The notes beneath the pieces were generated by a model. It searched no databases. It saw nothing but the letters and a program-made list of their open reading frames with translations, and was not told the DNA's origin. Source: a virus. Taken from it: a stretch of 64,000 bases of DNA. The stretch lies in the IMG/VR virus record IMGVR_UViG_3300013131_000021; one strand, written 5' to 3'. A program made the position numbers and the translations under genes. Positions 1 through 64,000 of the stretch are shown in pieces (the stretch's first letter is position 1; the number at the start of each line of letters is the position of its first letter).

Positions 1-1
1 G

Positions 2-250
2 GCCATTCTTCAACTAACTCAAATAGGACTACAATTCGATGAAAGCAAATCAGATAATCCTTTTGCTTACTATACTGCTGCTGTTACTAATTCATTCGTT
101 AGAATTATCAACATTGAGAAGCGTAATCAAAACATTAGAGACGATATTCTAGAAATGAATGGTATGAACCCAAGCTGGACTCGCCAAAATAGTAGCGGCG
201 GTCCTAGCACAGCTCCCGGTCCTGTGTCGGATGGTAATGATTGGGATTGA
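2..250 (+). CDS. gp55: Late-transcription sigma factor, T4 gp55-like (3' part; truncated by window edge)
   Basis: Frame 2 reads AILQLTQIGLQFDESKSDNPFAYYTAAVTNSFVRIINIEKRNQNIRDD...DWD* (TGA 248-250). FDxxKSxNPFAY is the gp55 motif, and the gene precedes gp47/gp46 as in T4-like phages. Not in the ORF track. Confidence 0.85.
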   Translation, partial: AILQLTQIGLQFDESKSDNPFAYYTAAVTNSFVRIINIEKRNQNIRDDILEMNGMNPSWTRQNSSGGPSTAPGPVSDGNDWD

Positions 251-275
251 AAATACAAACTAAAGGCTGTAAAAT
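247..275 (+). promoter_or_regulatory. Sigma70-type promoter for gp47 (TTGAAA-17-TAAAAT); probably leaderless transcript
   Basis: TTGAAA 247-252, 17-nt spacer, TAAAAT 270-275; ATG at 282 with no Shine-Dalgarno. Confidence 0.55.
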
Positions 276-281
276 TATTTT

Positions 282-1295
282 ATGAAGAATCTTTTTAAGA
301 AGGCGGCGGCATTCACAGACATACATTTTGGTCTAAAGAGTGGTAGTAGGACACACAATCAAGATTGCGAAGATTTTGTAGATTGGTTTTGTGAAACTGC
401 TAAAACTGAAGGTTGCGAAACTGCTATTTTTCTCGGCGACTGGCATCACAATCGTTCTACTACTGATGTCAGTACCATGAACTACACGGTGTCAAATTTA
501 GAAACACTTAATAATTCATTCAATCGTGTTTTTCTCATCATGGGGAATCATGATGAGTATTACAAGGATAAACGAGAAATACACAGCTTAGAATTCGCTA
601 GATTGTTTCCAAATATAACTGTGGTTAATCAGACCTTCACAGAAGGCGATGTTACTATTATGCCTTGGCTAATAGGAGAAGAATGGAAAGACATACCTCG
701 CATCAAAAGTCGCTACATGTTTGGACATCTTGAATTACCGCATTTTTATATGAATGCTATGGTGCAGATGCCCGACCACGGGCAATTACAAACCACACAT
801 TTTACTAACCAAGAATATGTATTCACAGGACATTTTCACAAACGTCAAACTAAAGGCAATATAATTTATATAGGCAATGCTTTTCCTCACAATTATGCAG
901 ACTCGGGCGACGACGATAGAGGTATGATGATACTAGAGTGGGGCAAAGAGCCTGTATACAAAACGTGGCCTGGACAACCAATTTATAGGACTTACAAGTT
1001 AAGCCAAATTATAGATGCTCCTGAAAAATTACTGCGTGAAAAAATGCATTGTAGAGTATCTATTGATTTGCCTATTACATTTGAAGAAGCTAATTTTATC
1101 AAAGAACAGTTTATTCCGCAATATAATTTGCGTGAATTAATGTTAATTCCAGAAAAAGTTGAAGTAGATTCTACACACGTACCTATCGATATAAATTTCG
1201 AAAGTGTAGATACGATAGTAATGAATCAAATTAATTCTATCGATAGCGACAGCTATGATAAAAAAATATTATTAGAAATATACAATAATCTATGA
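282..1295 (+). CDS. gp47: Recombination nuclease subunit, Mre11/SbcD-like metallophosphoesterase
   Basis: Motifs DIHFG, FLGDWHH, GNHD, GHLE, GHFH; adjacent to gp46. Confidence 0.95.
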   Translation: MKNLFKKAAAFTDIHFGLKSGSRTHNQDCEDFVDWFCETAKTEGCETAIFLGDWHHNRSTTDVSTMNYTVSNLETLNNSFNRVFLIMGNHDEYYKDKREIHSLEFARLFPNITVVNQTFTEGDVTIMPWLIGEEWKDIPRIKSRYMFGHLELPHFYMNAMVQMPDHGQLQTTHFTNQEYVFTGHFHKRQTKGNIIYIGNAFPHNYADSGDDDRGMMILEWGKEPVYKTWPGQPIYRTYKLSQIIDAPEKLLREKMHCRVSIDLPITFEEANFIKEQFIPQYNLRELMLIPEKVEVDSTHVPIDINFESVDTIVMNQINSIDSDSYDKKILLEIYNNL

Positions 1296-3073
1296 CGATT
1301 AAAATAAAAAATCTCACAGTTAAAAACTTTATGAGCGTGGGCAATCAAACCCAGGCTATCGATTTTGATCGTGGACAGCTGACCTTGGTCTTAGGTGAAA
1401 ATCTAGATCTAGGAGGTGATGACTCTGGTGCCCGAAATGGAACAGGCAAAACTACAATCATCAACGGACTGAGCTACGCTATCTACGGTCAAGCCCTAAC
1501 TAACATCAAACGTGATAATCTTATCAATAAGATCAACGGAAAAAACATGTTAGTCGCTGTTAGTTTTGAGAAGGATGGGGTTAGTTATCATATCGAACGA
1601 GGTAGAAAACCTAACTTACTAAAGTTTAGTATAGATGGTCAAGAACAAGAATTAAAAGATCTAGACGAAAGCCAGGGAGATTCTAGAGAAACGCAAAAAG
1701 CTATCGAAACGGTTTTTCAAATGAGCCACGACATGTTCAAACATATTGTAGCTCTTAATACTTACACTGAACCATTCCTTAGTCAAAAGTCTGCAGATCA
1801 AAGAGCGATTATCGAACAACTGCTGGGTATAACTATGTTATCCGAAAAAGCGGAACTTCTCAAAGAATCGATAAGAATATCAAAAGATACCATCTCGACT
1901 GAAAACACTAGAATTGAAACAGTGAAAGCATCAAACGAACGCATACAACAAAGCATCGAAACATTAGAGCGTAAACAGAAATTATGGGAAGAGCAGAAAG
2001 AAACTTCTCTAGAGAATATTCGAAAAAGCATAGATAGACTCAATGATATTGACATTGATCATGAAGTAGAAAATCAAAAATCTCTAGCCGAATGGAACAA
2101 ATCTAAAAAAGAAATCGATAATCTTAATTCTTTAATGGCTAAACAAACTAGTGCGCTAGAAAAAGAACAAAAGGTATTAGACAAATTAGAAAAAGAGTTG
2201 ATAAGTTTAGGTAATCATAAATGTCATACCTGCGGACAAGATTTACATGATAACAAACATTATGAACTATTATCAACTAAAGCACAACAACTAGAAGAAA
2301 GTAAAGGTTCAATTAGCGAACACCTAGAAGAATTATCTACTCTTAACGAAGCATTGGCATTATTAGGAGATTTAGGTGATTGTCCCAAAGTGCATTACGA
2401 TAATTTAGAACAGGCATTAAATCATAAGAATACATTAAGTGGTCTTGAAAAAGATCTAACTATCAAAGAATCAGAAGAAAACCCGTATGATGAACAGATA
2501 TTAGAATTAAAGACTACCGCTGTACAAGAAATCGATTGGAATTATCTAAATGAACTAGTTAAAATCAAAGAGCATCAAGAATTTTTATACAAACTATTAA
2601 CTAACAAAGATAGTTTTGTACGTAAACGCATCATCGATCAGAATCTTGCGTTCTTGAATCAACGATTAACACACTATCTAGATCGAATTGGACTACCTCA
2701 CATTGTAGAATTTCAAAACGATCTATCTGTGATAATCACACAGCTAGGTCAGGATTTAGATTTTGATAATCTAAGTCGCGGGGAAAGAAACAGATTAATA
2801 TTAAGTCTAAGTTGGGCATTTAGAGATGTATGGGAAAATTTATATCAAAACATCAATTTATTGTTTATTGACGAATTAGTAGATAGTGGCATGGATGCAA
2901 GCGGAGTTGAAAGCTCTATTGCTGTGCTTAAACGTATGACCCGTGAGAGAGAGAAAAATGTATTCTTAATTTCTCACAGAGACGACTTAACAAGTAGAGT
3001 AAATCATGTGTTAAAAGTGATTAAAGAAAACGGATTTACCAGTTATTCAACAGATATAGAAATAATATCATGA
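1292..3073 (+). CDS. gp46: Recombination ATPase subunit, Rad50/SbcC-like
   Basis: Walker A GARNGTGKTT, coiled coil with CHTC zinc hook, LSRGE signature, Walker B LFIDE, H-loop ISHR. Confidence 0.95.
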   Translation: MTIKIKNLTVKNFMSVGNQTQAIDFDRGQLTLVLGENLDLGGDDSGARNGTGKTTIINGLSYAIYGQALTNIKRDNLINKINGKNMLVAVSFEKDGVSYHIERGRKPNLLKFSIDGQEQELKDLDESQGDSRETQKAIETVFQMSHDMFKHIVALNTYTEPFLSQKSADQRAIIEQLLGITMLSEKAELLKESIRISKDTISTENTRIETVKASNERIQQSIETLERKQKLWEEQKETSLENIRKSIDRLNDIDIDHEVENQKSLAEWNKSKKEIDNLNSLMAKQTSALEKEQKVLDKLEKELISLGNHKCHTCGQDLHDNKHYELLSTKAQQLEESKGSISEHLEELSTLNEALALLGDLGDCPKVHYDNLEQALNHKNTLSGLEKDLTIKESEENPYDEQILELKTTAVQEIDWNYLNELVKIKEHQEFLYKLLTNKDSFVRKRIIDQNLAFLNQRLTHYLDRIGLPHIVEFQNDLSVIITQLGQDLDFDNLSRGERNRLILSLSWAFRDVWENLYQNINLLFIDELVDSGMDASGVESSIAVLKRMTREREKNVFLISHRDDLTSRVNHVLKVIKENGFTSYSTDIEIIS

Positions 3074-3300
3074 GCAGCGAATCCCACAATAAGATGATAG
3101 AAGCTTTTCAACAATACTTCAAATATCAAGATAGATTTGAATATAATGGGGCTGACGATTCTGGTGCGAAGGCCAGGGTTTGGTTATCAGAAATTCGTAA
3201 ACAGGCAAGTATTAGGCGAATAGAAATTCAAGTAAGAAGGCAAGAAGCAAAAAAAGCCAGAAATGGTCGCAATGGAAGGCCTCCTAAAATAACTAAATGA
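3070..3300 (+). CDS. Hypothetical basic protein (76 aa)
   Basis: ATGA overlap with the gp46 stop; abuts the next ORF; Arg/Lys-rich C-terminus. Confidence 0.7.
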   Translation: MSSESHNKMIEAFQQYFKYQDRFEYNGADDSGAKARVWLSEIRKQASIRRIEIQVRRQEAKKARNGRNGRPPKITK

Positions 3301-3735
3301 GTGCTGTGGACGTATCAAAATCGACCAATAAACGAAATACCAGAAGGCTACATTGGCTTTGTATATCTCATCACCAATCTACAAACCGGGCAAAAGTACA
3401 TAGGCAAGAAATTAGCACAATTTAAACGTACTAAACCACCACTCAAAGGCAAAAAACTTAAACGTAGAAGCACAGTAGAAAGCGATTGGCGCGATTACTG
3501 GGGTTCTTCTGATAGGTTAAACGCAGACGTCCAAGCATTAGGTCCGGAAAATTTCACTAGAGAAATACTTTATCTTTGTAAATCCAAGGCAGAAATGTCA
3601 TATCTAGAGGCAAGAGAGCAATTTGAACGCAGGGTTTTAGAATCTGACGACTATTATAATGGCATTATAAACGTCAGAGTTGGCGGTTCAAACATACTTA
3701 GACAGCGTCTCGAAGAACATAAAAAGGCAAAATAA
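3301..3735 (+). CDS. Small GIY-YIG family nuclease (144 aa)
   Basis: GFVYLITN...KYIGKK (GIY-YIG variant), YWGSS, downstream conserved Glu (LEAREQ) and YYNG; GTG start. Confidence 0.8.
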   Translation: MLWTYQNRPINEIPEGYIGFVYLITNLQTGQKYIGKKLAQFKRTKPPLKGKKLKRRSTVESDWRDYWGSSDRLNADVQALGPENFTREILYLCKSKAEMSYLEAREQFERRVLESDDYYNGIINVRVGGSNILRQRLEEHKKAK

Positions 3736-4100
3736 CGCGGTTTTTTGGCTGGCGCAGGCCTTAATCTCATGCGCTCTAAACCTGGTCAATCGTGGTCGCA
3801 GGGACGGAATTCCATGCCGCAATGGTACTCAACTACTACCCATTTATGGATGAAGATCGCTTAAAACCTGCGATTTAGTTGTTTGAAAAGGATAAACAAA
3901 GGTAAAAAGAAGGGAGAAAACCCCTACGTATACAAAGATGTTAGCGTATGTTTGTATACCGCCGTCATATGAAGACATGGCTCGAGGTACCGGATGACCG
4001 CCTCTGCAATGCCATAACGCTAAGTGGTATTGTTCAACTCGGATAATATTTTTTTCGCCCGGCAACGGGCGAAGTGTGGCTGAACAATCTGGATAATCTT
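3736..4100 (+). ncRNA. Candidate large structured non-coding RNA (family not recognised)
   Basis: About 365 nt with no credible ORF and many stems, including long-range TCGCAGG/CCTGCGA and TTGTTCA/TGAACAA, a GCAA tetraloop and G-U pairs. Strand inferred from G-U pairs and flanking gene direction. Confidence 0.5.
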
Positions 4101-4103
4101 AAA

Positions 4104-4202
4104 TTGCGCTTCGCGCAAAAAAATTTTAGAACATCTCTAAAATTTAAAAAAGAAAAAAGTGCGTTGAGCGCAAGCGAAAACGCAAACGAGCGTAAGCTCG
4201 TT
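4104..4202. repeat. Cluster of short perfect inverted repeats (hairpins)
   Basis: TTGCGC-TTC-GCGCAA 4104-4118; AATTTTAGA-ACATC-TCTAAAATT 4122-4144; GCGTT..AACGC 4161-4183; AACGAGC-GTAA-GCTCGTT 4185-4202. Confidence 0.8.
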
Positions 4203-4209
4203 ATCACGA

Positions 4210-4219
4210 TAAATAAATA
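4210..4219 (+). promoter_or_regulatory. T4-type late promoter (TAAATA, doubled)
   Basis: GATAAATAAATAA upstream of the ORF at 4244; the same core recurs before most virion genes. Confidence 0.65.
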
Positions 4220-4243
4220 AACTGTGCATAGGAATTCCTAATA

Positions 4244-5257
4244 ATGAGAATCAACGAAATAATTTTTGAAAATACCTTGTCTGAAGGTCCTCTATTAAAC
4301 AAAGTAGGTGCTGGTATAGGCAAAGCAGTAGGAGGCACTGCCAAAGCTGTAGGAGCAGTAGCAGGTGGCGTTGCAGGAATTCCTGGAGCTATTGCCAAAG
4401 GTTTTAGAGCAGGCAAATCTACTGTAAGCGGTGCTGGAGACGAGCCTAAATCATCTGGAGGAGTCGGTGCAGGCATAGCCAAAGGGTTGGCAGGTGGCGG
4501 ATCAACTGCTGCTGGCAGTGATGCTGCGGGAGATCCGGGAGCAGAAACTGCTGCCAAGACTTTACAACAACAGGTAGATAAGCTCAGCCCAGAAACCAAA
4601 CAAGAATTATTAAAGACTTTACAGGCCAGCAGTGAAAAAGATCAAACAGCTGCAGCAAAGCCTGCTGCACAAAACCCAGATGCTGAGCCTGCTGCTAAAT
4701 CAAGTACCGCAGCAACACCGGCCACAGGAGCAGGTACAGCCACAGCAGGAACCACTGCTGCTGGTAAACCAAGGGTAGAACCAACTTTGGCAGCACCAGC
4801 TGCGGCCGCTGCATCAACTTCGGCTTCTGCACAGAAAACATCTCCTGCACAAGGTCAAGCATCTTCAGATCCTTATGAAATTATCAAAGGGCAGGTTAGA
4901 AAAGCTCAGGGAGGTACCAAACCAGTTCCTGACAATTTACTGCAGAGCATCAATACAGACATTGCTCGCATGGGTAAAGGCGACAAAGACATGGGCGCCA
5001 ATGTTGGACAGCGCATTCTTCAATTGGCCAAACAAGGATATGATGTTAAAAATGCACAGACACAGTTCATAGGTGCTTCGAAACAATTAACACAGAGTGT
5101 ATATCGTGCGATTTCTAACATGCTTAAAGAACACGGATTAGCATGGAGTGATTTAAACTTAAAAATCACACTGGTAGAAGGTGTCAGCGAATATGTGTTG
5201 ATATCTGAACTGAGACCATTAACAGAAAACAAAATCCAACTTTACAGAGTTAAATGA
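4244..5257 (+). CDS. Putative internal head/virion protein, Gly/Ala-rich (337 aa)
   Basis: N-terminus MRINEIIFENTLSEG, glycine-zipper-like GAGIGKAVGG repeats, Ala/Pro/Thr-rich linker; follows a late promoter. Confidence 0.75.
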   Translation: MRINEIIFENTLSEGPLLNKVGAGIGKAVGGTAKAVGAVAGGVAGIPGAIAKGFRAGKSTVSGAGDEPKSSGGVGAGIAKGLAGGGSTAAGSDAAGDPGAETAAKTLQQQVDKLSPETKQELLKTLQASSEKDQTAAAKPAAQNPDAEPAAKSSTAATPATGAGTATAGTTAAGKPRVEPTLAAPAAAAASTSASAQKTSPAQGQASSDPYEIIKGQVRKAQGGTKPVPDNLLQSINTDIARMGKGDKDMGANVGQRILQLAKQGYDVKNAQTQFIGASKQLTQSVYRAISNMLKEHGLAWSDLNLKITLVEGVSEYVLISELRPLTENKIQLYRVK

Positions 5258-5721
5258 AAATCAGAGAACTGATAGTTGAAGCCCCGCTGGACAGTACTGG
5301 GTCTGTGGTAGGTAAGGGAGTCGGTCAAGGCGCCTATGGTGCAGGCTATGCGGCAGGCAAGATCGCCAGTAAGTTTGGATCTTCTCAAACACCTAACACA
5401 AATCAAGGACGATCAGCTAACGTACTGACAGCTATAGGCAGGGGTATTAAAAGTGGCACGATGAAATGGGCCACTGGCAAAGGCGATGACCTCTCTAAAG
5501 ATCAAAATGCTGATACTGTGCGCAGGATAATCAACAGGAAATCAGTGCCACAAGACGAACTGGATCAATTGATCAGCAGTTTCCCCAGCTTGAAACTAGG
5601 TTGGAAAGTAGATAGGAATGCCGCCACGTTGGCCTTGAACAAGTATAAGAAAGGTCAAGCTCTAGACGGCAATGATGTTAACAGTCTTAAACTAGTGTTA
5701 CAAGATCTAGAAGAAGCTTAA
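5254..5721 (+). CDS. Putative internal head/virion protein (155 aa)
   Basis: ATGA overlap; N-terminus MKIRELIVEA resembles that of ORF 4244; Gly-rich segment. Confidence 0.7.
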   Translation: MKIRELIVEAPLDSTGSVVGKGVGQGAYGAGYAAGKIASKFGSSQTPNTNQGRSANVLTAIGRGIKSGTMKWATGKGDDLSKDQNADTVRRIINRKSVPQDELDQLISSFPSLKLGWKVDRNAATLALNKYKKGQALDGNDVNSLKLVLQDLEEA

Positions 5722-5910
5722 ACCGGTTTTTTTGGTAGTTTCTAGATTGTCTTTGATTATTTCTGCTATGATAGCACGTTCTTCATGGCTGAGATGCATG
5801 ACTTCAGAATAGCTCATACCTCGCATGTACCAACAGACCCGTAAGGCTTCCTTTTTAATCTCTCGTGCCTCTTTGTCAAGTTTATCCGCTTCCTGTAAGA
5901 TCTCCGGCAA
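5707..5910 (-). CDS. gp51-like baseplate hub/tail assembly chaperone; probably expressed as a -1 frameshift extension of the upstream gene
   Basis: WYMRGMSYSEVMHLSHEER resembles gp51/GT-type chaperone C-termini; directly follows the gp26-like gene; TTG start with no SD; frame open back to the slippery site at 5934-5940. Confidence 0.65.
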   Translation of the reverse strand: MPEILQEADKLDKEAREIKKEALRVCWYMRGMSYSEVMHLSHEERAIIAEIIKDNLETTKKTGLSFF

Positions 5911-5918
5911 CGAGAGTC

Positions 5919-6788
5919 TTAAGATCTTACTGCGAAAAAATTTGACTGATCCATGGTAATGTTGATTTCGTATTCGTGCTGACAGTCGTTGCAGGCAACT
6001 TTCTGTGTTTTTAACTCAATCTTGTTTTTCATTTCCATTACATGGTCGTTGATCTTGTTGAAGATTTCACTGGTGGAATTATTGATAAATTCTTCAATCA
6101 TGGTTCGATCATCAACCACACCATCTGGAGTTTCGATGCTGTGTATGCAGCCACAGACGATGTCCACTGTGAGTTCTGTCAACTTTAAAAAGCTTTGACC
6201 AAATCTTTCAATCTTTTCTTCTTCAGGCAGTGTTTCATCAGTTACAGTGGCGAATATTCGCTGTTGTTCTAAAGCTCTGATAGCAGCTTTGGTGCTTTCT
6301 TTGTAGTTGTAAGGTCTGATATTAACTTTCAACGGAGGCATGTCGATCTGAGCTTGATATTTAAAATTCTGTACTTGATTTAGATATATCACGATGTCAA
6401 ATACATAGTCATTGAGATGCTCGCAGGAAGGACAGTTAGCACTGACTTCCATGTCTTTGCCATAGGTTGCTACTCGTATGGCCATTAATGCTGCGTCAAG
6501 ATCGATGCTGGGCATCTGCCATGGATCTTTGATAGCAGGAATACAGCTCTTGATCAATTCCACAGTGGCTTGACCATTTAACAGTGCGTCCGGAGTTTTA
6601 AGAATCAGCTCGTCTTTGGCAGTCATAGCATAGACAGGATATTCTCCGGTGCTGCTGAGATCCAATGCGCCTGGCGGATAAAATTCACCTTGAGAAGGCA
6701 ATTTTAAAAATATCTTGGGTTGCCTAAAATAATTTGATAAAGGGTTGATCTTAGGTCTATTAACTGCGCTGTCTTGCAAATCTGACAT
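5919..6788 (-). CDS. gp26: Baseplate hub subunit, T4 gp26-like (289 aa)
   Basis: NPL..YFRQP, LPSQGEFYP, YAMTAKDEL, CPSC and CNDC Cys pairs. Start reassigned to ATG 6788 (GGAG SD, late promoter upstream). Confidence 0.8.
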   Translation of the reverse strand: MSDLQDSAVNRPKINPLSNYFRQPKIFLKLPSQGEFYPPGALDLSSTGEYPVYAMTAKDELILKTPDALLNGQATVELIKSCIPAIKDPWQMPSIDLDAALMAIRVATYGKDMEVSANCPSCEHLNDYVFDIVIYLNQVQNFKYQAQIDMPPLKVNIRPYNYKESTKAAIRALEQQRIFATVTDETLPEEEKIERFGQSFLKLTELTVDIVCGCIHSIETPDGVVDDRTMIEEFINNSTSEIFNKINDHVMEMKNKIELKTQKVACNDCQHEYEINITMDQSNFFAVRS

Positions 6789-6798
6789 TATTTGTCTC

Positions 6799-6827
6799 CG
6801 ATAAATATTAATACGTAGATATTTATA
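6799..6827. promoter_or_regulatory. Overlapping divergent late promoters for gp26 (minus) and tape measure (plus)
   Basis: Plus strand CGATAAATA 6799-6807; minus strand TATAAATAT (plus ATATTTATA) 6819-6827; lies between divergent starts 6788 and 6853. Confidence 0.7.
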
Positions 6828-6852
6828 TGCGTATTTTTCTGGAAAAATTAAT

Positions 6853-9789
6853 ATGGCAGAAGTCACAGGCGATATTGGCGGTCAATCGGTAGAACTTAAC
6901 AACGCAGCTACAGAAGCAACTTTAAAACAACTGTTGCAGACTACCATAGCTATGGCCCAAAAAATGGGCGTAGATGTTAAGAAACAGGCCGATATGGAAA
7001 AAGAAATGAAAAAATTCTTTGACCAGCTCGACAAATCAAACAAAGGACTCAAAGACTCTAGAAAACTGCGAGAAGATGAAGCCAAGGCTCTGGAAAAAGC
7101 TGCCGCTGCTAAAAAACGTGAACAGGAACTGGCACAAAAAGCTGAAATGGTCACTGTGGGATTGTACAGAGGCCTAAATGTAGCTGCTGAAAGTGCTATG
7201 GCATTCGCCAACAAGCTCACAGGTGTTATGAGCAGTTTTGCCAACATGGGCAGCAGTCTCACAGGTGCAGCATCCACTTTTAACAACATACCTATAATTG
7301 GAGGAATGTTGGCCAATGTGTTTGGAGCAGTGGCGACATCGTCGGAAAAATTACAAGCCAGTTTTAAAACAGCCAGTTCTGTTGGTGCTACATTTGGAGG
7401 CAGCATTAGACAAATGGTGGCCAATGCCAGCCAGGCCGGATTGACTTTTGAACAGTTTTCTAATGTGATCAGAAACAACAGCGAAGATTTGGCTAGACTC
7501 GGAGGAACGACCACAGAAGGTGCTAAACGGTTAGCAGGTCTGTCAAAATCTCTGAAACAAACAGGATTACAAGATGATCTAGCACGACTTGGATTTACGT
7601 CTGAAGACATAGCTAACGGCATGGCTTCTGTGACTGGTAGACTTTATAGAGGCATAGGAGTAAGAGCTGGTCAGGAAGGAGAAGCTGCCAAAGTCGGTGC
7701 TAACTATCTTAAAAATTTAACAGCCATCTCAGCTATCACAGGTAAGAACAGAGAAGAGATGGAAAAAGAAGCTGCGCAGAGAATGTCAGATTCCAAGTAC
7801 CGTGCTATGTTTGCCAAGTTAGATTCAAAAAGCAGAGCTGAGATGGAACTGTTAATGGACAGTTTACCTCCTGGACTGCAAAAAGGAGTGAGAGAAATCA
7901 TCGCTACTGGCACTGCGCAAAGCGATGAAGCTCAGGCAGTGATGTACATGTATGGCGATATTGCACAATCGGCAATGGGCATGCATCAATCCATAAGAAG
8001 AACTAATCAAGTAACTCAAGAACAGAGATTGGCATTTGATGATACACTAAGAGCCACAGCTAAAGCACAAGACAAAGCACTCAAAGCAGGTACGGGAGCT
8101 ATTACCACCCAGATGACATATGTGGGGGGCGTGGCAGGCGATCTAGGTGTGGAAATGCAAAACGTTGCAGAACAGTCAGGCAACGTAAGACAATCTCAAG
8201 AAAAGCTTAACAAAGACCTCAAAGATGGTGCAGAAGCAGCCAAAGAACACAAAGACAGTCTCGATCCTGCACAGATAGTTAGAATGCAACAGGAAATAGC
8301 CAAGACATCTAACGAGTTCAATATTTTATTAGCACAATATCTTCCAAAATTACAAGAAGCATTTACAATGTTAGCTAACTTTGTAAAGGAGTATTTGGTA
8401 CCAGCATTTGATTTCTTTATGAAATATCTAAAAGAAGCAGTTATAGTAATTGGAGGTTTGATAGTTGTACTGACAGCGATTAAAAAAGTAGCAGAAGCTA
8501 TTCAAGCATATAAAACATTTAAAGAATTAGGTAAGGAAAGAGGATCTCCCGTTAATCCTATGTACACCATAGATGCCGGCAAAGGAGGAGGACCTGCAAC
8601 TCCCGAAAGTCCAGAAGATCGTAGAAAACGTAGAGAAGGACAAAGAGACAAATTAAAAAGTGCTAAAACTGCCGGTCGCCTTGTGAAAGGAGTAGCAGGA
8701 TTAGGTGCTGTCGTATCGGCAGGTATGCTATACAGCGATATCTCAGACATCAACGAACGAGAACAAGCAGGAGATATTTCAGCAGAACAGGCAAAGATGG
8801 AAAAAGGTGGTGCCGTGGGTAGCGCAGCAGGTGGTACTGGTGGAGCTGTTGGCGGAGCTATAGCCGGAGCAGCGATCGGTTCGGTGGTTCCGGTAATAGG
8901 AACAGCTATCGGAGGAGTCATCGGGGCCGCGTTAGGTGGATGGATAGGCAGCAACTTAGGGGAACAGCTAGGAACAGCAGTGGCTAAACCTACAATGACT
9001 CCAGAATGGATGAAGGTTAATGGACCTAACATCAAAGCATGGGCTGATGCTGTGGCAAAAGGTGCATATAAATTTGAACAAGTTCCTGACATTTATAAAG
9101 GACACGTAAAAGATCTCTTAGATAAAAGAGGCAGCGGCGGAGCTACTCCACCGGTTTCAGCAACAGCAGGTAGTCCTAAATTAAATGAATCAGTACCAGC
9201 AGCACCCGCTAAAAAGGAAGAAGCCAAACCTGCTAAGGATGCCAAGGCCGCTGACAAAAGCGCCGCTCCTAAAAAGGACGATAAAAAAGCCGAAGATCCT
9301 AGAATTAACTTTAATACCAATGCAGAAAGCTTATTAACATCATTTGCTGAAAAAGAAGGCACTCTAGGTGAAATTAAGACTTATAAAAAAGAAGAACTTG
9401 ACAAACTAAATCGAGAATTACAAAAATCAAATAATAAAACAGATACATCATCAAGCAGTGGTCAGATTAAATCACCAACGAATCAAAAAATCGATGACAG
9501 CAAACAAAAAATGGTAAATGAGATGCTGAAAGAAGGTGATGCTAATGCTCAAAAATTAAAAGAGGCGGAATCTGAACGCGACAAAGCAATGAGAAAAGCA
9601 TTAGAAGAGGATACACTACTACCAGGACAGATTTCGCCAAGCAGTCAAATATCTTCATTAGACCTACTTGCTGAATTAAATAGTAATATGTCCCAATTAG
9701 TGAAGATCAGCAAAGAACAAAAAGATATAAATGAACGCCAACTCAATGCTACAAGAGGGTTGACCAATGATTTGTTTGCATCAGTTTAA
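6853..9789 (+). CDS. Tape measure protein (gp29-like)
   Basis: 978 aa, helical Ala/Gln/Lys-rich, hydrophobic segment (AVIVIGGLIVVL) and glycine zipper GAAIGSVVPVIGTAIGG; adjacent to hub/chaperone genes. Confidence 0.75.
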   Translation: MAEVTGDIGGQSVELNNAATEATLKQLLQTTIAMAQKMGVDVKKQADMEKEMKKFFDQLDKSNKGLKDSRKLREDEAKALEKAAAAKKREQELAQKAEMVTVGLYRGLNVAAESAMAFANKLTGVMSSFANMGSSLTGAASTFNNIPIIGGMLANVFGAVATSSEKLQASFKTASSVGATFGGSIRQMVANASQAGLTFEQFSNVIRNNSEDLARLGGTTTEGAKRLAGLSKSLKQTGLQDDLARLGFTSEDIANGMASVTGRLYRGIGVRAGQEGEAAKVGANYLKNLTAISAITGKNREEMEKEAAQRMSDSKYRAMFAKLDSKSRAEMELLMDSLPPGLQKGVREIIATGTAQSDEAQAVMYMYGDIAQSAMGMHQSIRRTNQVTQEQRLAFDDTLRATAKAQDKALKAGTGAITTQMTYVGGVAGDLGVEMQNVAEQSGNVRQSQEKLNKDLKDGAEAAKEHKDSLDPAQIVRMQQEIAKTSNEFNILLAQYLPKLQEAFTMLANFVKEYLVPAFDFFMKYLKEAVIVIGGLIVVLTAIKKVAEAIQAYKTFKELGKERGSPVNPMYTIDAGKGGGPATPESPEDRRKRREGQRDKLKSAKTAGRLVKGVAGLGAVVSAGMLYSDISDINEREQAGDISAEQAKMEKGGAVGSAAGGTGGAVGGAIAGAAIGSVVPVIGTAIGGVIGAALGGWIGSNLGEQLGTAVAKPTMTPEWMKVNGPNIKAWADAVAKGAYKFEQVPDIYKGHVKDLLDKRGSGGATPPVSATAGSPKLNESVPAAPAKKEEAKPAKDAKAADKSAAPKKDDKKAEDPRINFNTNAESLLTSFAEKEGTLGEIKTYKKEELDKLNRELQKSNNKTDTSSSSGQIKSPTNQKIDDSKQKMVNEMLKEGDANAQKLKEAESERDKAMRKALEEDTLLPGQISPSSQISSLDLLAELNSNMSQLVKISKEQKDINERQLNATRGLTNDLFASV
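9228..9295 (+). repeat. 68-bp exact direct repeat, copy 1 (copy 2 at 60291-60358)
   Basis: ACCTGCTAAGGATGCCAAGGCCGCTGACAAAAGCGCCGCTCCTAAAAAGGACGATAAAAAAGCCGAAG read at both loci. Confidence 0.95.
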
Positions 9790-9798
9790 GGACCTAAT

Positions 9799-11505
9799 AT
9801 GAGTTGGAAGAAATACTTTACACCTGTTAAGATAGATAACTCTGGAGGAAATCTCAGCCCTATAAGTGGCCGTGGCCGCCCAGGACCAGCTCGTTCAAAT
9901 TATTCATCTTTTTTACCCGATGTATATGCAGGTGCACCAAATCGTGTTGAGCGTTATATGCAATACGATACTATGGATATGGACAGCGAAGTTAATGCTG
10001 CATTAGATATACTAGCTGAATTCTGCACACAGAAAGACAAAGAAAACGCTACTCCTTTTACTACTTTTTTCAAAGGACAACCGACTGCTACTGAAGTTAA
10101 ATTGTTAAAAGATTCTTTGCAAAAATGGTGCAAAGAACAGCAATTTGAAACTAGAATATTTAGAATATTTAGAAATTCTATGAAGTACGGCGACTGTTTC
10201 TTTGTAAGAGATCCTGAAACTAAAAAATGGTTATTTGTCGACGCTGCCAAAGTTTCAAAAATCATAGTTAACGAAAGTGAAGGTAAAATTCCGGAGCAAT
10301 ATGTTATTCGTGATATTAATTTTAATTTCAAAGAGATGATAGCAGTTACTCCGCACGGCACGACAAATACGGCACCTAGCGGAACTAGTTCATATACTTC
10401 AGGTGGCGGATTTGGAAGAGGCATGGTAGGTACAGCTGCCCAACCTCCAGGAACGAGATTTCAAAATCAGGCAAACGAAATATCCATAGATGCAAAAAAT
10501 GTTGTACACATTAGTTTAAGTGAAGGTCTAGATAACAACTATCCTTTTGGAAATTCAATTCTAGAATCCGTGTTCAAAGTCTACAAGCAGAAAGAACTGC
10601 TTGAAGATGCTATCATTATCTATCGTATACAACGTGCTCCTGAGAGACGTATTTTTTATGTAGACGTGGGAAATATGCCAGCACACATGGCTATGAGTTT
10701 TGTTGAACGTGTTAAAAACGAAATCCAACAGCGTCGTATTCCTTCATCAACAGGTGGCGGACAAAATGTCATAGACGCCAGTTATAATCCATTAAGTGTA
10801 AACGAAGATTACTTTTTCCCACAGACAGCAGAAGGTCGTGGATCTAAAGTTGAAACATTACCGGGTGGTACTAATCTAGGTGAAATTACAGATTTACGTT
10901 ATTTCACTAATAAGTTATTTCGTGCTCTACGTATACCAGCCAGCTATTTGCCTACAGCCATTGATGAGCAACCAAATACTATATCAGATGGAAAAGTTGG
11001 AACAGCTTATATTCAAGAACTGAGATTCAATGAGTATTGCAAACGATTGCAGAGCATGATTGTAGAAACATTTGATTTAGAATTTAAGTTATGGCTTACA
11101 CATCAAGGAATAAGTATAGATTCAAGTTTGTTTGAATTAAAATTTAATTCTCCCCAAAATTTCGCAGCATATAGGCAATCTGAATTAGATACAGCACGAG
11201 CAGCTACTTTCAGTCAAGTCGTGCAAATTCCACATCTAAGCAAACGTTTTGCTATGAAACGATTCCTAGGAATGTCAGAAGAAGAAATCAAAGAAAATGA
11301 AAGATTATGGAGAGAAGAAAATGGATCTAATCTCAAACCAGATGCAGATTCGCAGAGTCAATTAAGGAGCATAGGAATAACACCGGGTACCATGGCTGCT
11401 GATATGTCAGCACAAACAGCAGAAGCACCTCCGGAGATGGCAGCAGCGGCCGAACCAGGAGCAGCAGGTGCTGAAACAGCAGCAGAACAAACTCCAACTC
11501 AATAA
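9799..11505 (+). CDS. gp20: Portal protein
   Basis: LEDAIIIYRIQRAPERRIFYVDVGNMP, EDYFFP...GRGSKVETLPGG, LRIPASYL are gp20 motifs. Confidence 0.95.
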   Translation: MSWKKYFTPVKIDNSGGNLSPISGRGRPGPARSNYSSFLPDVYAGAPNRVERYMQYDTMDMDSEVNAALDILAEFCTQKDKENATPFTTFFKGQPTATEVKLLKDSLQKWCKEQQFETRIFRIFRNSMKYGDCFFVRDPETKKWLFVDAAKVSKIIVNESEGKIPEQYVIRDINFNFKEMIAVTPHGTTNTAPSGTSSYTSGGGFGRGMVGTAAQPPGTRFQNQANEISIDAKNVVHISLSEGLDNNYPFGNSILESVFKVYKQKELLEDAIIIYRIQRAPERRIFYVDVGNMPAHMAMSFVERVKNEIQQRRIPSSTGGGQNVIDASYNPLSVNEDYFFPQTAEGRGSKVETLPGGTNLGEITDLRYFTNKLFRALRIPASYLPTAIDEQPNTISDGKVGTAYIQELRFNEYCKRLQSMIVETFDLEFKLWLTHQGISIDSSLFELKFNSPQNFAAYRQSELDTARAATFSQVVQIPHLSKRFAMKRFLGMSEEEIKENERLWREENGSNLKPDADSQSQLRSIGITPGTMAADMSAQTAEAPPEMAAAAEPGAAGAETAAEQTPTQ

Positions 11506-11515
11506 TAAATAAAGT

Positions 11516-11767
11516 ATGCTTCTAAACGAATTTTTTTATTTTAACGAAAAAAATAATGATTTTGCTAACGATCGTAGATACGATTCTAGCAAAGATAGTT
11601 CTATCGTTAAAAAAACTGATACTAGAAAAATGCGTTTAACACTTGGACAGATCAATCAACTTAGATTACAAGCAGAAGCCCATCAATTAGAAACAGAATC
11701 TGAGCTGGGGTTTATAAGACAAATGTATGGAACTCCAGTTGGTGAAGAAGCAGCATCTACAGAATAA
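11516..11767 (+). CDS. Small prohead-core-like protein (83 aa)
   Basis: Between portal and protease, where T4 has gp67/gp68; N-terminus MLLNEFF; TAAATA-N4-ATG. Confidence 0.7.
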   Translation: MLLNEFFYFNEKNNDFANDRRYDSSKDSSIVKKTDTRKMRLTLGQINQLRLQAEAHQLETESELGFIRQMYGTPVGEEAASTE

Positions 11768-12383
11768 TCCGGGCTTTGTATTAGGCAACGGAATCAGTCG
11801 ACTTAAAGTCGATCCGCAATCTCTACTAACCAAAGGTATTGTATATGGTTGCAATGCTCAATATAGAGAATATAATCCTCATTATCTCGTAGCAGTTGAC
11901 GTAAAAATGGTCAACGAAATAATAGAATCGGGCTATCATAAAAAACATCAAGTTTGGACTAACCCTAACAAAGGAATTAAAACCAAAAACGGTATTAATT
12001 TCTTTAGTCCGCACAAAGGTTGGAGCTCCGGACCTACGGCTTTATGGTATGCTGCCACACAAGGACACGGTAGTATATACATTTTTGGGTTTGATTATCA
12101 GGGATTAAACGGTAAATTTAACAATGTCTATGCAGACACATTTAACTATAAAAAGTCTACAGATTCAGCTACATACTATGGAAATTGGCTCAGCCAAACT
12201 GAAAAAGTAATCAGAGAATATAGGCACATAAGATTCTTTAGAATAGTAGAACCAGGATCATTTATACCCGATAAATTAGGTCCAAATCTAACCAACCTCA
12301 GTCATATAAACTTTGATGAATTTGAAAACATTTATCAAGGAACTATATATTCAAATCAAAACGATCAAAAAACTACCATTTAA
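11727..12383 (+). CDS. Putative glycosyltransferase, CstII/GT42- or Maf/DUF115-like
   Basis: Motif order VLGNGIS...VYGCNAQY...LVAVD...SSGPTA...IYIFGFDY parallels GNGPS/RCNQFY/TSG/IYLSGIDFY of Campylobacter CstII. Start may be GTG 11742. Confidence 0.6.
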   Translation: MELQLVKKQHLQNNPGFVLGNGISRLKVDPQSLLTKGIVYGCNAQYREYNPHYLVAVDVKMVNEIIESGYHKKHQVWTNPNKGIKTKNGINFFSPHKGWSSGPTALWYAATQGHGSIYIFGFDYQGLNGKFNNVYADTFNYKKSTDSATYYGNWLSQTEKVIREYRHIRFFRIVEPGSFIPDKLGPNLTNLSHINFDEFENIYQGTIYSNQNDQKTTI

Positions 12384-12405
12384 AGTGTTTTTTAAATCTG
12401 CGTAT

Positions 12406-12411
12406 TAAATA
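12406..12411 (+). promoter_or_regulatory. Late promoter (TAAATA) for the core-protease-scaffold-capsid operon
   Basis: TATTAAATA upstream of AAGGAG SD and ATG 12445. Confidence 0.6.
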
Positions 12412-12444
12412 AAGCACAGCCTTGACAATTAAGGAGAATCTAAC

Positions 12445-13299
12445 ATGGCAGACAACAAATTATTGCAACAGATGCTTGAGCATCTGGTGAACGATGATCA
12501 GCAAAAAGCTGAAGAACTATTCCACGAGTATGTAGTAGCGAAATCTCGTGAAATCTACGAAAGCTTAATCGATTCTGAAATCGCAGAAGAAGCAGAAGAG
12601 GACGATGAAGACGAAGATGAAGAAATGGATGAAGCTGCTAAATCTGAAAAAGAAGAAGATGAAGAAGATCTAGACGAAGAATTTGAAGATATCGCTATCG
12701 AAGCAGACGACGAAGAAATGGGCGGTATGGGCGGAGACGCAACAGATGACCTAGAAGGTGATTTAGAAATGGGCGGCGAAGAAGGCGAAAAAAGCGAAGA
12801 AGAGCTTTTCATGGATTTAGAGTCTATCGTTGACGAACTACAGGCCAAATTCGACGAGCTTAAGGGCGATGACATGAGCGACATGGGCGATGATGACATG
12901 GGCGGCATGGACGACAAAATGAAAGACGATTTCGATCTAGAAACAGTCCGTGAGTATGTAGAAAAAGTTCCAGCCGGACATGGCGCAGAAAAGAAGGGCG
13001 CAGGCGAAAAAGCTGACAGCACAAAATCCGTTATTGATAACATGAAGAACGATATGGGCGGTACCACTGCAAATATTTTAAGTGGACGCGATGGTGCTTC
13101 TGGTTCTGAAACAGGCGCTTTGAAAGGCAACGGCCTTTTAAAAGGCAAAGCACAAGAAGACAATGCTGGTAATATCAATGTTCCAGGCGGTAAAGCAGGC
13201 GGTGCTTTCTCTACCAAAGAGCCAGGACATGGCGCTGAAAAGAAAGGCGCAGCTGAACAAGCTGATAACAAGCAAAGCCTTTTCCGTGGTCGTAGATAA
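12445..13299 (+). CDS. Acidic prohead core protein (gp67/gp68 position)
   Basis: Very Asp/Glu-rich, internal repeat GHGAEKKGA twice, immediately upstream of gp21; strong SD. Confidence 0.75.
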   Translation: MADNKLLQQMLEHLVNDDQQKAEELFHEYVVAKSREIYESLIDSEIAEEAEEDDEDEDEEMDEAAKSEKEEDEEDLDEEFEDIAIEADDEEMGGMGGDATDDLEGDLEMGGEEGEKSEEELFMDLESIVDELQAKFDELKGDDMSDMGDDDMGGMDDKMKDDFDLETVREYVEKVPAGHGAEKKGAGEKADSTKSVIDNMKNDMGGTTANILSGRDGASGSETGALKGNGLLKGKAQEDNAGNINVPGGKAGGAFSTKEPGHGAEKKGAAEQADNKQSLFRGRR

Positions 13300-13311
13300 T
13301 AGGACGTATAG

Positions 13312-13941
13312 GTGAAAACTACTCTATCAGAACATTTGAGTTTTGATCAGGCTAAGATTGTCTTAGAGCGAGATGAGAGCAGCGACGGCAAAAAGTCGCT
13401 GCACTTAAACGGGATTTGCATTCAGGGCGATATCCGCAATGCAAATCAACGTGTTTATTCTTCTCAAGAAATTGGCAGGGCTGTCAAGACGCTCAATGAA
13501 CAGATCGCTGGTGGATACTCCGTTCTTGGAGAAGTTGATCATCCTCAGGATTTAAAAATCAATCTAGATCGTGTTAGTCATATGATTACCAAGATGTGGA
13601 TGGACGGTCCTAACGGCTACGGAAAACTTAAAGTACTCCCCACTCCAATGGGTCAATTAGTTTCGACTATGTTGGAGTCGGGAGTTAAGTTGGGAGTAAG
13701 TAGTAGAGGCTCAGGCGAAGTAGATGGTAGTGGTAATGTTCAAGGATTTGAAATTATCACAGTTGACGTAGTAGCACAACCTTCCGCTCCGGGAGCATAC
13801 CCAACACCAGTTTATGAACACTTGATGAACAACACAGGTGGCTATCAGGCATATAAAATAGCACAAGAAGTTCAAGGCGATCCACAGGCACAGAAATACC
13901 TAGCAGAGAGTCTGAAGAAAATTATTTCTAGACTCAGATAA
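13312..13941 (+). CDS. gp21: Prohead protease
   Basis: NANQRVY, GEVDHP (His), GVSSRGSG (Ser), DVVAQPS (Asp). Confidence 0.95.
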   Translation: MKTTLSEHLSFDQAKIVLERDESSDGKKSLHLNGICIQGDIRNANQRVYSSQEIGRAVKTLNEQIAGGYSVLGEVDHPQDLKINLDRVSHMITKMWMDGPNGYGKLKVLPTPMGQLVSTMLESGVKLGVSSRGSGEVDGSGNVQGFEIITVDVVAQPSAPGAYPTPVYEHLMNNTGGYQAYKIAQEVQGDPQAQKYLAESLKKIISRLR

Positions 13942-13954
13942 CAAGGAGAATCAC

Positions 13955-15046
13955 ATGTTAGATATCGTAAAACAGTTGTTTGAAAACAATGTGATTTCCG
14001 AAGAGATCAAATCGGAAATTGAATCCGCTTGGCAAAGCAGAATTCAAGAAAACCGTGATCAAGTCACTGCTGAACTACGTGAAGAATTTGCACAGAAATA
14101 CGAACATGACAAGAGCGCAATGGTAGAAGCTGTTGAAGCTATGTTATCAGATCGTCTACAAGCAGAACTAGGAGAGTTAGCTGAAGATCGTCAAGGTCTT
14201 ATCGAAGCTCGTGCCAAGTACGCAAAGAAAATGAAAGATGATGCAACCGCTATGGAAGCATTTGTCCTAAATAATCTTAAAAAAGAACTAGCAGAACTAC
14301 ACGAAGATCGTAAAGCAGTAGCAGATAATGTTGCTAAATTTGAATCTTTCATCGTGGATGCACTAGCGAAAGAAATCGCAGAATTCCACACAGACAAAAA
14401 AGACCTAGCAGAAACTAAGGTTCGCCTAGTTCGCGAGAGCAAGGCTAAGTTTGAAGCTGTAAAGAAAGAATTTATTGAGCGTTCGTCTAAGATCGTACAA
14501 GAAACAGTCTCTAAAGGACTGCGTTCTGAAATGACTAAGCTACGCGAAGACATTGAAGCAGCCCGTAAAAATGACTTTGGTCGCAGAATTTTTGAATCTT
14601 TTGCAAGCGAATACGCTGCAAGTCATCTTAATGAAAAATCTGAAACAGCAAAACTATTGAAAGTAGTTGCTGTAAAAGAATCTGAATTAGAAGAGGCAGC
14701 AAAAATTGTTGCAGAAACACAAAAACTAGTAGAAAGTAAAGAAACAGAATTACGTGTCGCCAAAGATATGAGTGTTCGCAAAGAAGTTATGAGCGAATTG
14801 CTTGGACCATTAACTGGAGATAAGCGTTCTGTAATGAACGAATTACTAGAATCTGTTCAAACTGAAAAGCTACGTACAGCTTTCGACAAATACCTACCAG
14901 CAGTAATGAATGGTGGAACACCGGCGAAGAAAGTACTATCAGAAGGCAAAGAAATTACAGGCGATAAGCAGGCACCTACAATCGGCGGAGAGGAAAAAAC
15001 CGCTGAAATTTTTGACATCCGCAGGCTTGCGGGACTAAAAGTTTAA
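13955..15046 (+). CDS. gp22: Prohead scaffold/core protein
   Basis: Coiled-coil, Glu/Lys-rich, lies between gp21 and the major capsid gene. Confidence 0.85.
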   Translation: MLDIVKQLFENNVISEEIKSEIESAWQSRIQENRDQVTAELREEFAQKYEHDKSAMVEAVEAMLSDRLQAELGELAEDRQGLIEARAKYAKKMKDDATAMEAFVLNNLKKELAELHEDRKAVADNVAKFESFIVDALAKEIAEFHTDKKDLAETKVRLVRESKAKFEAVKKEFIERSSKIVQETVSKGLRSEMTKLREDIEAARKNDFGRRIFESFASEYAASHLNEKSETAKLLKVVAVKESELEEAAKIVAETQKLVESKETELRVAKDMSVRKEVMSELLGPLTGDKRSVMNELLESVQTEKLRTAFDKYLPAVMNGGTPAKKVLSEGKEITGDKQAPTIGGEEKTAEIFDIRRLAGLKV

Positions 15047-15057
15047 GGAGAACTATA

Positions 15058-16227
15058 ATGTCACAACTACTCGAGTCACGCTGGTCGGAAACCAAAGAGG
15101 CACTATTAGAAGGCCTACAAGGTAACAAGCGTCAAGTTATGGCAACAACTCTAGAGAATACTCGCAAGTATTTGGCAGAGTCTGCCACTGCTGGTGCTAC
15201 ATCCGCCGGTAATGTTGCAACACTAAATCGTGTGATCCTACCAGTGATCAGACGTGTAATGCCAACCGTTATTGCTAACGAGTTGGTAGGCGTACAGCCA
15301 TTAACTGGACCAGTCGGTCAAATCCATACCCTACGTGTTCGCTATGCAGATACATTTGCTGGCACCGTTGGCGGAGCTACCGTAGCTGGTGAAGAGGCAT
15401 TAAGCCCATTCAAGATTGCAGAAGGCTATTCTGGTACAACAGTTGGTAAACCTGCTGCTACAGCGGCACTAGAAGGTGTTGCTGGAAATAGACTAAGCAT
15501 TCAAATCTTGAAGCAAACTGTAGAAGCTAAGACCAGAAAGCTATCAGCTCGCTGGACATTTGAAGCTGCTCAGGATGCACAAGCACAACAAGGTATCGAT
15601 ATTGAAGCTGAAATCATGGCTGCTTTAGCACAAGAAATCACTGCTGAAATCGATCAAGAAGTTCTACGTAGCCTAGCTACATTGAGCTCGACAGTTTTAA
15701 CATACGATCAAGCTGCTGTATCTGGTACAGCAACATTTGTTGGTGATGAGCATGCAGCTTTAGCTGTTCAAATCAACCGTGCTGCTAACTTGATTGCTCA
15801 GCGTACACGTCGTGGTGCTGGTAATTGGGCCGTTGTATCCCCAACTACACTAACATTGCTACAAAGCGCAACAACTTCTGCATTCGCAAGAACCACAGAA
15901 GGTACGTTTGAAGCACCTACAAACACCAAGTTTGTTGGTACATTGAACAGCGCAATGAAAGTATATGTTAACACATATGCTGAAAACGACAACGTTTTAG
16001 TTGGATACAAAGGATCCAGCGAAAGCGATGCAGCAGCATTCTACTGCCCATACATTCCATTGATGAGCAGCGGTGTTGTTCTAGATCCATCAACCTTCGA
16101 ACCAGTCGTATCATTCATGACACGTTATGGTTATGTTGAGTTGACAAATACAGCTTCGTCTCTAGGTAATGCAGCTGACTACCTAGCAACTGTTGCTGTA
16201 ACATCTGCAAATCTACGTTTTGCTTAA
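15058..16227 (+). CDS. gp23: Major capsid protein (389 aa)
   Basis: LVGVQPLTGPVG, EAKTRKLSARWTFEAAQD, EITAEIDQE, FYCPYIPL, FMTRYG are gp23 motifs. Confidence 0.97.
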   Translation: MSQLLESRWSETKEALLEGLQGNKRQVMATTLENTRKYLAESATAGATSAGNVATLNRVILPVIRRVMPTVIANELVGVQPLTGPVGQIHTLRVRYADTFAGTVGGATVAGEEALSPFKIAEGYSGTTVGKPAATAALEGVAGNRLSIQILKQTVEAKTRKLSARWTFEAAQDAQAQQGIDIEAEIMAALAQEITAEIDQEVLRSLATLSSTVLTYDQAAVSGTATFVGDEHAALAVQINRAANLIAQRTRRGAGNWAVVSPTTLTLLQSATTSAFARTTEGTFEAPTNTKFVGTLNSAMKVYVNTYAENDNVLVGYKGSSESDAAAFYCPYIPLMSSGVVLDPSTFEPVVSFMTRYGYVELTNTASSLGNAADYLATVAVTSANLRFA

Positions 16228-16251
16228 TTCGTAAGAATAGTAAACGTTTGC

Positions 16252-16275
16252 AAAAAGCCCCGAAAGGGGCTTTTT
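16252..16275 (+). terminator. Rho-independent terminator after gp23
   Basis: AAAAAGCCCC-GAAA-GGGGCTTTTT. Confidence 0.9.
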
Positions 16276-16294
16276 GTTTGGTGTAAATATCAGC

Positions 16295-16564
16295 ATGCAT
16301 ATCGAAAGCGAAAAAGATTTTCCAGAATTACGCAGACAATTTTTTGTTTGGCGAAAAAGATTTCCTATGTTTATTCATGACGTTCATCAAATAGAACACA
16401 TCATAGAAGAACATATTCAAAAATATAGTATAGCACTAGTTCATTATAGACAAAGGCACAGCACATCATATCTAGAAATCGCACAGAAAGAAATAGATGA
16501 AATAAACAGAGTATTATCTACTGTTGGTAAATTGGAACTTATGGCTCTACTGTCCGAAAGATAA
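16295..16564 (+). CDS. Hypothetical protein (89 aa)
   Basis: TAAATA 16284-16289 followed 5 nt later by ATG 16295 (start reassigned from the ORF track). Confidence 0.65.
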   Translation: MHIESEKDFPELRRQFFVWRKRFPMFIHDVHQIEHIIEEHIQKYSIALVHYRQRHSTSYLEIAQKEIDEINRVLSTVGKLELMALLSER

Positions 16565-16660
16565 ATACATTGTCTATATATGGACCGCATATTGCGGACT
16601 TATGCTGTACCCACAGCGTAGCGGCTAGAACCCGCATTAGACTTCTAATTAAAGGAGAAA
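16562..16660 (+). promoter_or_regulatory. Late promoter followed by a four-hairpin 5' leader
   Basis: TAAATA 16562-16567; stems at 16585-16597, 16601-16620, 16621-16635, 16636-16649; AAGGAG SD. Confidence 0.6.
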
Positions 16661-16664
16661 ACAA

Positions 16665-17069
16665 ATGGGACGTCCATTAAGAAAAGATGTAAATGGTGTC
16701 GATGTCATCGGCACACCAGCCAGCAATACCGGAGTAAGAGTAGAAGCATTTTTTGGAGGCGCAGCTTACACTGATGCCACATTTAATCCAGCCACAAATT
16801 ACGCTTATATCTATAAGCAAAGAGGAGCTAAAACCTTTGTTGTGCAAAATCAGGCAGGTGCTAAATCCGAACCTCTCGTATTGCAATCTGTAATACCAGC
16901 GGCCAACGGACAGATGAGGTTAAATGGATTTATTGGAGGCAATGGATCGGCTCCAACACCTTTAGCAAAAATTACCAAGCGTGTAGCAATTGATTTCTCT
17001 GGTAATCGATACACATGGCAGCTAGTTAATGATTCAACTAGCGATTATATCGCCTTAACAGCTCTATAA
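16665..17069 (+). CDS. Virion structural protein (134 aa)
   Basis: Strong SD; first gene of the fibre module; beta-rich composition. Confidence 0.75.
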   Translation: MGRPLRKDVNGVDVIGTPASNTGVRVEAFFGGAAYTDATFNPATNYAYIYKQRGAKTFVVQNQAGAKSEPLVLQSVIPAANGQMRLNGFIGGNGSAPTPLAKITKRVAIDFSGNRYTWQLVNDSTSDYIALTAL

Positions 17070-17082
17070 TTAAGGAAAAGTG

Positions 17083-18159
17083 ATGGGACAGTTTCTCCGC
17101 GTCAACGGTGATTATAATATTAAAACAGCAGAAGGTGCTAAAATTACCTTTGATACTGGACCTGCTAGCAGTGGCGGGTCGGTGCGTATCACAGGAAATC
17201 TTGTAGTAGAAGGCGAAACAATTTCTGTTGAAGCAGCAAATTTAAATGTTGTAGATAATATTATTACATTGAACGATGGAGAAACTGGAGCAGGAGTAAC
17301 ATTAATTTATTCAGGTATAGAAATTGATAGAGGAACAAGTGCAGCCGTATCGTTTCTTTACAACGAAACAGACGACACTTGGTTATTTGGAAACAATTCT
17401 GCTCCCGGACCTTTTAATTTTGATGAAAGTAATATTAGAGTAAGACGGATTAAGACTAATGCTACCACGGACGATGGAGATCTTACTTTAATCGGTACAG
17501 GTACAGGTGTCGTAAAAGTTATAGGTACAGATACTTATGAAGATCAAGTCACGCACGACGATGATATTCCAAACAAGAAATATGTAGATGATTCTATCTT
17601 AAATAATCCAACTTTCCAGATTGTAGCTCCACAAAGTCAAGATACTAGAGTTACAATTGCTGATAAAGAAATCACTCCAAACGTAGCAGGTCAACAAGGA
17701 TCTTTGGCATTTTTTACTGCTGAAACAGGATTTAGTACCTACGGCGAAAGCGCCGTATCGGTTATTGTAGATAATAGTTTAATTGCTCAATTTTATCCTA
17801 ATAGATTAGAAGTAGGCGATTTAGAATTTGCAGGTGGTATAGATCGAAACGAAATAACCAGCAGAGCAGGTATAACTAACGAAAATATCATCATACGAAC
17901 CCAGGGTACTGGTAAATTACAGACTAATTATGCTTTACAATTAGAAAGAATCGGCACCAGCGGTGAAAGTCCTCCCCTAGCCGCACCATTTACACCCGTT
18001 ACTCCTGCCTATGTCAGTGGCAGTACATTGTTGTATGCTGCAAGTCCGGCAATTGGTCAAACTGGTTTATGGTTTGTGAATGACAGTACCGATGCAACAA
18101 AACGTACTGGAGAATTAATAAGTAAAAATAAAGCATTGGTGTTTGCGATGCTTTTTTAA
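17083..18159 (+). CDS. Tail-fibre-like structural protein
   Basis: Gly/Thr/Asn-rich beta repeats, DNIITLN..ETGAGV...SGIEIDRG, short C-terminal helix ALVFAMLF. Confidence 0.7.
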   Translation: MGQFLRVNGDYNIKTAEGAKITFDTGPASSGGSVRITGNLVVEGETISVEAANLNVVDNIITLNDGETGAGVTLIYSGIEIDRGTSAAVSFLYNETDDTWLFGNNSAPGPFNFDESNIRVRRIKTNATTDDGDLTLIGTGTGVVKVIGTDTYEDQVTHDDDIPNKKYVDDSILNNPTFQIVAPQSQDTRVTIADKEITPNVAGQQGSLAFFTAETGFSTYGESAVSVIVDNSLIAQFYPNRLEVGDLEFAGGIDRNEITSRAGITNENIIIRTQGTGKLQTNYALQLERIGTSGESPPLAAPFTPVTPAYVSGSTLLYAASPAIGQTGLWFVNDSTDATKRTGELISKNKALVFAMLF

Positions 18160-18168
18160 GAGGCAGAT

Positions 18169-18603
18169 ATGATAAGAAATTATGAAAATCCAGAAGGAAC
18201 AATATTTTTAATTGATTCTTCTTCAGTAACAATTCCTGTAAAAGTGTTTACAGGATCTACTAACGGTTCGCCGATAGGAACCTCATTACCGGTAGGACAT
18301 CCTGAAGGTCCAGGATCTTCAGTGTCTCGATCGCATGCAATAACAACTATAGCATTTTGTAATACAGCAGCACCAAACAGTTCTGACGAAACTATTAATT
18401 CAGTAAATGTAAATGTGTATCTAGTAAGACGAGGACAATCATATGTTGCTGGAAATTTAATAGTAAGCAATTTAACAGTACCTGCAGGCGAAACTGTATT
18501 CTTTTCTGAAGAAAGAGTTGTATTAGACGGAGGAGACGAAATTTGGGTAGGTACATCTTCATCAGCTAGACTTTCTGTTACTGTGAGCGCATTACCAGTA
18601 TGA
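18169..18603 (+). CDS. Small virion adaptor-like protein (family shared with 21463 and 35429)
   Basis: TIAFCN...VNVYLV...IVSNLTVPAGETV...VVLDGGDEIWV...VTVS pattern. Confidence 0.7.
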   Translation: MIRNYENPEGTIFLIDSSSVTIPVKVFTGSTNGSPIGTSLPVGHPEGPGSSVSRSHAITTIAFCNTAAPNSSDETINSVNVNVYLVRRGQSYVAGNLIVSNLTVPAGETVFFSEERVVLDGGDEIWVGTSSSARLSVTVSALPV

Positions 18604-19175
18604 AATTCCTAAAAACAAAAAATATTTCTAAATTTAGCATCAATGATCGTGCTCTAATTTATTATCCTGGAGGAAACGGACCAGGTAATAGAATAGTAAT
18701 GAATGCTAAAGGCGGATTAATGCTACCTAAAGGCAGCACTGCTGAAAGGCCGCAACTTACCAGCGTGAGACAGCCTACAGATGCCAACGGTACACTTAGA
18801 TATAATACATCTTTAAATATCTTAGAAGCGTATGTTGGTGGTTCTTGGGTTACTGTAGCTAGCTCATTAGCAGGCGCAATTACAAAACAAACCTTAGGAC
18901 CGGGCGATGGAGTAGAAACGGTGTTTGGACCGTTAAACGCAAGTTATGTTAGTTCTTATTCTGCTAGTGCAGATAATATAATCGTATTAGTGGAAAATGT
19001 AATGCAGATTTCCACAACTAACTATTCTGTTCAGCAGAGTGTTAGCGGTAGCTTAACAGGTCCCAATGCTCCTTATGCAGACGGTTGGTATGTAAAATTT
19101 ACATCAGCAGTTCCGGCCACAGGCGGAATGGGAAATCCAGTTTACGTAACTATCTATTACGGGTACGCTAATTAA
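18600..19175 (+). CDS. Virion structural protein
   Basis: LPKGSTAERP...LRYNT..LEAYVGGSW module shared with 19178 and 20406; GDGVETVF and IVLVENVMQ repeat typical of baseplate-wedge/fibre proteins. Confidence 0.7.
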   Translation: MKFLKTKNISKFSINDRALIYYPGGNGPGNRIVMNAKGGLMLPKGSTAERPQLTSVRQPTDANGTLRYNTSLNILEAYVGGSWVTVASSLAGAITKQTLGPGDGVETVFGPLNASYVSSYSASADNIIVLVENVMQISTTNYSVQQSVSGSLTGPNAPYADGWYVKFTSAVPATGGMGNPVYVTIYYGYAN

Positions 19176-19177
19176 TC

Positions 19178-20272
19178 ATGAGTCAAATAGGACGTATAGG
19201 CGGTCAGGTTTTAACAGACAACCTACTACGAGCAGGGGTAGATCTAGCCTTTGAAACAGATCTTTTATATCTAGATGTTACAAATAGACGAATAGGTATC
19301 AAAGATTCTACTCCCTCATACGAACTTGACGTAAATTCAAATATAAAAACCACTGATCTAACAGTTGACACACAGGTCGCAACAGGTAATCTAAGAATAA
19401 ACACAAATACAATCTCAACATTGGTGGGAGGTATTTCAGTTTTTATCGCAGGATCAGAACTATTCCATGATAGATTAACCACTGCAAGTTTAATTTTTGA
19501 TGATAATAAAATTAGTTCTATAAGTAATTCTAATATTATTTTTGACCCTAATGGATCAGGTACAGTAGATATTAAATCTAGCACTGACATAACTGGAGAC
19601 TTAGCAGTTTCTGGAAATATAAACATGGCTGGTGATTTAACAGGAATAGCGAATATCATAATTGGTGATCAAACTATAGATACAGTTACTGTAAACACCG
19701 ATTTTACACAAAGTATAATTCCTGGAGATGATCTAACATATGCATTAGGCGCGGACGCAGCAGATTCGAGCCCTAGAAGATGGGCTCAAATTTATGCACC
19801 AGATTGGAACAATATTATAAATGCTGCAGGATGGGCTGGAAGCGGAATAAATCCGTTATCAGTCACCGTCAGCGAACAACTAAAATTAGATGGTGTTATC
19901 AATAAAATATCTGGCCTTCAATCTAATGAGGATGTGATATTAAATCCCGACACAGGTATAACTTTCATAGAAAGAACTAAATGGGAAAACAATGACATTA
20001 CAAACCTTAATAATACTCCTATAACGTTGGCAAGTACCGGTATAGGTTATACCAGAGTCATAGGTACTGATGCCATGGTTATTCCCTCAGGCACAGATGC
20101 AGAAAGACGAGTATCCCCAGAATTAGGTGAAACTCGTTGGAACACAGATCAACAATATCTAGAATGTTTCGATGGTACCATATGGACAGTATCTATCGGT
20201 GGTGGTGGTGGTACTGTGACCGTTGCTGATATGGACGAATTAAGCAACATCTATACCCTCATGCTAGGTTAA
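19178..20272 (+). CDS. Tail-fibre-like structural protein (paralogue of 20406)
   Basis: N-terminus GRIGGQVLTDNLLRAGVDLAFETDLLYLDV nearly identical to that of the next gene. Confidence 0.8.
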   Translation: MSQIGRIGGQVLTDNLLRAGVDLAFETDLLYLDVTNRRIGIKDSTPSYELDVNSNIKTTDLTVDTQVATGNLRINTNTISTLVGGISVFIAGSELFHDRLTTASLIFDDNKISSISNSNIIFDPNGSGTVDIKSSTDITGDLAVSGNINMAGDLTGIANIIIGDQTIDTVTVNTDFTQSIIPGDDLTYALGADAADSSPRRWAQIYAPDWNNIINAAGWAGSGINPLSVTVSEQLKLDGVINKISGLQSNEDVILNPDTGITFIERTKWENNDITNLNNTPITLASTGIGYTRVIGTDAMVIPSGTDAERRVSPELGETRWNTDQQYLECFDGTIWTVSIGGGGGTVTVADMDELSNIYTLMLG

Positions 20273-20284
20273 TTTTCCATTCTG

Positions 20285-20400
20285 TATAAATACTACTAAT
20301 CGCAATTAATGACCATTTTTGCGAGATCCGACTGTGGTATACCGGCAAAGAGCGTTAGCTGAAAATCAGGTAATCCGTGCAACACGGTGTTAATTTGGAG
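20285..20400 (+). promoter_or_regulatory. Perfect T4 late promoter TATAAATA plus structured 5' leader
   Basis: TATAAATA 20285-20292; stems TCGCAA/TTGCGA, CTGA/TCAG, CCGTG/CACGG; GGAG SD. Confidence 0.7.
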
Positions 20401-20405
20401 AGCTA

Positions 20406-21458
20406 ATGGCTATTGGTCGTATTTCCGGTCAGCTCTTGAAGTCGAACTTGCTCCGTGCGGGCGAGAATCTGGCTTTCGAGACAGACCTTCTCTATTTGGA
20501 TGTTGTCAACTCTCGCATCGGGATCAAGACAGCAACTCCTACGAATACACTCCAAGTTAACGGTCATACAAGAACAACAAATCTCACTGTAGACAGTAAT
20601 TTAAATGTAGGAAATTTAAATTTCACAGGCAATACAATAACCAGTAATACTTCTACTATTGCTTTTGCAGCCTCTGCAGGAGAAGCAACTGTTTACCATG
20701 CTAGATTACAGATAGATGATTTACAATTACAAGGTAATATCATTTCTACTACTGTTTCTAACAGTTCAATAGAAATAGACCCCAACGGAACCGGCACTGT
20801 TAATATTATTGCAAATACTAATATTACAGGAAATTTAAATGTTTCTGGAAATATAAATGCCACAGGCAATGTAGTGATAGGCGGAAACATACAGATCGGC
20901 GATGCTCTTACAGACAATATAGTCATTAATGCTTCTATACGAAGCGATTTAGTTCCGCAAACCGACAACACATATGATTTAGGATCGGCTACATTTAGAT
21001 GGAGGGCAATCTATGCCTATGATCTTTATACCGATGCATTAAATGTACCGTTGTTGGATGTCGGAAATTTGATGTTTAGAGACAATGAAATTACCACAAC
21101 TACCGGCCAAGATTTATACATTGATGGCAACGGCGCAGGCGGTGTGAGATTAGGTAATTTTAGAATAGTAGATAATGTAATTACTAATGTAGCATCGAAT
21201 CAAATTACACAAATAGTTCAAAGCGGTACCGGATATTTTAAGATTGCTGGTACTAATGGATTCGTTCCGCCGCGCGGAACAAACGCTGAAAGACCTAGTG
21301 CTTATGCAGTATTGGGTATGACTAGATATAATACTAATTCAAAGGCTTTGGAAATTTGGGACGGAACTACATGGGCTAGTCCTGCAGGTGTGTCTGGATC
21401 AGTCAGTGCTGCACAGGCAGAAGATATCGCAATAGCATGGGCGTTAACACTAGGATAA
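20406..21458 (+). CDS. Tail-fibre-like structural protein (paralogue of 19178)
   Basis: MAIGRISGQLLKSNLLRAGENLAFETDLLYLDV; DPNGTGTV repeat; PRGTNAERP...RYNT...WDGTTW. Confidence 0.8.
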   Translation: MAIGRISGQLLKSNLLRAGENLAFETDLLYLDVVNSRIGIKTATPTNTLQVNGHTRTTNLTVDSNLNVGNLNFTGNTITSNTSTIAFAASAGEATVYHARLQIDDLQLQGNIISTTVSNSSIEIDPNGTGTVNIIANTNITGNLNVSGNINATGNVVIGGNIQIGDALTDNIVINASIRSDLVPQTDNTYDLGSATFRWRAIYAYDLYTDALNVPLLDVGNLMFRDNEITTTTGQDLYIDGNGAGGVRLGNFRIVDNVITNVASNQITQIVQSGTGYFKIAGTNGFVPPRGTNAERPSAYAVLGMTRYNTNSKALEIWDGTTWASPAGVSGSVSAAQAEDIAIAWALTLG

Positions 21459-21462
21459 GAAA

Positions 21463-21795
21463 ATGCCAACAGTATTCAAACATAGTTTAGTAACACAAAT
21501 AGGAACCAGTCCAGTGGATGTGGTAGAAATTGGCGCAGGAGTTAGAGCTACTGTAATAGGTTGTAACTTAGCTAATACAACACCATATGATACTGTAATA
21601 GCGGATGTTCAGGTTGTTGGAGAAGATACAACTACGAGTTATTATATCAAAGGACTTGCTATACCTCCTAATACATCTGTTAAGGTTATTACACAAGGTG
21701 AAAAGTTAATACTACCTCAAAATACTTTTTTAAGAGTTACAACAGATGTAGTAGATAGCATAGATGCCACAGTCAGTTATGTAGAGATTTCTTAA
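21463..21795 (+). CDS. Small virion adaptor-like protein
   Basis: TVIGCNLAN...YYIKGLAIPPNTS...KLIL...VSYVEIS; same pattern as 18169 and 35429. Confidence 0.7.
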   Translation: MPTVFKHSLVTQIGTSPVDVVEIGAGVRATVIGCNLANTTPYDTVIADVQVVGEDTTTSYYIKGLAIPPNTSVKVITQGEKLILPQNTFLRVTTDVVDSIDATVSYVEIS

Positions 21796-21805
21796 GGAGA
21801 ATAAG

Positions 21806-22171
21806 ATGACAAGTCCATATTATTTAGGTACAACGCCCATTGAAGGACTAGGCGATAGCCCACGTTATTGGTATGCTCTTAGAAGAAATCAAGATGGTGA
21901 ATTATTTTTTGTTAGAAGCGATCAGATTTTAGATAAAGATGCTTACGAATTAAACATTCCAGGACCTCCTGAAGAAGATTATACGGATTTTGAAGCAGGT
22001 GTTGATTTTTTTGATGGCATTGATGCGAATCATGAAAAACCCAAAGCTAATATGTTCTATACTCAATATAAGTGGGACGACAGGTCGTTGTTTTTTTATG
22101 TAGATAATGAAGGTATGTTTATAGTTCGTATCAATAACGGATATTCGTACCCCACAGGCATTTCATCATAA
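21806..22171 (+). CDS. Hypothetical virion-module protein (121 aa)
   Basis: AAGGAG SD; co-oriented within the structural operon. Confidence 0.75.
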   Translation: MTSPYYLGTTPIEGLGDSPRYWYALRRNQDGELFFVRSDQILDKDAYELNIPGPPEEDYTDFEAGVDFFDGIDANHEKPKANMFYTQYKWDDRSLFFYVDNEGMFIVRINNGYSYPTGISS

Positions 22172-22184
22172 TTAGGAAATTAGA

Positions 22185-25100
22185 ATGGCAGAGTTTAAAA
22201 TAACACGATTTAGATATACCTGGAGAGAAGCCTGGAGCGGTAGCTCTGTCACGTATTATAAAGATGATGTTGTGTTTTATCAAGGTTCAGCATATGTCTG
22301 TATAAGACAACATACTTCCAGTGTGTTCAATGATGCACAATTATATACTGCTCCTGGAGATACATTTGCCAGCCCGGGCTGGGTTAAGATGGCAGATGGT
22401 CGAAAATGGAACGGAGCCTGGACTGCTGCCACAAGATACGATTCGGGTGCCATAGTTTATGTTGGCGGTAATTTATATCTTTGTATAGATTCTCATGTTT
22501 CTGGTACTAATTTCCTTGAAAATGTTTTAGATTGGGACATATTAGCAGTTGGTTATAATTTTAGAAATACATGGGCACCTTCTACTAGATATAGAGTGGG
22601 AGATGTAGTCAGATACAACGGTTATACATATCAATGTGTATTAGAACACGACTCGTCAACGATAGCTAACGGAATTTCTGTTGGTAATAATGATGCGCAA
22701 GACGACAGCACTCTAGAAACATGGACCCCAGTAGTAGCCAATTATACCTATATAGGTACATGGCAATCTAATACTAGATATAGATTCAATGATCTAGTAA
22801 GATACGGCGGGTCTATTTTAAAATGTACGATAGAACACACGTCTGCACTGGCAATAACTAGCAGCAACTTTACAACGTATTTGGCGGGATTTAATTATTC
22901 AGACGAGTGGGATGACGGTACTTACTACGCTGTAGGTGATGTCGTACGCAAGGGTGGAATATTGTATGTTGCCACAGCCAACAGTCAAAACAGTGAACCG
23001 GGTATAAGTGTAATCTTACAAGAAGGCAACCCAGACTGGACAGCGATAAGCAAAGCGGTAAATTGGACCGGCATTTATAATCCCACAGCATTAATAGCAT
23101 ACAATGAAGGTGATTTAGTTAGAAGAGGCGGATCTTTATGGGTATCGTTGACTGACCAAATCAATGACGATAGTACTCTAATGCCGTTTGATACATCAAA
23201 TTGGCAACCAGTCATACCTGCTCAAAATTATAGAGGATCTTGGAATCCGTCCGCCACTTACAATTTATATGATATAGTTTATTGGAGAGGTGTAGCCTAT
23301 AGTGCTAACACTCCACATGCTAGTTCGTTTGAAAATTTTCCAGGGGACAACGGTTCAGGATTTAATTATTGGGATATCGTAGTCATCGGAGATGAAGATG
23401 CTGCACTAAGTCAATTAGGCGATTTATTAACTTATAACTTACAAAGAAATATCATATATGCAGGCGGCCAACAATATGTATTAGGAGATACCAGTACATT
23501 AGGACCAACAAACCTTCAAGTGGGGAACGAAGATGAAGTTCTAATTGTAAATAATTCTTCAGGAGATCTCGGCTACGCAGTGTGGGGAGAACAATCTCGA
23601 GCGTTCTATGTCAGAGTAGATGGAGTAGACGATGACACGGATCCAAATAGAGGTACAAACTATTTTAAACCTTATAAGACCGTGAAATTTGCTCTCGAAC
23701 AGGCAGATGATGGTTATTCTGGATATACTTCTGTAAAGGTAAGCACAGGTACATATGAAGAATTTCTTCCGTTGATAGTTCCAGTCAGGACTGCTGTGTT
23801 AGGCGATGAACTGCGGGGAGTAACAATTAAACCTAATCCTCCTATCGAGGCGCTAGCTCAAGATGCACAATATACTTTAGACACTTTGACTAGATTGGGA
23901 TTAATTTTAGGTGATGTCATACAAGGATCTTTAATTACTCCTACTGTAGGTAATACTATTACACAGAATACATCAGTTACTTCTACATCCAGTATAGCGA
24001 CAGATGCTGATCAAATATGGGCTGACATAATTACAGTTATTGATTATCTAGTGAACGACATTGGAAGTTATCCTACAGTCACAGGACACAATGTAGAAGC
24101 CGTTGACAGTGCAACTGTAAATGCAATTCACTGTTTGAATAATAATAGAAACTTTTTAAAAGAAGAAGCTATACAGTTCATGGTAGTCAATCATCCAAAC
24201 TATAGCTTTGATACAGTAAAGTGTCGAAGAGACATTGATAGATATATTGATTCGTTGATTTATGATCTTAGATTTCCAGGCAATTATAAATCTGTATTAG
24301 CAGGTAGATATTACGCAAACGCTGTAACTGGTTCTGCACACGAAGATATGTTTTATGTTAGAGACACGACTGGCGTCAGAAATATGACTCTTCGAGGACT
24401 TACTGGAACATTACCTGCACTACAAGAAGGAGAATCTTACAGTATTCCAACTGGAGGAGCTTTCGTCAGTTTAGATCCGGGATGGGGACCTGATGATGAG
24501 AAAGTGTGGATCACTTCTAGATCGTGCTATGTGCAAAACGTTACTACTTTTGGCACAGCAGCGATAGGACAAAAAATTGATGGAGCATTGCATAATGGCG
24601 GAAATCGATCCATAGTCTCTAATGATTTTACACAAGTTGTTTCAGACGGTATCGGCGCTTGGGTAGCCAATGGCGGTAGGGCAGAATTAGTTTCTGTGTT
24701 TACTTATTATGCACACATTGGAATGTTTGCTCAAGATGGTGGAGTTATCCGTGCTACTAACGGCAATAGTTCATACGGAGATTTTGGAACTGTCGCGGAC
24801 GGCATTGATCCAAATGAAGTAGTAAAATATGGATATTTGAACACTAGAACAGAACAGGCTCAAGTTGAATCGGCATTCGCAGGAGAAATTTTAGATTATA
24901 TTTTAGCATTAGAATTTTCTAATGCCGGACAAAATTACACAACTGCATCTTATTCAATTGAAAGTTCAGGCACAGGCGCAGTGGCCGTACAGGAAGAAAT
25001 CAGAGACAACGCCATGTTCGAAGTGCAGCTTTTAGATGCAGGAGCAGGATTTACCCAATACGGAAATCAGGCACAGATTGGCAACGAATTAACCATTACC

Positions 25101-27713
25101 TTAGCTACATCTGAAACTGTCGAAGAAGCTGAAATCTTAGGAATGAGAATCATCATAATCTCAGGTGAAGGTACAGGACAATACGGTTATGTACAGGCAT
25201 ACAGTGATCTTACAAAGGTATGTACAGTCTACCGTGAAAGCGATGGACAACCCGGATGGGATCATATATTACCAGGCACACCGGCTTCAGCTCTTTTGAC
25301 CACAGGTTCTAGATATCGTATTGAACCAAGGATCACATTTAACGAACCTCCATACTCAGCGACCGAAGTAACATTGGGTTCATCTAATTCTTGGGCTGCT
25401 GCTGTGTACGGAGAGACCAGCGAAACATTTACTGCGGTTACCGGAACCTTAGGAACAGGACCAGTGATTGATGTCATTCCTGCAGCGGCTGAATTTACTG
25501 TGATTAAAACAGGAAGAAGCTATAGTGTTGTAATATCTAATGGCGGTGCAGGCTATGCTGCCGACGATACCATCATCATAGACGGTGGCGATGTTGGTGG
25601 AATTTCTGGAGAACATGATATATTAATAACAGTGTTAACTACTTCAGAAGACAGCACTAATTCGATTTTGACTTTTGAAATCGCAGACAATTCTTTAATC
25701 GCAGACAGCGGCAAATTTATATTAACACCGTCCTCAGGACATTTTGGTAGATATTCTTCCGATGGGGATACTTGGACTTCGTTTGATCTACCTGTTGACG
25801 GAAATTGGAAATGTTTAGCAGCAGGAAATAACAGATTCGTAGCTGTTAGTTCTGGTTCGAATAATGCTGCCAGCAGCACCAATGGTATAGATTGGACTGC
25901 GAGGACCATGCCGAATTCAAGAAACTGGAATGGGGTTGTTTATGGTAAGCCTTCTACCGCAGCCACAGGGATTTTCGTAGCGGTATCAGGAAACTTAAAC
26001 TCAGCAGCATATTCTATCAACGGAACAACGTGGTTCGGAGCAACCATGCCAACTTTTGGAGATTCAACACTAAACGAATATGTAGATATAGCGTTTGGTT
26101 ACGATAAATTTGTTGCGTTAGCCAATTCAGGTAATTTAGCCGCAGTAGGTACATGGAACGGAACATCTCTGACATGGCAAGGAATCATAATGGATGTGGT
26201 GGCAGATTCCTCATCTAAGGATTGGACCAGCATAGCATACGGTAATAGAAGATTTGTAGCAGTATCATCCACTGGCGATATAGGATATAGTTTTGATGGA
26301 ATAGATTGGTATGCAGGCGGACAAATGCCCTCACAAGACGGATCAACCGCACATTTTTGGAAGCAGATCAGATACGGTCAAGGCGTATTTTTTGCCGTAG
26401 GCGATACTGGCATGCGAGTAGTCGGAGACGACGCCACTTCCGGTATCAATACTTTTGCCGCATCGTCATATGACGGAATTGTGTGGACATCGAGAACGTT
26501 GGTTTCAGAATTAGATTGGGGGGTTGTTGCATTCGGCAATCCAGATGTAACTATAGGAGATAGTACATTATCTAATAATCTACCTGTGTGGATAACTGCA
26601 CCGACCACATCAAGCAATAAACTAAACTACATTCAAATAGGTGCTAGAGCACTGGGTAGAGCAGTGGTAGAAGGAACCGGTTTAAGTCTGATAAAAATAT
26701 GGGAACCGGGCAGCAATTATACTTCAGATCCAACATTTACTGTTATAGATCCTAGTAAAACTGAAGAGCCAGTGTATAGAACAAGATTAGCTGACGGTGT
26801 GTTAGCGCAGCCTACATTCACTAGCAGAGGTACTGCTTATAAAACCAGTACAACGTATGTAACGGTGCAAGGAGATGGATTCGCAGATATAACACCTAAT
26901 GGTAGATTTATCACAATCGATGGGCTGACATTGATGCCTGGCCCTGGAGCTCAATTTTATATAGGCGGAAGAGAAGACTATTTTAATGCTGTAATAGTAG
27001 GAATCAACGAAACAGTAGACGAAAATGGGGGTATCAGATCGACATTCCAAGTAAGTCCTAGACCAGATTTAGCAGACAATTTAGAACACGGAATGGAAAT
27101 CGTTATTAGAGAATTATACAGCCAAGTTAGGATCACGGGTCATGATTTCTTAGACGTTGGTACTGGTAATTTTGAAGAAACAAATTATCCCGATTTATAT
27201 ATAGATTATGAATTTTCAACTCAACCTTTCCAAGAAGTTAATAACTTAAATGGTGGTCGTGTATTCTATACCTCGACAGATCAAGACGGTAATTTTAGAG
27301 CAGGCGAACAATTTGCTGTAGAACAAGCCACTGGAGTTATTACAATTAGTGCAGATTTTTTCGATCTAGAAGGATTGACAGAACTAAGATTAGCAGGTAT
27401 TAATGTTGGATCAACTGCGATTATTAGAGAATTTTCTAAGGATCCATTATTCTTACAAAATTCAAATAATGTCATACCAACACAACGAGCCATTAGAGGC
27501 TATTTACAATCTAGATTGAATATCGGAGGCGAGGATTTATTAACTCCTAGTTTCATCGCAGGAACTGTTAGAGTAGGACCAAATCTCATAAACAGTACCG
27601 CAGCCTTAACTGTGCTTATACCGATAATGGCAAATTTTGAAGGCAACGGAGTAGGAATAAGTGGAAGTATGTTAGCACAGACTATGTTCTTTAGAAGTTT
27701 TGGACAGGACTAA
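22185..27713 (+). CDS. Giant virion adhesin/fibre protein 1 (1842 aa)
   Basis: N-terminal W...Y..GDxVxYxG..Y.C...H repeats (CBM5/12-like), beta-helix-like centre, Asp-box/BNR-like S.DG.TW repeats; paralogue of 27748. Confidence 0.85.
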   Translation: MAEFKITRFRYTWREAWSGSSVTYYKDDVVFYQGSAYVCIRQHTSSVFNDAQLYTAPGDTFASPGWVKMADGRKWNGAWTAATRYDSGAIVYVGGNLYLCIDSHVSGTNFLENVLDWDILAVGYNFRNTWAPSTRYRVGDVVRYNGYTYQCVLEHDSSTIANGISVGNNDAQDDSTLETWTPVVANYTYIGTWQSNTRYRFNDLVRYGGSILKCTIEHTSALAITSSNFTTYLAGFNYSDEWDDGTYYAVGDVVRKGGILYVATANSQNSEPGISVILQEGNPDWTAISKAVNWTGIYNPTALIAYNEGDLVRRGGSLWVSLTDQINDDSTLMPFDTSNWQPVIPAQNYRGSWNPSATYNLYDIVYWRGVAYSANTPHASSFENFPGDNGSGFNYWDIVVIGDEDAALSQLGDLLTYNLQRNIIYAGGQQYVLGDTSTLGPTNLQVGNEDEVLIVNNSSGDLGYAVWGEQSRAFYVRVDGVDDDTDPNRGTNYFKPYKTVKFALEQADDGYSGYTSVKVSTGTYEEFLPLIVPVRTAVLGDELRGVTIKPNPPIEALAQDAQYTLDTLTRLGLILGDVIQGSLITPTVGNTITQNTSVTSTSSIATDADQIWADIITVIDYLVNDIGSYPTVTGHNVEAVDSATVNAIHCLNNNRNFLKEEAIQFMVVNHPNYSFDTVKCRRDIDRYIDSLIYDLRFPGNYKSVLAGRYYANAVTGSAHEDMFYVRDTTGVRNMTLRGLTGTLPALQEGESYSIPTGGAFVSLDPGWGPDDEKVWITSRSCYVQNVTTFGTAAIGQKIDGALHNGGNRSIVSNDFTQVVSDGIGAWVANGGRAELVSVFTYYAHIGMFAQDGGVIRATNGNSSYGDFGTVADGIDPNEVVKYGYLNTRTEQAQVESAFAGEILDYILALEFSNAGQNYTTASYSIESSGTGAVAVQEEIRDNAMFEVQLLDAGAGFTQYGNQAQIGNELTITLATSETVEEAEILGMRIIIISGEGTGQYGYVQAYSDLTKVCTVYRESDGQPGWDHILPGTPASALLTTGSRYRIEPRITFNEPPYSATEVTLGSSNSWAAAVYGETSETFTAVTGTLGTGPVIDVIPAAAEFTVIKTGRSYSVVISNGGAGYAADDTIIIDGGDVGGISGEHDILITVLTTSEDSTNSILTFEIADNSLIADSGKFILTPSSGHFGRYSSDGDTWTSFDLPVDGNWKCLAAGNNRFVAVSSGSNNAASSTNGIDWTARTMPNSRNWNGVVYGKPSTAATGIFVAVSGNLNSAAYSINGTTWFGATMPTFGDSTLNEYVDIAFGYDKFVALANSGNLAAVGTWNGTSLTWQGIIMDVVADSSSKDWTSIAYGNRRFVAVSSTGDIGYSFDGIDWYAGGQMPSQDGSTAHFWKQIRYGQGVFFAVGDTGMRVVGDDATSGINTFAASSYDGIVWTSRTLVSELDWGVVAFGNPDVTIGDSTLSNNLPVWITAPTTSSNKLNYIQIGARALGRAVVEGTGLSLIKIWEPGSNYTSDPTFTVIDPSKTEEPVYRTRLADGVLAQPTFTSRGTAYKTSTTYVTVQGDGFADITPNGRFITIDGLTLMPGPGAQFYIGGREDYFNAVIVGINETVDENGGIRSTFQVSPRPDLADNLEHGMEIVIRELYSQVRITGHDFLDVGTGNFEETNYPDLYIDYEFSTQPFQEVNNLNGGRVFYTSTDQDGNFRAGEQFAVEQATGVITISADFFDLEGLTELRLAGINVGSTAIIREFSKDPLFLQNSNNVIPTQRAIRGYLQSRLNIGGEDLLTPSFIAGTVRVGPNLINSTAALTVLIPIMANFEGNGVGISGSMLAQTMFFRSFGQD

Positions 27714-27747
27714 TAATTTTGGTAAATATTAATATTCGGAGTTTAAG

Positions 27748-30700
27748 ATGGCAGAATTTAAATTAGGTAGAATTAGATTTGTATGGAAAGGTGCATGGGC
27801 TACCGCTACCACCTATTACAAAGACGATGTAATTAGATTTGGTGGCAAGGTTTATCTATGCGCCATAGGTCATACAGCGTCTGCTGATTTTAACACAGAT
27901 CTTGATGTCAGTCCTAGCAAATGGAGTTTAATGAGCGACGGACAAAGATGGAGAGATGAATGGACTACCTCAACTACATATGAAGAAGGGGATCTTGTCA
28001 AGTATGGCGGCACTGTATACATCTGTATCGATGGCCATGTTTCTGCTGCCACAGCTAGCCTAGGACTTGAAAATAATTCTTCAGACTGGAACACGTATGT
28101 TGAAGGATTTGATTGGAAAAATGATTGGTCTATTTCAACTAGATACAAATTCAACGACATAGTTAGATACAGCGGTATCAATTATGTCTGTATAACTGGA
28201 CATACTTCGGCCGGTACTGCTTCGGCAGGATTAGAAGTCGATAGTGCAAGTTGGCAAGTTTTTACTCAAGGTCAAGAATATAAAGGAACTTGGGGTGCGG
28301 CCTTAAGATACAAATTAAATGATATTGTTAAATATGGCGCTGGACTATGGATATGTACTACTCCCCATACATCAGCGGTATTTTCTACAGATATTTCAAA
28401 TTGGACTCAATTTGTTGAAGGATTTGAGTTTGAAAATGATTGGAATTCTGGCACAGTATATCAGCCAGGCGATATCGTCAAATACGGCGGATATCAATAT
28501 GTTGCTAAAACTGTACACAATAACAGTAATCCTATCACAGGCACAGCTAATTGGGATTTATTTTCTCAAGGGCTAAAATATCAATCTGATTGGTCAAACA
28601 CCACATCATATAAAATCGGCGAAGTTGTAAAACTAAACGGATACATTTATCTTGCTACAGTAGACAGTCCAGCATATTCATTGACCGTAACTGCAGTTGA
28701 CGGTATAACCGATAGATTCACTACCAGTGATACCACAGGTCTAGTAGCAGGAATGACAGTAAGATTTATCGGATCGACATTTGGCGGAGTGTTTACTGGC
28801 GGAAGATATTATATTAGACAGGTAGTAAACGGAACCCAATTTACTATTTCAACCACATCTGGCGGATCACTGTTTAATGCATCGGCAGGTGCAGGATCAA
28901 TGACTGCTAATATCTCGGCAGAACCTCCAAACTCTAGCTATTGGAATACTTTGTCCACAGGAATATATTGGAGAGGAGAGTGGACCGATGATACAGAATA
29001 CAATGTAGGCGATGCTGTTAGATATAATGCCAGTTCTTATATTTGTACATTATCCCATAGGTCCGAAGGCGATGATGGATCTACATTAGGCACAGCAGGA
29101 GGCGGCCAAGCCAATAGCAGACCTGACTTAGATACTGCAGGTACATATTGGAGTTTATTATCTAGCGGTAGTGAAACTGAAATATTAACCACAGTAGGCG
29201 ATCTAGTTTATTACGGCGGAGCAGGACCTACCAGATTACCAGTAGGTACAGAAGGCCAGATTTTAAGAGTAGGCTCAGCCGGTGTTCCTGAATGGGTAAC
29301 ATGGGGTAAGACTGATAATGTTTACTACGTGTCTACGATTGGAGAAGATAGACCCTTCCCAGCCTGCGGTGCAACGTTGGACAAACCATGGGCATCGATA
29401 CGCTATGCCTGCGAGCAAGTAGAAAAAGGACCAAGAAATCCTAATTCACAACACTTATTAGAACTTAATAGAGCTTTTTTACAAAAAGAAATTACTGCTT
29501 GGATCAGGTATCAAATTACCAATAGTATCGCTCCTTTCACTCCCGCTTTTGATTACGACGAATACAAATGCGAGCGAGATGTAGGATTCATAATCGATAG
29601 ATTGATCTGGGATATAGGGCATGGCGGCAATTTGAAAATACGATCTGCAGCACTAAGTTTCGTAGGAGCATTCGGTGAAGACGGCGAATTCAGTAGCCCT
29701 GTGGAAAATGCAACTTATGTCACATTAGCAGCGGAAGCAGATGAAGGCATAGCAGCCTACGAATATCTAAAAACCATAGTAGCAGACGTATTAGCTAACG
29801 AAGAACCATCTATAGTTTATCAAACTTTGGCCTTAGATTCCTCTGCTGTGGTTAGTCAATATATTAATACAGACTATGTAGCCGAATCTGGAATTACTGA
29901 TACCACGGATGCACTTATAGACATAGTTATTACAGCATTAACAGATCAAGATTCAAGCAATGTTCCTGCTAGGGTGGTTCCAAATAACTCTATTCTAGTA
30001 AGAACAGGTGTATATAGAGAAGTTTTACCTATAATTGTGCCGGCCGAAACCGCAGTAGTCGGCGACGAAGTCCGTTCAGTGAATGCTGGACCTGCCGGAA
30101 GTCTTATCAGCAAAGATGACGCAAAATACAGCATCGGCGTTTTAAGTAGATTAGAAACAGTAGTTGGACAGATAGTTTTAGGATCTAATGTAACTGAAAG
30201 TACAGGCAATACAGAAATACAAGACATTCAATTCCCATATGCCAGCACTGTAGAGGAAACAGATGTTAAGAAACTAGTAAGATCTATGCAGCATCAAATA
30301 GATTTCAAAGTCGGAACTACTTATATGGAAAGTTCTGCTGATCCTACTGGTTATAATACCGCCTTTTTAGTAGGCTATGGAGATGCTAGAAAATTAATTA
30401 GAGAAAATAAAGAGTTTGTCAAAGACGAAATCACAGCTTGGATAGCAGTAAATTATCCTACTGTAAAATACAGTAAGACTAAATGCCGCAGAGATATAGG
30501 TTATATTATAGATGCATTGTGCTATGACTTGACTTATACAGGAAAATGGGCTACATTAATATCTGGATTATCGTATTTTGATGGCAATGGCAGCACTAGT
30601 TTGATGATAGATGAATCCGAAGTACCTGCTACTGCTGGAGCTTACAGCAGATTAAAATCTATTTTACAAGATATCGTACAAAACATAACAGTTACAAAAT

Positions 30701-33700
30701 CTACAGGAAATACTGCTACACAATGGACAGATTCTGTGAATCTAGGCGGCGGTGCAATAACGACCACAGACATCGGCTCTGCGATCGATCAAATAATTAA
30801 CATAGTTCAAGGCGATTCTACTGCTGGAAATACACCGCAGATAAATGTTACTATCATCGCTACGCTTAACACTTTTACTTCCGGTAGTCATGGAATGGCA
30901 GTAGGAGATGCAGTTATTCCTCGAATTACTGCCAACGGTCTGACAGCCGGTATTAAGTATTGGGTAGCAGCTACCACTCTTAATACATTCCAACTGGCAG
31001 CTACATACGGCGGAGCAGTACTGTCAACATTTACTAATGGTACTTCTTTAGATATCGATTTGGAGGTGATAGATTATCCTACTGCTCAAAATGGTAATAC
31101 TTCCACCACAGCATTGATTTCAGCAGCACAGACGCTAGATGCCGCACAGGAAACAATCGTAACAAATACGACCGCTTACATAACAGCCAACTATCCAACA
31201 TTGACATATAACACTACAAAGTGTGAAAGAGATGTTAGATTGATTCTTGAAGCTGTGATGTATGATTTTATGTTTAATAGCAATTTCCAAACAAGGTTAA
31301 GTGCTTATTCTTATCTAAGAGCAAGTGCTGTTGATGTATTTGATTTGGGACAAAAAGATGCTACAAGAGCAGCTTTCCAATATGTCAAGACACAGGCCCA
31401 AGCCAATGTCGGCGGAGATGCTACCGCTCAGACTAGGATCGGTACATTGATGGATATGTTAGATGATATTTTCTATGCTGCTACAAACGAAGGATCTATA
31501 TGCCAAACTGAAATTAGATCAGCAGACTGGGCTAGATTACAATTAGAAAGAAACAGAGATTATATTGTCAATGAAATGACTGCATACGGGGAAGCAACTT
31601 ACACAACCAGTGTTTCTACAGCCACAGCTGCCACAGATCTGTTTACCTGTGCAGACACCAGTTGGATGATTAGAAATGCCCCTGTAAGATTCAGCGGTAC
31701 AGTGTTTGGTGGCATTTCGGCAAGCACAACATATTATGTTCAAAATGTTGTTAGCTCTACAACATTCAAAGTATCTACCACTAGAGATTCTAATACAGCA
31801 TTTAATATTGCATCAAACTCTTCAGGCACCATGATTGTGTCGCTGTATTACAGTGTGCTAGAATGCGAACGAGATATAAATCGTTATCTAGATGCATTGA
31901 AATATGATTTACAATATCCGGGCAATTACAAATCTAGATTAGCCGCTAGAATTTATTCTAATGCAGTAACAGGCAGTTTAGAAGAAGACATGTACTATGT
32001 AAGAAACGGTACTGGTATTCGTAATCAGACCCTAGACGGATTAACTGGAGACTTGTTAGCACCTAATGAATATGGTACTTCTAGAGTATCTGCCGGCGCA
32101 TATGTTTCTCTAGATCCAGGATGGGGACCTGATGATTTCCGCACATGGATTGTAGCTAGATCACCATATGTACAAAACGTTACTACTTTCGGATATGCAG
32201 CTATCGGTCAAAAAATTGACGGTGCATTACACAATGGAGGCAATGATTCAATAGTTTCCAATGATTTTACACAGGTAATATCCGATGGTATTGGTGCATG
32301 GATAACCAATAATGGTAGAGCAGAACTAGTTTCTGTGTTTACTTACTATTCACACATTGGCTACTTAGCGGAAAATGGCGGAAGGATCAGAGGAACAAAC
32401 GGAAATAACTCTTACGGAGATTACGGTTCCGTGGCAGAAGGATTTGACTCAACAGAAACTCCTATCGTATGTTCCGTAGATAACGAAGCATTTGATGCCA
32501 GTGTAGGAGTTCTAACCACAGATGGTATTGATGCAATCTGGCAATTTGAATACGATAATACAGGTTCAGACTACACAGAAGTACTGTGGACTGTTTCGGG
32601 TGGCGGAAGCGGGGCATCTGTCGAACAAGATGATTTTAGAGATGGAGCAGTATATCAAGTTCGCTTATTAGATAATGTAGATGACAGTGCAGCAGCTCCT
32701 GAAGTAGATGGAAACTTTGGCGGATCTGGTTATATTTCAAATGCCAATACTGCCCAAAGTGGTACTACAACGCAGATCACCTTAGCAGCAGTTGATGATG
32801 AGATCACCGGTGCCTATGTAGGCATGAAAGTTATAATTACTGCAGGTCAAGGTGCAGGACAGGTTGGTATTATCAGTGCATATACAGCTGGAACTAAAAT
32901 AGCTACTGTGACAAAAGAAAGCACAGGAGGCGCAGGATGGGATCATCTTGTTCCAGGAACAGCTATCGTAGCTCCGGATGCTTCTTCAACATATGTAGTT
33001 GAACCAAGGATAGCATTTACTAGCCCAACATACAGCTCAACTGGTAGAACGTTGGCCACAGCTTTAACTTATAGCGATGCTGCATATGCTAAAGTATTTG
33101 CTGTTTACACACCAATTTCAGGAACAACATCGGGCGGTGGTTCAGGAGCTACGTTTACCATTGCAAGAAAAGGTACCAAGTATACAGCTGTAAGAATAGT
33201 TGCCACAGGTATCAATTATGATAGGCTAGATACGATAACATTAGCAGGAACTAGCCTAGGAGGTACAAGCACAACCAATGATATCACCATAACAATAACC
33301 TCGGTTAATTCTACAACAGGCGCTATTCTAGCATTTGAATTTGACGGTACTGCACAAGGTGGAAAATTCGTAGCAGTATCCAGTGGATCAAGAACTACCA
33401 ACACTTCCACTGACGGAACTTCGTGGAGCCAGAATTTATTATCGTTACCTAGCACTTCAAATTGGGTGGCGTTAGCTTCCGGCAAACTCACAGTTATAGA
33501 ATCTGCAGGTGCATTTGTGTCAGGTAGAGGTTATATCATTACTTCTTTGGGCAACACAGTGTTTACCAGCATCGGAGCAGCAGCTAATTTAGTGGGACTG
33601 TACTTTGTAGCAAGTGGTGTTGGAAGCGGATCAGGAACCGCAACACCAGTGGCCAGTCATGTAGTTGCTGTATCTAGCAGCACCACAGTCAATGCTTATT

Positions 33701-35415
33701 CTACCGACGGCGGTGTAAATTGGACTGCAGGAGGTGCATTGCCTGGTGGTATTTCTGGTACTACAGTCGATGTGGCCTACGGAACCTATAGCAGCAACGG
33801 TCGTTGGGTTGCTATAGGCTCGGGTGGAGCCACAGCAATTTCTACCAACGGCGGAGTTACATGGATCGCTGGCGGCAATCTGCCAGCTGGCACCTGGGCA
33901 GCGGTAGCCTATGGTCAGGGAAGATGGGTGGCTATAACCACAGGCGGCACAGCAACAGCATACAGTAATAATGGTGGTACATCATGGACTGCGGGGGGTT
34001 CTTTACCTGCATCATCAACATGGACCAGTATAGCTTACGGTCGTAATAAATTTGTAGCAGTCAGTTCCGACGGTACGGTCAGTCCAGCTTATTCTGTAGA
34101 TAGAGGCACTACATGGAGTAATACCGGAATAACTGGATGGCTAAATCAAACCGTAGAAAATATAAGATACGGTCAGGGTGTGTTCGTAGCTGCCAATTCT
34201 ACCAGCAACGATATGGCTAGCTCAGAAGACGGTATAGTATGGACTACTAGGGCCATTACAAGAGCGTCAGGCACAGGTGCTTTAGTAGCAGTTAATGGCA
34301 ATCCTAATCAAGGATCGATCTGGGCCATTATACCAAGTGCCTCTACAACAGCAGCATCTAGCGCATTGTTAGGAGCCACCGCTCAAGCTAGAGCTTACGT
34401 AGCAGATAATAAGATATTCGCTGTAAGGATCACGGATCCTGGTTCGGGATATAGCTCTGCGCCTACGATGACTATCACAGATCCAAACAACTTATACGAA
34501 GCCCCATTTACAGTTAGAACTGGCAACGGAGCTTGTGCTAATGCCAGCTTTATCAATAGAGGCACGGGATTTGATTCTGGCATAGCTGAGCTAGATACAG
34601 GAGATGGATACGCTGACAACTTCCAAAGTGGTCAGTTTGTGGCTGTAAGACGCTTGACGGGTGTACCTTCCCCAGGAGCCAACGTGGTCTTTGCCTCACA
34701 ACCGGATACTGTATATAAACTTGTACAAGTATTGTCTCAGTCCGGTGAATACGATGGAGCTAGAGGAGCATTTTTCCAAATATCTCCTGACATGAGTATA
34801 TTCAATGCTCCTGCAAATGCCACAGCCGTAACAACTAGGATTAGATACAGCCAGGTACGTTTAACAGGACACGATTTCTTAGATATTGGCACAGGCAATT
34901 TTGCCGAAACTAATTATCCCGGAACCCCAACGCAGCCTGCTATACAGGCCAATGAGACTGTTGACAACAACGGTGGAAGAGTATTCTATACTTCCACTGA
35001 CCAAGATGGTAATTTCCGAGTTGGAGAATTGTTCACTATCGAACAAAGCACTGGTATCGCTACATTGAATGCAGATGCATTTAACATCGCAGGATTATCA
35101 GAACTGACACTAGGTAATATTACCCTAGGAGGAAATTCTGCAACAGTTACTGAATTCTCCACAGATCCATTCTTGACAGCTAATTCAGATAATGTAGTTC
35201 CGACACAAAGAGCTATTAGATCTTATATTGCTGCACAGATTGGTGGAGGCGGTGCTAGTTTGAACGTAAATAGTATTGTTGCAGGATTCATTGAAATAGC
35301 AGGAACACAAATTACCACAACTACAGGTGGTACGATCCAAATGAAGGCTAACTTTAACTTCCAGGCCGGAGTAAGAGGTTATCCTGTAGCTTGGAATTAC
35401 TTCTTAAATAATTAA
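27748..35415 (+). CDS. Giant virion adhesin/fibre protein 2 (2555 aa)
   Basis: Same architecture as 22185, with more Trp/Tyr repeats, four KC(E/R)RD(V/I)-type helical repeats and propeller repeats (YSTDGGVNW, YSNNGGTSW). TAAATA at 27723. Confidence 0.85.
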   Translation: MAEFKLGRIRFVWKGAWATATTYYKDDVIRFGGKVYLCAIGHTASADFNTDLDVSPSKWSLMSDGQRWRDEWTTSTTYEEGDLVKYGGTVYICIDGHVSAATASLGLENNSSDWNTYVEGFDWKNDWSISTRYKFNDIVRYSGINYVCITGHTSAGTASAGLEVDSASWQVFTQGQEYKGTWGAALRYKLNDIVKYGAGLWICTTPHTSAVFSTDISNWTQFVEGFEFENDWNSGTVYQPGDIVKYGGYQYVAKTVHNNSNPITGTANWDLFSQGLKYQSDWSNTTSYKIGEVVKLNGYIYLATVDSPAYSLTVTAVDGITDRFTTSDTTGLVAGMTVRFIGSTFGGVFTGGRYYIRQVVNGTQFTISTTSGGSLFNASAGAGSMTANISAEPPNSSYWNTLSTGIYWRGEWTDDTEYNVGDAVRYNASSYICTLSHRSEGDDGSTLGTAGGGQANSRPDLDTAGTYWSLLSSGSETEILTTVGDLVYYGGAGPTRLPVGTEGQILRVGSAGVPEWVTWGKTDNVYYVSTIGEDRPFPACGATLDKPWASIRYACEQVEKGPRNPNSQHLLELNRAFLQKEITAWIRYQITNSIAPFTPAFDYDEYKCERDVGFIIDRLIWDIGHGGNLKIRSAALSFVGAFGEDGEFSSPVENATYVTLAAEADEGIAAYEYLKTIVADVLANEEPSIVYQTLALDSSAVVSQYINTDYVAESGITDTTDALIDIVITALTDQDSSNVPARVVPNNSILVRTGVYREVLPIIVPAETAVVGDEVRSVNAGPAGSLISKDDAKYSIGVLSRLETVVGQIVLGSNVTESTGNTEIQDIQFPYASTVEETDVKKLVRSMQHQIDFKVGTTYMESSADPTGYNTAFLVGYGDARKLIRENKEFVKDEITAWIAVNYPTVKYSKTKCRRDIGYIIDALCYDLTYTGKWATLISGLSYFDGNGSTSLMIDESEVPATAGAYSRLKSILQDIVQNITVTKSTGNTATQWTDSVNLGGGAITTTDIGSAIDQIINIVQGDSTAGNTPQINVTIIATLNTFTSGSHGMAVGDAVIPRITANGLTAGIKYWVAATTLNTFQLAATYGGAVLSTFTNGTSLDIDLEVIDYPTAQNGNTSTTALISAAQTLDAAQETIVTNTTAYITANYPTLTYNTTKCERDVRLILEAVMYDFMFNSNFQTRLSAYSYLRASAVDVFDLGQKDATRAAFQYVKTQAQANVGGDATAQTRIGTLMDMLDDIFYAATNEGSICQTEIRSADWARLQLERNRDYIVNEMTAYGEATYTTSVSTATAATDLFTCADTSWMIRNAPVRFSGTVFGGISASTTYYVQNVVSSTTFKVSTTRDSNTAFNIASNSSGTMIVSLYYSVLECERDINRYLDALKYDLQYPGNYKSRLAARIYSNAVTGSLEEDMYYVRNGTGIRNQTLDGLTGDLLAPNEYGTSRVSAGAYVSLDPGWGPDDFRTWIVARSPYVQNVTTFGYAAIGQKIDGALHNGGNDSIVSNDFTQVISDGIGAWITNNGRAELVSVFTYYSHIGYLAENGGRIRGTNGNNSYGDYGSVAEGFDSTETPIVCSVDNEAFDASVGVLTTDGIDAIWQFEYDNTGSDYTEVLWTVSGGGSGASVEQDDFRDGAVYQVRLLDNVDDSAAAPEVDGNFGGSGYISNANTAQSGTTTQITLAAVDDEITGAYVGMKVIITAGQGAGQVGIISAYTAGTKIATVTKESTGGAGWDHLVPGTAIVAPDASSTYVVEPRIAFTSPTYSSTGRTLATALTYSDAAYAKVFAVYTPISGTTSGGGSGATFTIARKGTKYTAVRIVATGINYDRLDTITLAGTSLGGTSTTNDITITITSVNSTTGAILAFEFDGTAQGGKFVAVSSGSRTTNTSTDGTSWSQNLLSLPSTSNWVALASGKLTVIESAGAFVSGRGYIITSLGNTVFTSIGAAANLVGLYFVASGVGSGSGTATPVASHVVAVSSSTTVNAYSTDGGVNWTAGGALPGGISGTTVDVAYGTYSSNGRWVAIGSGGATAISTNGGVTWIAGGNLPAGTWAAVAYGQGRWVAITTGGTATAYSNNGGTSWTAGGSLPASSTWTSIAYGRNKFVAVSSDGTVSPAYSVDRGTTWSNTGITGWLNQTVENIRYGQGVFVAANSTSNDMASSEDGIVWTTRAITRASGTGALVAVNGNPNQGSIWAIIPSASTTAASSALLGATAQARAYVADNKIFAVRITDPGSGYSSAPTMTITDPNNLYEAPFTVRTGNGACANASFINRGTGFDSGIAELDTGDGYADNFQSGQFVAVRRLTGVPSPGANVVFASQPDTVYKLVQVLSQSGEYDGARGAFFQISPDMSIFNAPANATAVTTRIRYSQVRLTGHDFLDIGTGNFAETNYPGTPTQPAIQANETVDNNGGRVFYTSTDQDGNFRVGELFTIEQSTGIATLNADAFNIAGLSELTLGNITLGGNSATVTEFSTDPFLTANSDNVVPTQRAIRSYIAAQIGGGGASLNVNSIVAGFIEIAGTQITTTTGGTIQMKANFNFQAGVRGYPVAWNYFLNN

Positions 35416-35428
35416 ACGGAGAACTTAA

Positions 35429-35758
35429 ATGGCAACAGGAAGATTAGGAACAGCCAATATCACTACTACAGCAAATACCACGATTTATCAAGTACCAATC
35501 AGCACATTTGCTGTGGTAAGTGTAAATATCGTAAATAGATCTAGTGCTTCATCATGTTCAATCAGAATAGCTATATCAACCACAGCCTCCCCGGGCGTAG
35601 ATGAATATATCGAATACGATTCATCATTAGTAGCAAATGGCACATTAGAGAGAACTGGATTAGTGATGGATGCCAGTAAATATTTGGTAGTGCAGACACC
35701 AACAGCCACACCTACATTGAGTGTAGTGGCCTATGGTATTGAAACATCAACAGCTTGA
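35429..35758 (+). CDS. Small virion adaptor-like protein
   Basis: VSVNIVNR...EYIEYDSSL..NGTLERTGLVM...SVVAYGIE; same family as 18169 and 21463. Confidence 0.7.
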   Translation: MATGRLGTANITTTANTTIYQVPISTFAVVSVNIVNRSSASSCSIRIAISTTASPGVDEYIEYDSSLVANGTLERTGLVMDASKYLVVQTPTATPTLSVVAYGIETSTA

Positions 35759-35770
35759 GGTAAATAGAGT

Positions 35771-36847
35771 ATGGGCAGAAGAACGAGCGGTGGCGAGATT
35801 GGTCTGGAAAAAATCGGTAATGTATCGGCTAATCAAGCCACATTAACCACCACCCAAGCAAACTCAGACCTTATTTTAGATCCCAATGGCACTGGGAATG
35901 TGCAGATCAACGGCAGCTTAACACTAAACACAGGCGATCTAACCATAGTCAATCAGGGAGATCTGCGGCTAAGAGAAACCACAGCCAATGGCAGCAATTA
36001 TATCGCTATGCAAGCAGCAGCGGCAATGGCAGCTAATTACACCATTACATGGCCAGGCGCAGTGGCAGGAACAAATGGATTTGTTTTATCCTCAGACACC
36101 AGCGGCAACCTAAGCTGGTCAGCAGCAGGCGGAACTATTCCAGTTACTGATCCGGGTGCTGTGGCAACTGTGCATTATCCGTTATTTGCTACCAATGCCG
36201 GTGTTATTCCAACAACATTAACTCCTAATGCTAGATCAAATTTATCTTTTGTTCCTAGCACTGGAGATTTAGTTGTTACACTAATTACAGCAGCGACCAG
36301 TAGAGGTAGTAATGCGAGCGGAGGTACTTTAACATTGAGAGGTACCGGCAATGCTACCAAGGCCACAGCCAGCATATTAATGGATGAAAACGTTGCATCC
36401 ACAACCGCTGCCACCGGAACATTAGTAGTCACGGGCGGCGTAGGTATTAGCGGTGATCTTAACGTAGGCGGTACAGGATCATTTACCGGTACAGTTTCAG
36501 TGGCAACCCCATCAGCCAACGGACATGCAACAACTAAACAATATGTGGATTCACAAGTTGGCGGTACTTGGACTACAATATCAAGTTCAACAACTGCTAC
36601 TAATCTTACAAATTATTTTGTAAACACGGCAGCAGGTGCTATAACTCTAACATTACCTGCTTCCCCAAGTGCTAACAATAAAGTAGCTGTGGCAGATCTA
36701 GCAGGAACATTTGATGTTAATAATTTAACTTTAGGTAGAAATTCGGTATTAATCATGGGACGTGCAGAAGATCTGATCATTAACACAAGAAATGCCAGCT
36801 TGACACTGGTGTATTCGGGCGCTACCTACGGATGGAAACTAGTATAA
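35771..36847 (+). CDS. Tail fibre protein
   Basis: DLILDPNGTGNVQING, TTGTLVVTGGVGISGDLNVGG fibre repeats; C-terminal NYFVNTAAGAITLTLPASP...YGWKLV domain. Confidence 0.75.
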   Translation: MGRRTSGGEIGLEKIGNVSANQATLTTTQANSDLILDPNGTGNVQINGSLTLNTGDLTIVNQGDLRLRETTANGSNYIAMQAAAAMAANYTITWPGAVAGTNGFVLSSDTSGNLSWSAAGGTIPVTDPGAVATVHYPLFATNAGVIPTTLTPNARSNLSFVPSTGDLVVTLITAATSRGSNASGGTLTLRGTGNATKATASILMDENVASTTAATGTLVVTGGVGISGDLNVGGTGSFTGTVSVATPSANGHATTKQYVDSQVGGTWTTISSSTTATNLTNYFVNTAAGAITLTLPASPSANNKVAVADLAGTFDVNNLTLGRNSVLIMGRAEDLIINTRNASLTLVYSGATYGWKLV

Positions 36848-36862
36848 TAGGATAAAAATAAA

Positions 36863-38269
36863 ATGGCATTAAGTTCAGAATTTGTATCGTCAGGAGTTCC
36901 CGGAAATCCGTGGAAGCAACCTTGTTTTGCCATATGGTCTAACAACGGAAGTTATGGCGGAGTAAACTTCGTCGACCATAATATGCAGACATTGTCAAGA
37001 GAACAATATGACAATGGATCTTACGGTGCCCAGGCCATGCGCAGCAACGGAGCTCCTGAGATGTTTGACAACTGGGCCGGCTCAAGCTATACACTTAGCC
37101 AAGCTCCGGCTCAATCTAACAGCGAGTACACCTGTTCACAATACCAGGGATATCTAGGACATATTGTATTCGCAGCTAATCACTATGACAAAGGCAATTG
37201 CGGAATTGAAATGATGGGCAGTACTGGATATAACAGTTATAGATCGATCGCTCTGCGCAATAACTGTGTCATAGTCAATGACATAGATCAAGATTATGCT
37301 ATATGGGTCAGCGATACACAACTTAAGACAGGCCCGCGTAGCCTGGATTGGTATGCATATCATTGGCATAGCAACTCAGGTCAATACATCACCGTATCAA
37401 CTAAAAACGCAGGATATGCTAACACCAGATACGGTACAGGCAGCTACAATGCTAAAACCAATAAATTATGCATCATGGAATCCAACGGCAGTTATGCTAT
37501 GAAACCTGTGATATATTCTAATGTGCCTAGCCTACGCTGGTATTCAAAGAACATGTACAGGGGGGATGCAGAATCTTTTTCAGCTCAAACAGCCGGCCAA
37601 AACGGAGCATTGTATACACATTTCAACACAGCAGCAAACTATACTACCAGTTATGGATTCGCCACAGGAAAACCTCGTAATGCAAATATCGAAGATAACT
37701 ATAGATGCGTCACAGTGATGTGCGACAATGACAGAGTAGTTATGATGCAGATGATACCCAACGGCAATCCAGGAGCTTGGATTACCAGATGGTCAGCTGC
37801 GGGCACTTCAGAAGGAAGTCTGAGAAATTGGAGCGGAACCACCAGCTACGGTCTTGATCAAGGTTCTAGATATGGCATTAGATATTGCGTGTCGTCCGAC
37901 GGACAATTTGTTCTAGCATGGTGCCCGTATTATTATTACGGCAGCGGACCTCATACAGCATTGATCAGGGTATCTGATGGAAAAATCGTCTGGGATCAAA
38001 CCAACGATACAACTTATTCATACTGGTTTTTTCCTCGAGGAAAAAGCGATTTTGTCTGCACATCAAATGTCAATGCAGACGGTGGATCGGGAATGTATTA
38101 TCAAATCATAAATACCCATCAACTCATGGACGGAACCGCTGATGCACAGCAGGTTAATATGACTAGAAGTTTTATCACACAGTTGCTGTCGTCGAACTAC
38201 AACTCTACCGATTATCCTTACTGTATCCCGCTGCAATATGATACTAGAGCTTTCAATACCGATTATTAA
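36863..38269 (+). CDS. Putative receptor-binding protein A (paralogue of 38282)
   Basis: Tyr/Trp/Asn/Gly-rich, follows the fibre gene; QPCFAIWSN and SYG.DQG.R.G.R.CVSSDG shared with the next gene. Confidence 0.65.
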   Translation: MALSSEFVSSGVPGNPWKQPCFAIWSNNGSYGGVNFVDHNMQTLSREQYDNGSYGAQAMRSNGAPEMFDNWAGSSYTLSQAPAQSNSEYTCSQYQGYLGHIVFAANHYDKGNCGIEMMGSTGYNSYRSIALRNNCVIVNDIDQDYAIWVSDTQLKTGPRSLDWYAYHWHSNSGQYITVSTKNAGYANTRYGTGSYNAKTNKLCIMESNGSYAMKPVIYSNVPSLRWYSKNMYRGDAESFSAQTAGQNGALYTHFNTAANYTTSYGFATGKPRNANIEDNYRCVTVMCDNDRVVMMQMIPNGNPGAWITRWSAAGTSEGSLRNWSGTTSYGLDQGSRYGIRYCVSSDGQFVLAWCPYYYYGSGPHTALIRVSDGKIVWDQTNDTTYSYWFFPRGKSDFVCTSNVNADGGSGMYYQIINTHQLMDGTADAQQVNMTRSFITQLLSSNYNSTDYPYCIPLQYDTRAFNTDY

Positions 38270-38281
38270 TTAGGAAAAAAC

Positions 38282-39673
38282 ATGCCGCAACTATTAGGAA
38301 ACATACTCAGCACTTATCAACCAAGTAATCCGTATAGGCAACCGTGTTTTGCCATATGGTCAAATGACGGATCGTTTGGCGGATTTTCTACCTTCGATCA
38401 CAATTATAATTGCATAGGCAGGATGATCTATAATAACAGTTCATATGGTGCCAGTAGAATGAGAAGTACCGGAGCGCCGGAACTATTTGACACTTACGCT
38501 AGTACTCAATTCGCTAGAACTAACTTCGTAGCTAGTTCGAACAGTGATATGCCCAAAGGCACAGCATCTTGCGGATATTTAGGAAATATCGTCATCCCGA
38601 TGGGCGATGGATTCTCGGGGGATTTAACCGGACAAACAGGATATGATACATATAGGGCTGTGGCGTTCCGAGATTGTGCCACCATAGTCAACGAAGTAGA
38701 TCAAAGATATGCTATATGGTGGGAAGACGCTACGATGATACTCGGACCTCGTAGCGCCAATTGGTATGCTTATAATCGACAGATATTAAATTCAAATAGA
38801 ACTAGTGTTAGCAATAAACAATCCGGTTATGGTGGCACCAAATTCGGTATGGCCAGCTATAACGCCAAGACCAATCAATTGGCGGTGGTTGAAGCCAACG
38901 GTAGCTATGGATTTAGACCGACTGTATATAATAACGTTCCGCGACTAGCACAATATTATGACAACATATATTTTGGGTTAGCAGATCAAGCAGCCGCTAG
39001 AGCAGCTACCACCGAAGGAACACTGTACACACATTTCAATACACCAGCAAATTATACTCTCGGTTATGCAGCAGCAACTGGTAAACCTACCAATCAAACT
39101 ACTGAAGATAATCGACGGGGTATCATAGTTATGTGCGACGACGGAAAAATCGTCATGTTCCAGATGATTCCACAATGGGGATTTTGGACTCATAGATGGA
39201 ACGCCAACGGAACAGCTGCAGGCAACATAATTTCTGTGTCGTGGACCACCAGCTACGGTGTTGATCAAGGTAATAGATTTGGTGCTAGATGGTGCGTGTC
39301 ATCAGACGGTAGGTATGTCATGGCATGGTGTGCTAGTTATTATTATAATAGCGGATATTGGGCGGTATTGATCAGGGTATCCGACGGCAAGACCTTGTAC
39401 GATTATAATCAGGACAGCACATATGGTTATCAATTCTGTCCAATAGGGCCTAGTAATTTCCACTGTATGCGCGATGTGAATTCGGACGGCGGTTCAGGAT
39501 GTTATGCTCAGCATATAGATGCAGACCACATGATGAACACCTTTGCAGATCTAGCCAGAGTAAATTTTGGAAGATCTAATCTTACACAATTAAGAGGTGG
39601 TAATTTCTGGAGTACAGATTATCCGGCTCTCATACCGTTGATTTATGATACTAAAATGTTCGCACAAATTTGA
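38282..39673 (+). CDS. Putative receptor-binding protein B (paralogue of 36863)
   Basis: Colinear with 36863 over its whole length (463 vs 468 aa). Confidence 0.65.
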   Translation: MPQLLGNILSTYQPSNPYRQPCFAIWSNDGSFGGFSTFDHNYNCIGRMIYNNSSYGASRMRSTGAPELFDTYASTQFARTNFVASSNSDMPKGTASCGYLGNIVIPMGDGFSGDLTGQTGYDTYRAVAFRDCATIVNEVDQRYAIWWEDATMILGPRSANWYAYNRQILNSNRTSVSNKQSGYGGTKFGMASYNAKTNQLAVVEANGSYGFRPTVYNNVPRLAQYYDNIYFGLADQAAARAATTEGTLYTHFNTPANYTLGYAAATGKPTNQTTEDNRRGIIVMCDDGKIVMFQMIPQWGFWTHRWNANGTAAGNIISVSWTTSYGVDQGNRFGARWCVSSDGRYVMAWCASYYYNSGYWAVLIRVSDGKTLYDYNQDSTYGYQFCPIGPSNFHCMRDVNSDGGSGCYAQHIDADHMMNTFADLARVNFGRSNLTQLRGGNFWSTDYPALIPLIYDTKMFAQI

Positions 39674-39684
39674 GGAAAGTAATA

Positions 39685-40137
39685 ATGAAATATTTAGAAT
39701 TTAATTTAGACAACACATGCATAGGAGTATTCGATAGCCCAGCAGCAGGTAGATATGAATTTGATTATGACCCTGCGAAATATTTTTTACCTACTTTACA
39801 ACTTAAAGATGGTAAAGTAGTTCATACTTTACCTGGGCTATCATATAAAGATCAAGAAACTACCTTTAATAAAGCCAAGGAAGCTGCTGACTTTGAACAA
39901 AACAAAATAAATATCATACCTACTATCAAATCACATGCAGCAGAAAAAATAAGATTAATCTCTTGGAAATTAGAACGAGCGAAAGAACAAGATGAATTAG
40001 CAGGTACGACAGATAAAACGCTCAAAGCTTTGGCAGAAAGACAAGCGATTAGAGATGCCAGCAATGCGCACGAAGCTAAGTTAATGGCTTTGAAAACTAT
40101 TAAAGAGTTGGAGGATTTTGATCCTCAGGATTTCTAA
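39685..40137 (+). CDS. Putative tail-fibre assembly chaperone
   Basis: Last gene of the fibre module; helical C-terminus ERQAIRDASN resembles Tfa-type RQALRD; start reassigned to ATG 39685 (GAGG SD). Confidence 0.5.
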   Translation: MKYLEFNLDNTCIGVFDSPAAGRYEFDYDPAKYFLPTLQLKDGKVVHTLPGLSYKDQETTFNKAKEAADFEQNKINIIPTIKSHAAEKIRLISWKLERAKEQDELAGTTDKTLKALAERQAIRDASNAHEAKLMALKTIKELEDFDPQDF

Positions 40138-40711
40138 GAGTGTTTTCAAAATTAAAATTTATCACCAATCTTTGTCTTTTATCGGTCTGAGATTCCACAG
40201 CGTGATATTGTCTGCCATCGAAGATCACGTACTTATTTTCTTCACAAGATACTCGCTTCAGCTCAGTTAGCTCTTCAGGACTGTCTATATACAAATCTCC
40301 ACCCTGATATAATTTGTCATAAAAGATCGTGTTTCCATTAGTGTTAGAAAGATAAAATAATGCGGTCAAATGAGGAACATCCATATCTACATGAGCTTCG
40401 TGCCAAACGTGATGGGGAGTTTTTGTTATAAACCCTAATTTTATCCTAAAAATACCTCCGAGCCTGATTCCCGCATCACTGCATATTTTTTCTAAAAGCT
40501 CTACTGCTCGGTCTCCGGAAGGGTGCAACGTTTTTCCATTGAGCAACAAGTTCATACCAAAACTGAATTTCCAACTTGATTCATCATTGCAGGTTCTTAA
40601 TACCGCAGTGGTTGGAAGATACATCCAGGGAATTTGTACTCCACCATGCAGATTTTTCCACGGCTGAAATTCTTCTTCAGATAAAAAATTTGTTTTTCCG
40701 TAAAATATCAT
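40100..40711 (-). CDS. 2OG-Fe(II) oxygenase
   Basis: HxD (AHVD), TALFYL, VIFDG..YH and terminal R.VINFNF. Confidence 0.85.
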   Translation of the reverse strand: MIFYGKTNFLSEEEFQPWKNLHGGVQIPWMYLPTTAVLRTCNDESSWKFSFGMNLLLNGKTLHPSGDRAVELLEKICSDAGIRLGGIFRIKLGFITKTPHHVWHEAHVDMDVPHLTALFYLSNTNGNTIFYDKLYQGGDLYIDSPEELTELKRVSCEENKYVIFDGRQYHAVESQTDKRQRLVINFNFENTLRNPEDQNPPTL

Positions 40712-41424
40712 ACAAACTCCATGGTATCCTTGGACAACCTAATTACATTATCTAATAAAAAATCTGCCACACTTTTTTTACCTACACCGACATCCATGGC
40801 TATGGTGATCCTAGAATCGATACCGTTATGCGGAGAAGTACCGTGGATCAAATAACTAGGGAAAAACATCCCCTCACCTATGAAATTAGTCATACTCAGG
40901 GATCCATTTTGAAACGGCAGTTCGTAATATGTAAAACTTTCTTCGCAATTAACTGTATAATGGCAACTTATAAATCCTTCTTTGGACGGAGAATGAAAAT
41001 GTGCTGATATTTGCTGTCCTGGATATAGAACATTGTACCAACAATTAATATAAAGGTCATCCGTTAAAACTATCTTGCATTCATTTACAAATTTTTTAAT
41101 CTCTATGGCTACTTTGGATCTTAATTCGGATATTAACTCGTTGTCGTATTTTAATAAATTATAATAAGGATATCTAGCCGTGGTAGTATTAGGCCCCAAT
41201 CCTGTGCCTCCATCATCTTTCCATGGCGGATATTTGGTTAAAATATTTGCGCTTTCCTTTAAAAGAAATTCTTTCAATTCAGAATTGTATTTAGGATCAT
41301 GATTTTGAAAATGCCAGAAATCAAAACTCCATTCGGGACCTATCGGATTGTTCTGTTGCGACTTATCTAACGAACTAATAGTAATAAGTTGCCCACGCTC
41401 TACTGATTCAAATGCTTTATTCAT
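40708..41424 (-). CDS. 2OG-Fe(II) oxygenase (TIGR02466-like)
   Basis: WYNVLYPG...AHFH...ISCHY...FFPSYLIHGT...RITIAMDV. Confidence 0.8.
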   Translation of the reverse strand: MNKAFESVERGQLITISSLDKSQQNNPIGPEWSFDFWHFQNHDPKYNSELKEFLLKESANILTKYPPWKDDGGTGLGPNTTTARYPYYNLLKYDNELISELRSKVAIEIKKFVNECKIVLTDDLYINCWYNVLYPGQQISAHFHSPSKEGFISCHYTVNCEESFTYYELPFQNGSLSMTNFIGEGMFFPSYLIHGTSPHNGIDSRITIAMDVGVGKKSVADFLLDNVIRLSKDTMEFV

Positions 41425-42209
41425 TGATTATCCTTGAAAATCTTATCTGTCTTTTCTCTACGAGATTTTATATTTGTTGTAAAACTAGAATGAAGCATTA
41501 TATCATAGATTTTGTTGTTTTCTTTTTCTTTTTCTGTAGCATCTCTAATTTGAAATTCTAATTCACTGTTTCTTTTCATAGGAATGTATTGTACCAACGG
41601 CTGACCTGCTTTAACAATATGCCATTTATCATCATTGGCCAACCACCAAAATGATGGATTTATGGGGCCAGAGTCTCTAGGATCTAATATTCCGCCGACT
41701 GTGATAAATCTGTTTTCTCCTGAAAAAAACACAGGAAGTTCTAAAAAAACTGTATCAGCTGGTGCCTTTATTCTCCATGCAGTACTGATCTTTAATATAT
41801 TTGTATTAGCCCCTACCGGAGGAGGCATAAACGCTGACAATGTATCGGGAGTATGGATATCTAAATATCTTCCTAATCCTGTAGACCCTGCAAATAATCT
41901 AGACTGATCAAGAGTCATATCTAGCATCATCTGACTGTTTGCATTTTCAGAACGAACTGCAAAATCAAAATAGTTGTAAAGAATATATCCTGTACGCATA
42001 TAGTCAATGATTCCAGGACATTTCAACACTGTTGTTATTTTTTTATTAGGTATAGCTTGTTTTTTTTGTCTATAGTTAATAGCAGCGGCCTTAGTCCACG
42101 ATGGTTTTAAATCTGCCGCCTTGCCTATAGGGTAAAGATCCTTTAATCCCGGCATTAGACTATAGAATTCTATCTTAGGTCGTTTAAAAAAGTTAAACAT
42201 TCTTAACAC
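41421..42209 (-). CDS. Hypothetical beta-barrel protein (DUF6065-like), associated with oxygenase genes
   Basis: KCPGIIDYMRTGYI...WRIKAP...GQPLVQYIP pattern typical of this phage family. Confidence 0.55.
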   Translation of the reverse strand: MLRMFNFFKRPKIEFYSLMPGLKDLYPIGKAADLKPSWTKAAAINYRQKKQAIPNKKITTVLKCPGIIDYMRTGYILYNYFDFAVRSENANSQMMLDMTLDQSRLFAGSTGLGRYLDIHTPDTLSAFMPPPVGANTNILKISTAWRIKAPADTVFLELPVFFSGENRFITVGGILDPRDSGPINPSFWWLANDDKWHIVKAGQPLVQYIPMKRNSELEFQIRDATEKEKENNKIYDIMLHSSFTTNIKSRREKTDKIFKDNQ

Positions 42210-42456
42210 TTTTTAATTTTGATTCTAATTTACGACGTAAATTAACTATGCTGTCTTTGAATTCTGTGCCCATAGATTTCATTTGTTTAGAATAGATCAT
42301 GTCTAAAAACATGCTGTCCATTTTTTTAACCTCAAAAATTAAATCCGTCAATAGTTTTTTAGCCTCTAGTTTATCTTTTTCGTCTGATAATCTATCTATC
42401 GCTGCTTCATATCTTTTAATATCTTCTTGAAATCTTTGATTTCCCTGTATCATCAT
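42193..42456 (-). CDS. Hypothetical helical protein (87 aa)
   Basis: Coupled overlaps with both neighbours. Confidence 0.65.
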   Translation of the reverse strand: MMIQGNQRFQEDIKRYEAAIDRLSDEKDKLEAKKLLTDLIFEVKKMDSMFLDMIYSKQMKSMGTEFKDSIVNLRRKLESKLKSVKNV

Positions 42457-42827
42457 TTTTCTAACTCCATTATCGTTTCAATTTTTGTTCTTATGATTTG
42501 ATTATTTAAGGTAGTTTTTAGACCGGCATGTAGTTGATTTGGCAAGCAATCTAATGTAGCCCAACAAACTGTAGACACTGTTTCGGTTAAAAATTCGCTG
42601 TCCACTAGGCAAACATATGTGCCATATTCAAATCCTTTGTCTTCACTGAGATATAGTTCTATCGGGATTATTTTTCCTTGACTATAATTGTCCAATAATT
42701 GTTTTACATCATCTAATAAAGGACCAGATCTAGGAAATGTAGGAACTGTCCACCTAAAATTTTCTAGGATTAGTAATATTCTATTGGTTGTTTTGGCTAG
42801 AAATAGCAGTCCGGCACGCTGTTGCAT
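42453..42827 (-). CDS. Degenerate Nudix-fold protein
   Basis: RAGLLF...RILL N-strand and F.Y.TYV.LV..EF...WA.LD.LP..LH C-part are Nudix-like, but no GX5EX7REUXEEXGU box; TAAGTA-N5-ATG. Confidence 0.45.
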   Translation of the reverse strand: MQQRAGLLFLAKTTNRILLILENFRWTVPTFPRSGPLLDDVKQLLDNYSQGKIIPIELYLSEDKGFEYGTYVCLVDSEFLTETVSTVCWATLDCLPNQLHAGLKTTLNNQIIRTKIETIMELEK

Positions 42828-42841
42828 GCCTTTACTTATCT

Positions 42842-44404
42842 TCAGTCTACCCTGAAGTTCCAGTCTCCTGGACCATATTCACCTTCAAATGCTTTGAGCC
42901 ACTGAGAACCGTCCCAGCGATACTTTATTCCGGTGCGAATATTTTGGATATAGGTAGGTGAAAATATTTCTCCTGCTAGCTCAGCTGCTTCTATGGTATT
43001 CTCTTCAGGAAACCAAATTGTAGACCAACTACTACCAGTCCATTCGATGATAGAATTGGCTTTAATACTAGGATCAGTGCCATCTTGATTGGACCATGAA
43101 CTGTCTTCGTTGCTGGGTTCGCGCCATGCTTGTGGACCTCGGTAAGGTACGTTGGTGCTGTCGGCAGGGTTTGATGGATATTGAATATATCCGCCTCGAT
43201 TTGCACTGTTGTTAACATCATCTAACATAAGGAATCTTAAACCGACAGGAATGGCAGCAAAACTACCATATGTTGTGATAGGATTATACTTATATGGGTC
43301 TATGATAGCATCTACAGTGCCTCTAGTTTCTCCTCCGACCATATTGCTAGCGATATCTGTATTTCCTGGATATGTATCAGGATCTAAAGTTATAGTCAGT
43401 ATCGCAGGATTCAAAGGATTTATGACATATGTGCCTAATATTTCTGAACCATCTGGTTTTATAAACCATATTTGACTGCCTGGAATATATCCCCCTTGTA
43501 CTTCTAAGATAGCGTTCCAGTCTATAGGTTCTCCATTTGTAAACTCTTTCTCATCTAATCCCAAAGACAGTACCGCATGTGAATGATTAACTAATGTTAG
43601 ATCATATTGATTATCGTTAAGCACACCTGTGTTAGATTTGAATAATAACACTCTATAACTATTGGTAGTGGTTTTCCAAGTGCCAGATTGTCGATTATAA
43701 ACTAGTTCTTCTAGATTTATCACATCTCCAGATTCGTTAAAAACATTAGAAATAACACTTTGTACTATACCTAATTTTTTAACCTTGGCAGGAGGAGTGA
43801 GATAAATCGGTAATTCAAACTGTAAGGTGCAGATATCAATCTCAGATTCAGCACCTGCAGGAATAGTTCTTGAACTGAATGTTGTAGAATTCAAGTATAA
43901 TGCACTTAGACTAGTCCAGTCGATATAATTATCAGTGGTCTGTAATTCTAAACTAGGATTAAACAACACTAATATTTGTTCAAGAAGTTGAAGTTTTTGA
44001 TCTGTGTTAGAAGTCCAGATGTCTGCTTTCATCATCAGCTTGAACGGTGTTGGCATTAATCTTTCTACAGTGTAGTTTCCTCCTTGGGTATTCTGATAAT
44101 CTCGAGTACCGTTTGCATCGGTGTATCTACGTTCTCTAATATGTATTTTGCTAACAAAACTAGCATCAGACAACCGAGTAGTATCCATTTCTAAACTGCT
44201 GATATAACAAGATATCTTAGGCACCGTCAGCATTTTGTTTTCACTGTTCTCTTTGATAATCGCAGCTACCTGTCTAGTCATATCACCATAGGTAACTGGT
44301 ACCGTAGATTCTGATCCATCACCGGCTTTCCATTTAAAACCTATGAAAACTCGCATGAACTGAGTTACATATCTTCTTATCTGACCGTCGTAAAAATAAT
44401 CCAT
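42842..44404 (-). CDS. gp15: Tail terminator/sheath stabiliser, extended
   Basis: YFYDGQIRRY, VPVTYGD, PTPFKL...IWT.N.DQKLQLLEQI..LFNP; adjacent to gp14. Confidence 0.85.
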   Translation of the reverse strand: MDYFYDGQIRRYVTQFMRVFIGFKWKAGDGSESTVPVTYGDMTRQVAAIIKENSENKMLTVPKISCYISSLEMDTTRLSDASFVSKIHIRERRYTDANGTRDYQNTQGGNYTVERLMPTPFKLMMKADIWTSNTDQKLQLLEQILVLFNPSLELQTTDNYIDWTSLSALYLNSTTFSSRTIPAGAESEIDICTLQFELPIYLTPPAKVKKLGIVQSVISNVFNESGDVINLEELVYNRQSGTWKTTTNSYRVLLFKSNTGVLNDNQYDLTLVNHSHAVLSLGLDEKEFTNGEPIDWNAILEVQGGYIPGSQIWFIKPDGSEILGTYVINPLNPAILTITLDPDTYPGNTDIASNMVGGETRGTVDAIIDPYKYNPITTYGSFAAIPVGLRFLMLDDVNNSANRGGYIQYPSNPADSTNVPYRGPQAWREPSNEDSSWSNQDGTDPSIKANSIIEWTGSSWSTIWFPEENTIEAAELAGEIFSPTYIQNIRTGIKYRWDGSQWLKAFEGEYGPGDWNFRVD

Positions 44405-45795
44405 TATTCGTCTGCCTGAGGTCTAAGAGCTTTGCTCAAACTTTGTTTTTCTTTAGTCACATGACCATCGATCGTGGCTACTTTGCTATTGTTTATAAAT
44501 GTAGCTTTTTGTGTCTGCCTTATATCTTTGCCTGCGAATGTATCCCCTGTACCAACATCACTAGAGCCAAGATTGCTCATGGTCATACGTACATTATCTT
44601 CAAATTTTATCCATCTATTACCATTATACCTAAACAGTCTGTGAGGAAGATAATCTTTCCTAAGACAAAACTGACCAATTGTAGGATTAATAGGAAACGC
44701 TATGCCTGCGGTAAATGGAGCTCCGTTGGGAGGAACTCCGTCAGCAGTTAGATAACCAGTATAACCGTCCCCATCGGCAGGCATGAATGTCGAGCTAGCT
44801 GTTTGACCTACGTATATAGGATCACCGTTCGTGTCATATAACAGATTGCCATCTTCATCTGTGGCTTGTGTTCCGGCATCAACTGTGTTTTCTGTATTGT
44901 CTGCTGTAGCTAATTCAGCAGTGCCGTCATCAAATCTTTGTAGGGTGTAGTATTTTGAAGTATCATATCCGCTACGTGGTGCATCTTCTTCAGCTTGATT
45001 CAGTACCGCTTGGGTAATCTGCATTTCCTTATTATAGGTGCTGATTATATCTCTGAGACTGTCTGCTAATTGATAATAAGTAGCATTTGGAGGAGCGATC
45101 CCTGTAACTTCGGATATCACTTCATATTTTTTACCGTCAGGTCCTGTGATTATATCTTCAGGATAGTATGTGATAGCAGGATTGTATATTCCTTTATCAG
45201 ATTCTTTATTGGCGATTTCATCTAGTATCTGTTTAAATTCCTGGCTGTCAACTAAAGGTTTGCATTTTGCTCTATATAAATGAGGATACCAAGTTAAGGA
45301 AAATCCTTCGGCTGCTCTGCTGACTTCTTCTATTACATAATATCGCTTTAAAGCATACTTAAAATCGTTATAAGCATATTCGTCTTTGAGATGAGGCAGC
45401 TCGATTACATCACCCGCCATAATTTTTCTGCCGATTTTTTCCACTGTATCATTGATATGGAAAGTGATAAAAATCGTGTCGTTTTGTAAAAACAATCCGA
45501 ACTGACTCAAATTAAAATCTGTGTCAATTAAATTATAATGTCCTCTTAATATGTAAATGTCTGGATCGTACTTTCTGTCTCTATTTTCTAAAAACAGTAG
45601 ATCTTGTATGTTAAAAGGATTATCTACAGAATACTCCGGAGTACTGGGCGTGTTGCCCTGGATCGAAATATCGGGCCCGAGATATTTGTGAACAAATACG
45701 TCAGTGCCGCCTATCTGAAACATCTCCCAGATATTTTTATCAATAAATTTGTAGTCGTTGCCCTTTTCTGGGCGATATAAACTTAAACGAGGCAT
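44404..45795 (-). CDS. gp14: Neck protein, extended
   Basis: FLENRDRKYD...FGLFLQND...GDVIELP gp14-type motifs; clusters with gp13 and gp15. Confidence 0.8.
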   Translation of the reverse strand: MPRLSLYRPEKGNDYKFIDKNIWEMFQIGGTDVFVHKYLGPDISIQGNTPSTPEYSVDNPFNIQDLLFLENRDRKYDPDIYILRGHYNLIDTDFNLSQFGLFLQNDTIFITFHINDTVEKIGRKIMAGDVIELPHLKDEYAYNDFKYALKRYYVIEEVSRAAEGFSLTWYPHLYRAKCKPLVDSQEFKQILDEIANKESDKGIYNPAITYYPEDIITGPDGKKYEVISEVTGIAPPNATYYQLADSLRDIISTYNKEMQITQAVLNQAEEDAPRSGYDTSKYYTLQRFDDGTAELATADNTENTVDAGTQATDEDGNLLYDTNGDPIYVGQTASSTFMPADGDGYTGYLTADGVPPNGAPFTAGIAFPINPTIGQFCLRKDYLPHRLFRYNGNRWIKFEDNVRMTMSNLGSSDVGTGDTFAGKDIRQTQKATFINNSKVATIDGHVTKEKQSLSKALRPQADE

Positions 45796-46409
45796 TCTTG
45801 AGATTCCTGTTGTTTTTTCAATAATGCACGGTCTTTCATCTTAATGCTCCATTGTTCTCTGGCTTCGGGCGTCCATCGTTTAGAAGCACCGGCCTTCATA
45901 CTAGCCTTGTGTTTTTCGGACTTAGTTTTATCTTTTAAACTTTTACTTAAATTTTCTTTGTACTCGTCCGACCTAATTCTGCCAGTCGCGGCAATTTTCA
46001 TTTTTTCTCTCGATTCCGCAGAATGCGTTTTATTGTACATCGGATTATTCTCGCCGCTCCATAATTGGCTTTTTATAGCAGCACCGGCTTTTTTGATTAT
46101 TTCAAATTTTTTAGAACTAATTCGATATCGTTGCTGTGACGAGTTTTCACGGTACAACATACAACTAAACGCATTCCACATTTGATATTTGTGCTTAGTA
46201 TTTGATACCATTTTAGTAAGCAAATGATGACATATAAAATGTTCTTTAGCGGTAAGATTAACTAAATTTTCTTTATTATTTTTGCCTCCTAAACTTTTAG
46301 GCAAAATATGATGTTTTTCAAAATATATTAAATCTGCCGTCCGTGCTTGGGCGGAGGATATTATATTAAAATACCACTTAGAATATTTGTTATGCAAGAA
46401 TACTGTCAT
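45783..46409 (-). mobile_element. Free-standing HNH homing endonuclease with NUMOD3 motifs
   Basis: EKHHILPKSLGG.N..ENLV.LT.KEHF..H (HNH); GENNPMYNKTHSAESREKM (NUMOD3); overlaps the gp14 start by 13 bp. Confidence 0.9.
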
Positions 46410-46463
46410 AGTTATATATTTACCGCAATAGATGAACGACGACTACTAACGATAAATAACAAT

Positions 46464-47222
46464 ATGAGCTCAAATGATCAAGCAAAACAAGCGGTCTACG
46501 ACTACTGCAAAGCCATGCTAGGCGATGGTATGGTAGATGTAGAATTAGACCCTATCCATTATGAAACTGCTCTAAATCGCAGTCTAGCAGTTTTTCGCCA
46601 AAGATCGGATAATGCTGTAGAAGAAAGTTATGCCTTTTTAACAATGATTGAAAGTACAAACGAGTATATTTTACCAAAAGAAATTCAGCAGGTGCGACAG
46701 ATTTTTAGACGCTCAGTGGGATCACGTACAGGCAACGGTACAGGTGGTACAGTTTTTGAACCGTTCAATCTAGCTTATACCAACACTTATCTATTGTCAT
46801 CAACCAATATGGGCGGATTATTAACCTATGAATTGTTCGCGCAGTATCAAGAATTAGTAGGTAAGATGTTTGGATCGTTTATAAACTTTACGTGGCATCC
46901 TCAAACGCATAAACTGACTATACATCAGCGACCCAGGGGTGAGGAATCTGTAATGCTACAAGTATATAATAGCAAACCTGATTTTAGTATTATTGACGAT
47001 GTGTACTCTGGGCAATGGATCAAAGATTATTCACTGGCCAACTGCAAAATGATGTTAGGTCAAGCCCGTAGCAAATTTGCACAAATAGCCGGTCCACAGG
47101 GCGGCGGCCAACTTAACGGCACGGCATTAATATCGGAAGCGCAGGCTGAAATGGAAAAACTTACTGACGATCTAATGAAATTAGTTCCGGGAGGTTCGGG
47201 CTATACATGGATTATCGGTTGA
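46464..47222 (+). CDS. gp13: Neck protein
   Basis: LGDGMVDVELD..HY, WIKDYSLANCKMMLGQARSKF, GPQGG.QLNG. Start reassigned to ATG 46464 after TAAATA 46453. Confidence 0.9.
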   Translation: MSSNDQAKQAVYDYCKAMLGDGMVDVELDPIHYETALNRSLAVFRQRSDNAVEESYAFLTMIESTNEYILPKEIQQVRQIFRRSVGSRTGNGTGGTVFEPFNLAYTNTYLLSSTNMGGLLTYELFAQYQELVGKMFGSFINFTWHPQTHKLTIHQRPRGEESVMLQVYNSKPDFSIIDDVYSGQWIKDYSLANCKMMLGQARSKFAQIAGPQGGGQLNGTALISEAQAEMEKLTDDLMKLVPGGSGYTWIIG

Positions 47223-47247
47223 CCTTGTAATCCTATAATGTTATAAT
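47219..47247 (+). promoter_or_regulatory. Sigma70 promoter TTGACC-17-TATAAT for dNMP kinase
   Basis: TTGACC 47219-47224, TATAAT 47242-47247; same TTGACCTTG start as the gp32 promoter. Confidence 0.85.
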
Positions 47248-47268
47248 GTTCTTAAATTGGAGGACATT

Positions 47269-47958
47269 ATGATCATAGGTATTTGCGGATTTATTGGCAG
47301 CGGCAAGGATACCGTCGCTGACTATCTAGTTAACTTTCACGAATTTAGACGCGAGTCATTTGCCAGCACTCTCAAAGATGCTGTAAGCGCGGTGTTTGGA
47401 TGGGACCGGACACTGTTAGAAGGGCGTACAAAGGAAGCCCGAGAGTGGCGAGAGCAGGTAGACCTGTGGTGGGCAGAACGTTTAGATATGCCTACACTTA
47501 CTCCTCGTTGGGTCCTGCAATATTGGGGCACAGAAGTCTGCCGTAAAGCCTTCCACGATGACATTTGGATCGCATCATTAGAGAATAAACTACGAAATTC
47601 TAAAGATCATGTAGTGATTTCTGATTGTCGTTTCCCTAATGAAATATTCAGCATTCGTAATGCAGGTGGAAAAATAGTGTGGGTCAAGAGAGGGGATCTT
47701 CCCAAGTGGTATGACCATGCTTTAGCTGCTAACGAATTGGGTAGCAACATAGCTTTGAATGAACTTAAGGTGCGTAAAATTCATGCATCAGAAACTGCTT
47801 GGGTAGGAACAAAGTTTGATCATATTATTGAAAATAACGGATCTATAGACGATCTTTACAAATCCGTAAGATCAATAGTCAGCAATGAGGTCTCCTTGTC
47901 TCCAGGTAATACCCTCTTTCCCAAGAACTTGAATGCAATTATTACAGACTGTTTTTAA
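47269..47958 (+). CDS. gp1: Deoxynucleoside monophosphate kinase
   Basis: IIGICGFIGSGKDT P-loop, R..LQ..GTE, ISDCRFPNE, HASE; GGAGG SD favours ATG 47269. Confidence 0.92.
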   Translation: MIIGICGFIGSGKDTVADYLVNFHEFRRESFASTLKDAVSAVFGWDRTLLEGRTKEAREWREQVDLWWAERLDMPTLTPRWVLQYWGTEVCRKAFHDDIWIASLENKLRNSKDHVVISDCRFPNEIFSIRNAGGKIVWVKRGDLPKWYDHALAANELGSNIALNELKVRKIHASETAWVGTKFDHIIENNGSIDDLYKSVRSIVSNEVSLSPGNTLFPKNLNAIITDCF

Positions 47959-48207
47959 ATTACTGTGGCGGCAATTATCTAAATTGCCGTCTATGTGAAA
48001 CACTCTAAATATTTCTGCATGCGGTGATTTGAAACCGCATTTTTCACATTGATTTTTTAATTTGTACCCGGCACGTATCCATCTAGGAATGCCGTGGTAT
48101 AGACCATGTGACATGCATATTTCACAGAGCTTTCTGTAGTAAATTTTGTCTTTCTTGTGATAATTCACAGCTCTAGGTCTTTGGCCACATTTGCATAACG
48201 GTCTCAT
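47872..48207 (-). CDS. Small Zn-binding HNH-like protein
   Basis: CKCG, CEIC, CEKC, HIDGNLDN...NL.TVCNNC; TAAATA-N5-ATG. Confidence 0.75.
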   Translation of the reverse strand: MRPLCKCGQRPRAVNYHKKDKIYYRKLCEICMSHGLYHGIPRWIRAGYKLKNQCEKCGFKSPHAEIFRVFHIDGNLDNCRHSNLKTVCNNCIQVLGKEGITWRQGDLIADY

Positions 48208-48273
48208 AAAAATATTTAACCTTTTACACCCCTTTTTCTTTAAGTATAACCGGCTGTTTTTGGAAACTACCGC

Positions 48274-48279
48274 TAAATA
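48274..48279 (+). promoter_or_regulatory. Late promoter for gp18/gp19 (divergent partner at 48213-48218)
   Basis: GCTAAATA upstream of AGGAG SD; TATTTA at 48213-48218 serves the minus-strand ORF. Confidence 0.65.
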
Positions 48280-48310
48280 ATATGAGCAACTATTACCAGG
48301 AGATTAGGGA

Positions 48311-51300
48311 ATGGCACTACAATCACCCGGCGTACAAGTTACGGTAATTGATGAGAGTTTTTATACACCAGCTGAGCCTGGCACAACACCTCTTATCGCT
48401 GTAGCTACGGCGCAAGACAAATTAAACGGTGCAGGTACAAACACAGCTACCGGCACAACCAAGGCAAACGCTGGCAAGGCATTTAAGATGACTAGCCAGA
48501 GAGACCTAACAGAATTCTTCGGCGTTCCTTTCTTTGAACAAACAGCAAGTTCAACGCCAATACACGGTTCAGAAAGAAACGAATACGGTTTATTAGCTGC
48601 CTACAGCCTATTAGGTGTAAGCAATGCAGCATTTATTGTCCGAGCTGATATCGATCTTGATCAACTTGAAGCACAAGCAGACGCCCCGGGAGCAAATCCT
48701 ACAAATGGAGCATGGTGGATCGACACACAGGCCAGTGCTTATGGAATACAGGAATGGAATGGCGCAGCAGCCAGCACTACAAACGGACAAAAATTTACAA
48801 CTAAATCACCAATAGTACTTACAGATGATGACGAATTTAAAGTCGACAGCGGTGCTCCTAAGGCCTCAGTTGGATCAATTGGCGATTATGCAGTAGTATT
48901 TCAAACTGTTGACGGAGCAGCAAGTGGAATATTCGACGCTAATAGAGAATTAGCTAGAATGTATTATAAATCAGCCGGCAACGGCGGCGACGGATCTACC
49001 GGAGTAGATTCTGGAGAATGGGTATTATTAGGCAGCAAAAAGTGGAAGGCAAGCCATCCTATTATAACTTTAACCACTGCCCCAACCGGAAGCGTTAATC
49101 TTTACATCAACGCTGCTGCATCATCTACTTTAGTAACAGGTGCATCGTTTGGTGCGATGGCAACTTCTATAAATGCTATCAGCGGTTTAACAGCACAAGT
49201 AGTAGGCACACGTTTATACATTTATTCGGACGGTACAACCAACCTAGACGGCAGCTCAACGCCTGACGGTGCGATTCAACTAGAAAACGGTTCAACAACC
49301 TGGGAAAGCCTAGGCGGTACTGCTGGTTTATACTATGCTCCGGCACTACAACAAACTCCTCACACACAAGTTCCTACATGGAAAAGAAATCAAAATACAG
49401 GAGTAATCGGCGGATACCCAACTGGTTCAGTATGGATAAAAACCACAGAACCAAACTCCGGTGCGAGGATTAGAGCCAAGAGATGGAATTCAGCTACAAC
49501 TTCATGGTTATCTTATGATGCTCCAATTTATGATTCTACCACATCATCTTTATATTACTTAGATAGATCAAATGGCGGTTCGGGTATTAGTTTAGATTCG
49601 TTGTTCATCCAAAGTAATGCAGAGGAATATAGCACAGGCTCAGACCCTGCTACAGCTAGTTTCAGAGTTTGGCGTCGGGCGGTTGCAGCAGGTACAGCGA
49701 CCTCTATAGTCAGCAAAACTATTACCACAGGAACTGTTGGATCAGTAGGTACAAAGTATTTTACGATTGCAGAAAGTTTAAAAAATACGACAATCTTAAG
49801 CGATGCTTTAGATGTTAACGGAGTATTCACAGGTGTTTCCACTCCTATTCAGGTATCTTTTACTGCAACAAATAATGCAGCAGATGCTGAAAAAATTGCA
49901 GCGGCTATTAATGCTGCCGGATTCACTAATATCGAAGCCAATTTGATTGAAGTTACTAGTACTACATTTAAAGTAGAAATCAAACACAAGCTAGGCGGAG
50001 ATTTTCGTGTGATTGACACCAGCGGAGTATTTGCTAATATTTTCGATGGCGCATACAATATCAATACACTAGCAGGAACAGATAATTTACATGCTACTCC
50101 TGCCGGCGATGCAACATTTGATTATCTAGTCAGCGGTTGGACTAAGTTGGCAGCAAGTGATTTCAATGCATCAAGCAATGCGCCGTTAAATGAAGCAACT
50201 GACGGTCAACTATGGTACAACATAAATTATCAAGATGTGGATATCATGATACATAACGGCGAAACATGGGTAGGTTATAGAAACACATATTCACCTTATA
50301 CCGATGCCAACACCACTAGAAATGGTTATATGCCAATCGTGGCGGCTAGCAATCCATATGATGATGATATTGAAACTGGAGATTTATGGATTAGCACTGC
50401 TGATCTTGAAAATTTCCCAACAATTTACAGATATAACAACGATCTAACAGATTTGCCTGCGGAGAATCGTTGGGTGCTAGTTGATAAAACTGATCAAACT
50501 ACTGAGGAAGGTATACTGTTCCAAGATGCAAGATACAATATCAGCGGATCGACCAGCGATATCGCAGGAGCACTTACAGATTTAGTTGTAAGTAATTACA
50601 TAGATACCGATGCACCAAATCCAGCTCTTTATCCAAGAGGAATGTTGCTATGGAATCTACGCAGAAGCGGTGCAAATGTAAAACGATATGCAAACAATTA
50701 TATCGACACTTCTGCAGATAATGCTAGATATGATGGAGATAATTCACCATTAGGACAGACTTTTGAAGGCGGCGAATCGCAGGCCGATTATAAAACTGAT
50801 CGCTGGGTTACAGCTTCAGGTAATAACGAAGACGGATCAGGCACTTTTGGTCGTAAGGCTCAAAGAAAAGTTGTTGTACAGGCATTAAAGAGTGCAGTGG
50901 ATACTAGTTCTGAAATCAGAGACGAAGAACGCAGAAACTTTAACTTAATTGCTGCTCCTGGATATCCGGAGCTTATGAGTAATTTAGTGAACCTAAACAT
51001 CGATAGAGGGTTAACTGCATTCGTAGTCGGCGATACACCATTGCGTTTACCAGCAGATGCTACATCACTTACTAACTGGGGATCAAACGCTGCTATTGTA
51101 ACAGACAACGGCGATGACGGAATAGTCACCTATGACGAGTACATGGCAGTTTACTATCCAAACGGATTCACCACTGATCTAAGCGGTGCATCTGCTGTAG
51201 TTTCAGCTAGCCATATGATGCTAAGAACAATAGCACTGAGCGATAACGTCAGTTATCCGTGGTTTGCACCAGCAGGCACAAGAAGAGGCGGAATTACCAA

Positions 51301-51784
51301 CGCTACTGCTGTGGGTTATATTGATGCAAGTACCGGAGAGTTCCAAACCGTTGCATTAAATGAAGGGCAGAGAGATACTTTATATGATCTAAAAATAAAT
51401 CCAATTCCGTTCTTCAATGGAGTAGGATTAATAGCATACGGTCAAAAGACTCGTGCAAGAAATGCTTCGGCATTAGATAGAATTAATGTCGCAAGATTGG
51501 TAGTATACCTACGCAGTCAATTAAACAAACTAGCTCGTCCGTATATCTTTGAACCAAATGACAAGATAACTAGAGACGAAATCAAACAGGCAGTTGAGAG
51601 CTTGTTATTAGAACTAGTAGGTTTAAGAGCGTTGTATGACTTTGCGGTTGTTTGTGACGAATCAAATAACACACCAAGTAGAATTGATCGTAATGAACTA
51701 TATGTTGACATTGCTATTGAGCCAGTAAAAGCAGTTGAATTTATCTACATTCCATTGCGTGTCAAGAACACAGGAGAAATTTAA
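48311..51784 (+). CDS. gp18: Tail sheath protein (1157 aa)
   Basis: SPGVQVTVIDES, WFAPAG..RG, INPI, GQKT, LDRINV.RL, FEPND..TR, DESNNTP..IDRN...DIAIEP.KAVEFI. Confidence 0.95.
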   Translation: MALQSPGVQVTVIDESFYTPAEPGTTPLIAVATAQDKLNGAGTNTATGTTKANAGKAFKMTSQRDLTEFFGVPFFEQTASSTPIHGSERNEYGLLAAYSLLGVSNAAFIVRADIDLDQLEAQADAPGANPTNGAWWIDTQASAYGIQEWNGAAASTTNGQKFTTKSPIVLTDDDEFKVDSGAPKASVGSIGDYAVVFQTVDGAASGIFDANRELARMYYKSAGNGGDGSTGVDSGEWVLLGSKKWKASHPIITLTTAPTGSVNLYINAAASSTLVTGASFGAMATSINAISGLTAQVVGTRLYIYSDGTTNLDGSSTPDGAIQLENGSTTWESLGGTAGLYYAPALQQTPHTQVPTWKRNQNTGVIGGYPTGSVWIKTTEPNSGARIRAKRWNSATTSWLSYDAPIYDSTTSSLYYLDRSNGGSGISLDSLFIQSNAEEYSTGSDPATASFRVWRRAVAAGTATSIVSKTITTGTVGSVGTKYFTIAESLKNTTILSDALDVNGVFTGVSTPIQVSFTATNNAADAEKIAAAINAAGFTNIEANLIEVTSTTFKVEIKHKLGGDFRVIDTSGVFANIFDGAYNINTLAGTDNLHATPAGDATFDYLVSGWTKLAASDFNASSNAPLNEATDGQLWYNINYQDVDIMIHNGETWVGYRNTYSPYTDANTTRNGYMPIVAASNPYDDDIETGDLWISTADLENFPTIYRYNNDLTDLPAENRWVLVDKTDQTTEEGILFQDARYNISGSTSDIAGALTDLVVSNYIDTDAPNPALYPRGMLLWNLRRSGANVKRYANNYIDTSADNARYDGDNSPLGQTFEGGESQADYKTDRWVTASGNNEDGSGTFGRKAQRKVVVQALKSAVDTSSEIRDEERRNFNLIAAPGYPELMSNLVNLNIDRGLTAFVVGDTPLRLPADATSLTNWGSNAAIVTDNGDDGIVTYDEYMAVYYPNGFTTDLSGASAVVSASHMMLRTIALSDNVSYPWFAPAGTRRGGITNATAVGYIDASTGEFQTVALNEGQRDTLYDLKINPIPFFNGVGLIAYGQKTRARNASALDRINVARLVVYLRSQLNKLARPYIFEPNDKITRDEIKQAVESLLLELVGLRALYDFAVVCDESNNTPSRIDRNELYVDIAIEPVKAVEFIYIPLRVKNTGEI

Positions 51785-51786
51785 AA

Positions 51787-52455
51787 ATGGCAATTACATC
51801 ACTTAACAATATTGGTATTCCTACAACTAATGACGGAGGCTCAACTCAGGTCTTGTTGATGCCCAAGTTGAAATATCGATTTAGAGTAACTCTTAGAGGG
51901 TTCGGTGTTGACAATAATGTCGAATTGATAAAACAGGTTCAAGATGTTACTAGACCAAAAGTTGCATTTGAAGAAATGACTTTAGATGTTTATAATTCTA
52001 GAGTAAAATTGGCAGGAAAATACACTTTAGAAAACATTACATTGACTTTGAGAGATGATGCTAGCGGCCAAGTGCAAAAACTAGTAGGACAACAGATCCA
52101 GAAACAATACGATTTCATGGAACAGGCATCCGCTCGTTCGGGTATCGACTACAAGTTTACTACTGTGATCGAAGTTCTAGATGGCGGAAATGGTGCTACA
52201 GGCCCGTTCACTTTAGAAACATTTGAACTATACGGCTGTTTTGTGCAGAACGTTGACTACGGTGATGCTGCCTATGGAACTAATGAACATATGACTGTTT
52301 CGTTAATTATTGCCTACGATAACTTAGTACAATTTGCAGCAGGTTCAGCAGCAGTCAGTAAAGTTGGTGGTATTGGAGCAGCAGTCGGAAGAACTCTTGC
52401 TGCCGTTGGCAGAGGCGGTACAACCACTGGTTCTCAAAATCCAACCACTGTTTAA
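51787..52455 (+). CDS. gp19: Tail tube protein
   Basis: Follows the sheath; PKLKYRFRV, RPKV.FE, KLAGK, TLRDD, ELYGCF...YD. Confidence 0.9.
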   Translation: MAITSLNNIGIPTTNDGGSTQVLLMPKLKYRFRVTLRGFGVDNNVELIKQVQDVTRPKVAFEEMTLDVYNSRVKLAGKYTLENITLTLRDDASGQVQKLVGQQIQKQYDFMEQASARSGIDYKFTTVIEVLDGGNGATGPFTLETFELYGCFVQNVDYGDAAYGTNEHMTVSLIIAYDNLVQFAAGSAAVSKVGGIGAAVGRTLAAVGRGGTTTGSQNPTTV

Positions 52456-52468
52456 TTTTTTTAAACTT

Positions 52469-52497
52469 AAAAAAGCCCGAAAATTTCGGGCTTTTTT
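52469..52497. terminator. Rho-independent terminator (bidirectional form)
   Basis: AAAAAAGCCCGAAA-A-TTTCGGGCTTTTTT. Confidence 0.9.
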
Positions 52498-52514
52498 TAT
52501 GACTAAATATTTGT

Positions 52515-53600
52515 ATGGCAAATTATTTCACAAGATTTCTAACAGGTGTGGCTGAAGGTTTGTTAAAACCAAAAGGCCAACAAGCTAACTGGGCCCATGC
52601 CTCTCGTCTGTTCATAGACAACACTATGAGGCTAGCGCCTAGAACGAAATTTAATTTTTATGTAAGATTTGATCTTGACAAAGCCGCGATTAGGGCCCCA
52701 TCATTTCAAAATAAACACCATGAAGAAATAGGTATACTATGTAAAACAGCTGACCTTCCTAAGTTTACTTTTGACTCGATCGTAAAAAATCAATACAACA
52801 GAAAAAAAATAATTTATAAACAAATTAATTACGATCCTATTAATTTAACGTTTCATGACGATAGTGCTGGGGTCATAAATGCAATGTGGGCATTGTATTA
52901 CGGTTATTATATTGGAGATAGAAATTTACCCAACGGTGCTTGGGAAGCCAATCATCTTAGACCAACAAAAACTCCAAAAGATAATTTCCGATATGGTATG
53001 GATAATGATATTACAGCTTCTTTTTTAAAGTCTGTTAGCATTTACACAATGGCTAGAAGAAGATTTATCGGCTATACATTAGTAAACCCTAAAATTAAAT
53101 CTTGGAACCACGGTTCGATGAATTATTCAGCAAGCGAATTTAATGAAAATCAAATGACCTTAGAATATGAGGCTGTTCAGTATACCGCTGGAGAAGTAAC
53201 CTACAATAATCCAAAAGGTTTTGCAGTTCTAAATTATGATTCTGTGCCATCTCCTTTGTCTGTAGCTGGCGGTGGTGTTGCAAGGCTTACCGGAGCAGGT
53301 GGTGTACTAGATGGATTAGAATCAGTGTTTGGAGATATAGGATCGGGTAAGGCTTTGACCACATCAGGCGGATTTTTAAATACAGCCATCAAGGCAGTTA
53401 ACACATATAAGAATATTGGTGCATTAACAGGCAGTGGATTAGCCAATGAAGCTGTTAACATATTAAGCAGTCCTGCAGGTTTGGCTGTTGCTGCGTCTAC
53501 AGTCGGCGGCGTTGTAGGAGCTATATGGCCAAAAAGTGCATCTACAACACCTACAACCGATGCAACTACTAGAAATCTAGTACCTCCTCCTACTATCTAA
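52515..53600 (+). CDS. Tail-tube-fold baseplate protein (gp48/gp54-like)
   Basis: KTADLPKF...NQYNRK......YDPINLTFHDD and TLEYE are tube-fold motifs; Gly-rich C-terminus. Confidence 0.7.
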   Translation: MANYFTRFLTGVAEGLLKPKGQQANWAHASRLFIDNTMRLAPRTKFNFYVRFDLDKAAIRAPSFQNKHHEEIGILCKTADLPKFTFDSIVKNQYNRKKIIYKQINYDPINLTFHDDSAGVINAMWALYYGYYIGDRNLPNGAWEANHLRPTKTPKDNFRYGMDNDITASFLKSVSIYTMARRRFIGYTLVNPKIKSWNHGSMNYSASEFNENQMTLEYEAVQYTAGEVTYNNPKGFAVLNYDSVPSPLSVAGGGVARLTGAGGVLDGLESVFGDIGSGKALTTSGGFLNTAIKAVNTYKNIGALTGSGLANEAVNILSSPAGLAVAASTVGGVVGAIWPKSASTTPTTDATTRNLVPPPTI

Positions 53601-53609
53601 TTAATTATC

Positions 53610-53975
53610 ATGGCAACAAATTTACCTAGTCAACCCATAGAAGATAGTGCCGCAGGCACTAAATTATTTTTCGATGCTTATGGCGAACAACCGTTAGAAT
53701 TCTCAGCTAACGATGTAAATTTTACGCAAGGTTTTTTTGAACGTGCGGGATTTGATAAAGATGCAGCATCATTAGTAACTATGACTTTGCTACGGCAAGC
53801 TAAAATCGATGGAACTTCGATAGCAGAAATTTTAGATACTTTAAAATCATTTACGGGAATACAATTGAGTCAGATAGTGGGAGAAATATTGAATAATAAT
53901 AGGGTTTCTACATCTATATTAGGGTTCAGGACCACAGATGTGAAACCAAATCAAACAAGGAATATAGCAGCATAG
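53610..53975 (+). CDS. Hypothetical virion-module protein (121 aa)
   Basis: Co-oriented; TAG/GTG overlap with gp4. Confidence 0.7.
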   Translation: MATNLPSQPIEDSAAGTKLFFDAYGEQPLEFSANDVNFTQGFFERAGFDKDAASLVTMTLLRQAKIDGTSIAEILDTLKSFTGIQLSQIVGEILNNNRVSTSILGFRTTDVKPNQTRNIAA

Positions 53976-54412
53976 TGAAATTCGCTCAAGGTAGATTCGA
54001 AATGAAAAATCCTACAAAATATGTAGGAAAAAAAATTCCTTTAGCCAGAAGCAGTTGGGAATTTGTTTTCATGAGAATGTTAGACGAACATCCGGGAGTT
54101 GAAAACTGGGCTAGCGAAAGCATACAAATACCCTATCGCGATCCACTGACTGGTCGACAGACTATTTACGTGCCTGATTTTTTTATAGTCTACATCGATA
54201 AAAATAAGAAAAAACATGCAGAAGTTGTAGAAGTCAAACCTAGTAATCATACATTAAAAGAAAAAATAGGTAAGAGTCTTTATAATCAACAACAATATGT
54301 AAAAAATCTAGCTAAATGGGAAGCTGCTAATGCCTGGTGTAAACAACAAGGAATAAGATTTAGAGTTATTAACGAAGATGAAATTTTTCATAAAGGTTCA
54401 AAACGTAGATAA
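53975..54412 (+). CDS. gp4: Head completion nuclease (TnsA-like PD-(D/E)XK)
   Basis: RSSWE..F, WASE.I.IPY, YVPDF, VEVKP, KWEAA..WC. Confidence 0.9.
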   Translation: MKFAQGRFEMKNPTKYVGKKIPLARSSWEFVFMRMLDEHPGVENWASESIQIPYRDPLTGRQTIYVPDFFIVYIDKNKKKHAEVVEVKPSNHTLKEKIGKSLYNQQQYVKNLAKWEAANAWCKQQGIRFRVINEDEIFHKGSKRR

Positions 54413-54419
54413 GTAGAAT

Positions 54420-54896
54420 ATGACCAAACGATTAGAAGACTTGTTAAATTTAGACGAAAAAAAATCAAAAAAACAGGAACCTGTACCCGTACCTACTCAC
54501 GAGCAGATTCACAGTTTGAACGACAGCTATAACGCTGTGCAAGAAATCGTCAAAGGATTACCACAAATTAAAGAATTGGACGATTTAGACGACAAAGAAT
54601 TAGATACTTTAGCAACAAAAGCAGAACAGGCCTATGACGAGTTAATGGATCTGGGTATGAATGTAGAAGTGCGCTATAGCGGGCGTATTTTTGAAGTTGC
54701 AGCCAGCATGATGAATAATGCTATCAATGCCAAAACTGCCAAAATCGATAAAAAATTAAAAGCAGTAGATCTACAGTTAAAGAAACTTAAAATAGACAAT
54801 GATTCAGGAAGTAATGCCAATGATGTAATAAATGGCAGCGGTTATGTGATAACTGATCGAAACGAGCTTCTTAAAAAATTAGGCGGAAAAGCATAA
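54420..54896 (+). CDS. gp16: Probable terminase small subunit
   Basis: Helical; YSGRIFEVAASMM resembles gp16 PR.YEVAA.L; C-terminal VITDRNELLK; near gp17. Confidence 0.65.
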   Translation: MTKRLEDLLNLDEKKSKKQEPVPVPTHEQIHSLNDSYNAVQEIVKGLPQIKELDDLDDKELDTLATKAEQAYDELMDLGMNVEVRYSGRIFEVAASMMNNAINAKTAKIDKKLKAVDLQLKKLKIDNDSGSNANDVINGSGYVITDRNELLKKLGGKA

Positions 54897-54904
54897 ATAC
54901 AACT

Positions 54905-55468
54905 ATGAAAACTTTTAAAGAATATCTTGCCGAAAGCAAAAAATTATATAATTTTAAAGTTAAGGTCGCCGGCGAATTACCTGAAAAATTTCAAGAAAAT
55001 TTGAAAACTCGGTTAGATCGCTGCGGAGTAAAAACTTTAGAAAAAATTTCAACTACTCCTATACAGAAATTACCGCTAGATTTTCCAGGTAAAGAAAATT
55101 GTGAAGTTACTGTGTTTGAAGTAATTTGTGAATATCCTATTACTGCTCCTGAAATTTCTAATTATGTTAAAGAAACTGGTCTAGATGAAAATTGCTTCAG
55201 AGTTCGCGGTAGCAGCGAACCTTCAGAAATAGATCAAATAATGGCAGATAACGAACCTTCCGGAAAAGCATTACTAGACGACACTAGTTATAAGGAAAGC
55301 GGAAAAGTAAATGTCAAGGATTATTTTGGAGATGAATTTAATAAAAGTTTCCTAAAAGATTTATCCAAGGCCTCAAAAGATCGAAAAAAAGACGGTGTGC
55401 AGACAGAATATAAGATGCCCAAGGCCAAACAAGATAAAGCAGGTGCTAAAAGCGCCATGGGGAGTTAA
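54905..55468 (+). CDS. Putative internal head protein with capsid-targeting-like N-terminus
   Basis: MKTFKEYLAE resembles T4 IP capsid-targeting sequences (MKTFKEF.../MKTYQEFIAE). Confidence 0.7.
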   Translation: MKTFKEYLAESKKLYNFKVKVAGELPEKFQENLKTRLDRCGVKTLEKISTTPIQKLPLDFPGKENCEVTVFEVICEYPITAPEISNYVKETGLDENCFRVRGSSEPSEIDQIMADNEPSGKALLDDTSYKESGKVNVKDYFGDEFNKSFLKDLSKASKDRKKDGVQTEYKMPKAKQDKAGAKSAMGS

Positions 55469-55471
55469 TAA

Positions 55472-56032
55472 ATGGATTTTCATCAACTAATAGCTAAAAT
55501 GCAACAGTTAGATCAACCGGCCGTAGAAGACGCACCAGCCGAAGCATGTGGAGATATGCCTCCTATGGATATGCCTAATATGCCTTCCAAGGCAGAAGAG
55601 CCTCCTCCAAGTATGAGTGTAAACTTAAACGCTCAAGGATTAGATAATATAGAAGAATTATTGCAGTTAATAATGAAAGTAAATCCAGATGCTGCCAAAG
55701 ACGGTGCACCTTCGATGGGTATGCCAAGTTTGCCACCATTAAAAATGCTTCCTCATGATGAGCCGGACGGCGACGAGATGCCAATGCCTATGAAATTAGG
55801 TATGGACAAAGACAAAGAAGAAGCATTTGGTAATTCTATGCAAGACAGCGAACCAGAAACCATGGATGTAGATGCTGTGATGCACGACGGAGATGATTTG
55901 CATAAGAAAAAAGATATGTTTAAAGCAGCAGCCGGAGGAGATAATCCTATGGCTGCAGAGGGAACTGATCTACGTGCCCAGATTCGTGCAGAATTACTAC
56001 GTAGATTAGAAGAAGCTAAAGGAGCAAAATAA
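55472..56032 (+). CDS. Acidic Pro/Met-rich protein, probable prohead core component
   Basis: Low complexity (MPPMDMPNMP), Asp/Glu-rich; late operon. Confidence 0.65.
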   Translation: MDFHQLIAKMQQLDQPAVEDAPAEACGDMPPMDMPNMPSKAEEPPPSMSVNLNAQGLDNIEELLQLIMKVNPDAAKDGAPSMGMPSLPPLKMLPHDEPDGDEMPMPMKLGMDKDKEEAFGNSMQDSEPETMDVDAVMHDGDDLHKKKDMFKAAAGGDNPMAAEGTDLRAQIRAELLRRLEEAKGAK

Positions 56033-56676
56033 TGTCAGGATTTAAAATTAGTCCAGAATCGCTAAGACCTGAATTTTATCAGGTTGTGTTAACATTAAGT
56101 GGGGGAACAGGAACGTATCCTACAGCTGACGGGAATGATAATGGAGCGGTATATCCTCAGGATCACAGCCAATTCTCTACTCAACCCAGCACTTATGTCA
56201 TAGGAAAGCGTGTAGCCAGAGGACATCAGAGATTTTTAGCTATTGTAGAGAATCTTTCAAAGTATTCAGATTGTCAGATACAAGATGTACAATTTACTTC
56301 AGCAGGTATAACAGTTGCAGATAACCAACCTACTTCAGTTACTTTTACTGTAAAATATGATCGCGGTGGTGCTGCTGGTGCAGGAACCAGCGAAGCAGTA
56401 TTAGGCAGTGTTAGATCTGAAATAGGATCTCCCTTCCAATTTACTCCCACTACAGGTGGTGCGGTCACTGTAAACACTACTGCCAGGGCGCTGAGATATC
56501 TAATTGGTCAGGCCATCGGTAGAACTAACTACACCAAGAGTCTCAGAGTATGGGACGGTGGAAATGGATTTGAAATACAGGAAAAACTCACAGTAACATT
56601 GCCGGATTCGATCGGTGATATCTATGATGATATCGCAGTAACTCTAGTAGATGCTGCTGAGACCATAGATTCGTAA
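56032..56676 (+). CDS. Hypothetical virion protein (214 aa)
   Basis: TAATG overlap with the previous gene; followed by a terminator. Confidence 0.7.
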   Translation: MSGFKISPESLRPEFYQVVLTLSGGTGTYPTADGNDNGAVYPQDHSQFSTQPSTYVIGKRVARGHQRFLAIVENLSKYSDCQIQDVQFTSAGITVADNQPTSVTFTVKYDRGGAAGAGTSEAVLGSVRSEIGSPFQFTPTTGGAVTVNTTARALRYLIGQAIGRTNYTKSLRVWDGGNGFEIQEKLTVTLPDSIGDIYDDIAVTLVDAAETIDS

Positions 56677-56691
56677 TTTCTATATTATATC

Positions 56692-56719
56692 AAATAGGGC
56701 CGCAAGGCCCTATTTTTTT
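56692..56719 (+). terminator. Rho-independent terminator
   Basis: AAATAGGGCC-GCAA-GGCCCTATTT followed by a T run. Confidence 0.9.
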
Positions 56720-56733
56720 CAGTAAATACAGTT

Positions 56734-58320
56734 ATGGGAAAATCGTTAGACGGCAATTTAATTAAAAAAGCCCACAAAGCAGTAAGGTATACCCTTGATG
56801 AAGTCAAGCACTTAGAAAATTGCATGGACCCTGTGGATGGTCCATTGTATTTCGCTAAAAATTTCATTAAAATACAGCACCCTGTCAAAGGATCGATACC
56901 TTTTAAACCTTATGAATATCAAGAAAGATTGATACAGGCTTACCACGGCAATAAAGAGTGCATCGCTATGTTGCCCAGACAAATGGGTAAAACCACCTGC
57001 GCAGTTGCTTACCTATTATGGTACACTATGTTTGTACCGGATGTTCAGGTTTTGATTGCAGCTCATAAGTATGAAGGTGCTCGTGATATCATGGATCGTT
57101 ATAGATATGCCTACGAAAATCTTCCAGATTTTGTGCGAGCGGGCGTATATTCGTATAATAGAAATACTATCGAATACGATAACGGATCAAGAATACAAGC
57201 TACAACTACTACCGAAAACACAGGCCGCGGCAAATCCCTATCATTGATATATTGCGACGAGTTTGCATTCGTGCAGCCAATAGAAAAAGCCAAAGAATTC
57301 TGGACAGCATTATCTCCAACACTGGCCACAGGCGGTAAAGCGATCATCACATCAACACCGAACTCAGACGAAGATCAGTTTGCAATGATATGGACTGAAG
57401 CAAATAAAAAGTTTGATGAATACGGTAATGAGACTTCAGTCGGACAAAATGGATTTTTTCCTTTTTTTGCACACTGGAACGAACATCCTGATCGAGACGA
57501 TGCATGGGCAAGATTAGAAAAAGCCAAAATTGGTGAAGAACGTTTTAGGCGTGAATTTGAATGTGAATTTTTAATTTATGACGAAACCCTAATTAATTCC
57601 GTAAAATTAGTAGAATTGACAGGCAAAGAACCTATAATGACTATGGGTCAAACACGTTGGTATAAAGATATAGATTCTAGATCGACCTATTTGCTGGCTC
57701 TAGATCCAAGTCTAGGAACTGGCGGTGATTATGCCGCAATACAAGTATACGAAATGCCGGCCATGGAGCAGGTCGCCGAATGGCATCATAATACTACTCC
57801 CGTCCAACAACAAGTAAAACATATGAGAGAAATACTGCGATACATACACGATCGCGGAGAAGAAAAAGGCGGAGTGCCGCAAATCTATTATTCTGTTGAA
57901 AACAATACTTTAGGAGAATCTGCACTTATTGTTATTAATGATATAGGCGAAGAAAATTTTCACGGATTATTTTTAAGCGAACCTATTAGAAAAGGCCATG
58001 TTCGAAAATTTAGAAAAGGATTTAATACTACACATCGTACGAAAATTACGGCATGTAGTCAACTTAAAAATATGATAGAAACAAACAAGATGAAATTAAA
58101 TTCGAAACCGTTGATTTCTGAGCTGAAAACATTTGTAGCTACAGGACTAGGATTCAAAGCTAAATCCGGCGAAAACGACGATCTAGTAAGTTCTACTTTA
58201 TTAGTAATGCGCATGGCTGATGTTTTAGCTGATTGGGATCCGCATATCTACGACAAAATGACTGAAAAAATCACCGAGGAATCGATGCCTATGCCGATCT
58301 TTGTTAGCATGGGCTTATGA
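56734..58320 (+). CDS. gp17: Terminase large subunit
   Basis: LPRQMGKTT Walker A, GKSLSLIYCDE Walker B, ITSTPN, LALDPS..GGDY, NDDLV nuclease motifs. Confidence 0.97.
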   Translation: MGKSLDGNLIKKAHKAVRYTLDEVKHLENCMDPVDGPLYFAKNFIKIQHPVKGSIPFKPYEYQERLIQAYHGNKECIAMLPRQMGKTTCAVAYLLWYTMFVPDVQVLIAAHKYEGARDIMDRYRYAYENLPDFVRAGVYSYNRNTIEYDNGSRIQATTTTENTGRGKSLSLIYCDEFAFVQPIEKAKEFWTALSPTLATGGKAIITSTPNSDEDQFAMIWTEANKKFDEYGNETSVGQNGFFPFFAHWNEHPDRDDAWARLEKAKIGEERFRREFECEFLIYDETLINSVKLVELTGKEPIMTMGQTRWYKDIDSRSTYLLALDPSLGTGGDYAAIQVYEMPAMEQVAEWHHNTTPVQQQVKHMREILRYIHDRGEEKGGVPQIYYSVENNTLGESALIVINDIGEENFHGLFLSEPIRKGHVRKFRKGFNTTHRTKITACSQLKNMIETNKMKLNSKPLISELKTFVATGLGFKAKSGENDDLVSSTLLVMRMADVLADWDPHIYDKMTEKITEESMPMPIFVSMGL

Positions 58321-58331
58321 TAAATATAACT

Positions 58332-60047
58332 ATGGACGCAAGAAATAATATAGCTACTGATCTATTCTATAAAATAAGAAGCAGATTTTCTGGATTAAAG
58401 TTAGGTGCTGAAACAGGACAAATTACTATCAATCCCGAAGAGGCAAGATTCTTTGACTTTGATTATATGGAAGGTCAAAAACCCATCGGACACGTTAGTA
58501 TTAGCCTAGCTGAGCCTAATTCCATGAAAGTCTATTTCAGCCATGGAATCACAGAAGGCATGGATGATACGCAAAAAACCAGTTGGTATGGTTTTTTAAA
58601 AGAACTTAGACACTTTGCCAAAAGAAGATTATTAAGCTTTGATACAAGAGATATTGCCAAGGATAATTTAGATCGTAGAGATTATGAATTCTTAGTACAA
58701 AATTCTCAATCAAAGCAAACAGAACCAAACACAATACAAAAACCAGTCGGAGAAAGCGTTATGAACGAAAGCTCAATGTACGGTAGCAGATTAATGAGCT
58801 ATCAGAATTTGATGGATACTAAATTAATTATCAAACATAGCCAAGCAGTTATGGATGACACGCAACCGGGCGCTAGAACACGACATATCTCTGCGCTGTT
58901 CGTCGAAAATCAAGACGGCGAAAGATTTAAATATCCTTTCATACACTTAGCAGGCGCTCGCGCTATGCAGCGTCATGTGGCCAATGGCGGTGTTCCGTAT
59001 GATGATATCGGTAAGAGTATCGTTAGGATGAGCGAAGAAATCGCACAGTTAAAAAGTTTTGGAAATTATGTAGTTAGAAACGATCTTATGAATTCTGAAA
59101 CGAATGGTGTTGTTGAGCAATCAACAGCATATCTAAATAGCCTAAGAGAACAAATCAAGGCATTAGCAAAACAAAGTCATTATCAAGCATACAGAGAAAA
59201 TTTTCAGGCATACGACAGCGAAGAAGTACCACAAGATGTAGTAGAAGATTTCAAAGAAAAATTTACAGTAAGAAGTTTTAAAGAAGATATCGCAAGCGTA
59301 TTTCCGGTCTTGTATAGACTAATGAAAGAAGGAAACACGATAGGCTATGACGACATAGTCGCAATGACACAAGAAGAACAAAATAACGAGGATGTTCAAT
59401 TAGAAAACGAAGAAACAGCTGACGTGTTTGAAAAGTTTGAACAATGGATAATGTCTTTAGGTGAAGACAGTGCGATAGTCAGCCAAGATCCAGAAGAGCA
59501 ACAGGCAGCAATTAAAGAATTACAAGAATTAGTTGGTCAACATTTTCCTGCAGGCACAGATGGAACAAATGCTATAGAAAGTTTAAAAGGTATTATAGAA
59601 GATGCCGATTTATATTCTCAAATAAAAGAAGCATCGAAACAAGATCCAGATACATGTGTACGAGGTTTAGTAAAAGATTGGTTAGAACAAAATGTACCTG
59701 AAGTTGTAGATCAATTAGATTTTGGTGATTTTGTCGAAGAGCCGGCCGCAGATCAAGGAGGTGACCAAACTGCTCCGGAAGAAGAACCACAGATGGCAGA
59801 TATGGATCGAGAACAAGAACCGCAAAAATTAAATGTCCAAGAACTAGCAGAATTTATAACAAGTTTCTATGATAAAAATTCAGGCACATTTCCTAAGGGA
59901 CCAGAAGGTGTTTGCACAATGGTAGGCAAAAAATTTGGAGAACAGGCTGCACAGGTTGCTCGAAAGTTTGTAGAGCGTATGGCCCCACAACAACAAGATC
60001 CACAGATTGCAGAATTATCACGTATTAGAGAACTAGCAGGCTATTAA
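58332..60047 (+). CDS. Large acidic hypothetical late protein (571 aa)
   Basis: TAAATA-N5-ATG at 58332 (start reassigned); long ORF; acidic C-terminal half. Confidence 0.75.
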   Translation: MDARNNIATDLFYKIRSRFSGLKLGAETGQITINPEEARFFDFDYMEGQKPIGHVSISLAEPNSMKVYFSHGITEGMDDTQKTSWYGFLKELRHFAKRRLLSFDTRDIAKDNLDRRDYEFLVQNSQSKQTEPNTIQKPVGESVMNESSMYGSRLMSYQNLMDTKLIIKHSQAVMDDTQPGARTRHISALFVENQDGERFKYPFIHLAGARAMQRHVANGGVPYDDIGKSIVRMSEEIAQLKSFGNYVVRNDLMNSETNGVVEQSTAYLNSLREQIKALAKQSHYQAYRENFQAYDSEEVPQDVVEDFKEKFTVRSFKEDIASVFPVLYRLMKEGNTIGYDDIVAMTQEEQNNEDVQLENEETADVFEKFEQWIMSLGEDSAIVSQDPEEQQAAIKELQELVGQHFPAGTDGTNAIESLKGIIEDADLYSQIKEASKQDPDTCVRGLVKDWLEQNVPEVVDQLDFGDFVEEPAADQGGDQTAPEEEPQMADMDREQEPQKLNVQELAEFITSFYDKNSGTFPKGPEGVCTMVGKKFGEQAAQVARKFVERMAPQQQDPQIAELSRIRELAGY

Positions 60048-60068
60048 CAGTTTTGTCGCAGTGAGATT

Positions 60069-60092
60069 GGGCACTTCGGTGCCCTTTCTTTT
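60069..60092 (+). terminator. Rho-independent terminator
   Basis: GGGCAC-TTCG-GTGCCC followed by TTTCTTTT. Confidence 0.85.
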
Positions 60093-60183
60093 GGCCACAA
60101 AGTCAACGCAAATGTTTATAAGGCGTTATATATATATACGCACAGCAATTTCGCTGTCGTTAATTCAAAAAAGGAGATTTCAT

Positions 60184-60372
60184 ATGAAATCAGTAGTCGC
60201 TCTAGTAGCATCATTGTTTGCAGTATCCGCTTTTGCACAGGCACCTGCTGCACCAGCAAAAAAAGAAGAAGCTAAGCCTGCAGCCGCAGCACCTGCTAAG
60301 GATGCCAAGGCCGCTGACAAAAGCGCCGCTCCTAAAAAGGACGATAAAAAAGCCGAAGCTGCTAAGAAGTAA
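60184..60372 (+). CDS. Small secreted Lys/Ala-rich protein (62 aa, signal peptide)
   Basis: AAGGAG SD; MKSVVALVASLFAVSAFA|Q is a Sec signal peptide with an AFA cleavage site; mature part is low complexity APAKKEEAK. Confidence 0.8.
   Translation: MKSVVALVASLFAVSAFAQAPAAPAKKEEAKPAAAAPAKDAKAADKSAAPKKDDKKAEAAKK
60291..60358 (+). repeat. 68-bp exact direct repeat, copy 2 (copy 1 at 9228-9295)
   Basis: Base-for-base identical to 9228-9295. Confidence 0.95.
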
Positions 60373-60559
60373 TCCACTTAGAAAATCCTTATTAGTCAGA
60401 GGTAACTCCACTGGGTTTCTAATCGACGATGAGGATATTCTAGTAAGTTATCGCAGACCAGAAATAGTTAAAGACTTAGTTGATAACGATGATGATCTAA
60501 GTGATGACATAAAATGGAAATTATTCTTAGCTAGACAGTTAGCTTTATTAAAGTACAAA

Positions 60560-60587
60560 AAAAGTGGGCATGACCCACTTTTCTTTT
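60560..60587 (+). terminator. Rho-independent terminator
   Basis: AAAAGTGGG-CATGA-CCCACTTTT followed by CTTTT. Confidence 0.75.
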
Positions 60588-60611
60588 GGCAAAAAAATAT
60601 TTGAAAAGATA

Positions 60612-60661
60612 TTGACCTTGCTAAATAAAAAGCGCATAATAGTTGTTATGCGAAAGGCATA
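60612..60661 (+). promoter_or_regulatory. Nested sigma70 and late promoters for gp32
   Basis: TTGACC 60612-60617, 17-nt spacer containing TAAATA 60622-60627, CATAAT 60635-60640; downstream hairpins. Confidence 0.8.
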
Positions 60662-60694
60662 CATTTTATTTTACAGGCATAAGGAGGCTATAAA

Positions 60695-61666
60695 ATGGCA
60701 ACACTAGCAGAAATTCGTGCAAAACTTCAAGAAGCACAATCTAAGAGCACTGGCTCTACATCAGGCGGCGGCGACAACGCAATTTACCCACATTGGAATA
60801 TGCAAGAAGGCAAAGAAGCCGTAGTACGTTTCTTACCTGACGGCAATGCCAACAACACTTTTTTCTGGGTAGAACGTGCGATGATCAAACTCGAGTTCGC
60901 AGGAATCAAAGGCGAAACAGACAGCAGAAAAGTACAGGTGCAGGTGCCCTGCGTAGAGATGTACAACGACGGTTCAGTTTGCCCTATCCTGTCAGAGGTA
61001 CGCGGTTGGTTCAAAGACAAGAGCTTGGAAGAAAAAGGTCGCCAATATTGGAAAAAGCGTTCATACATTTTCCAAGGCTTTGTTGTTGAAGATGTACTCA
61101 AAGAAGAAAACACACCGGATAATCCTATCCGTAGATTCATCATCGGTCCTCAGATCTATCAAATCATCCGTTCGGCATTGATGGATCCAGAATTGGAAGA
61201 GTTGCCAACTGACTTCCTCCGTGGTGTCGACTTCCGTATCGCTAAGACATCTAAAGGTGGCTTTGCTGATTACTCTACTTCAAAGTGGAGCCGTCGTGAA
61301 CGTGCTCTAACTGATGTTGAAAAGGCAGCGATTGAAACTCATGGCTTGTTTGATCTGTCAGCATTCTTGCCCAAGAAACCTACTGATGTCGAACTCAAGG
61401 TAATGAAAGAAATGTTTGAAGCTTCGGTGGATGGAGAAGCTTATGACATGGGACGTTGGGGTCAATATTTCAAACCAGCAGGCATGGGTCAAGCTACTGG
61501 CGATCCTGTCGCCAGAAAAGCTAATGTATCAGATGACGATCATTCAGCTGAACAGTCGTCAACTAATCCAGCTTCAGCTCAACCTACCCCAGAGACATCT
61601 AGCAGTGATTCTCCTAGTCGTGCGCAAGATATCTTGGCAATGATTCGCAATCGTCAAAAGCAGTAA
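60695..61666 (+). CDS. gp32: Single-stranded DNA-binding protein
   Basis: AVVRFLPD, PC.EMY....CPI, YWKKRSYI, RRFIIG.QI, G.DFRI.K, acidic tail. Confidence 0.92.
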   Translation: MATLAEIRAKLQEAQSKSTGSTSGGGDNAIYPHWNMQEGKEAVVRFLPDGNANNTFFWVERAMIKLEFAGIKGETDSRKVQVQVPCVEMYNDGSVCPILSEVRGWFKDKSLEEKGRQYWKKRSYIFQGFVVEDVLKEENTPDNPIRRFIIGPQIYQIIRSALMDPELEELPTDFLRGVDFRIAKTSKGGFADYSTSKWSRRERALTDVEKAAIETHGLFDLSAFLPKKPTDVELKVMKEMFEASVDGEAYDMGRWGQYFKPAGMGQATGDPVARKANVSDDDHSAEQSSTNPASAQPTPETSSSDSPSRAQDILAMIRNRQKQ

Positions 61667-61672
61667 TAATAT

Positions 61673-61719
61673 GACCCGGACCTCTGAGACATAATTCTCA
61701 TCGTCCGGGTTCTTTACTT
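61673..61719 (+). terminator. Long imperfect hairpin/terminator after gp32
   Basis: GACCCGGAC..TGAGA-CATAAT-TCTCA..GTCCGGGTT followed by CTTTACTTT. Confidence 0.65.
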
Positions 61720-61731
61720 TAGGAGATAATT

Positions 61732-62226
61732 ATGGCTAACTGGAAAGTATCACCTTACTTCAAAAAATCCTGCGAAGAACATGAGATCTATACTAAAGAT
61801 GATCTTACTATCAGAAGAAAAACTGGATACCGGGGTGCTAGTTTCTACGTTGAAACCACAGACGACAATTCTCCAGAATTTGAATTTGATTTTGTGCCTG
61901 GCGGTGATGGTCGTAAAGACAGTATTAATATGTACGACTGTCTAGGTTCCAATATTGAAAACGTAGAATTAGAAAGTATGTGGGACGGCTGCTGGGAAGA
62001 TATTGAATTTCCAGAAGATATGGATGAAGAAGAACAAGAACGTCTCCAAGAGCTGTTTGAAGAAGAAGGCGTCTATGAAGTCCTAGAAGGCAACGAAGGA
62101 TGGAGTAATTACGAAACAGAAGCATGGATATGGGGCCCAATCTTAATCGAAGATGAAAACGGCAACCAAATTCGTATCATCGTCGCAGATGAAACCGGCA
62201 ATGTAATAGATTATAAGGAAGAATAA
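61732..62226 (+). CDS. Highly acidic hypothetical protein (164 aa)
   Basis: AGGAG SD; Asp/Glu-rich; between gp32 and UvsX. Confidence 0.75.
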   Translation: MANWKVSPYFKKSCEEHEIYTKDDLTIRRKTGYRGASFYVETTDDNSPEFEFDFVPGGDGRKDSINMYDCLGSNIENVELESMWDGCWEDIEFPEDMDEEEQERLQELFEEEGVYEVLEGNEGWSNYETEAWIWGPILIEDENGNQIRIIVADETGNVIDYKEE

Positions 62227-63303
62227 ATGGCCAAAGCATTTGATATTAGTAAATTTAGAAAATCAATAACAAAAAACATAGAAGGTCTAAGTATAGGTTT
62301 TAACGATCCCACCGATTGGATCTCCACTGGAAACTATGCTTTAAATTATCTAATAAGCGGAGATTTCAACAAGGGTGTACCGCTGGGCAAGGTGACAGTA
62401 TTTGCTGGAGAATCCGGTGCAGGAAAATCGTATATTTGTTCAGGAAATTTAATCCGACATGCACAACAACAAGGAATTTATCCTATATTAATTGATAGTG
62501 AAAATGCTTTGGATGAAGAATGGCTTAAAGCATTGGGTGTAGACACTTCAGAAGATAAGCTATTGAAACTTAATATGGCGATGATTGACGATGTTGCTAA
62601 AACTATCACAGAATTCATGGGCGAATACAAAGCAATGCCTGAACAAGATAGACCGAAGATTCTGTTTGTAATTGATAGTTTAGGTATGTTGCTTACACCG
62701 ACAGATGTAAATCAATTTGAAGCGGGAGATTTAAAAGGTGATATGGGTAGAAAGCCTAAGGCTCTTACGGCGTTGGTCCGTAATTGTGTTAATATGTTTG
62801 GTAGCCATAATGTTGGATTAATTGCCACAAATCACACATACGCTAGCCAAGATATGTTTGACCCAGATGATAAGATCTCGGGAGGTCAAGGATTTATCTA
62901 TGCAAGCTCGATTGTCGTAGCCATGCGCAAGCTCAAGCTAAAAGAAGATGAAGATGGCAACAAGATCTCCGAAGTCAAAGGCATCCGTGCTGCTTGTAAA
63001 GTTATGAAAACAAGGTATGCTAAACCGTTTGAAAGTGTGCAGGTAAAGATTCCCTATGAGACTGGCATGAATCCTTATTCTGGACTAACTGATCTATGTG
63101 AAGCAAAAGGACTTTTGTCTAAAGATGGCAATAGATTATCATATACTAGCAAAGACGGAGAAATTATTAAGGCATATCGAAAAGAATGGGAAAGAAATGA
63201 AAACAAATGTCTTGATACTGTGATGTCAGACATTTCCAATCACGGTGAAAAAACCGTTTCTGAGATAATTAATACAGTTGAGTCAGAAACGGAGGAAGCT
63301 TAA
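62227..63303 (+). CDS. uvsX: RecA-like recombinase
   Basis: ISTGNYALN...SG, GESGAGKS Walker A, IDSE.ALD, VIDSLG, ISGG.G..YASS, KTRYAKPF. Confidence 0.95.
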   Translation: MAKAFDISKFRKSITKNIEGLSIGFNDPTDWISTGNYALNYLISGDFNKGVPLGKVTVFAGESGAGKSYICSGNLIRHAQQQGIYPILIDSENALDEEWLKALGVDTSEDKLLKLNMAMIDDVAKTITEFMGEYKAMPEQDRPKILFVIDSLGMLLTPTDVNQFEAGDLKGDMGRKPKALTALVRNCVNMFGSHNVGLIATNHTYASQDMFDPDDKISGGQGFIYASSIVVAMRKLKLKEDEDGNKISEVKGIRAACKVMKTRYAKPFESVQVKIPYETGMNPYSGLTDLCEAKGLLSKDGNRLSYTSKDGEIIKAYRKEWERNENKCLDTVMSDISNHGEKTVSEIINTVESETEEA

Positions 63304-63536
63304 TGAAAGAAGATTTAATTGCAGACTTGTGGTCAGTGATTGTCGAACACATACCAGAAAAACAACGTGCATTGGTAGCTAGCGATTTTATAAACACACT
63401 AATGGATTATGGTATTAAAGAATCTACCCTGGATAGTTTGCTAGGTGTAGACCCATATCTGGACAATGCGATAGAATATGTAATTGACGGTGATGATATT
63501 TCGAATGATGAAGATTATTACGAAGATGAGGATTAA
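63303..63536 (+). CDS. Small acidic hypothetical protein (77 aa)
   Basis: TAATG overlap with uvsX; acidic tail. Confidence 0.7.
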   Translation: MKEDLIADLWSVIVEHIPEKQRALVASDFINTLMDYGIKESTLDSLLGVDPYLDNAIEYVIDGDDISNDEDYYEDED

Positions 63537-63992
63537 ATGAATTGGTATGATCGAGTTTCTAAGGATATCTCTCAGATACCAGATGCTGTAGCATACTATG
63601 AATCTGAACTCTTGGCGGCGAAAGCAGATACTCGCATAGCGGGAAATATAGAAAAGGCTGCTGCCAATATGCCCGGCATCGTAGAAAATCGATTTAATCA
63701 ACTTCAAGAGATTGAAGGTATTTTAGAATATCTCAATATCGAACTTCGTAGACTTCGCAGTCAACATTTCCGAAAATATCTTGAAAACTATCAACGAGCT
63801 TTGTCTTCTAGAGACTGTGAAAAGTTTGTAGAAGGCGAGGCTGATGTCGTAGACTTTGAAAAAATTATCAACGATTTTGCCCTATTAAGAAACAAATGGT
63901 TAGGCATTATTAAAGCATTAGACATAAAGCAATGGCAGGTTTCCAACATTGTTAAATTAAGAACAGCCGGTCTTGAAGACGCCACTCTTTAA
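63537..63992 (+). CDS. uvsY: Recombination mediator
   Basis: All-helical; YLENY.R.LSSRD.EKFV.GEADV..F...I......K......KALD.KQW...N.VKL.TAG pattern; adjacent to uvsX. Confidence 0.8.
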   Translation: MNWYDRVSKDISQIPDAVAYYESELLAAKADTRIAGNIEKAAANMPGIVENRFNQLQEIEGILEYLNIELRRLRSQHFRKYLENYQRALSSRDCEKFVEGEADVVDFEKIINDFALLRNKWLGIIKALDIKQWQVSNIVKLRTAGLEDATL

Positions 63993-64000
63993 GTAGCACG

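What the first reader, a model, noticed from the sequence alone, without database searches (positions are those of the whole stretch)
3301..4100. Candidate large structured ncRNA immediately downstream of a compact GIY-YIG nuclease
Seen: the gene-dense genome leaves about 500 nt uncoded after the GIY-YIG stop (3735). The first 365 nt are almost fully pairable: GGCGCA/TGCGCT (3751-3775); long-range TCGCAGG 3796-3802 with CCTGCGA 3867-3873 enclosing two CCAT/ATGG hairpins; TTGTTT/AAACAA (3879-3899); AGGG/CCCT; GTATACAAA/TTTGTATAC (3928-3959); nested GAGG-CGG-ATGA-CCG-CCTC (3984-4004); CAATGCCA/TGGTATTG with a G-U pair (4007-4032); TTGTTCA 4030-4036 with TGAACAA 4081-4087 enclosing TTCGCCCG-GCAA-CGGGCGAA. 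GGATAAT occurs twice (4041, 4091). G-U pairs and a GNRA loop favour a plus-strand RNA. Known: small nucleases paired with structured RNAs exist (HEARO RNAs with HNH proteins, OMEGA systems). Inference: this may be an undescribed nuclease-RNA pair or a stand-alone phage RNA. The 144-aa protein has no obvious separate DNA-binding domain, unlike Seg homing endonucleases. I could not match it to group I/II introns, RNase P or tmRNA.
Basis: partly seen in the sequence, partly recalled or inferred. Interest (0 to 1): 0.82.

Follow-up and report, generated by a model that had tools for sequence, protein, structure and literature searches.

The report
Extended Polynucleobacter-1 twin-box phage RNA
The 500-base gene-free gap behind a small nuclease gene of this uncultured freshwater T4-like phage encodes a real, roughly 455-base knotted non-coding RNA. 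Its front part is the already catalogued, function-unknown Polynucleobacter-1 motif, so it is not a new nuclease-RNA system, although its uncatalogued tail carries one 7-letter word twice for a reader nobody has found.

Summary
Window 3736-4243 is non-coding, conserved and densely structured on the plus strand. The original 2010 alignment already extends into a pseudoknotted 'tail' (to about 4023). It also notes that the RNA follows a gene family like PSSM2_218, which I show is this GIY-YIG family.

Still uncatalogued:
- a second pseudoknot (3964-68/3994-98)
- a twin-box domain (4024-4118)
- a terminal domain (4160-4202) just before a late promoter

Together these make one RNA of about 455 nt, supported by compensatory changes in nearly every helix.

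The two 7-mers (4041-47 and 4091-97) are identical to each other in 138/139 and 34/35 distinct relatives, across about 15 variants. This is unexplained.

The nuclease looks like a syntenic neighbour, not a partner. Its family is widespread without the RNA, and three loci carry the RNA behind other genes, one of them a PDDEXK nuclease. No transcript data could be obtained.

This scan had already reached the same reading on at least 24 other genomes. Verdict: a real member of a known orphan RNA family, function unknown, moderate interest.

The parts
3070..3300 (+). orf76: small Arg/Lys-rich protein between the gp46-like gene and the nuclease gene
   Evidence: A profile built from it finds the same family abutting the nuclease gene in 96 of 105 relatives and in L153. 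No Pfam or PHROG family. No match in GenBank phages.
3301..3735 (+). 144-aa stand-alone GIY-YIG nuclease (SegE-type catalytic domain only)
   Evidence: Pfam PF19835, E 6.7e-37, covering residues 3-123. phrog_447. 44 % identical to P-SSM2 PSSM2_218. Strong codon periodicity.
3747..4202 (+). whole structured RNA (domains A to D), about 455 nt
   Evidence: One continuous block of covarying helices in 104 diverse relatives. Starts 12 nt after the nuclease stop codon. No plus-strand promoter-like site in between.
3747..3884 (+). domain A: Rfam Polynucleobacter-1 core (RF01718)
   Evidence: cmscan 98.8 bits, cut-off 37, E 4e-20, full model 1-141. One copy in the 195-kb record. Helices A1, A5 and A6 are 92-99 % canonical with compensatory changes.
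3911..4023 (+). domain B: hairpins P0 and P1, helices P3/P4 and two pseudoknots (3941-47/4017-23 and 3964-68/3994-98)
   Evidence: the count of structure pairs on A1: covariation score 0.433 vs at most 0.125 when slid, 0/500 shuffles as high, pseudoknot helices 98.9 % and 99.5 % paired. P0, P1, P3/P4 and the first pseudoknot are already drawn as the 'tail' in the 2010 alignment.
4035..4047 (+). twin box 1 (7-mer GGATAAT at 4041-4047, with its CAA-CTC lead)
   Evidence: Identical to box 2 in 138/139 and 34/35 distinct relatives, about 15 variants. The 13-mer occurs nowhere else in the 195-kb record.
4054..4073 (+). hairpin P5, followed by conserved GTGTGRC (4074-4080)
   Evidence: 93 % canonical, with compensatory changes in 4 pairs. 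4075-4080 can pair with 3964-69: 96 % canonical, one-sided changes only. The type II relatives have the Watson-Crick version of this pairing.
4085..4097 (+). twin box 2 (7-mer GGATAAT at 4091-4097, with its CAA-TCT lead)
   Evidence: As for box 1.
4104..4118 (+). hairpin P6 with conserved CTTCG loop region
   Evidence: Stem covaries: 84 % canonical, 6 pairs with changes on both sides. Absent in some relatives.
4160..4202 (+). domain D: stem around conserved GAGCGNNAGCGAA, then terminal hairpin 4185-91/4196-4202
   Evidence: fold_alignment A2: 13 of 13 predicted pairs keep pairing through changes on both sides. In many relatives a T-rich run follows the last hairpin.
4209..4215 (+). ATAAATA, T4-type late-promoter-like box for the gene starting at 4244
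   Evidence: 71-96 % conserved columns. TATAAATA-like words sit at the same place in relatives. The promoter function is inferred from T4 knowledge.

Best explanation
Window 3747-4202 is one plus-strand, multi-domain structured RNA of about 455 nt. It is the full-length form of the orphan Polynucleobacter-1 RNA family, carried by a clade of uncultured, mostly giant, T4-like freshwater phages.

Shown:
- The fold: five nested helices of the Rfam core, a doubly pseudoknotted middle, a twin-box domain and a terminal two-hairpin domain.
- The strand.
- The fixed position, 11-60 nt behind the stop codon of the upstream gene.
- The concerted identity of the two 7-nt boxes.

Inferred:
- The RNA is made by read-through of the early/middle operon gp47-gp46-orf76-nuclease and ends at the last hairpin, just before the late promoter of the next gene.
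- It acts in trans as an RNA of its own, not as the nuclease's guide. Its rigid knotted body displays two identical single-stranded 7-mers to a two-site or dimeric sequence-specific reader, encoded elsewhere in the phage or in the host.
- Strand 3964-69 may toggle between the inner pseudoknot partner (3994-98) and the GTGTGRC word of the twin-box domain.
- The GIY-YIG gene is a long-resident syntenic neighbour.
For: Family and position:
- RF01718 at 98.8 bits.
- The same RNA, once per record and directly after the nuclease gene, in 44/50 and 9/30 close relatives, and with nucleases of only 50-60 % identity.
- The 2010 alignment already contains the tail and its pseudoknot.

Fold and strand:
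- Covariation on A1: 29 pairs changed on both sides, 0/500 shuffles as high.
- 104-sequence alignment: A1 99, A6 92, A5 94, P1 90, both pseudoknots 97.5 and 99, P5 93, D2 98 % canonical.
- Domain D: 13/13 pairs compensated.
- No codon periodicity in the gap.
- The plus strand is favoured by G-U cells.

Twin boxes:
- Identical in 138/139 and 34/35 relatives.
- At least 40 changes on the nuclease tree.
- L059 and L064, whose nucleases are 98.7 % identical, differ in both boxes in step.

Independence from the nuclease:
- Melnitz, S-SRM01 and phiM12 have the nuclease but no RNA.
- There are 542 phage records with the nuclease, and no phage record with the RNA.
- L153, L188 and L141 have the RNA behind other genes.
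- No nuclease residue tracks box type.
Against: - The 5' and 3' ends, and even expression, are inferred.
- The linkage to the nuclease is very tight: 94/97 and 43/44 loci. All these phages share one gene order, so synteny and function cannot be separated.
- In one exception the replacement gene is again a nuclease (PDDEXK_15), which also fits a nuclease-linked role.
- No reader of the boxes was found. There is no complementary word within -435 to +965 nt or in the 195-kb record.
- The toggle helix has only one-sided changes within type I.
Confidence: 0.6

Rival explanations
1. Nuclease-RNA system. The RNA is the partner of the upstream nuclease, as guide, targeting scaffold or antitoxin-like inhibitor. 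This would compensate for the nuclease's missing DNA-binding domain, with the twin boxes addressing the nucleic acid to be cut or spared.
For: - The nuclease is a catalytic domain only: PF19835 covers residues 3-123 of 144.
- The RNA starts 12 nt after its stop codon.
- Linkage holds in 94/97 and 43/44 loci, down to 50 % protein identity.
- In L153 the gene in that place is another nuclease, PF24608.
- The boxes evolve fast, as specificity determinants do.
Against: - The same nuclease family is found in 542 cultured phage records, and the three examined have no RNA.
- L188 and L141 carry the RNA behind ORFs with no nuclease signature.
- No nuclease column tracks box type: best normalised mutual information is 0.54, at the level of phylogenetic signal.
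- Nucleases 98.7 % identical go with different boxes.
- All linkage lies within one conserved gene order.
- From knowledge: domain-only GIY-YIG enzymes such as T4 endonuclease II work without RNA.
Confidence: 0.15
2. Replication-origin module. The transcript, or its AT-rich stretch 4119-4159 and the small GC hairpins of 4104-4202, primes or marks the initiation of DNA replication, as at T4 oriF and oriG. The twin boxes would act as DNA-level repeats.
For: - Position at the end of the recombination/replication gene block.
- An A/T-rich linker lies between structured domains.
- Strict identity of the boxes even for A/G changes would fit DNA-DNA or RNA-DNA pairing better than RNA-RNA pairing, which tolerates wobble (inference).
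- An earlier scan note proposes this.
Against: - Helices of domains C and D covary like RNA hairpins, and the G-U pattern elsewhere points to a plus-strand RNA.
- There are only two repeats and no initiator gene.
- The linker is poorly conserved and variable in length.
- Nothing here tests replication.
Confidence: 0.1
3. Cis-acting 3' element. It is a long structured 3' UTR that stabilises or processes the early operon's mRNA and insulates it from the late gene downstream, with no function in trans.
For: - No promoter-like site lies between the nuclease stop and the RNA.
- The RNA always abuts the stop codon of an upstream gene, whatever that gene is.
- The last hairpin is terminator-like in many relatives and is followed by the late promoter.
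Against: - Some 455 nt with two pseudoknots and over 60 covarying pairs is far more than a 3' stabiliser or terminator needs.
- The concerted twin boxes call for a sequence-specific reader.
- The nuclease homologues of other phages do without it.
Confidence: 0.1

Closest known systems
Polynucleobacter-1 RNA motif (Rfam RF01718; Weinberg et al. 2010, Genome Biol 11:R31, PMC2864571)
   Same: - Window 3747-3884 matches the whole 141-position model at 98.8 bits.
- The published alignment's 'tail', with hairpins and a loop-to-downstream pseudoknot, equals my P0, P1, P3/P4 and the 3941-47/4017-23 pseudoknot.
- The RNA follows the stop codon of a PSSM2_218-like gene, as published.
   Different: - The paper found it in no purified phage, and saw it in one Polynucleobacter genome plus environmental reads. 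Here it lies in T4-like phage contigs.
- The upstream gene is now identified as a GIY-YIG nuclease.
- The second pseudoknot, the twin-box domain and domain D lie outside the published motif.
- A sister form with a different 5' half (type II, ACATGAA boxes) has no Rfam family.
HEARO / OMEGA RNAs with IscB, IsrB or TnpB nucleases
   Same: A large structured RNA encoded next to a compact nuclease gene, in mobile or viral DNA.
   Different: - From knowledge: those nucleases are RuvC/HNH proteins that never occur without their RNA, and the RNA carries a guide at one end.
- Here the nuclease is GIY-YIG and mostly occurs without the RNA.
- The RNA occurs without the nuclease.
- No guide-like end or target was found.
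T4 gene 60 translational bypass cassette with the MobA homing endonuclease
   Same: Two matching triplets each followed by a stop-like TRA, about 50 nt apart, with a hairpin in between, next to a phage endonuclease gene.
   Different: - No reading frame runs into the first box. Open length upstream has a median of 15 codons and a minimum of 2, the same as control frames.
- Spacing is 47-68 nt in all three phases.
- The second box is also followed by the stop-like triplet.
Large phage-associated orphan RNAs (GOLLD, ROOL)
   Same: Hundreds of nucleotides, multiply pseudoknotted, phage-borne, function unknown.
   Different: No Rfam match to them, even at E up to 10 in 3600-4350. This RNA is smaller and tied to one genomic position rather than to tRNA clusters (the latter from knowledge).

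Membership tests
Polynucleobacter-1 RNA (RF01718) | Covariance-model score above the curated gathering score over the full model | tested here: met
   98.8 bits vs 37, model positions 1-141 of 141, E 4e-20.
Polynucleobacter-1 RNA (RF01718) | Core helices kept through compensatory changes in relatives | tested here: met
   A1 99 %, A6 92 %, A5 94 % canonical, with 4-5 pairs each changed on both sides in 104 sequences.
Polynucleobacter-1 RNA (RF01718) | 3' 'tail' with hairpins and a loop-to-downstream pseudoknot, as in the original alignment | tested here: met
   The SS_cons and SS_cons_1 lines of the 2010 file correspond to P0, P1, P3/P4 and 3941-47/4017-23. That pseudoknot is 98.9 % paired, with 3 pairs compensated.
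Polynucleobacter-1 RNA (RF01718) | Lies just downstream of a GOS11034 / PSSM2_218-like gene | tested here: met
   The window nuclease is 44 % identical to PSSM2_218, E 2e-26. The RNA starts 12 nt after its stop codon.
RNA-guided nuclease systems (OMEGA / HEARO type) | Nuclease and RNA strictly co-occur in both directions | tested here: not met
   Nuclease without RNA in Melnitz, S-SRM01 and phiM12. RNA without this nuclease in L153, L188 and L141.
RNA-guided nuclease systems (OMEGA / HEARO type) | A variable guide segment that matches a target | tested here: inconclusive
   The only fast-varying single-stranded words are the twin 7-mers. No complementary site was found locally or in the 195-kb record, which is about 55 % of the genome.
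Free-standing GIY-YIG homing endonucleases (Seg type) | N-terminal GIY-YIG catalytic domain | tested here: met
   PF19835 SegE_GIY-YIG, E 6.7e-37. Weak TIGR01453 match to the N-terminal half only.
Free-standing GIY-YIG homing endonucleases (Seg type) | C-terminal DNA-binding domain | tested here: not met
   The protein is 144 aa and the catalytic domain covers residues 3-123. No other family matches.
Free-standing GIY-YIG homing endonucleases (Seg type) | Sporadic presence among close relatives | tested here: not met
   Present in 94/97 and 43/44 RNA-bearing loci, and diverging to 50 % identity along with gp46. One replacement by a PDDEXK nuclease.
Programmed translational bypass (T4 gene 60 type) | An open reading frame that delivers ribosomes to the take-off codon | tested here: not met
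   Open length upstream of box 1 has a median of 15 and a minimum of 2 codons, no different from the other frames. No codon periodicity.

The most novel reading that the evidence does not exclude
The twin boxes are the working end of a new kind of sequence-addressed RNA device. A knotted scaffold presents one freely re-programmable 7-nt word twice, possibly gated by the 3964-69 toggle, to align or mark two copies of a matching nucleic acid. Strict identity, even for A/G changes, hints at pairing with DNA. One use would be self/non-self discrimination between co-infecting phages, carried out together with whichever nuclease is encoded upstream.
Probability: 0.08. Interest if true: 0.85.

Novelty: new member of a known kind. 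Interest (0 to 1): 0.42.

Why it matters
- **Natural setting.** It gives an orphan Rfam family (16 sequences in 2010, one bacterial genome, no phage) its natural context: a clade of uncultured T4-like freshwater phages.
- **Neighbour identified.** The family's long-noted upstream neighbour turns out to be a GIY-YIG nuclease.
- **Size.** The catalogued 141-nt model is only the first third of an RNA of about 455 nt.
- **Twin boxes.** The two 7-mers stay identical through dozens of changes. This is an unusual, cleanly testable signature of an unknown sequence-specific reader.
- **What it is not.** It is not, on present evidence, a new RNA-guided nuclease.

Tried and rejected
- **Coding gap.** Rejected: no codon periodicity.
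- **Gene-60-like ribosome hop.** The boxes read as sense codon plus TAA/TGA. Rejected: no frame reaches box 1, and the spacing occurs in all three phases.
- **Boxes as a general promoter.** Rejected: the 13-mer occurs only here in 195 kb, and variants such as CATGAA lack -10 features.
- **Third copy at 3890 (GGATAAA).** Not conserved.
- **Complementary partner of the boxes.** None within -435 to +965 nt of the nuclease stop, none in the 195-kb record beyond chance, none in the freshwater-2 RNA.
- **Protein reader encoded next door.** No column of the nuclease or of orf76 cleanly tracks box type. For orf76 this is inconclusive because near-identical pairs are few.
- **CsrA-type GGA sites.** Rejected: GGA changes to GCA, AGA or ACA in both boxes together.
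- **T4 endonuclease II-like identity of the protein.** No PDB sequence match at E up to 1.
- **Other Rfam families for 3885-4243.** Only noise, e.g. cow-rumen-2 at 18.5 bits.
- **tRNA or tmRNA.** None.
- **Bacterial copies.** The twin-box pattern hits only 12 MAG contigs, probably binned phage DNA.
- **Cultured phage with the RNA.** None.
- **Structure-aware MAFFT.** Not installed.
- **Not run.** Structure prediction, fold search and complex prediction; I judged them not decisive for the RNA.

Full report
**What is there.** The window looks like part of a T4-like phage. It carries a gp47-like phosphoesterase (282-1295), a gp46-like SMC/AAA protein (1292-3073), a 76-aa basic ORF (3070-3300), a 144-aa GIY-YIG protein (3301-3735; Pfam PF19835, E 6.7e-37), a gap of about 500 nt, two plus-strand genes, and a baseplate-hub gene on the minus strand. 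The window is bases 96000-159999 of a 195-kb IMG/VR virus record estimated at 55 % complete.

The gap is non-coding. Across 44 relatives, column entropy by codon position is 0.29/0.19/0.78 in the nuclease gene but flat in every 90-nt slice of the gap. Nearly all relatives keep an ORF-free gap of 450-550 nt there.

**It hits a known family.** Rfam cmscan places Polynucleobacter-1 RNA (RF01718) at 3747-3884 on the plus strand: 98.8 bits against a cut-off of 37, over the full model. Nothing else in 3600-4350 rises above noise, and there are no tRNAs.

The family was described by Weinberg et al. 2010 (PMC2864571). Their supplement says the RNAs mostly lie downstream of genes of family GOS11034, possibly homologous to PSSM2_218 of cyanophage P-SSM2. 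It also says the 3' half is not always detected and that none was seen in a purified phage.

I fetched PSSM2_218, which is annotated 'NAD synthetase'. It is 44 % identical to the window's GIY-YIG protein (E 2e-26).

The original Stockholm file shows that the authors' motif runs well beyond the 141 positions kept in Rfam. It includes a 'tail' with further hairpins and a predicted pseudoknot from a hairpin loop to a downstream strand. These correspond to my P0, P1, P3/P4 and the 3941-47/4017-23 helix. Window 3747 to about 4023 is therefore already described.

**The fold, tested.** On a 40-sequence alignment of 3905-4125 (A1), the structure I derived by eye scores as follows:
- 87 % paired cells, against 37-47 % when the partners are slid.
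- 29 pairs with changes on both sides.
- Covariation score 0.433 against at most 0.125 when slid.
- None of 500 shuffles as high.
- The two pseudoknot helices are the cleanest: 3941-47/4017-23 is 98.9 % paired, and 3964-68/3994-98 is 99.5 % paired (CG 20/UA 20, GC 20/AU 16, UA 35/GC 5 at three positions).

On 104 diverse full-length relatives, almost every helix of the whole element holds. Percent canonical pairs: A1 99, A6 92, A5 94, P1 90, P3 90, P4 97, P5 93, P6 84, D2 98.

Domain D (4160-4202) was checked separately with fold_alignment. All 13 predicted pairs keep pairing through changes on both sides.

G-U cells make the reverse strand fit clearly worse (A5 68 %, P1 77 %, P3 75 %), so the RNA strand is plus.

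The element runs from 3747 to the hairpin ending at 4202. It is followed by a conserved ATAAATA (4209-15), which I read, from T4 knowledge, as the late promoter of the gene at 4244. No plus-strand promoter-like site lies between the nuclease stop and the RNA, so read-through from the nuclease operon is the likely source. This is inferred; I could get no transcript data.

**The uncatalogued part and the twin boxes.** Beyond the 2010 motif lie three pieces:
- the second pseudoknot;
- a domain of two similar units, each with a helix end, GTG(TG)AC, 6-8 nt, AYYC, a 7-mer, a short spacer and a hairpin;
- an A-rich linker followed by domain D.

The two 7-mers (4041-47 and 4091-97, GGATAAT here) vary among relatives as R-S-A-T-R-A-W, yet are the same as each other:
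- 55 of 56 loci found through the protein.
- 138 of 139 distinct loci overall, with about 15 variants.
- 34 of 35 loci found independently through the 5' domain, using a pattern that did not force equality.

On a tree of the nuclease the word changes at least 40 times. Two phages whose nucleases are 98.7 % identical (L059, L064) differ in both boxes in step. They also differ by a compensatory swap in the first pseudoknot.

I could not find what reads the boxes:
- No complementary word nearby or in the 195-kb record.
- No third copy.
- No use as a general promoter.
- No reading frame that would make them gene-60-like take-off and landing sites.
- No residue of the nuclease or of orf76 follows them.

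The identity holds even for A/G changes, which RNA-RNA wobble pairing would tolerate. This is worth noting, but I cannot explain it.

A second unexplained point concerns strand 3964-69. It pairs with 3994-98 with full covariation. It is also 96 % complementary, through one-sided changes only, to the conserved GTGTGRC at 4075-80. The type II relatives have a Watson-Crick version of that long-range helix. A conformational toggle is possible but not shown.

**Linkage to the nuclease.**

From the protein side:
- RF01718 lies once per record, directly after the nuclease gene, in 44 of 50 and 9 of 30 of the closest viral contigs. Most of the misses among the first 50 are cut contigs.
- Most of those in the second batch are one subgroup with ACATGAA-type boxes. 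It has a different 5' half with no Rfam family, but the same twin-box domain (type II).

From the RNA side:
- A pattern for the twin-box domain found 119 further viral loci. Of 97 with at least 800 nt upstream, 94 have the nuclease gene there, at 50-96 % identity.
- A pattern for the 5' domain gave 49 more true hits, and 43 of 44 with enough flank have the nuclease. All inspected 'exceptions' for the twin-box domain turned out to have it with slightly different flanks.

The linkage is therefore tight, but all these phages share one gene order: gp47, gp46, orf76, nuclease, RNA, variable late genes, hub. The linkage is not independent evidence of joint function.

Evidence against a partnership:
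- The nuclease family is present in 542 GenBank phage records, mostly cyanophages.
- Melnitz (64 % identity), S-SRM01 and phiM12 have no RNA behind it.
- No GenBank phage record has the RNA at all.
- In L153 the GIY-YIG gene is replaced by a PF24608 PDDEXK nuclease and a 71-aa ORF, with the RNA kept.
- In L188 a type II RNA follows a 159-aa ORF of no known family, after tail-fibre-like genes.
- In L141 a type I RNA follows a 175-aa unknown ORF.

I therefore read the nuclease as a long-resident neighbour. That one replacement is again a nuclease keeps a nuclease-linked role alive at low odds.

**How it most likely works.**

Shown: a conserved, knotted, plus-strand RNA of about 455 nt at the 3' end of an early/middle operon, with two identical, fast-changing, apparently single-stranded words.

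Inferred, at moderate to low confidence: it is released or persists as an RNA of its own and works in trans, offering the two words to a two-site or dimeric sequence-specific reader.

Rivals: a nuclease partner (0.15), an RNA-primed origin (0.1) and a purely cis-acting 3' element (0.1). Each has a stated refuting experiment.

**Relation to earlier work in this scan.** After my own analysis I looked up earlier notes. The same RNA had been flagged and followed up on at least 24 other genomes with the same verdict: extended Polynucleobacter-1 'twin-box' RNA, nuclease not the partner, reader unknown. One note favours an origin and another argues against it. My results agree with the majority reading. 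They add four things:
- the PSSM2_218 identity check;
- the L188 and L141 contexts;
- the orf76 family;
- the rejection of the bypass idea.

**Verdict.** A real feature and a member of a known but unexplained RNA family, not a new nuclease-RNA system. Its uncatalogued two thirds and the twin-box constraint are worth a specialist's attention, hence moderate interest.

Noticed in passing
window 16583-16667 (+): Second Rfam hit in the window: freshwater-2 RNA (RF02980), 74 bits against a cut-off of 49.9. It lies between a GATAAATA late-promoter-like word (16560-67) and the start codon at 16666, so it is probably a 5' leader of a late structural gene.
   Followed up: partly
window 3070-3300 (+) and the same position in relatives: A 76-aa Arg/Lys-rich ORF sits between gp46 and the nuclease gene. 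It belongs to a family found at that place in 96 of 105 RNA-bearing loci and in L153, with no Pfam or PHROG family and no match in GenBank phages. Its distribution matches the RNA's better than the nuclease's does, so it is a candidate RNA-binding protein, untested.
   Followed up: partly
L153:8216-8728 (+): In one relative the GIY-YIG gene is replaced by a PF24608 'phage putative PDDEXK endonuclease' plus a 71-aa ORF, with the orf76 homologue and the RNA kept. This is a nuclease swap at a fixed site.
   Followed up: partly
L060, L063, L070, L102, L128, L140, L159 and about 40 other loci (gap after the nuclease gene): A sister RNA ('type II', boxes ACATGAA or ACATAAT) shares the twin-box domain. 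Its 5' part of about 230 nt is different, with its own covarying helices and no Rfam family.
   Followed up: partly
window 4244-5257 and equivalents in relatives: The first gene after the RNA is hypervariable among close relatives, at 161 to 707 aa. DNA similarity to the window usually ends at about 4114 or 4220, so the RNA's 3' border is a recombination boundary.
   Followed up: no
L009 and L012 (about 3720-3790 of each locus); L079: Some members carry an extra hairpin of 40-60 nt inserted between the 3' strands of P4 and P3. This is a variable expansion segment of the kind seen in structured RNAs.
   Followed up: no
L204-L215 (genome contigs): The twin-box pattern occurs in 12 contigs of metagenome-assembled 'bacterial' genomes: Crocinitomicaceae, Flavobacteriales, two Polynucleobacter bins, a Bifidobacterium bin and Neomarinimicrobiota. 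These are most likely phage contigs binned with bacteria. The Polynucleobacter bins may hint at a host.
   Followed up: no
L188:1-13282: A type II RNA lies at the end of a block of large Ig-like, DUF285 and laminin-G proteins and a Gp77-like adaptor, with no gp46, gp47 or GIY-YIG within 13.8 kb. This is a different genomic context for the RNA.
   Followed up: partly
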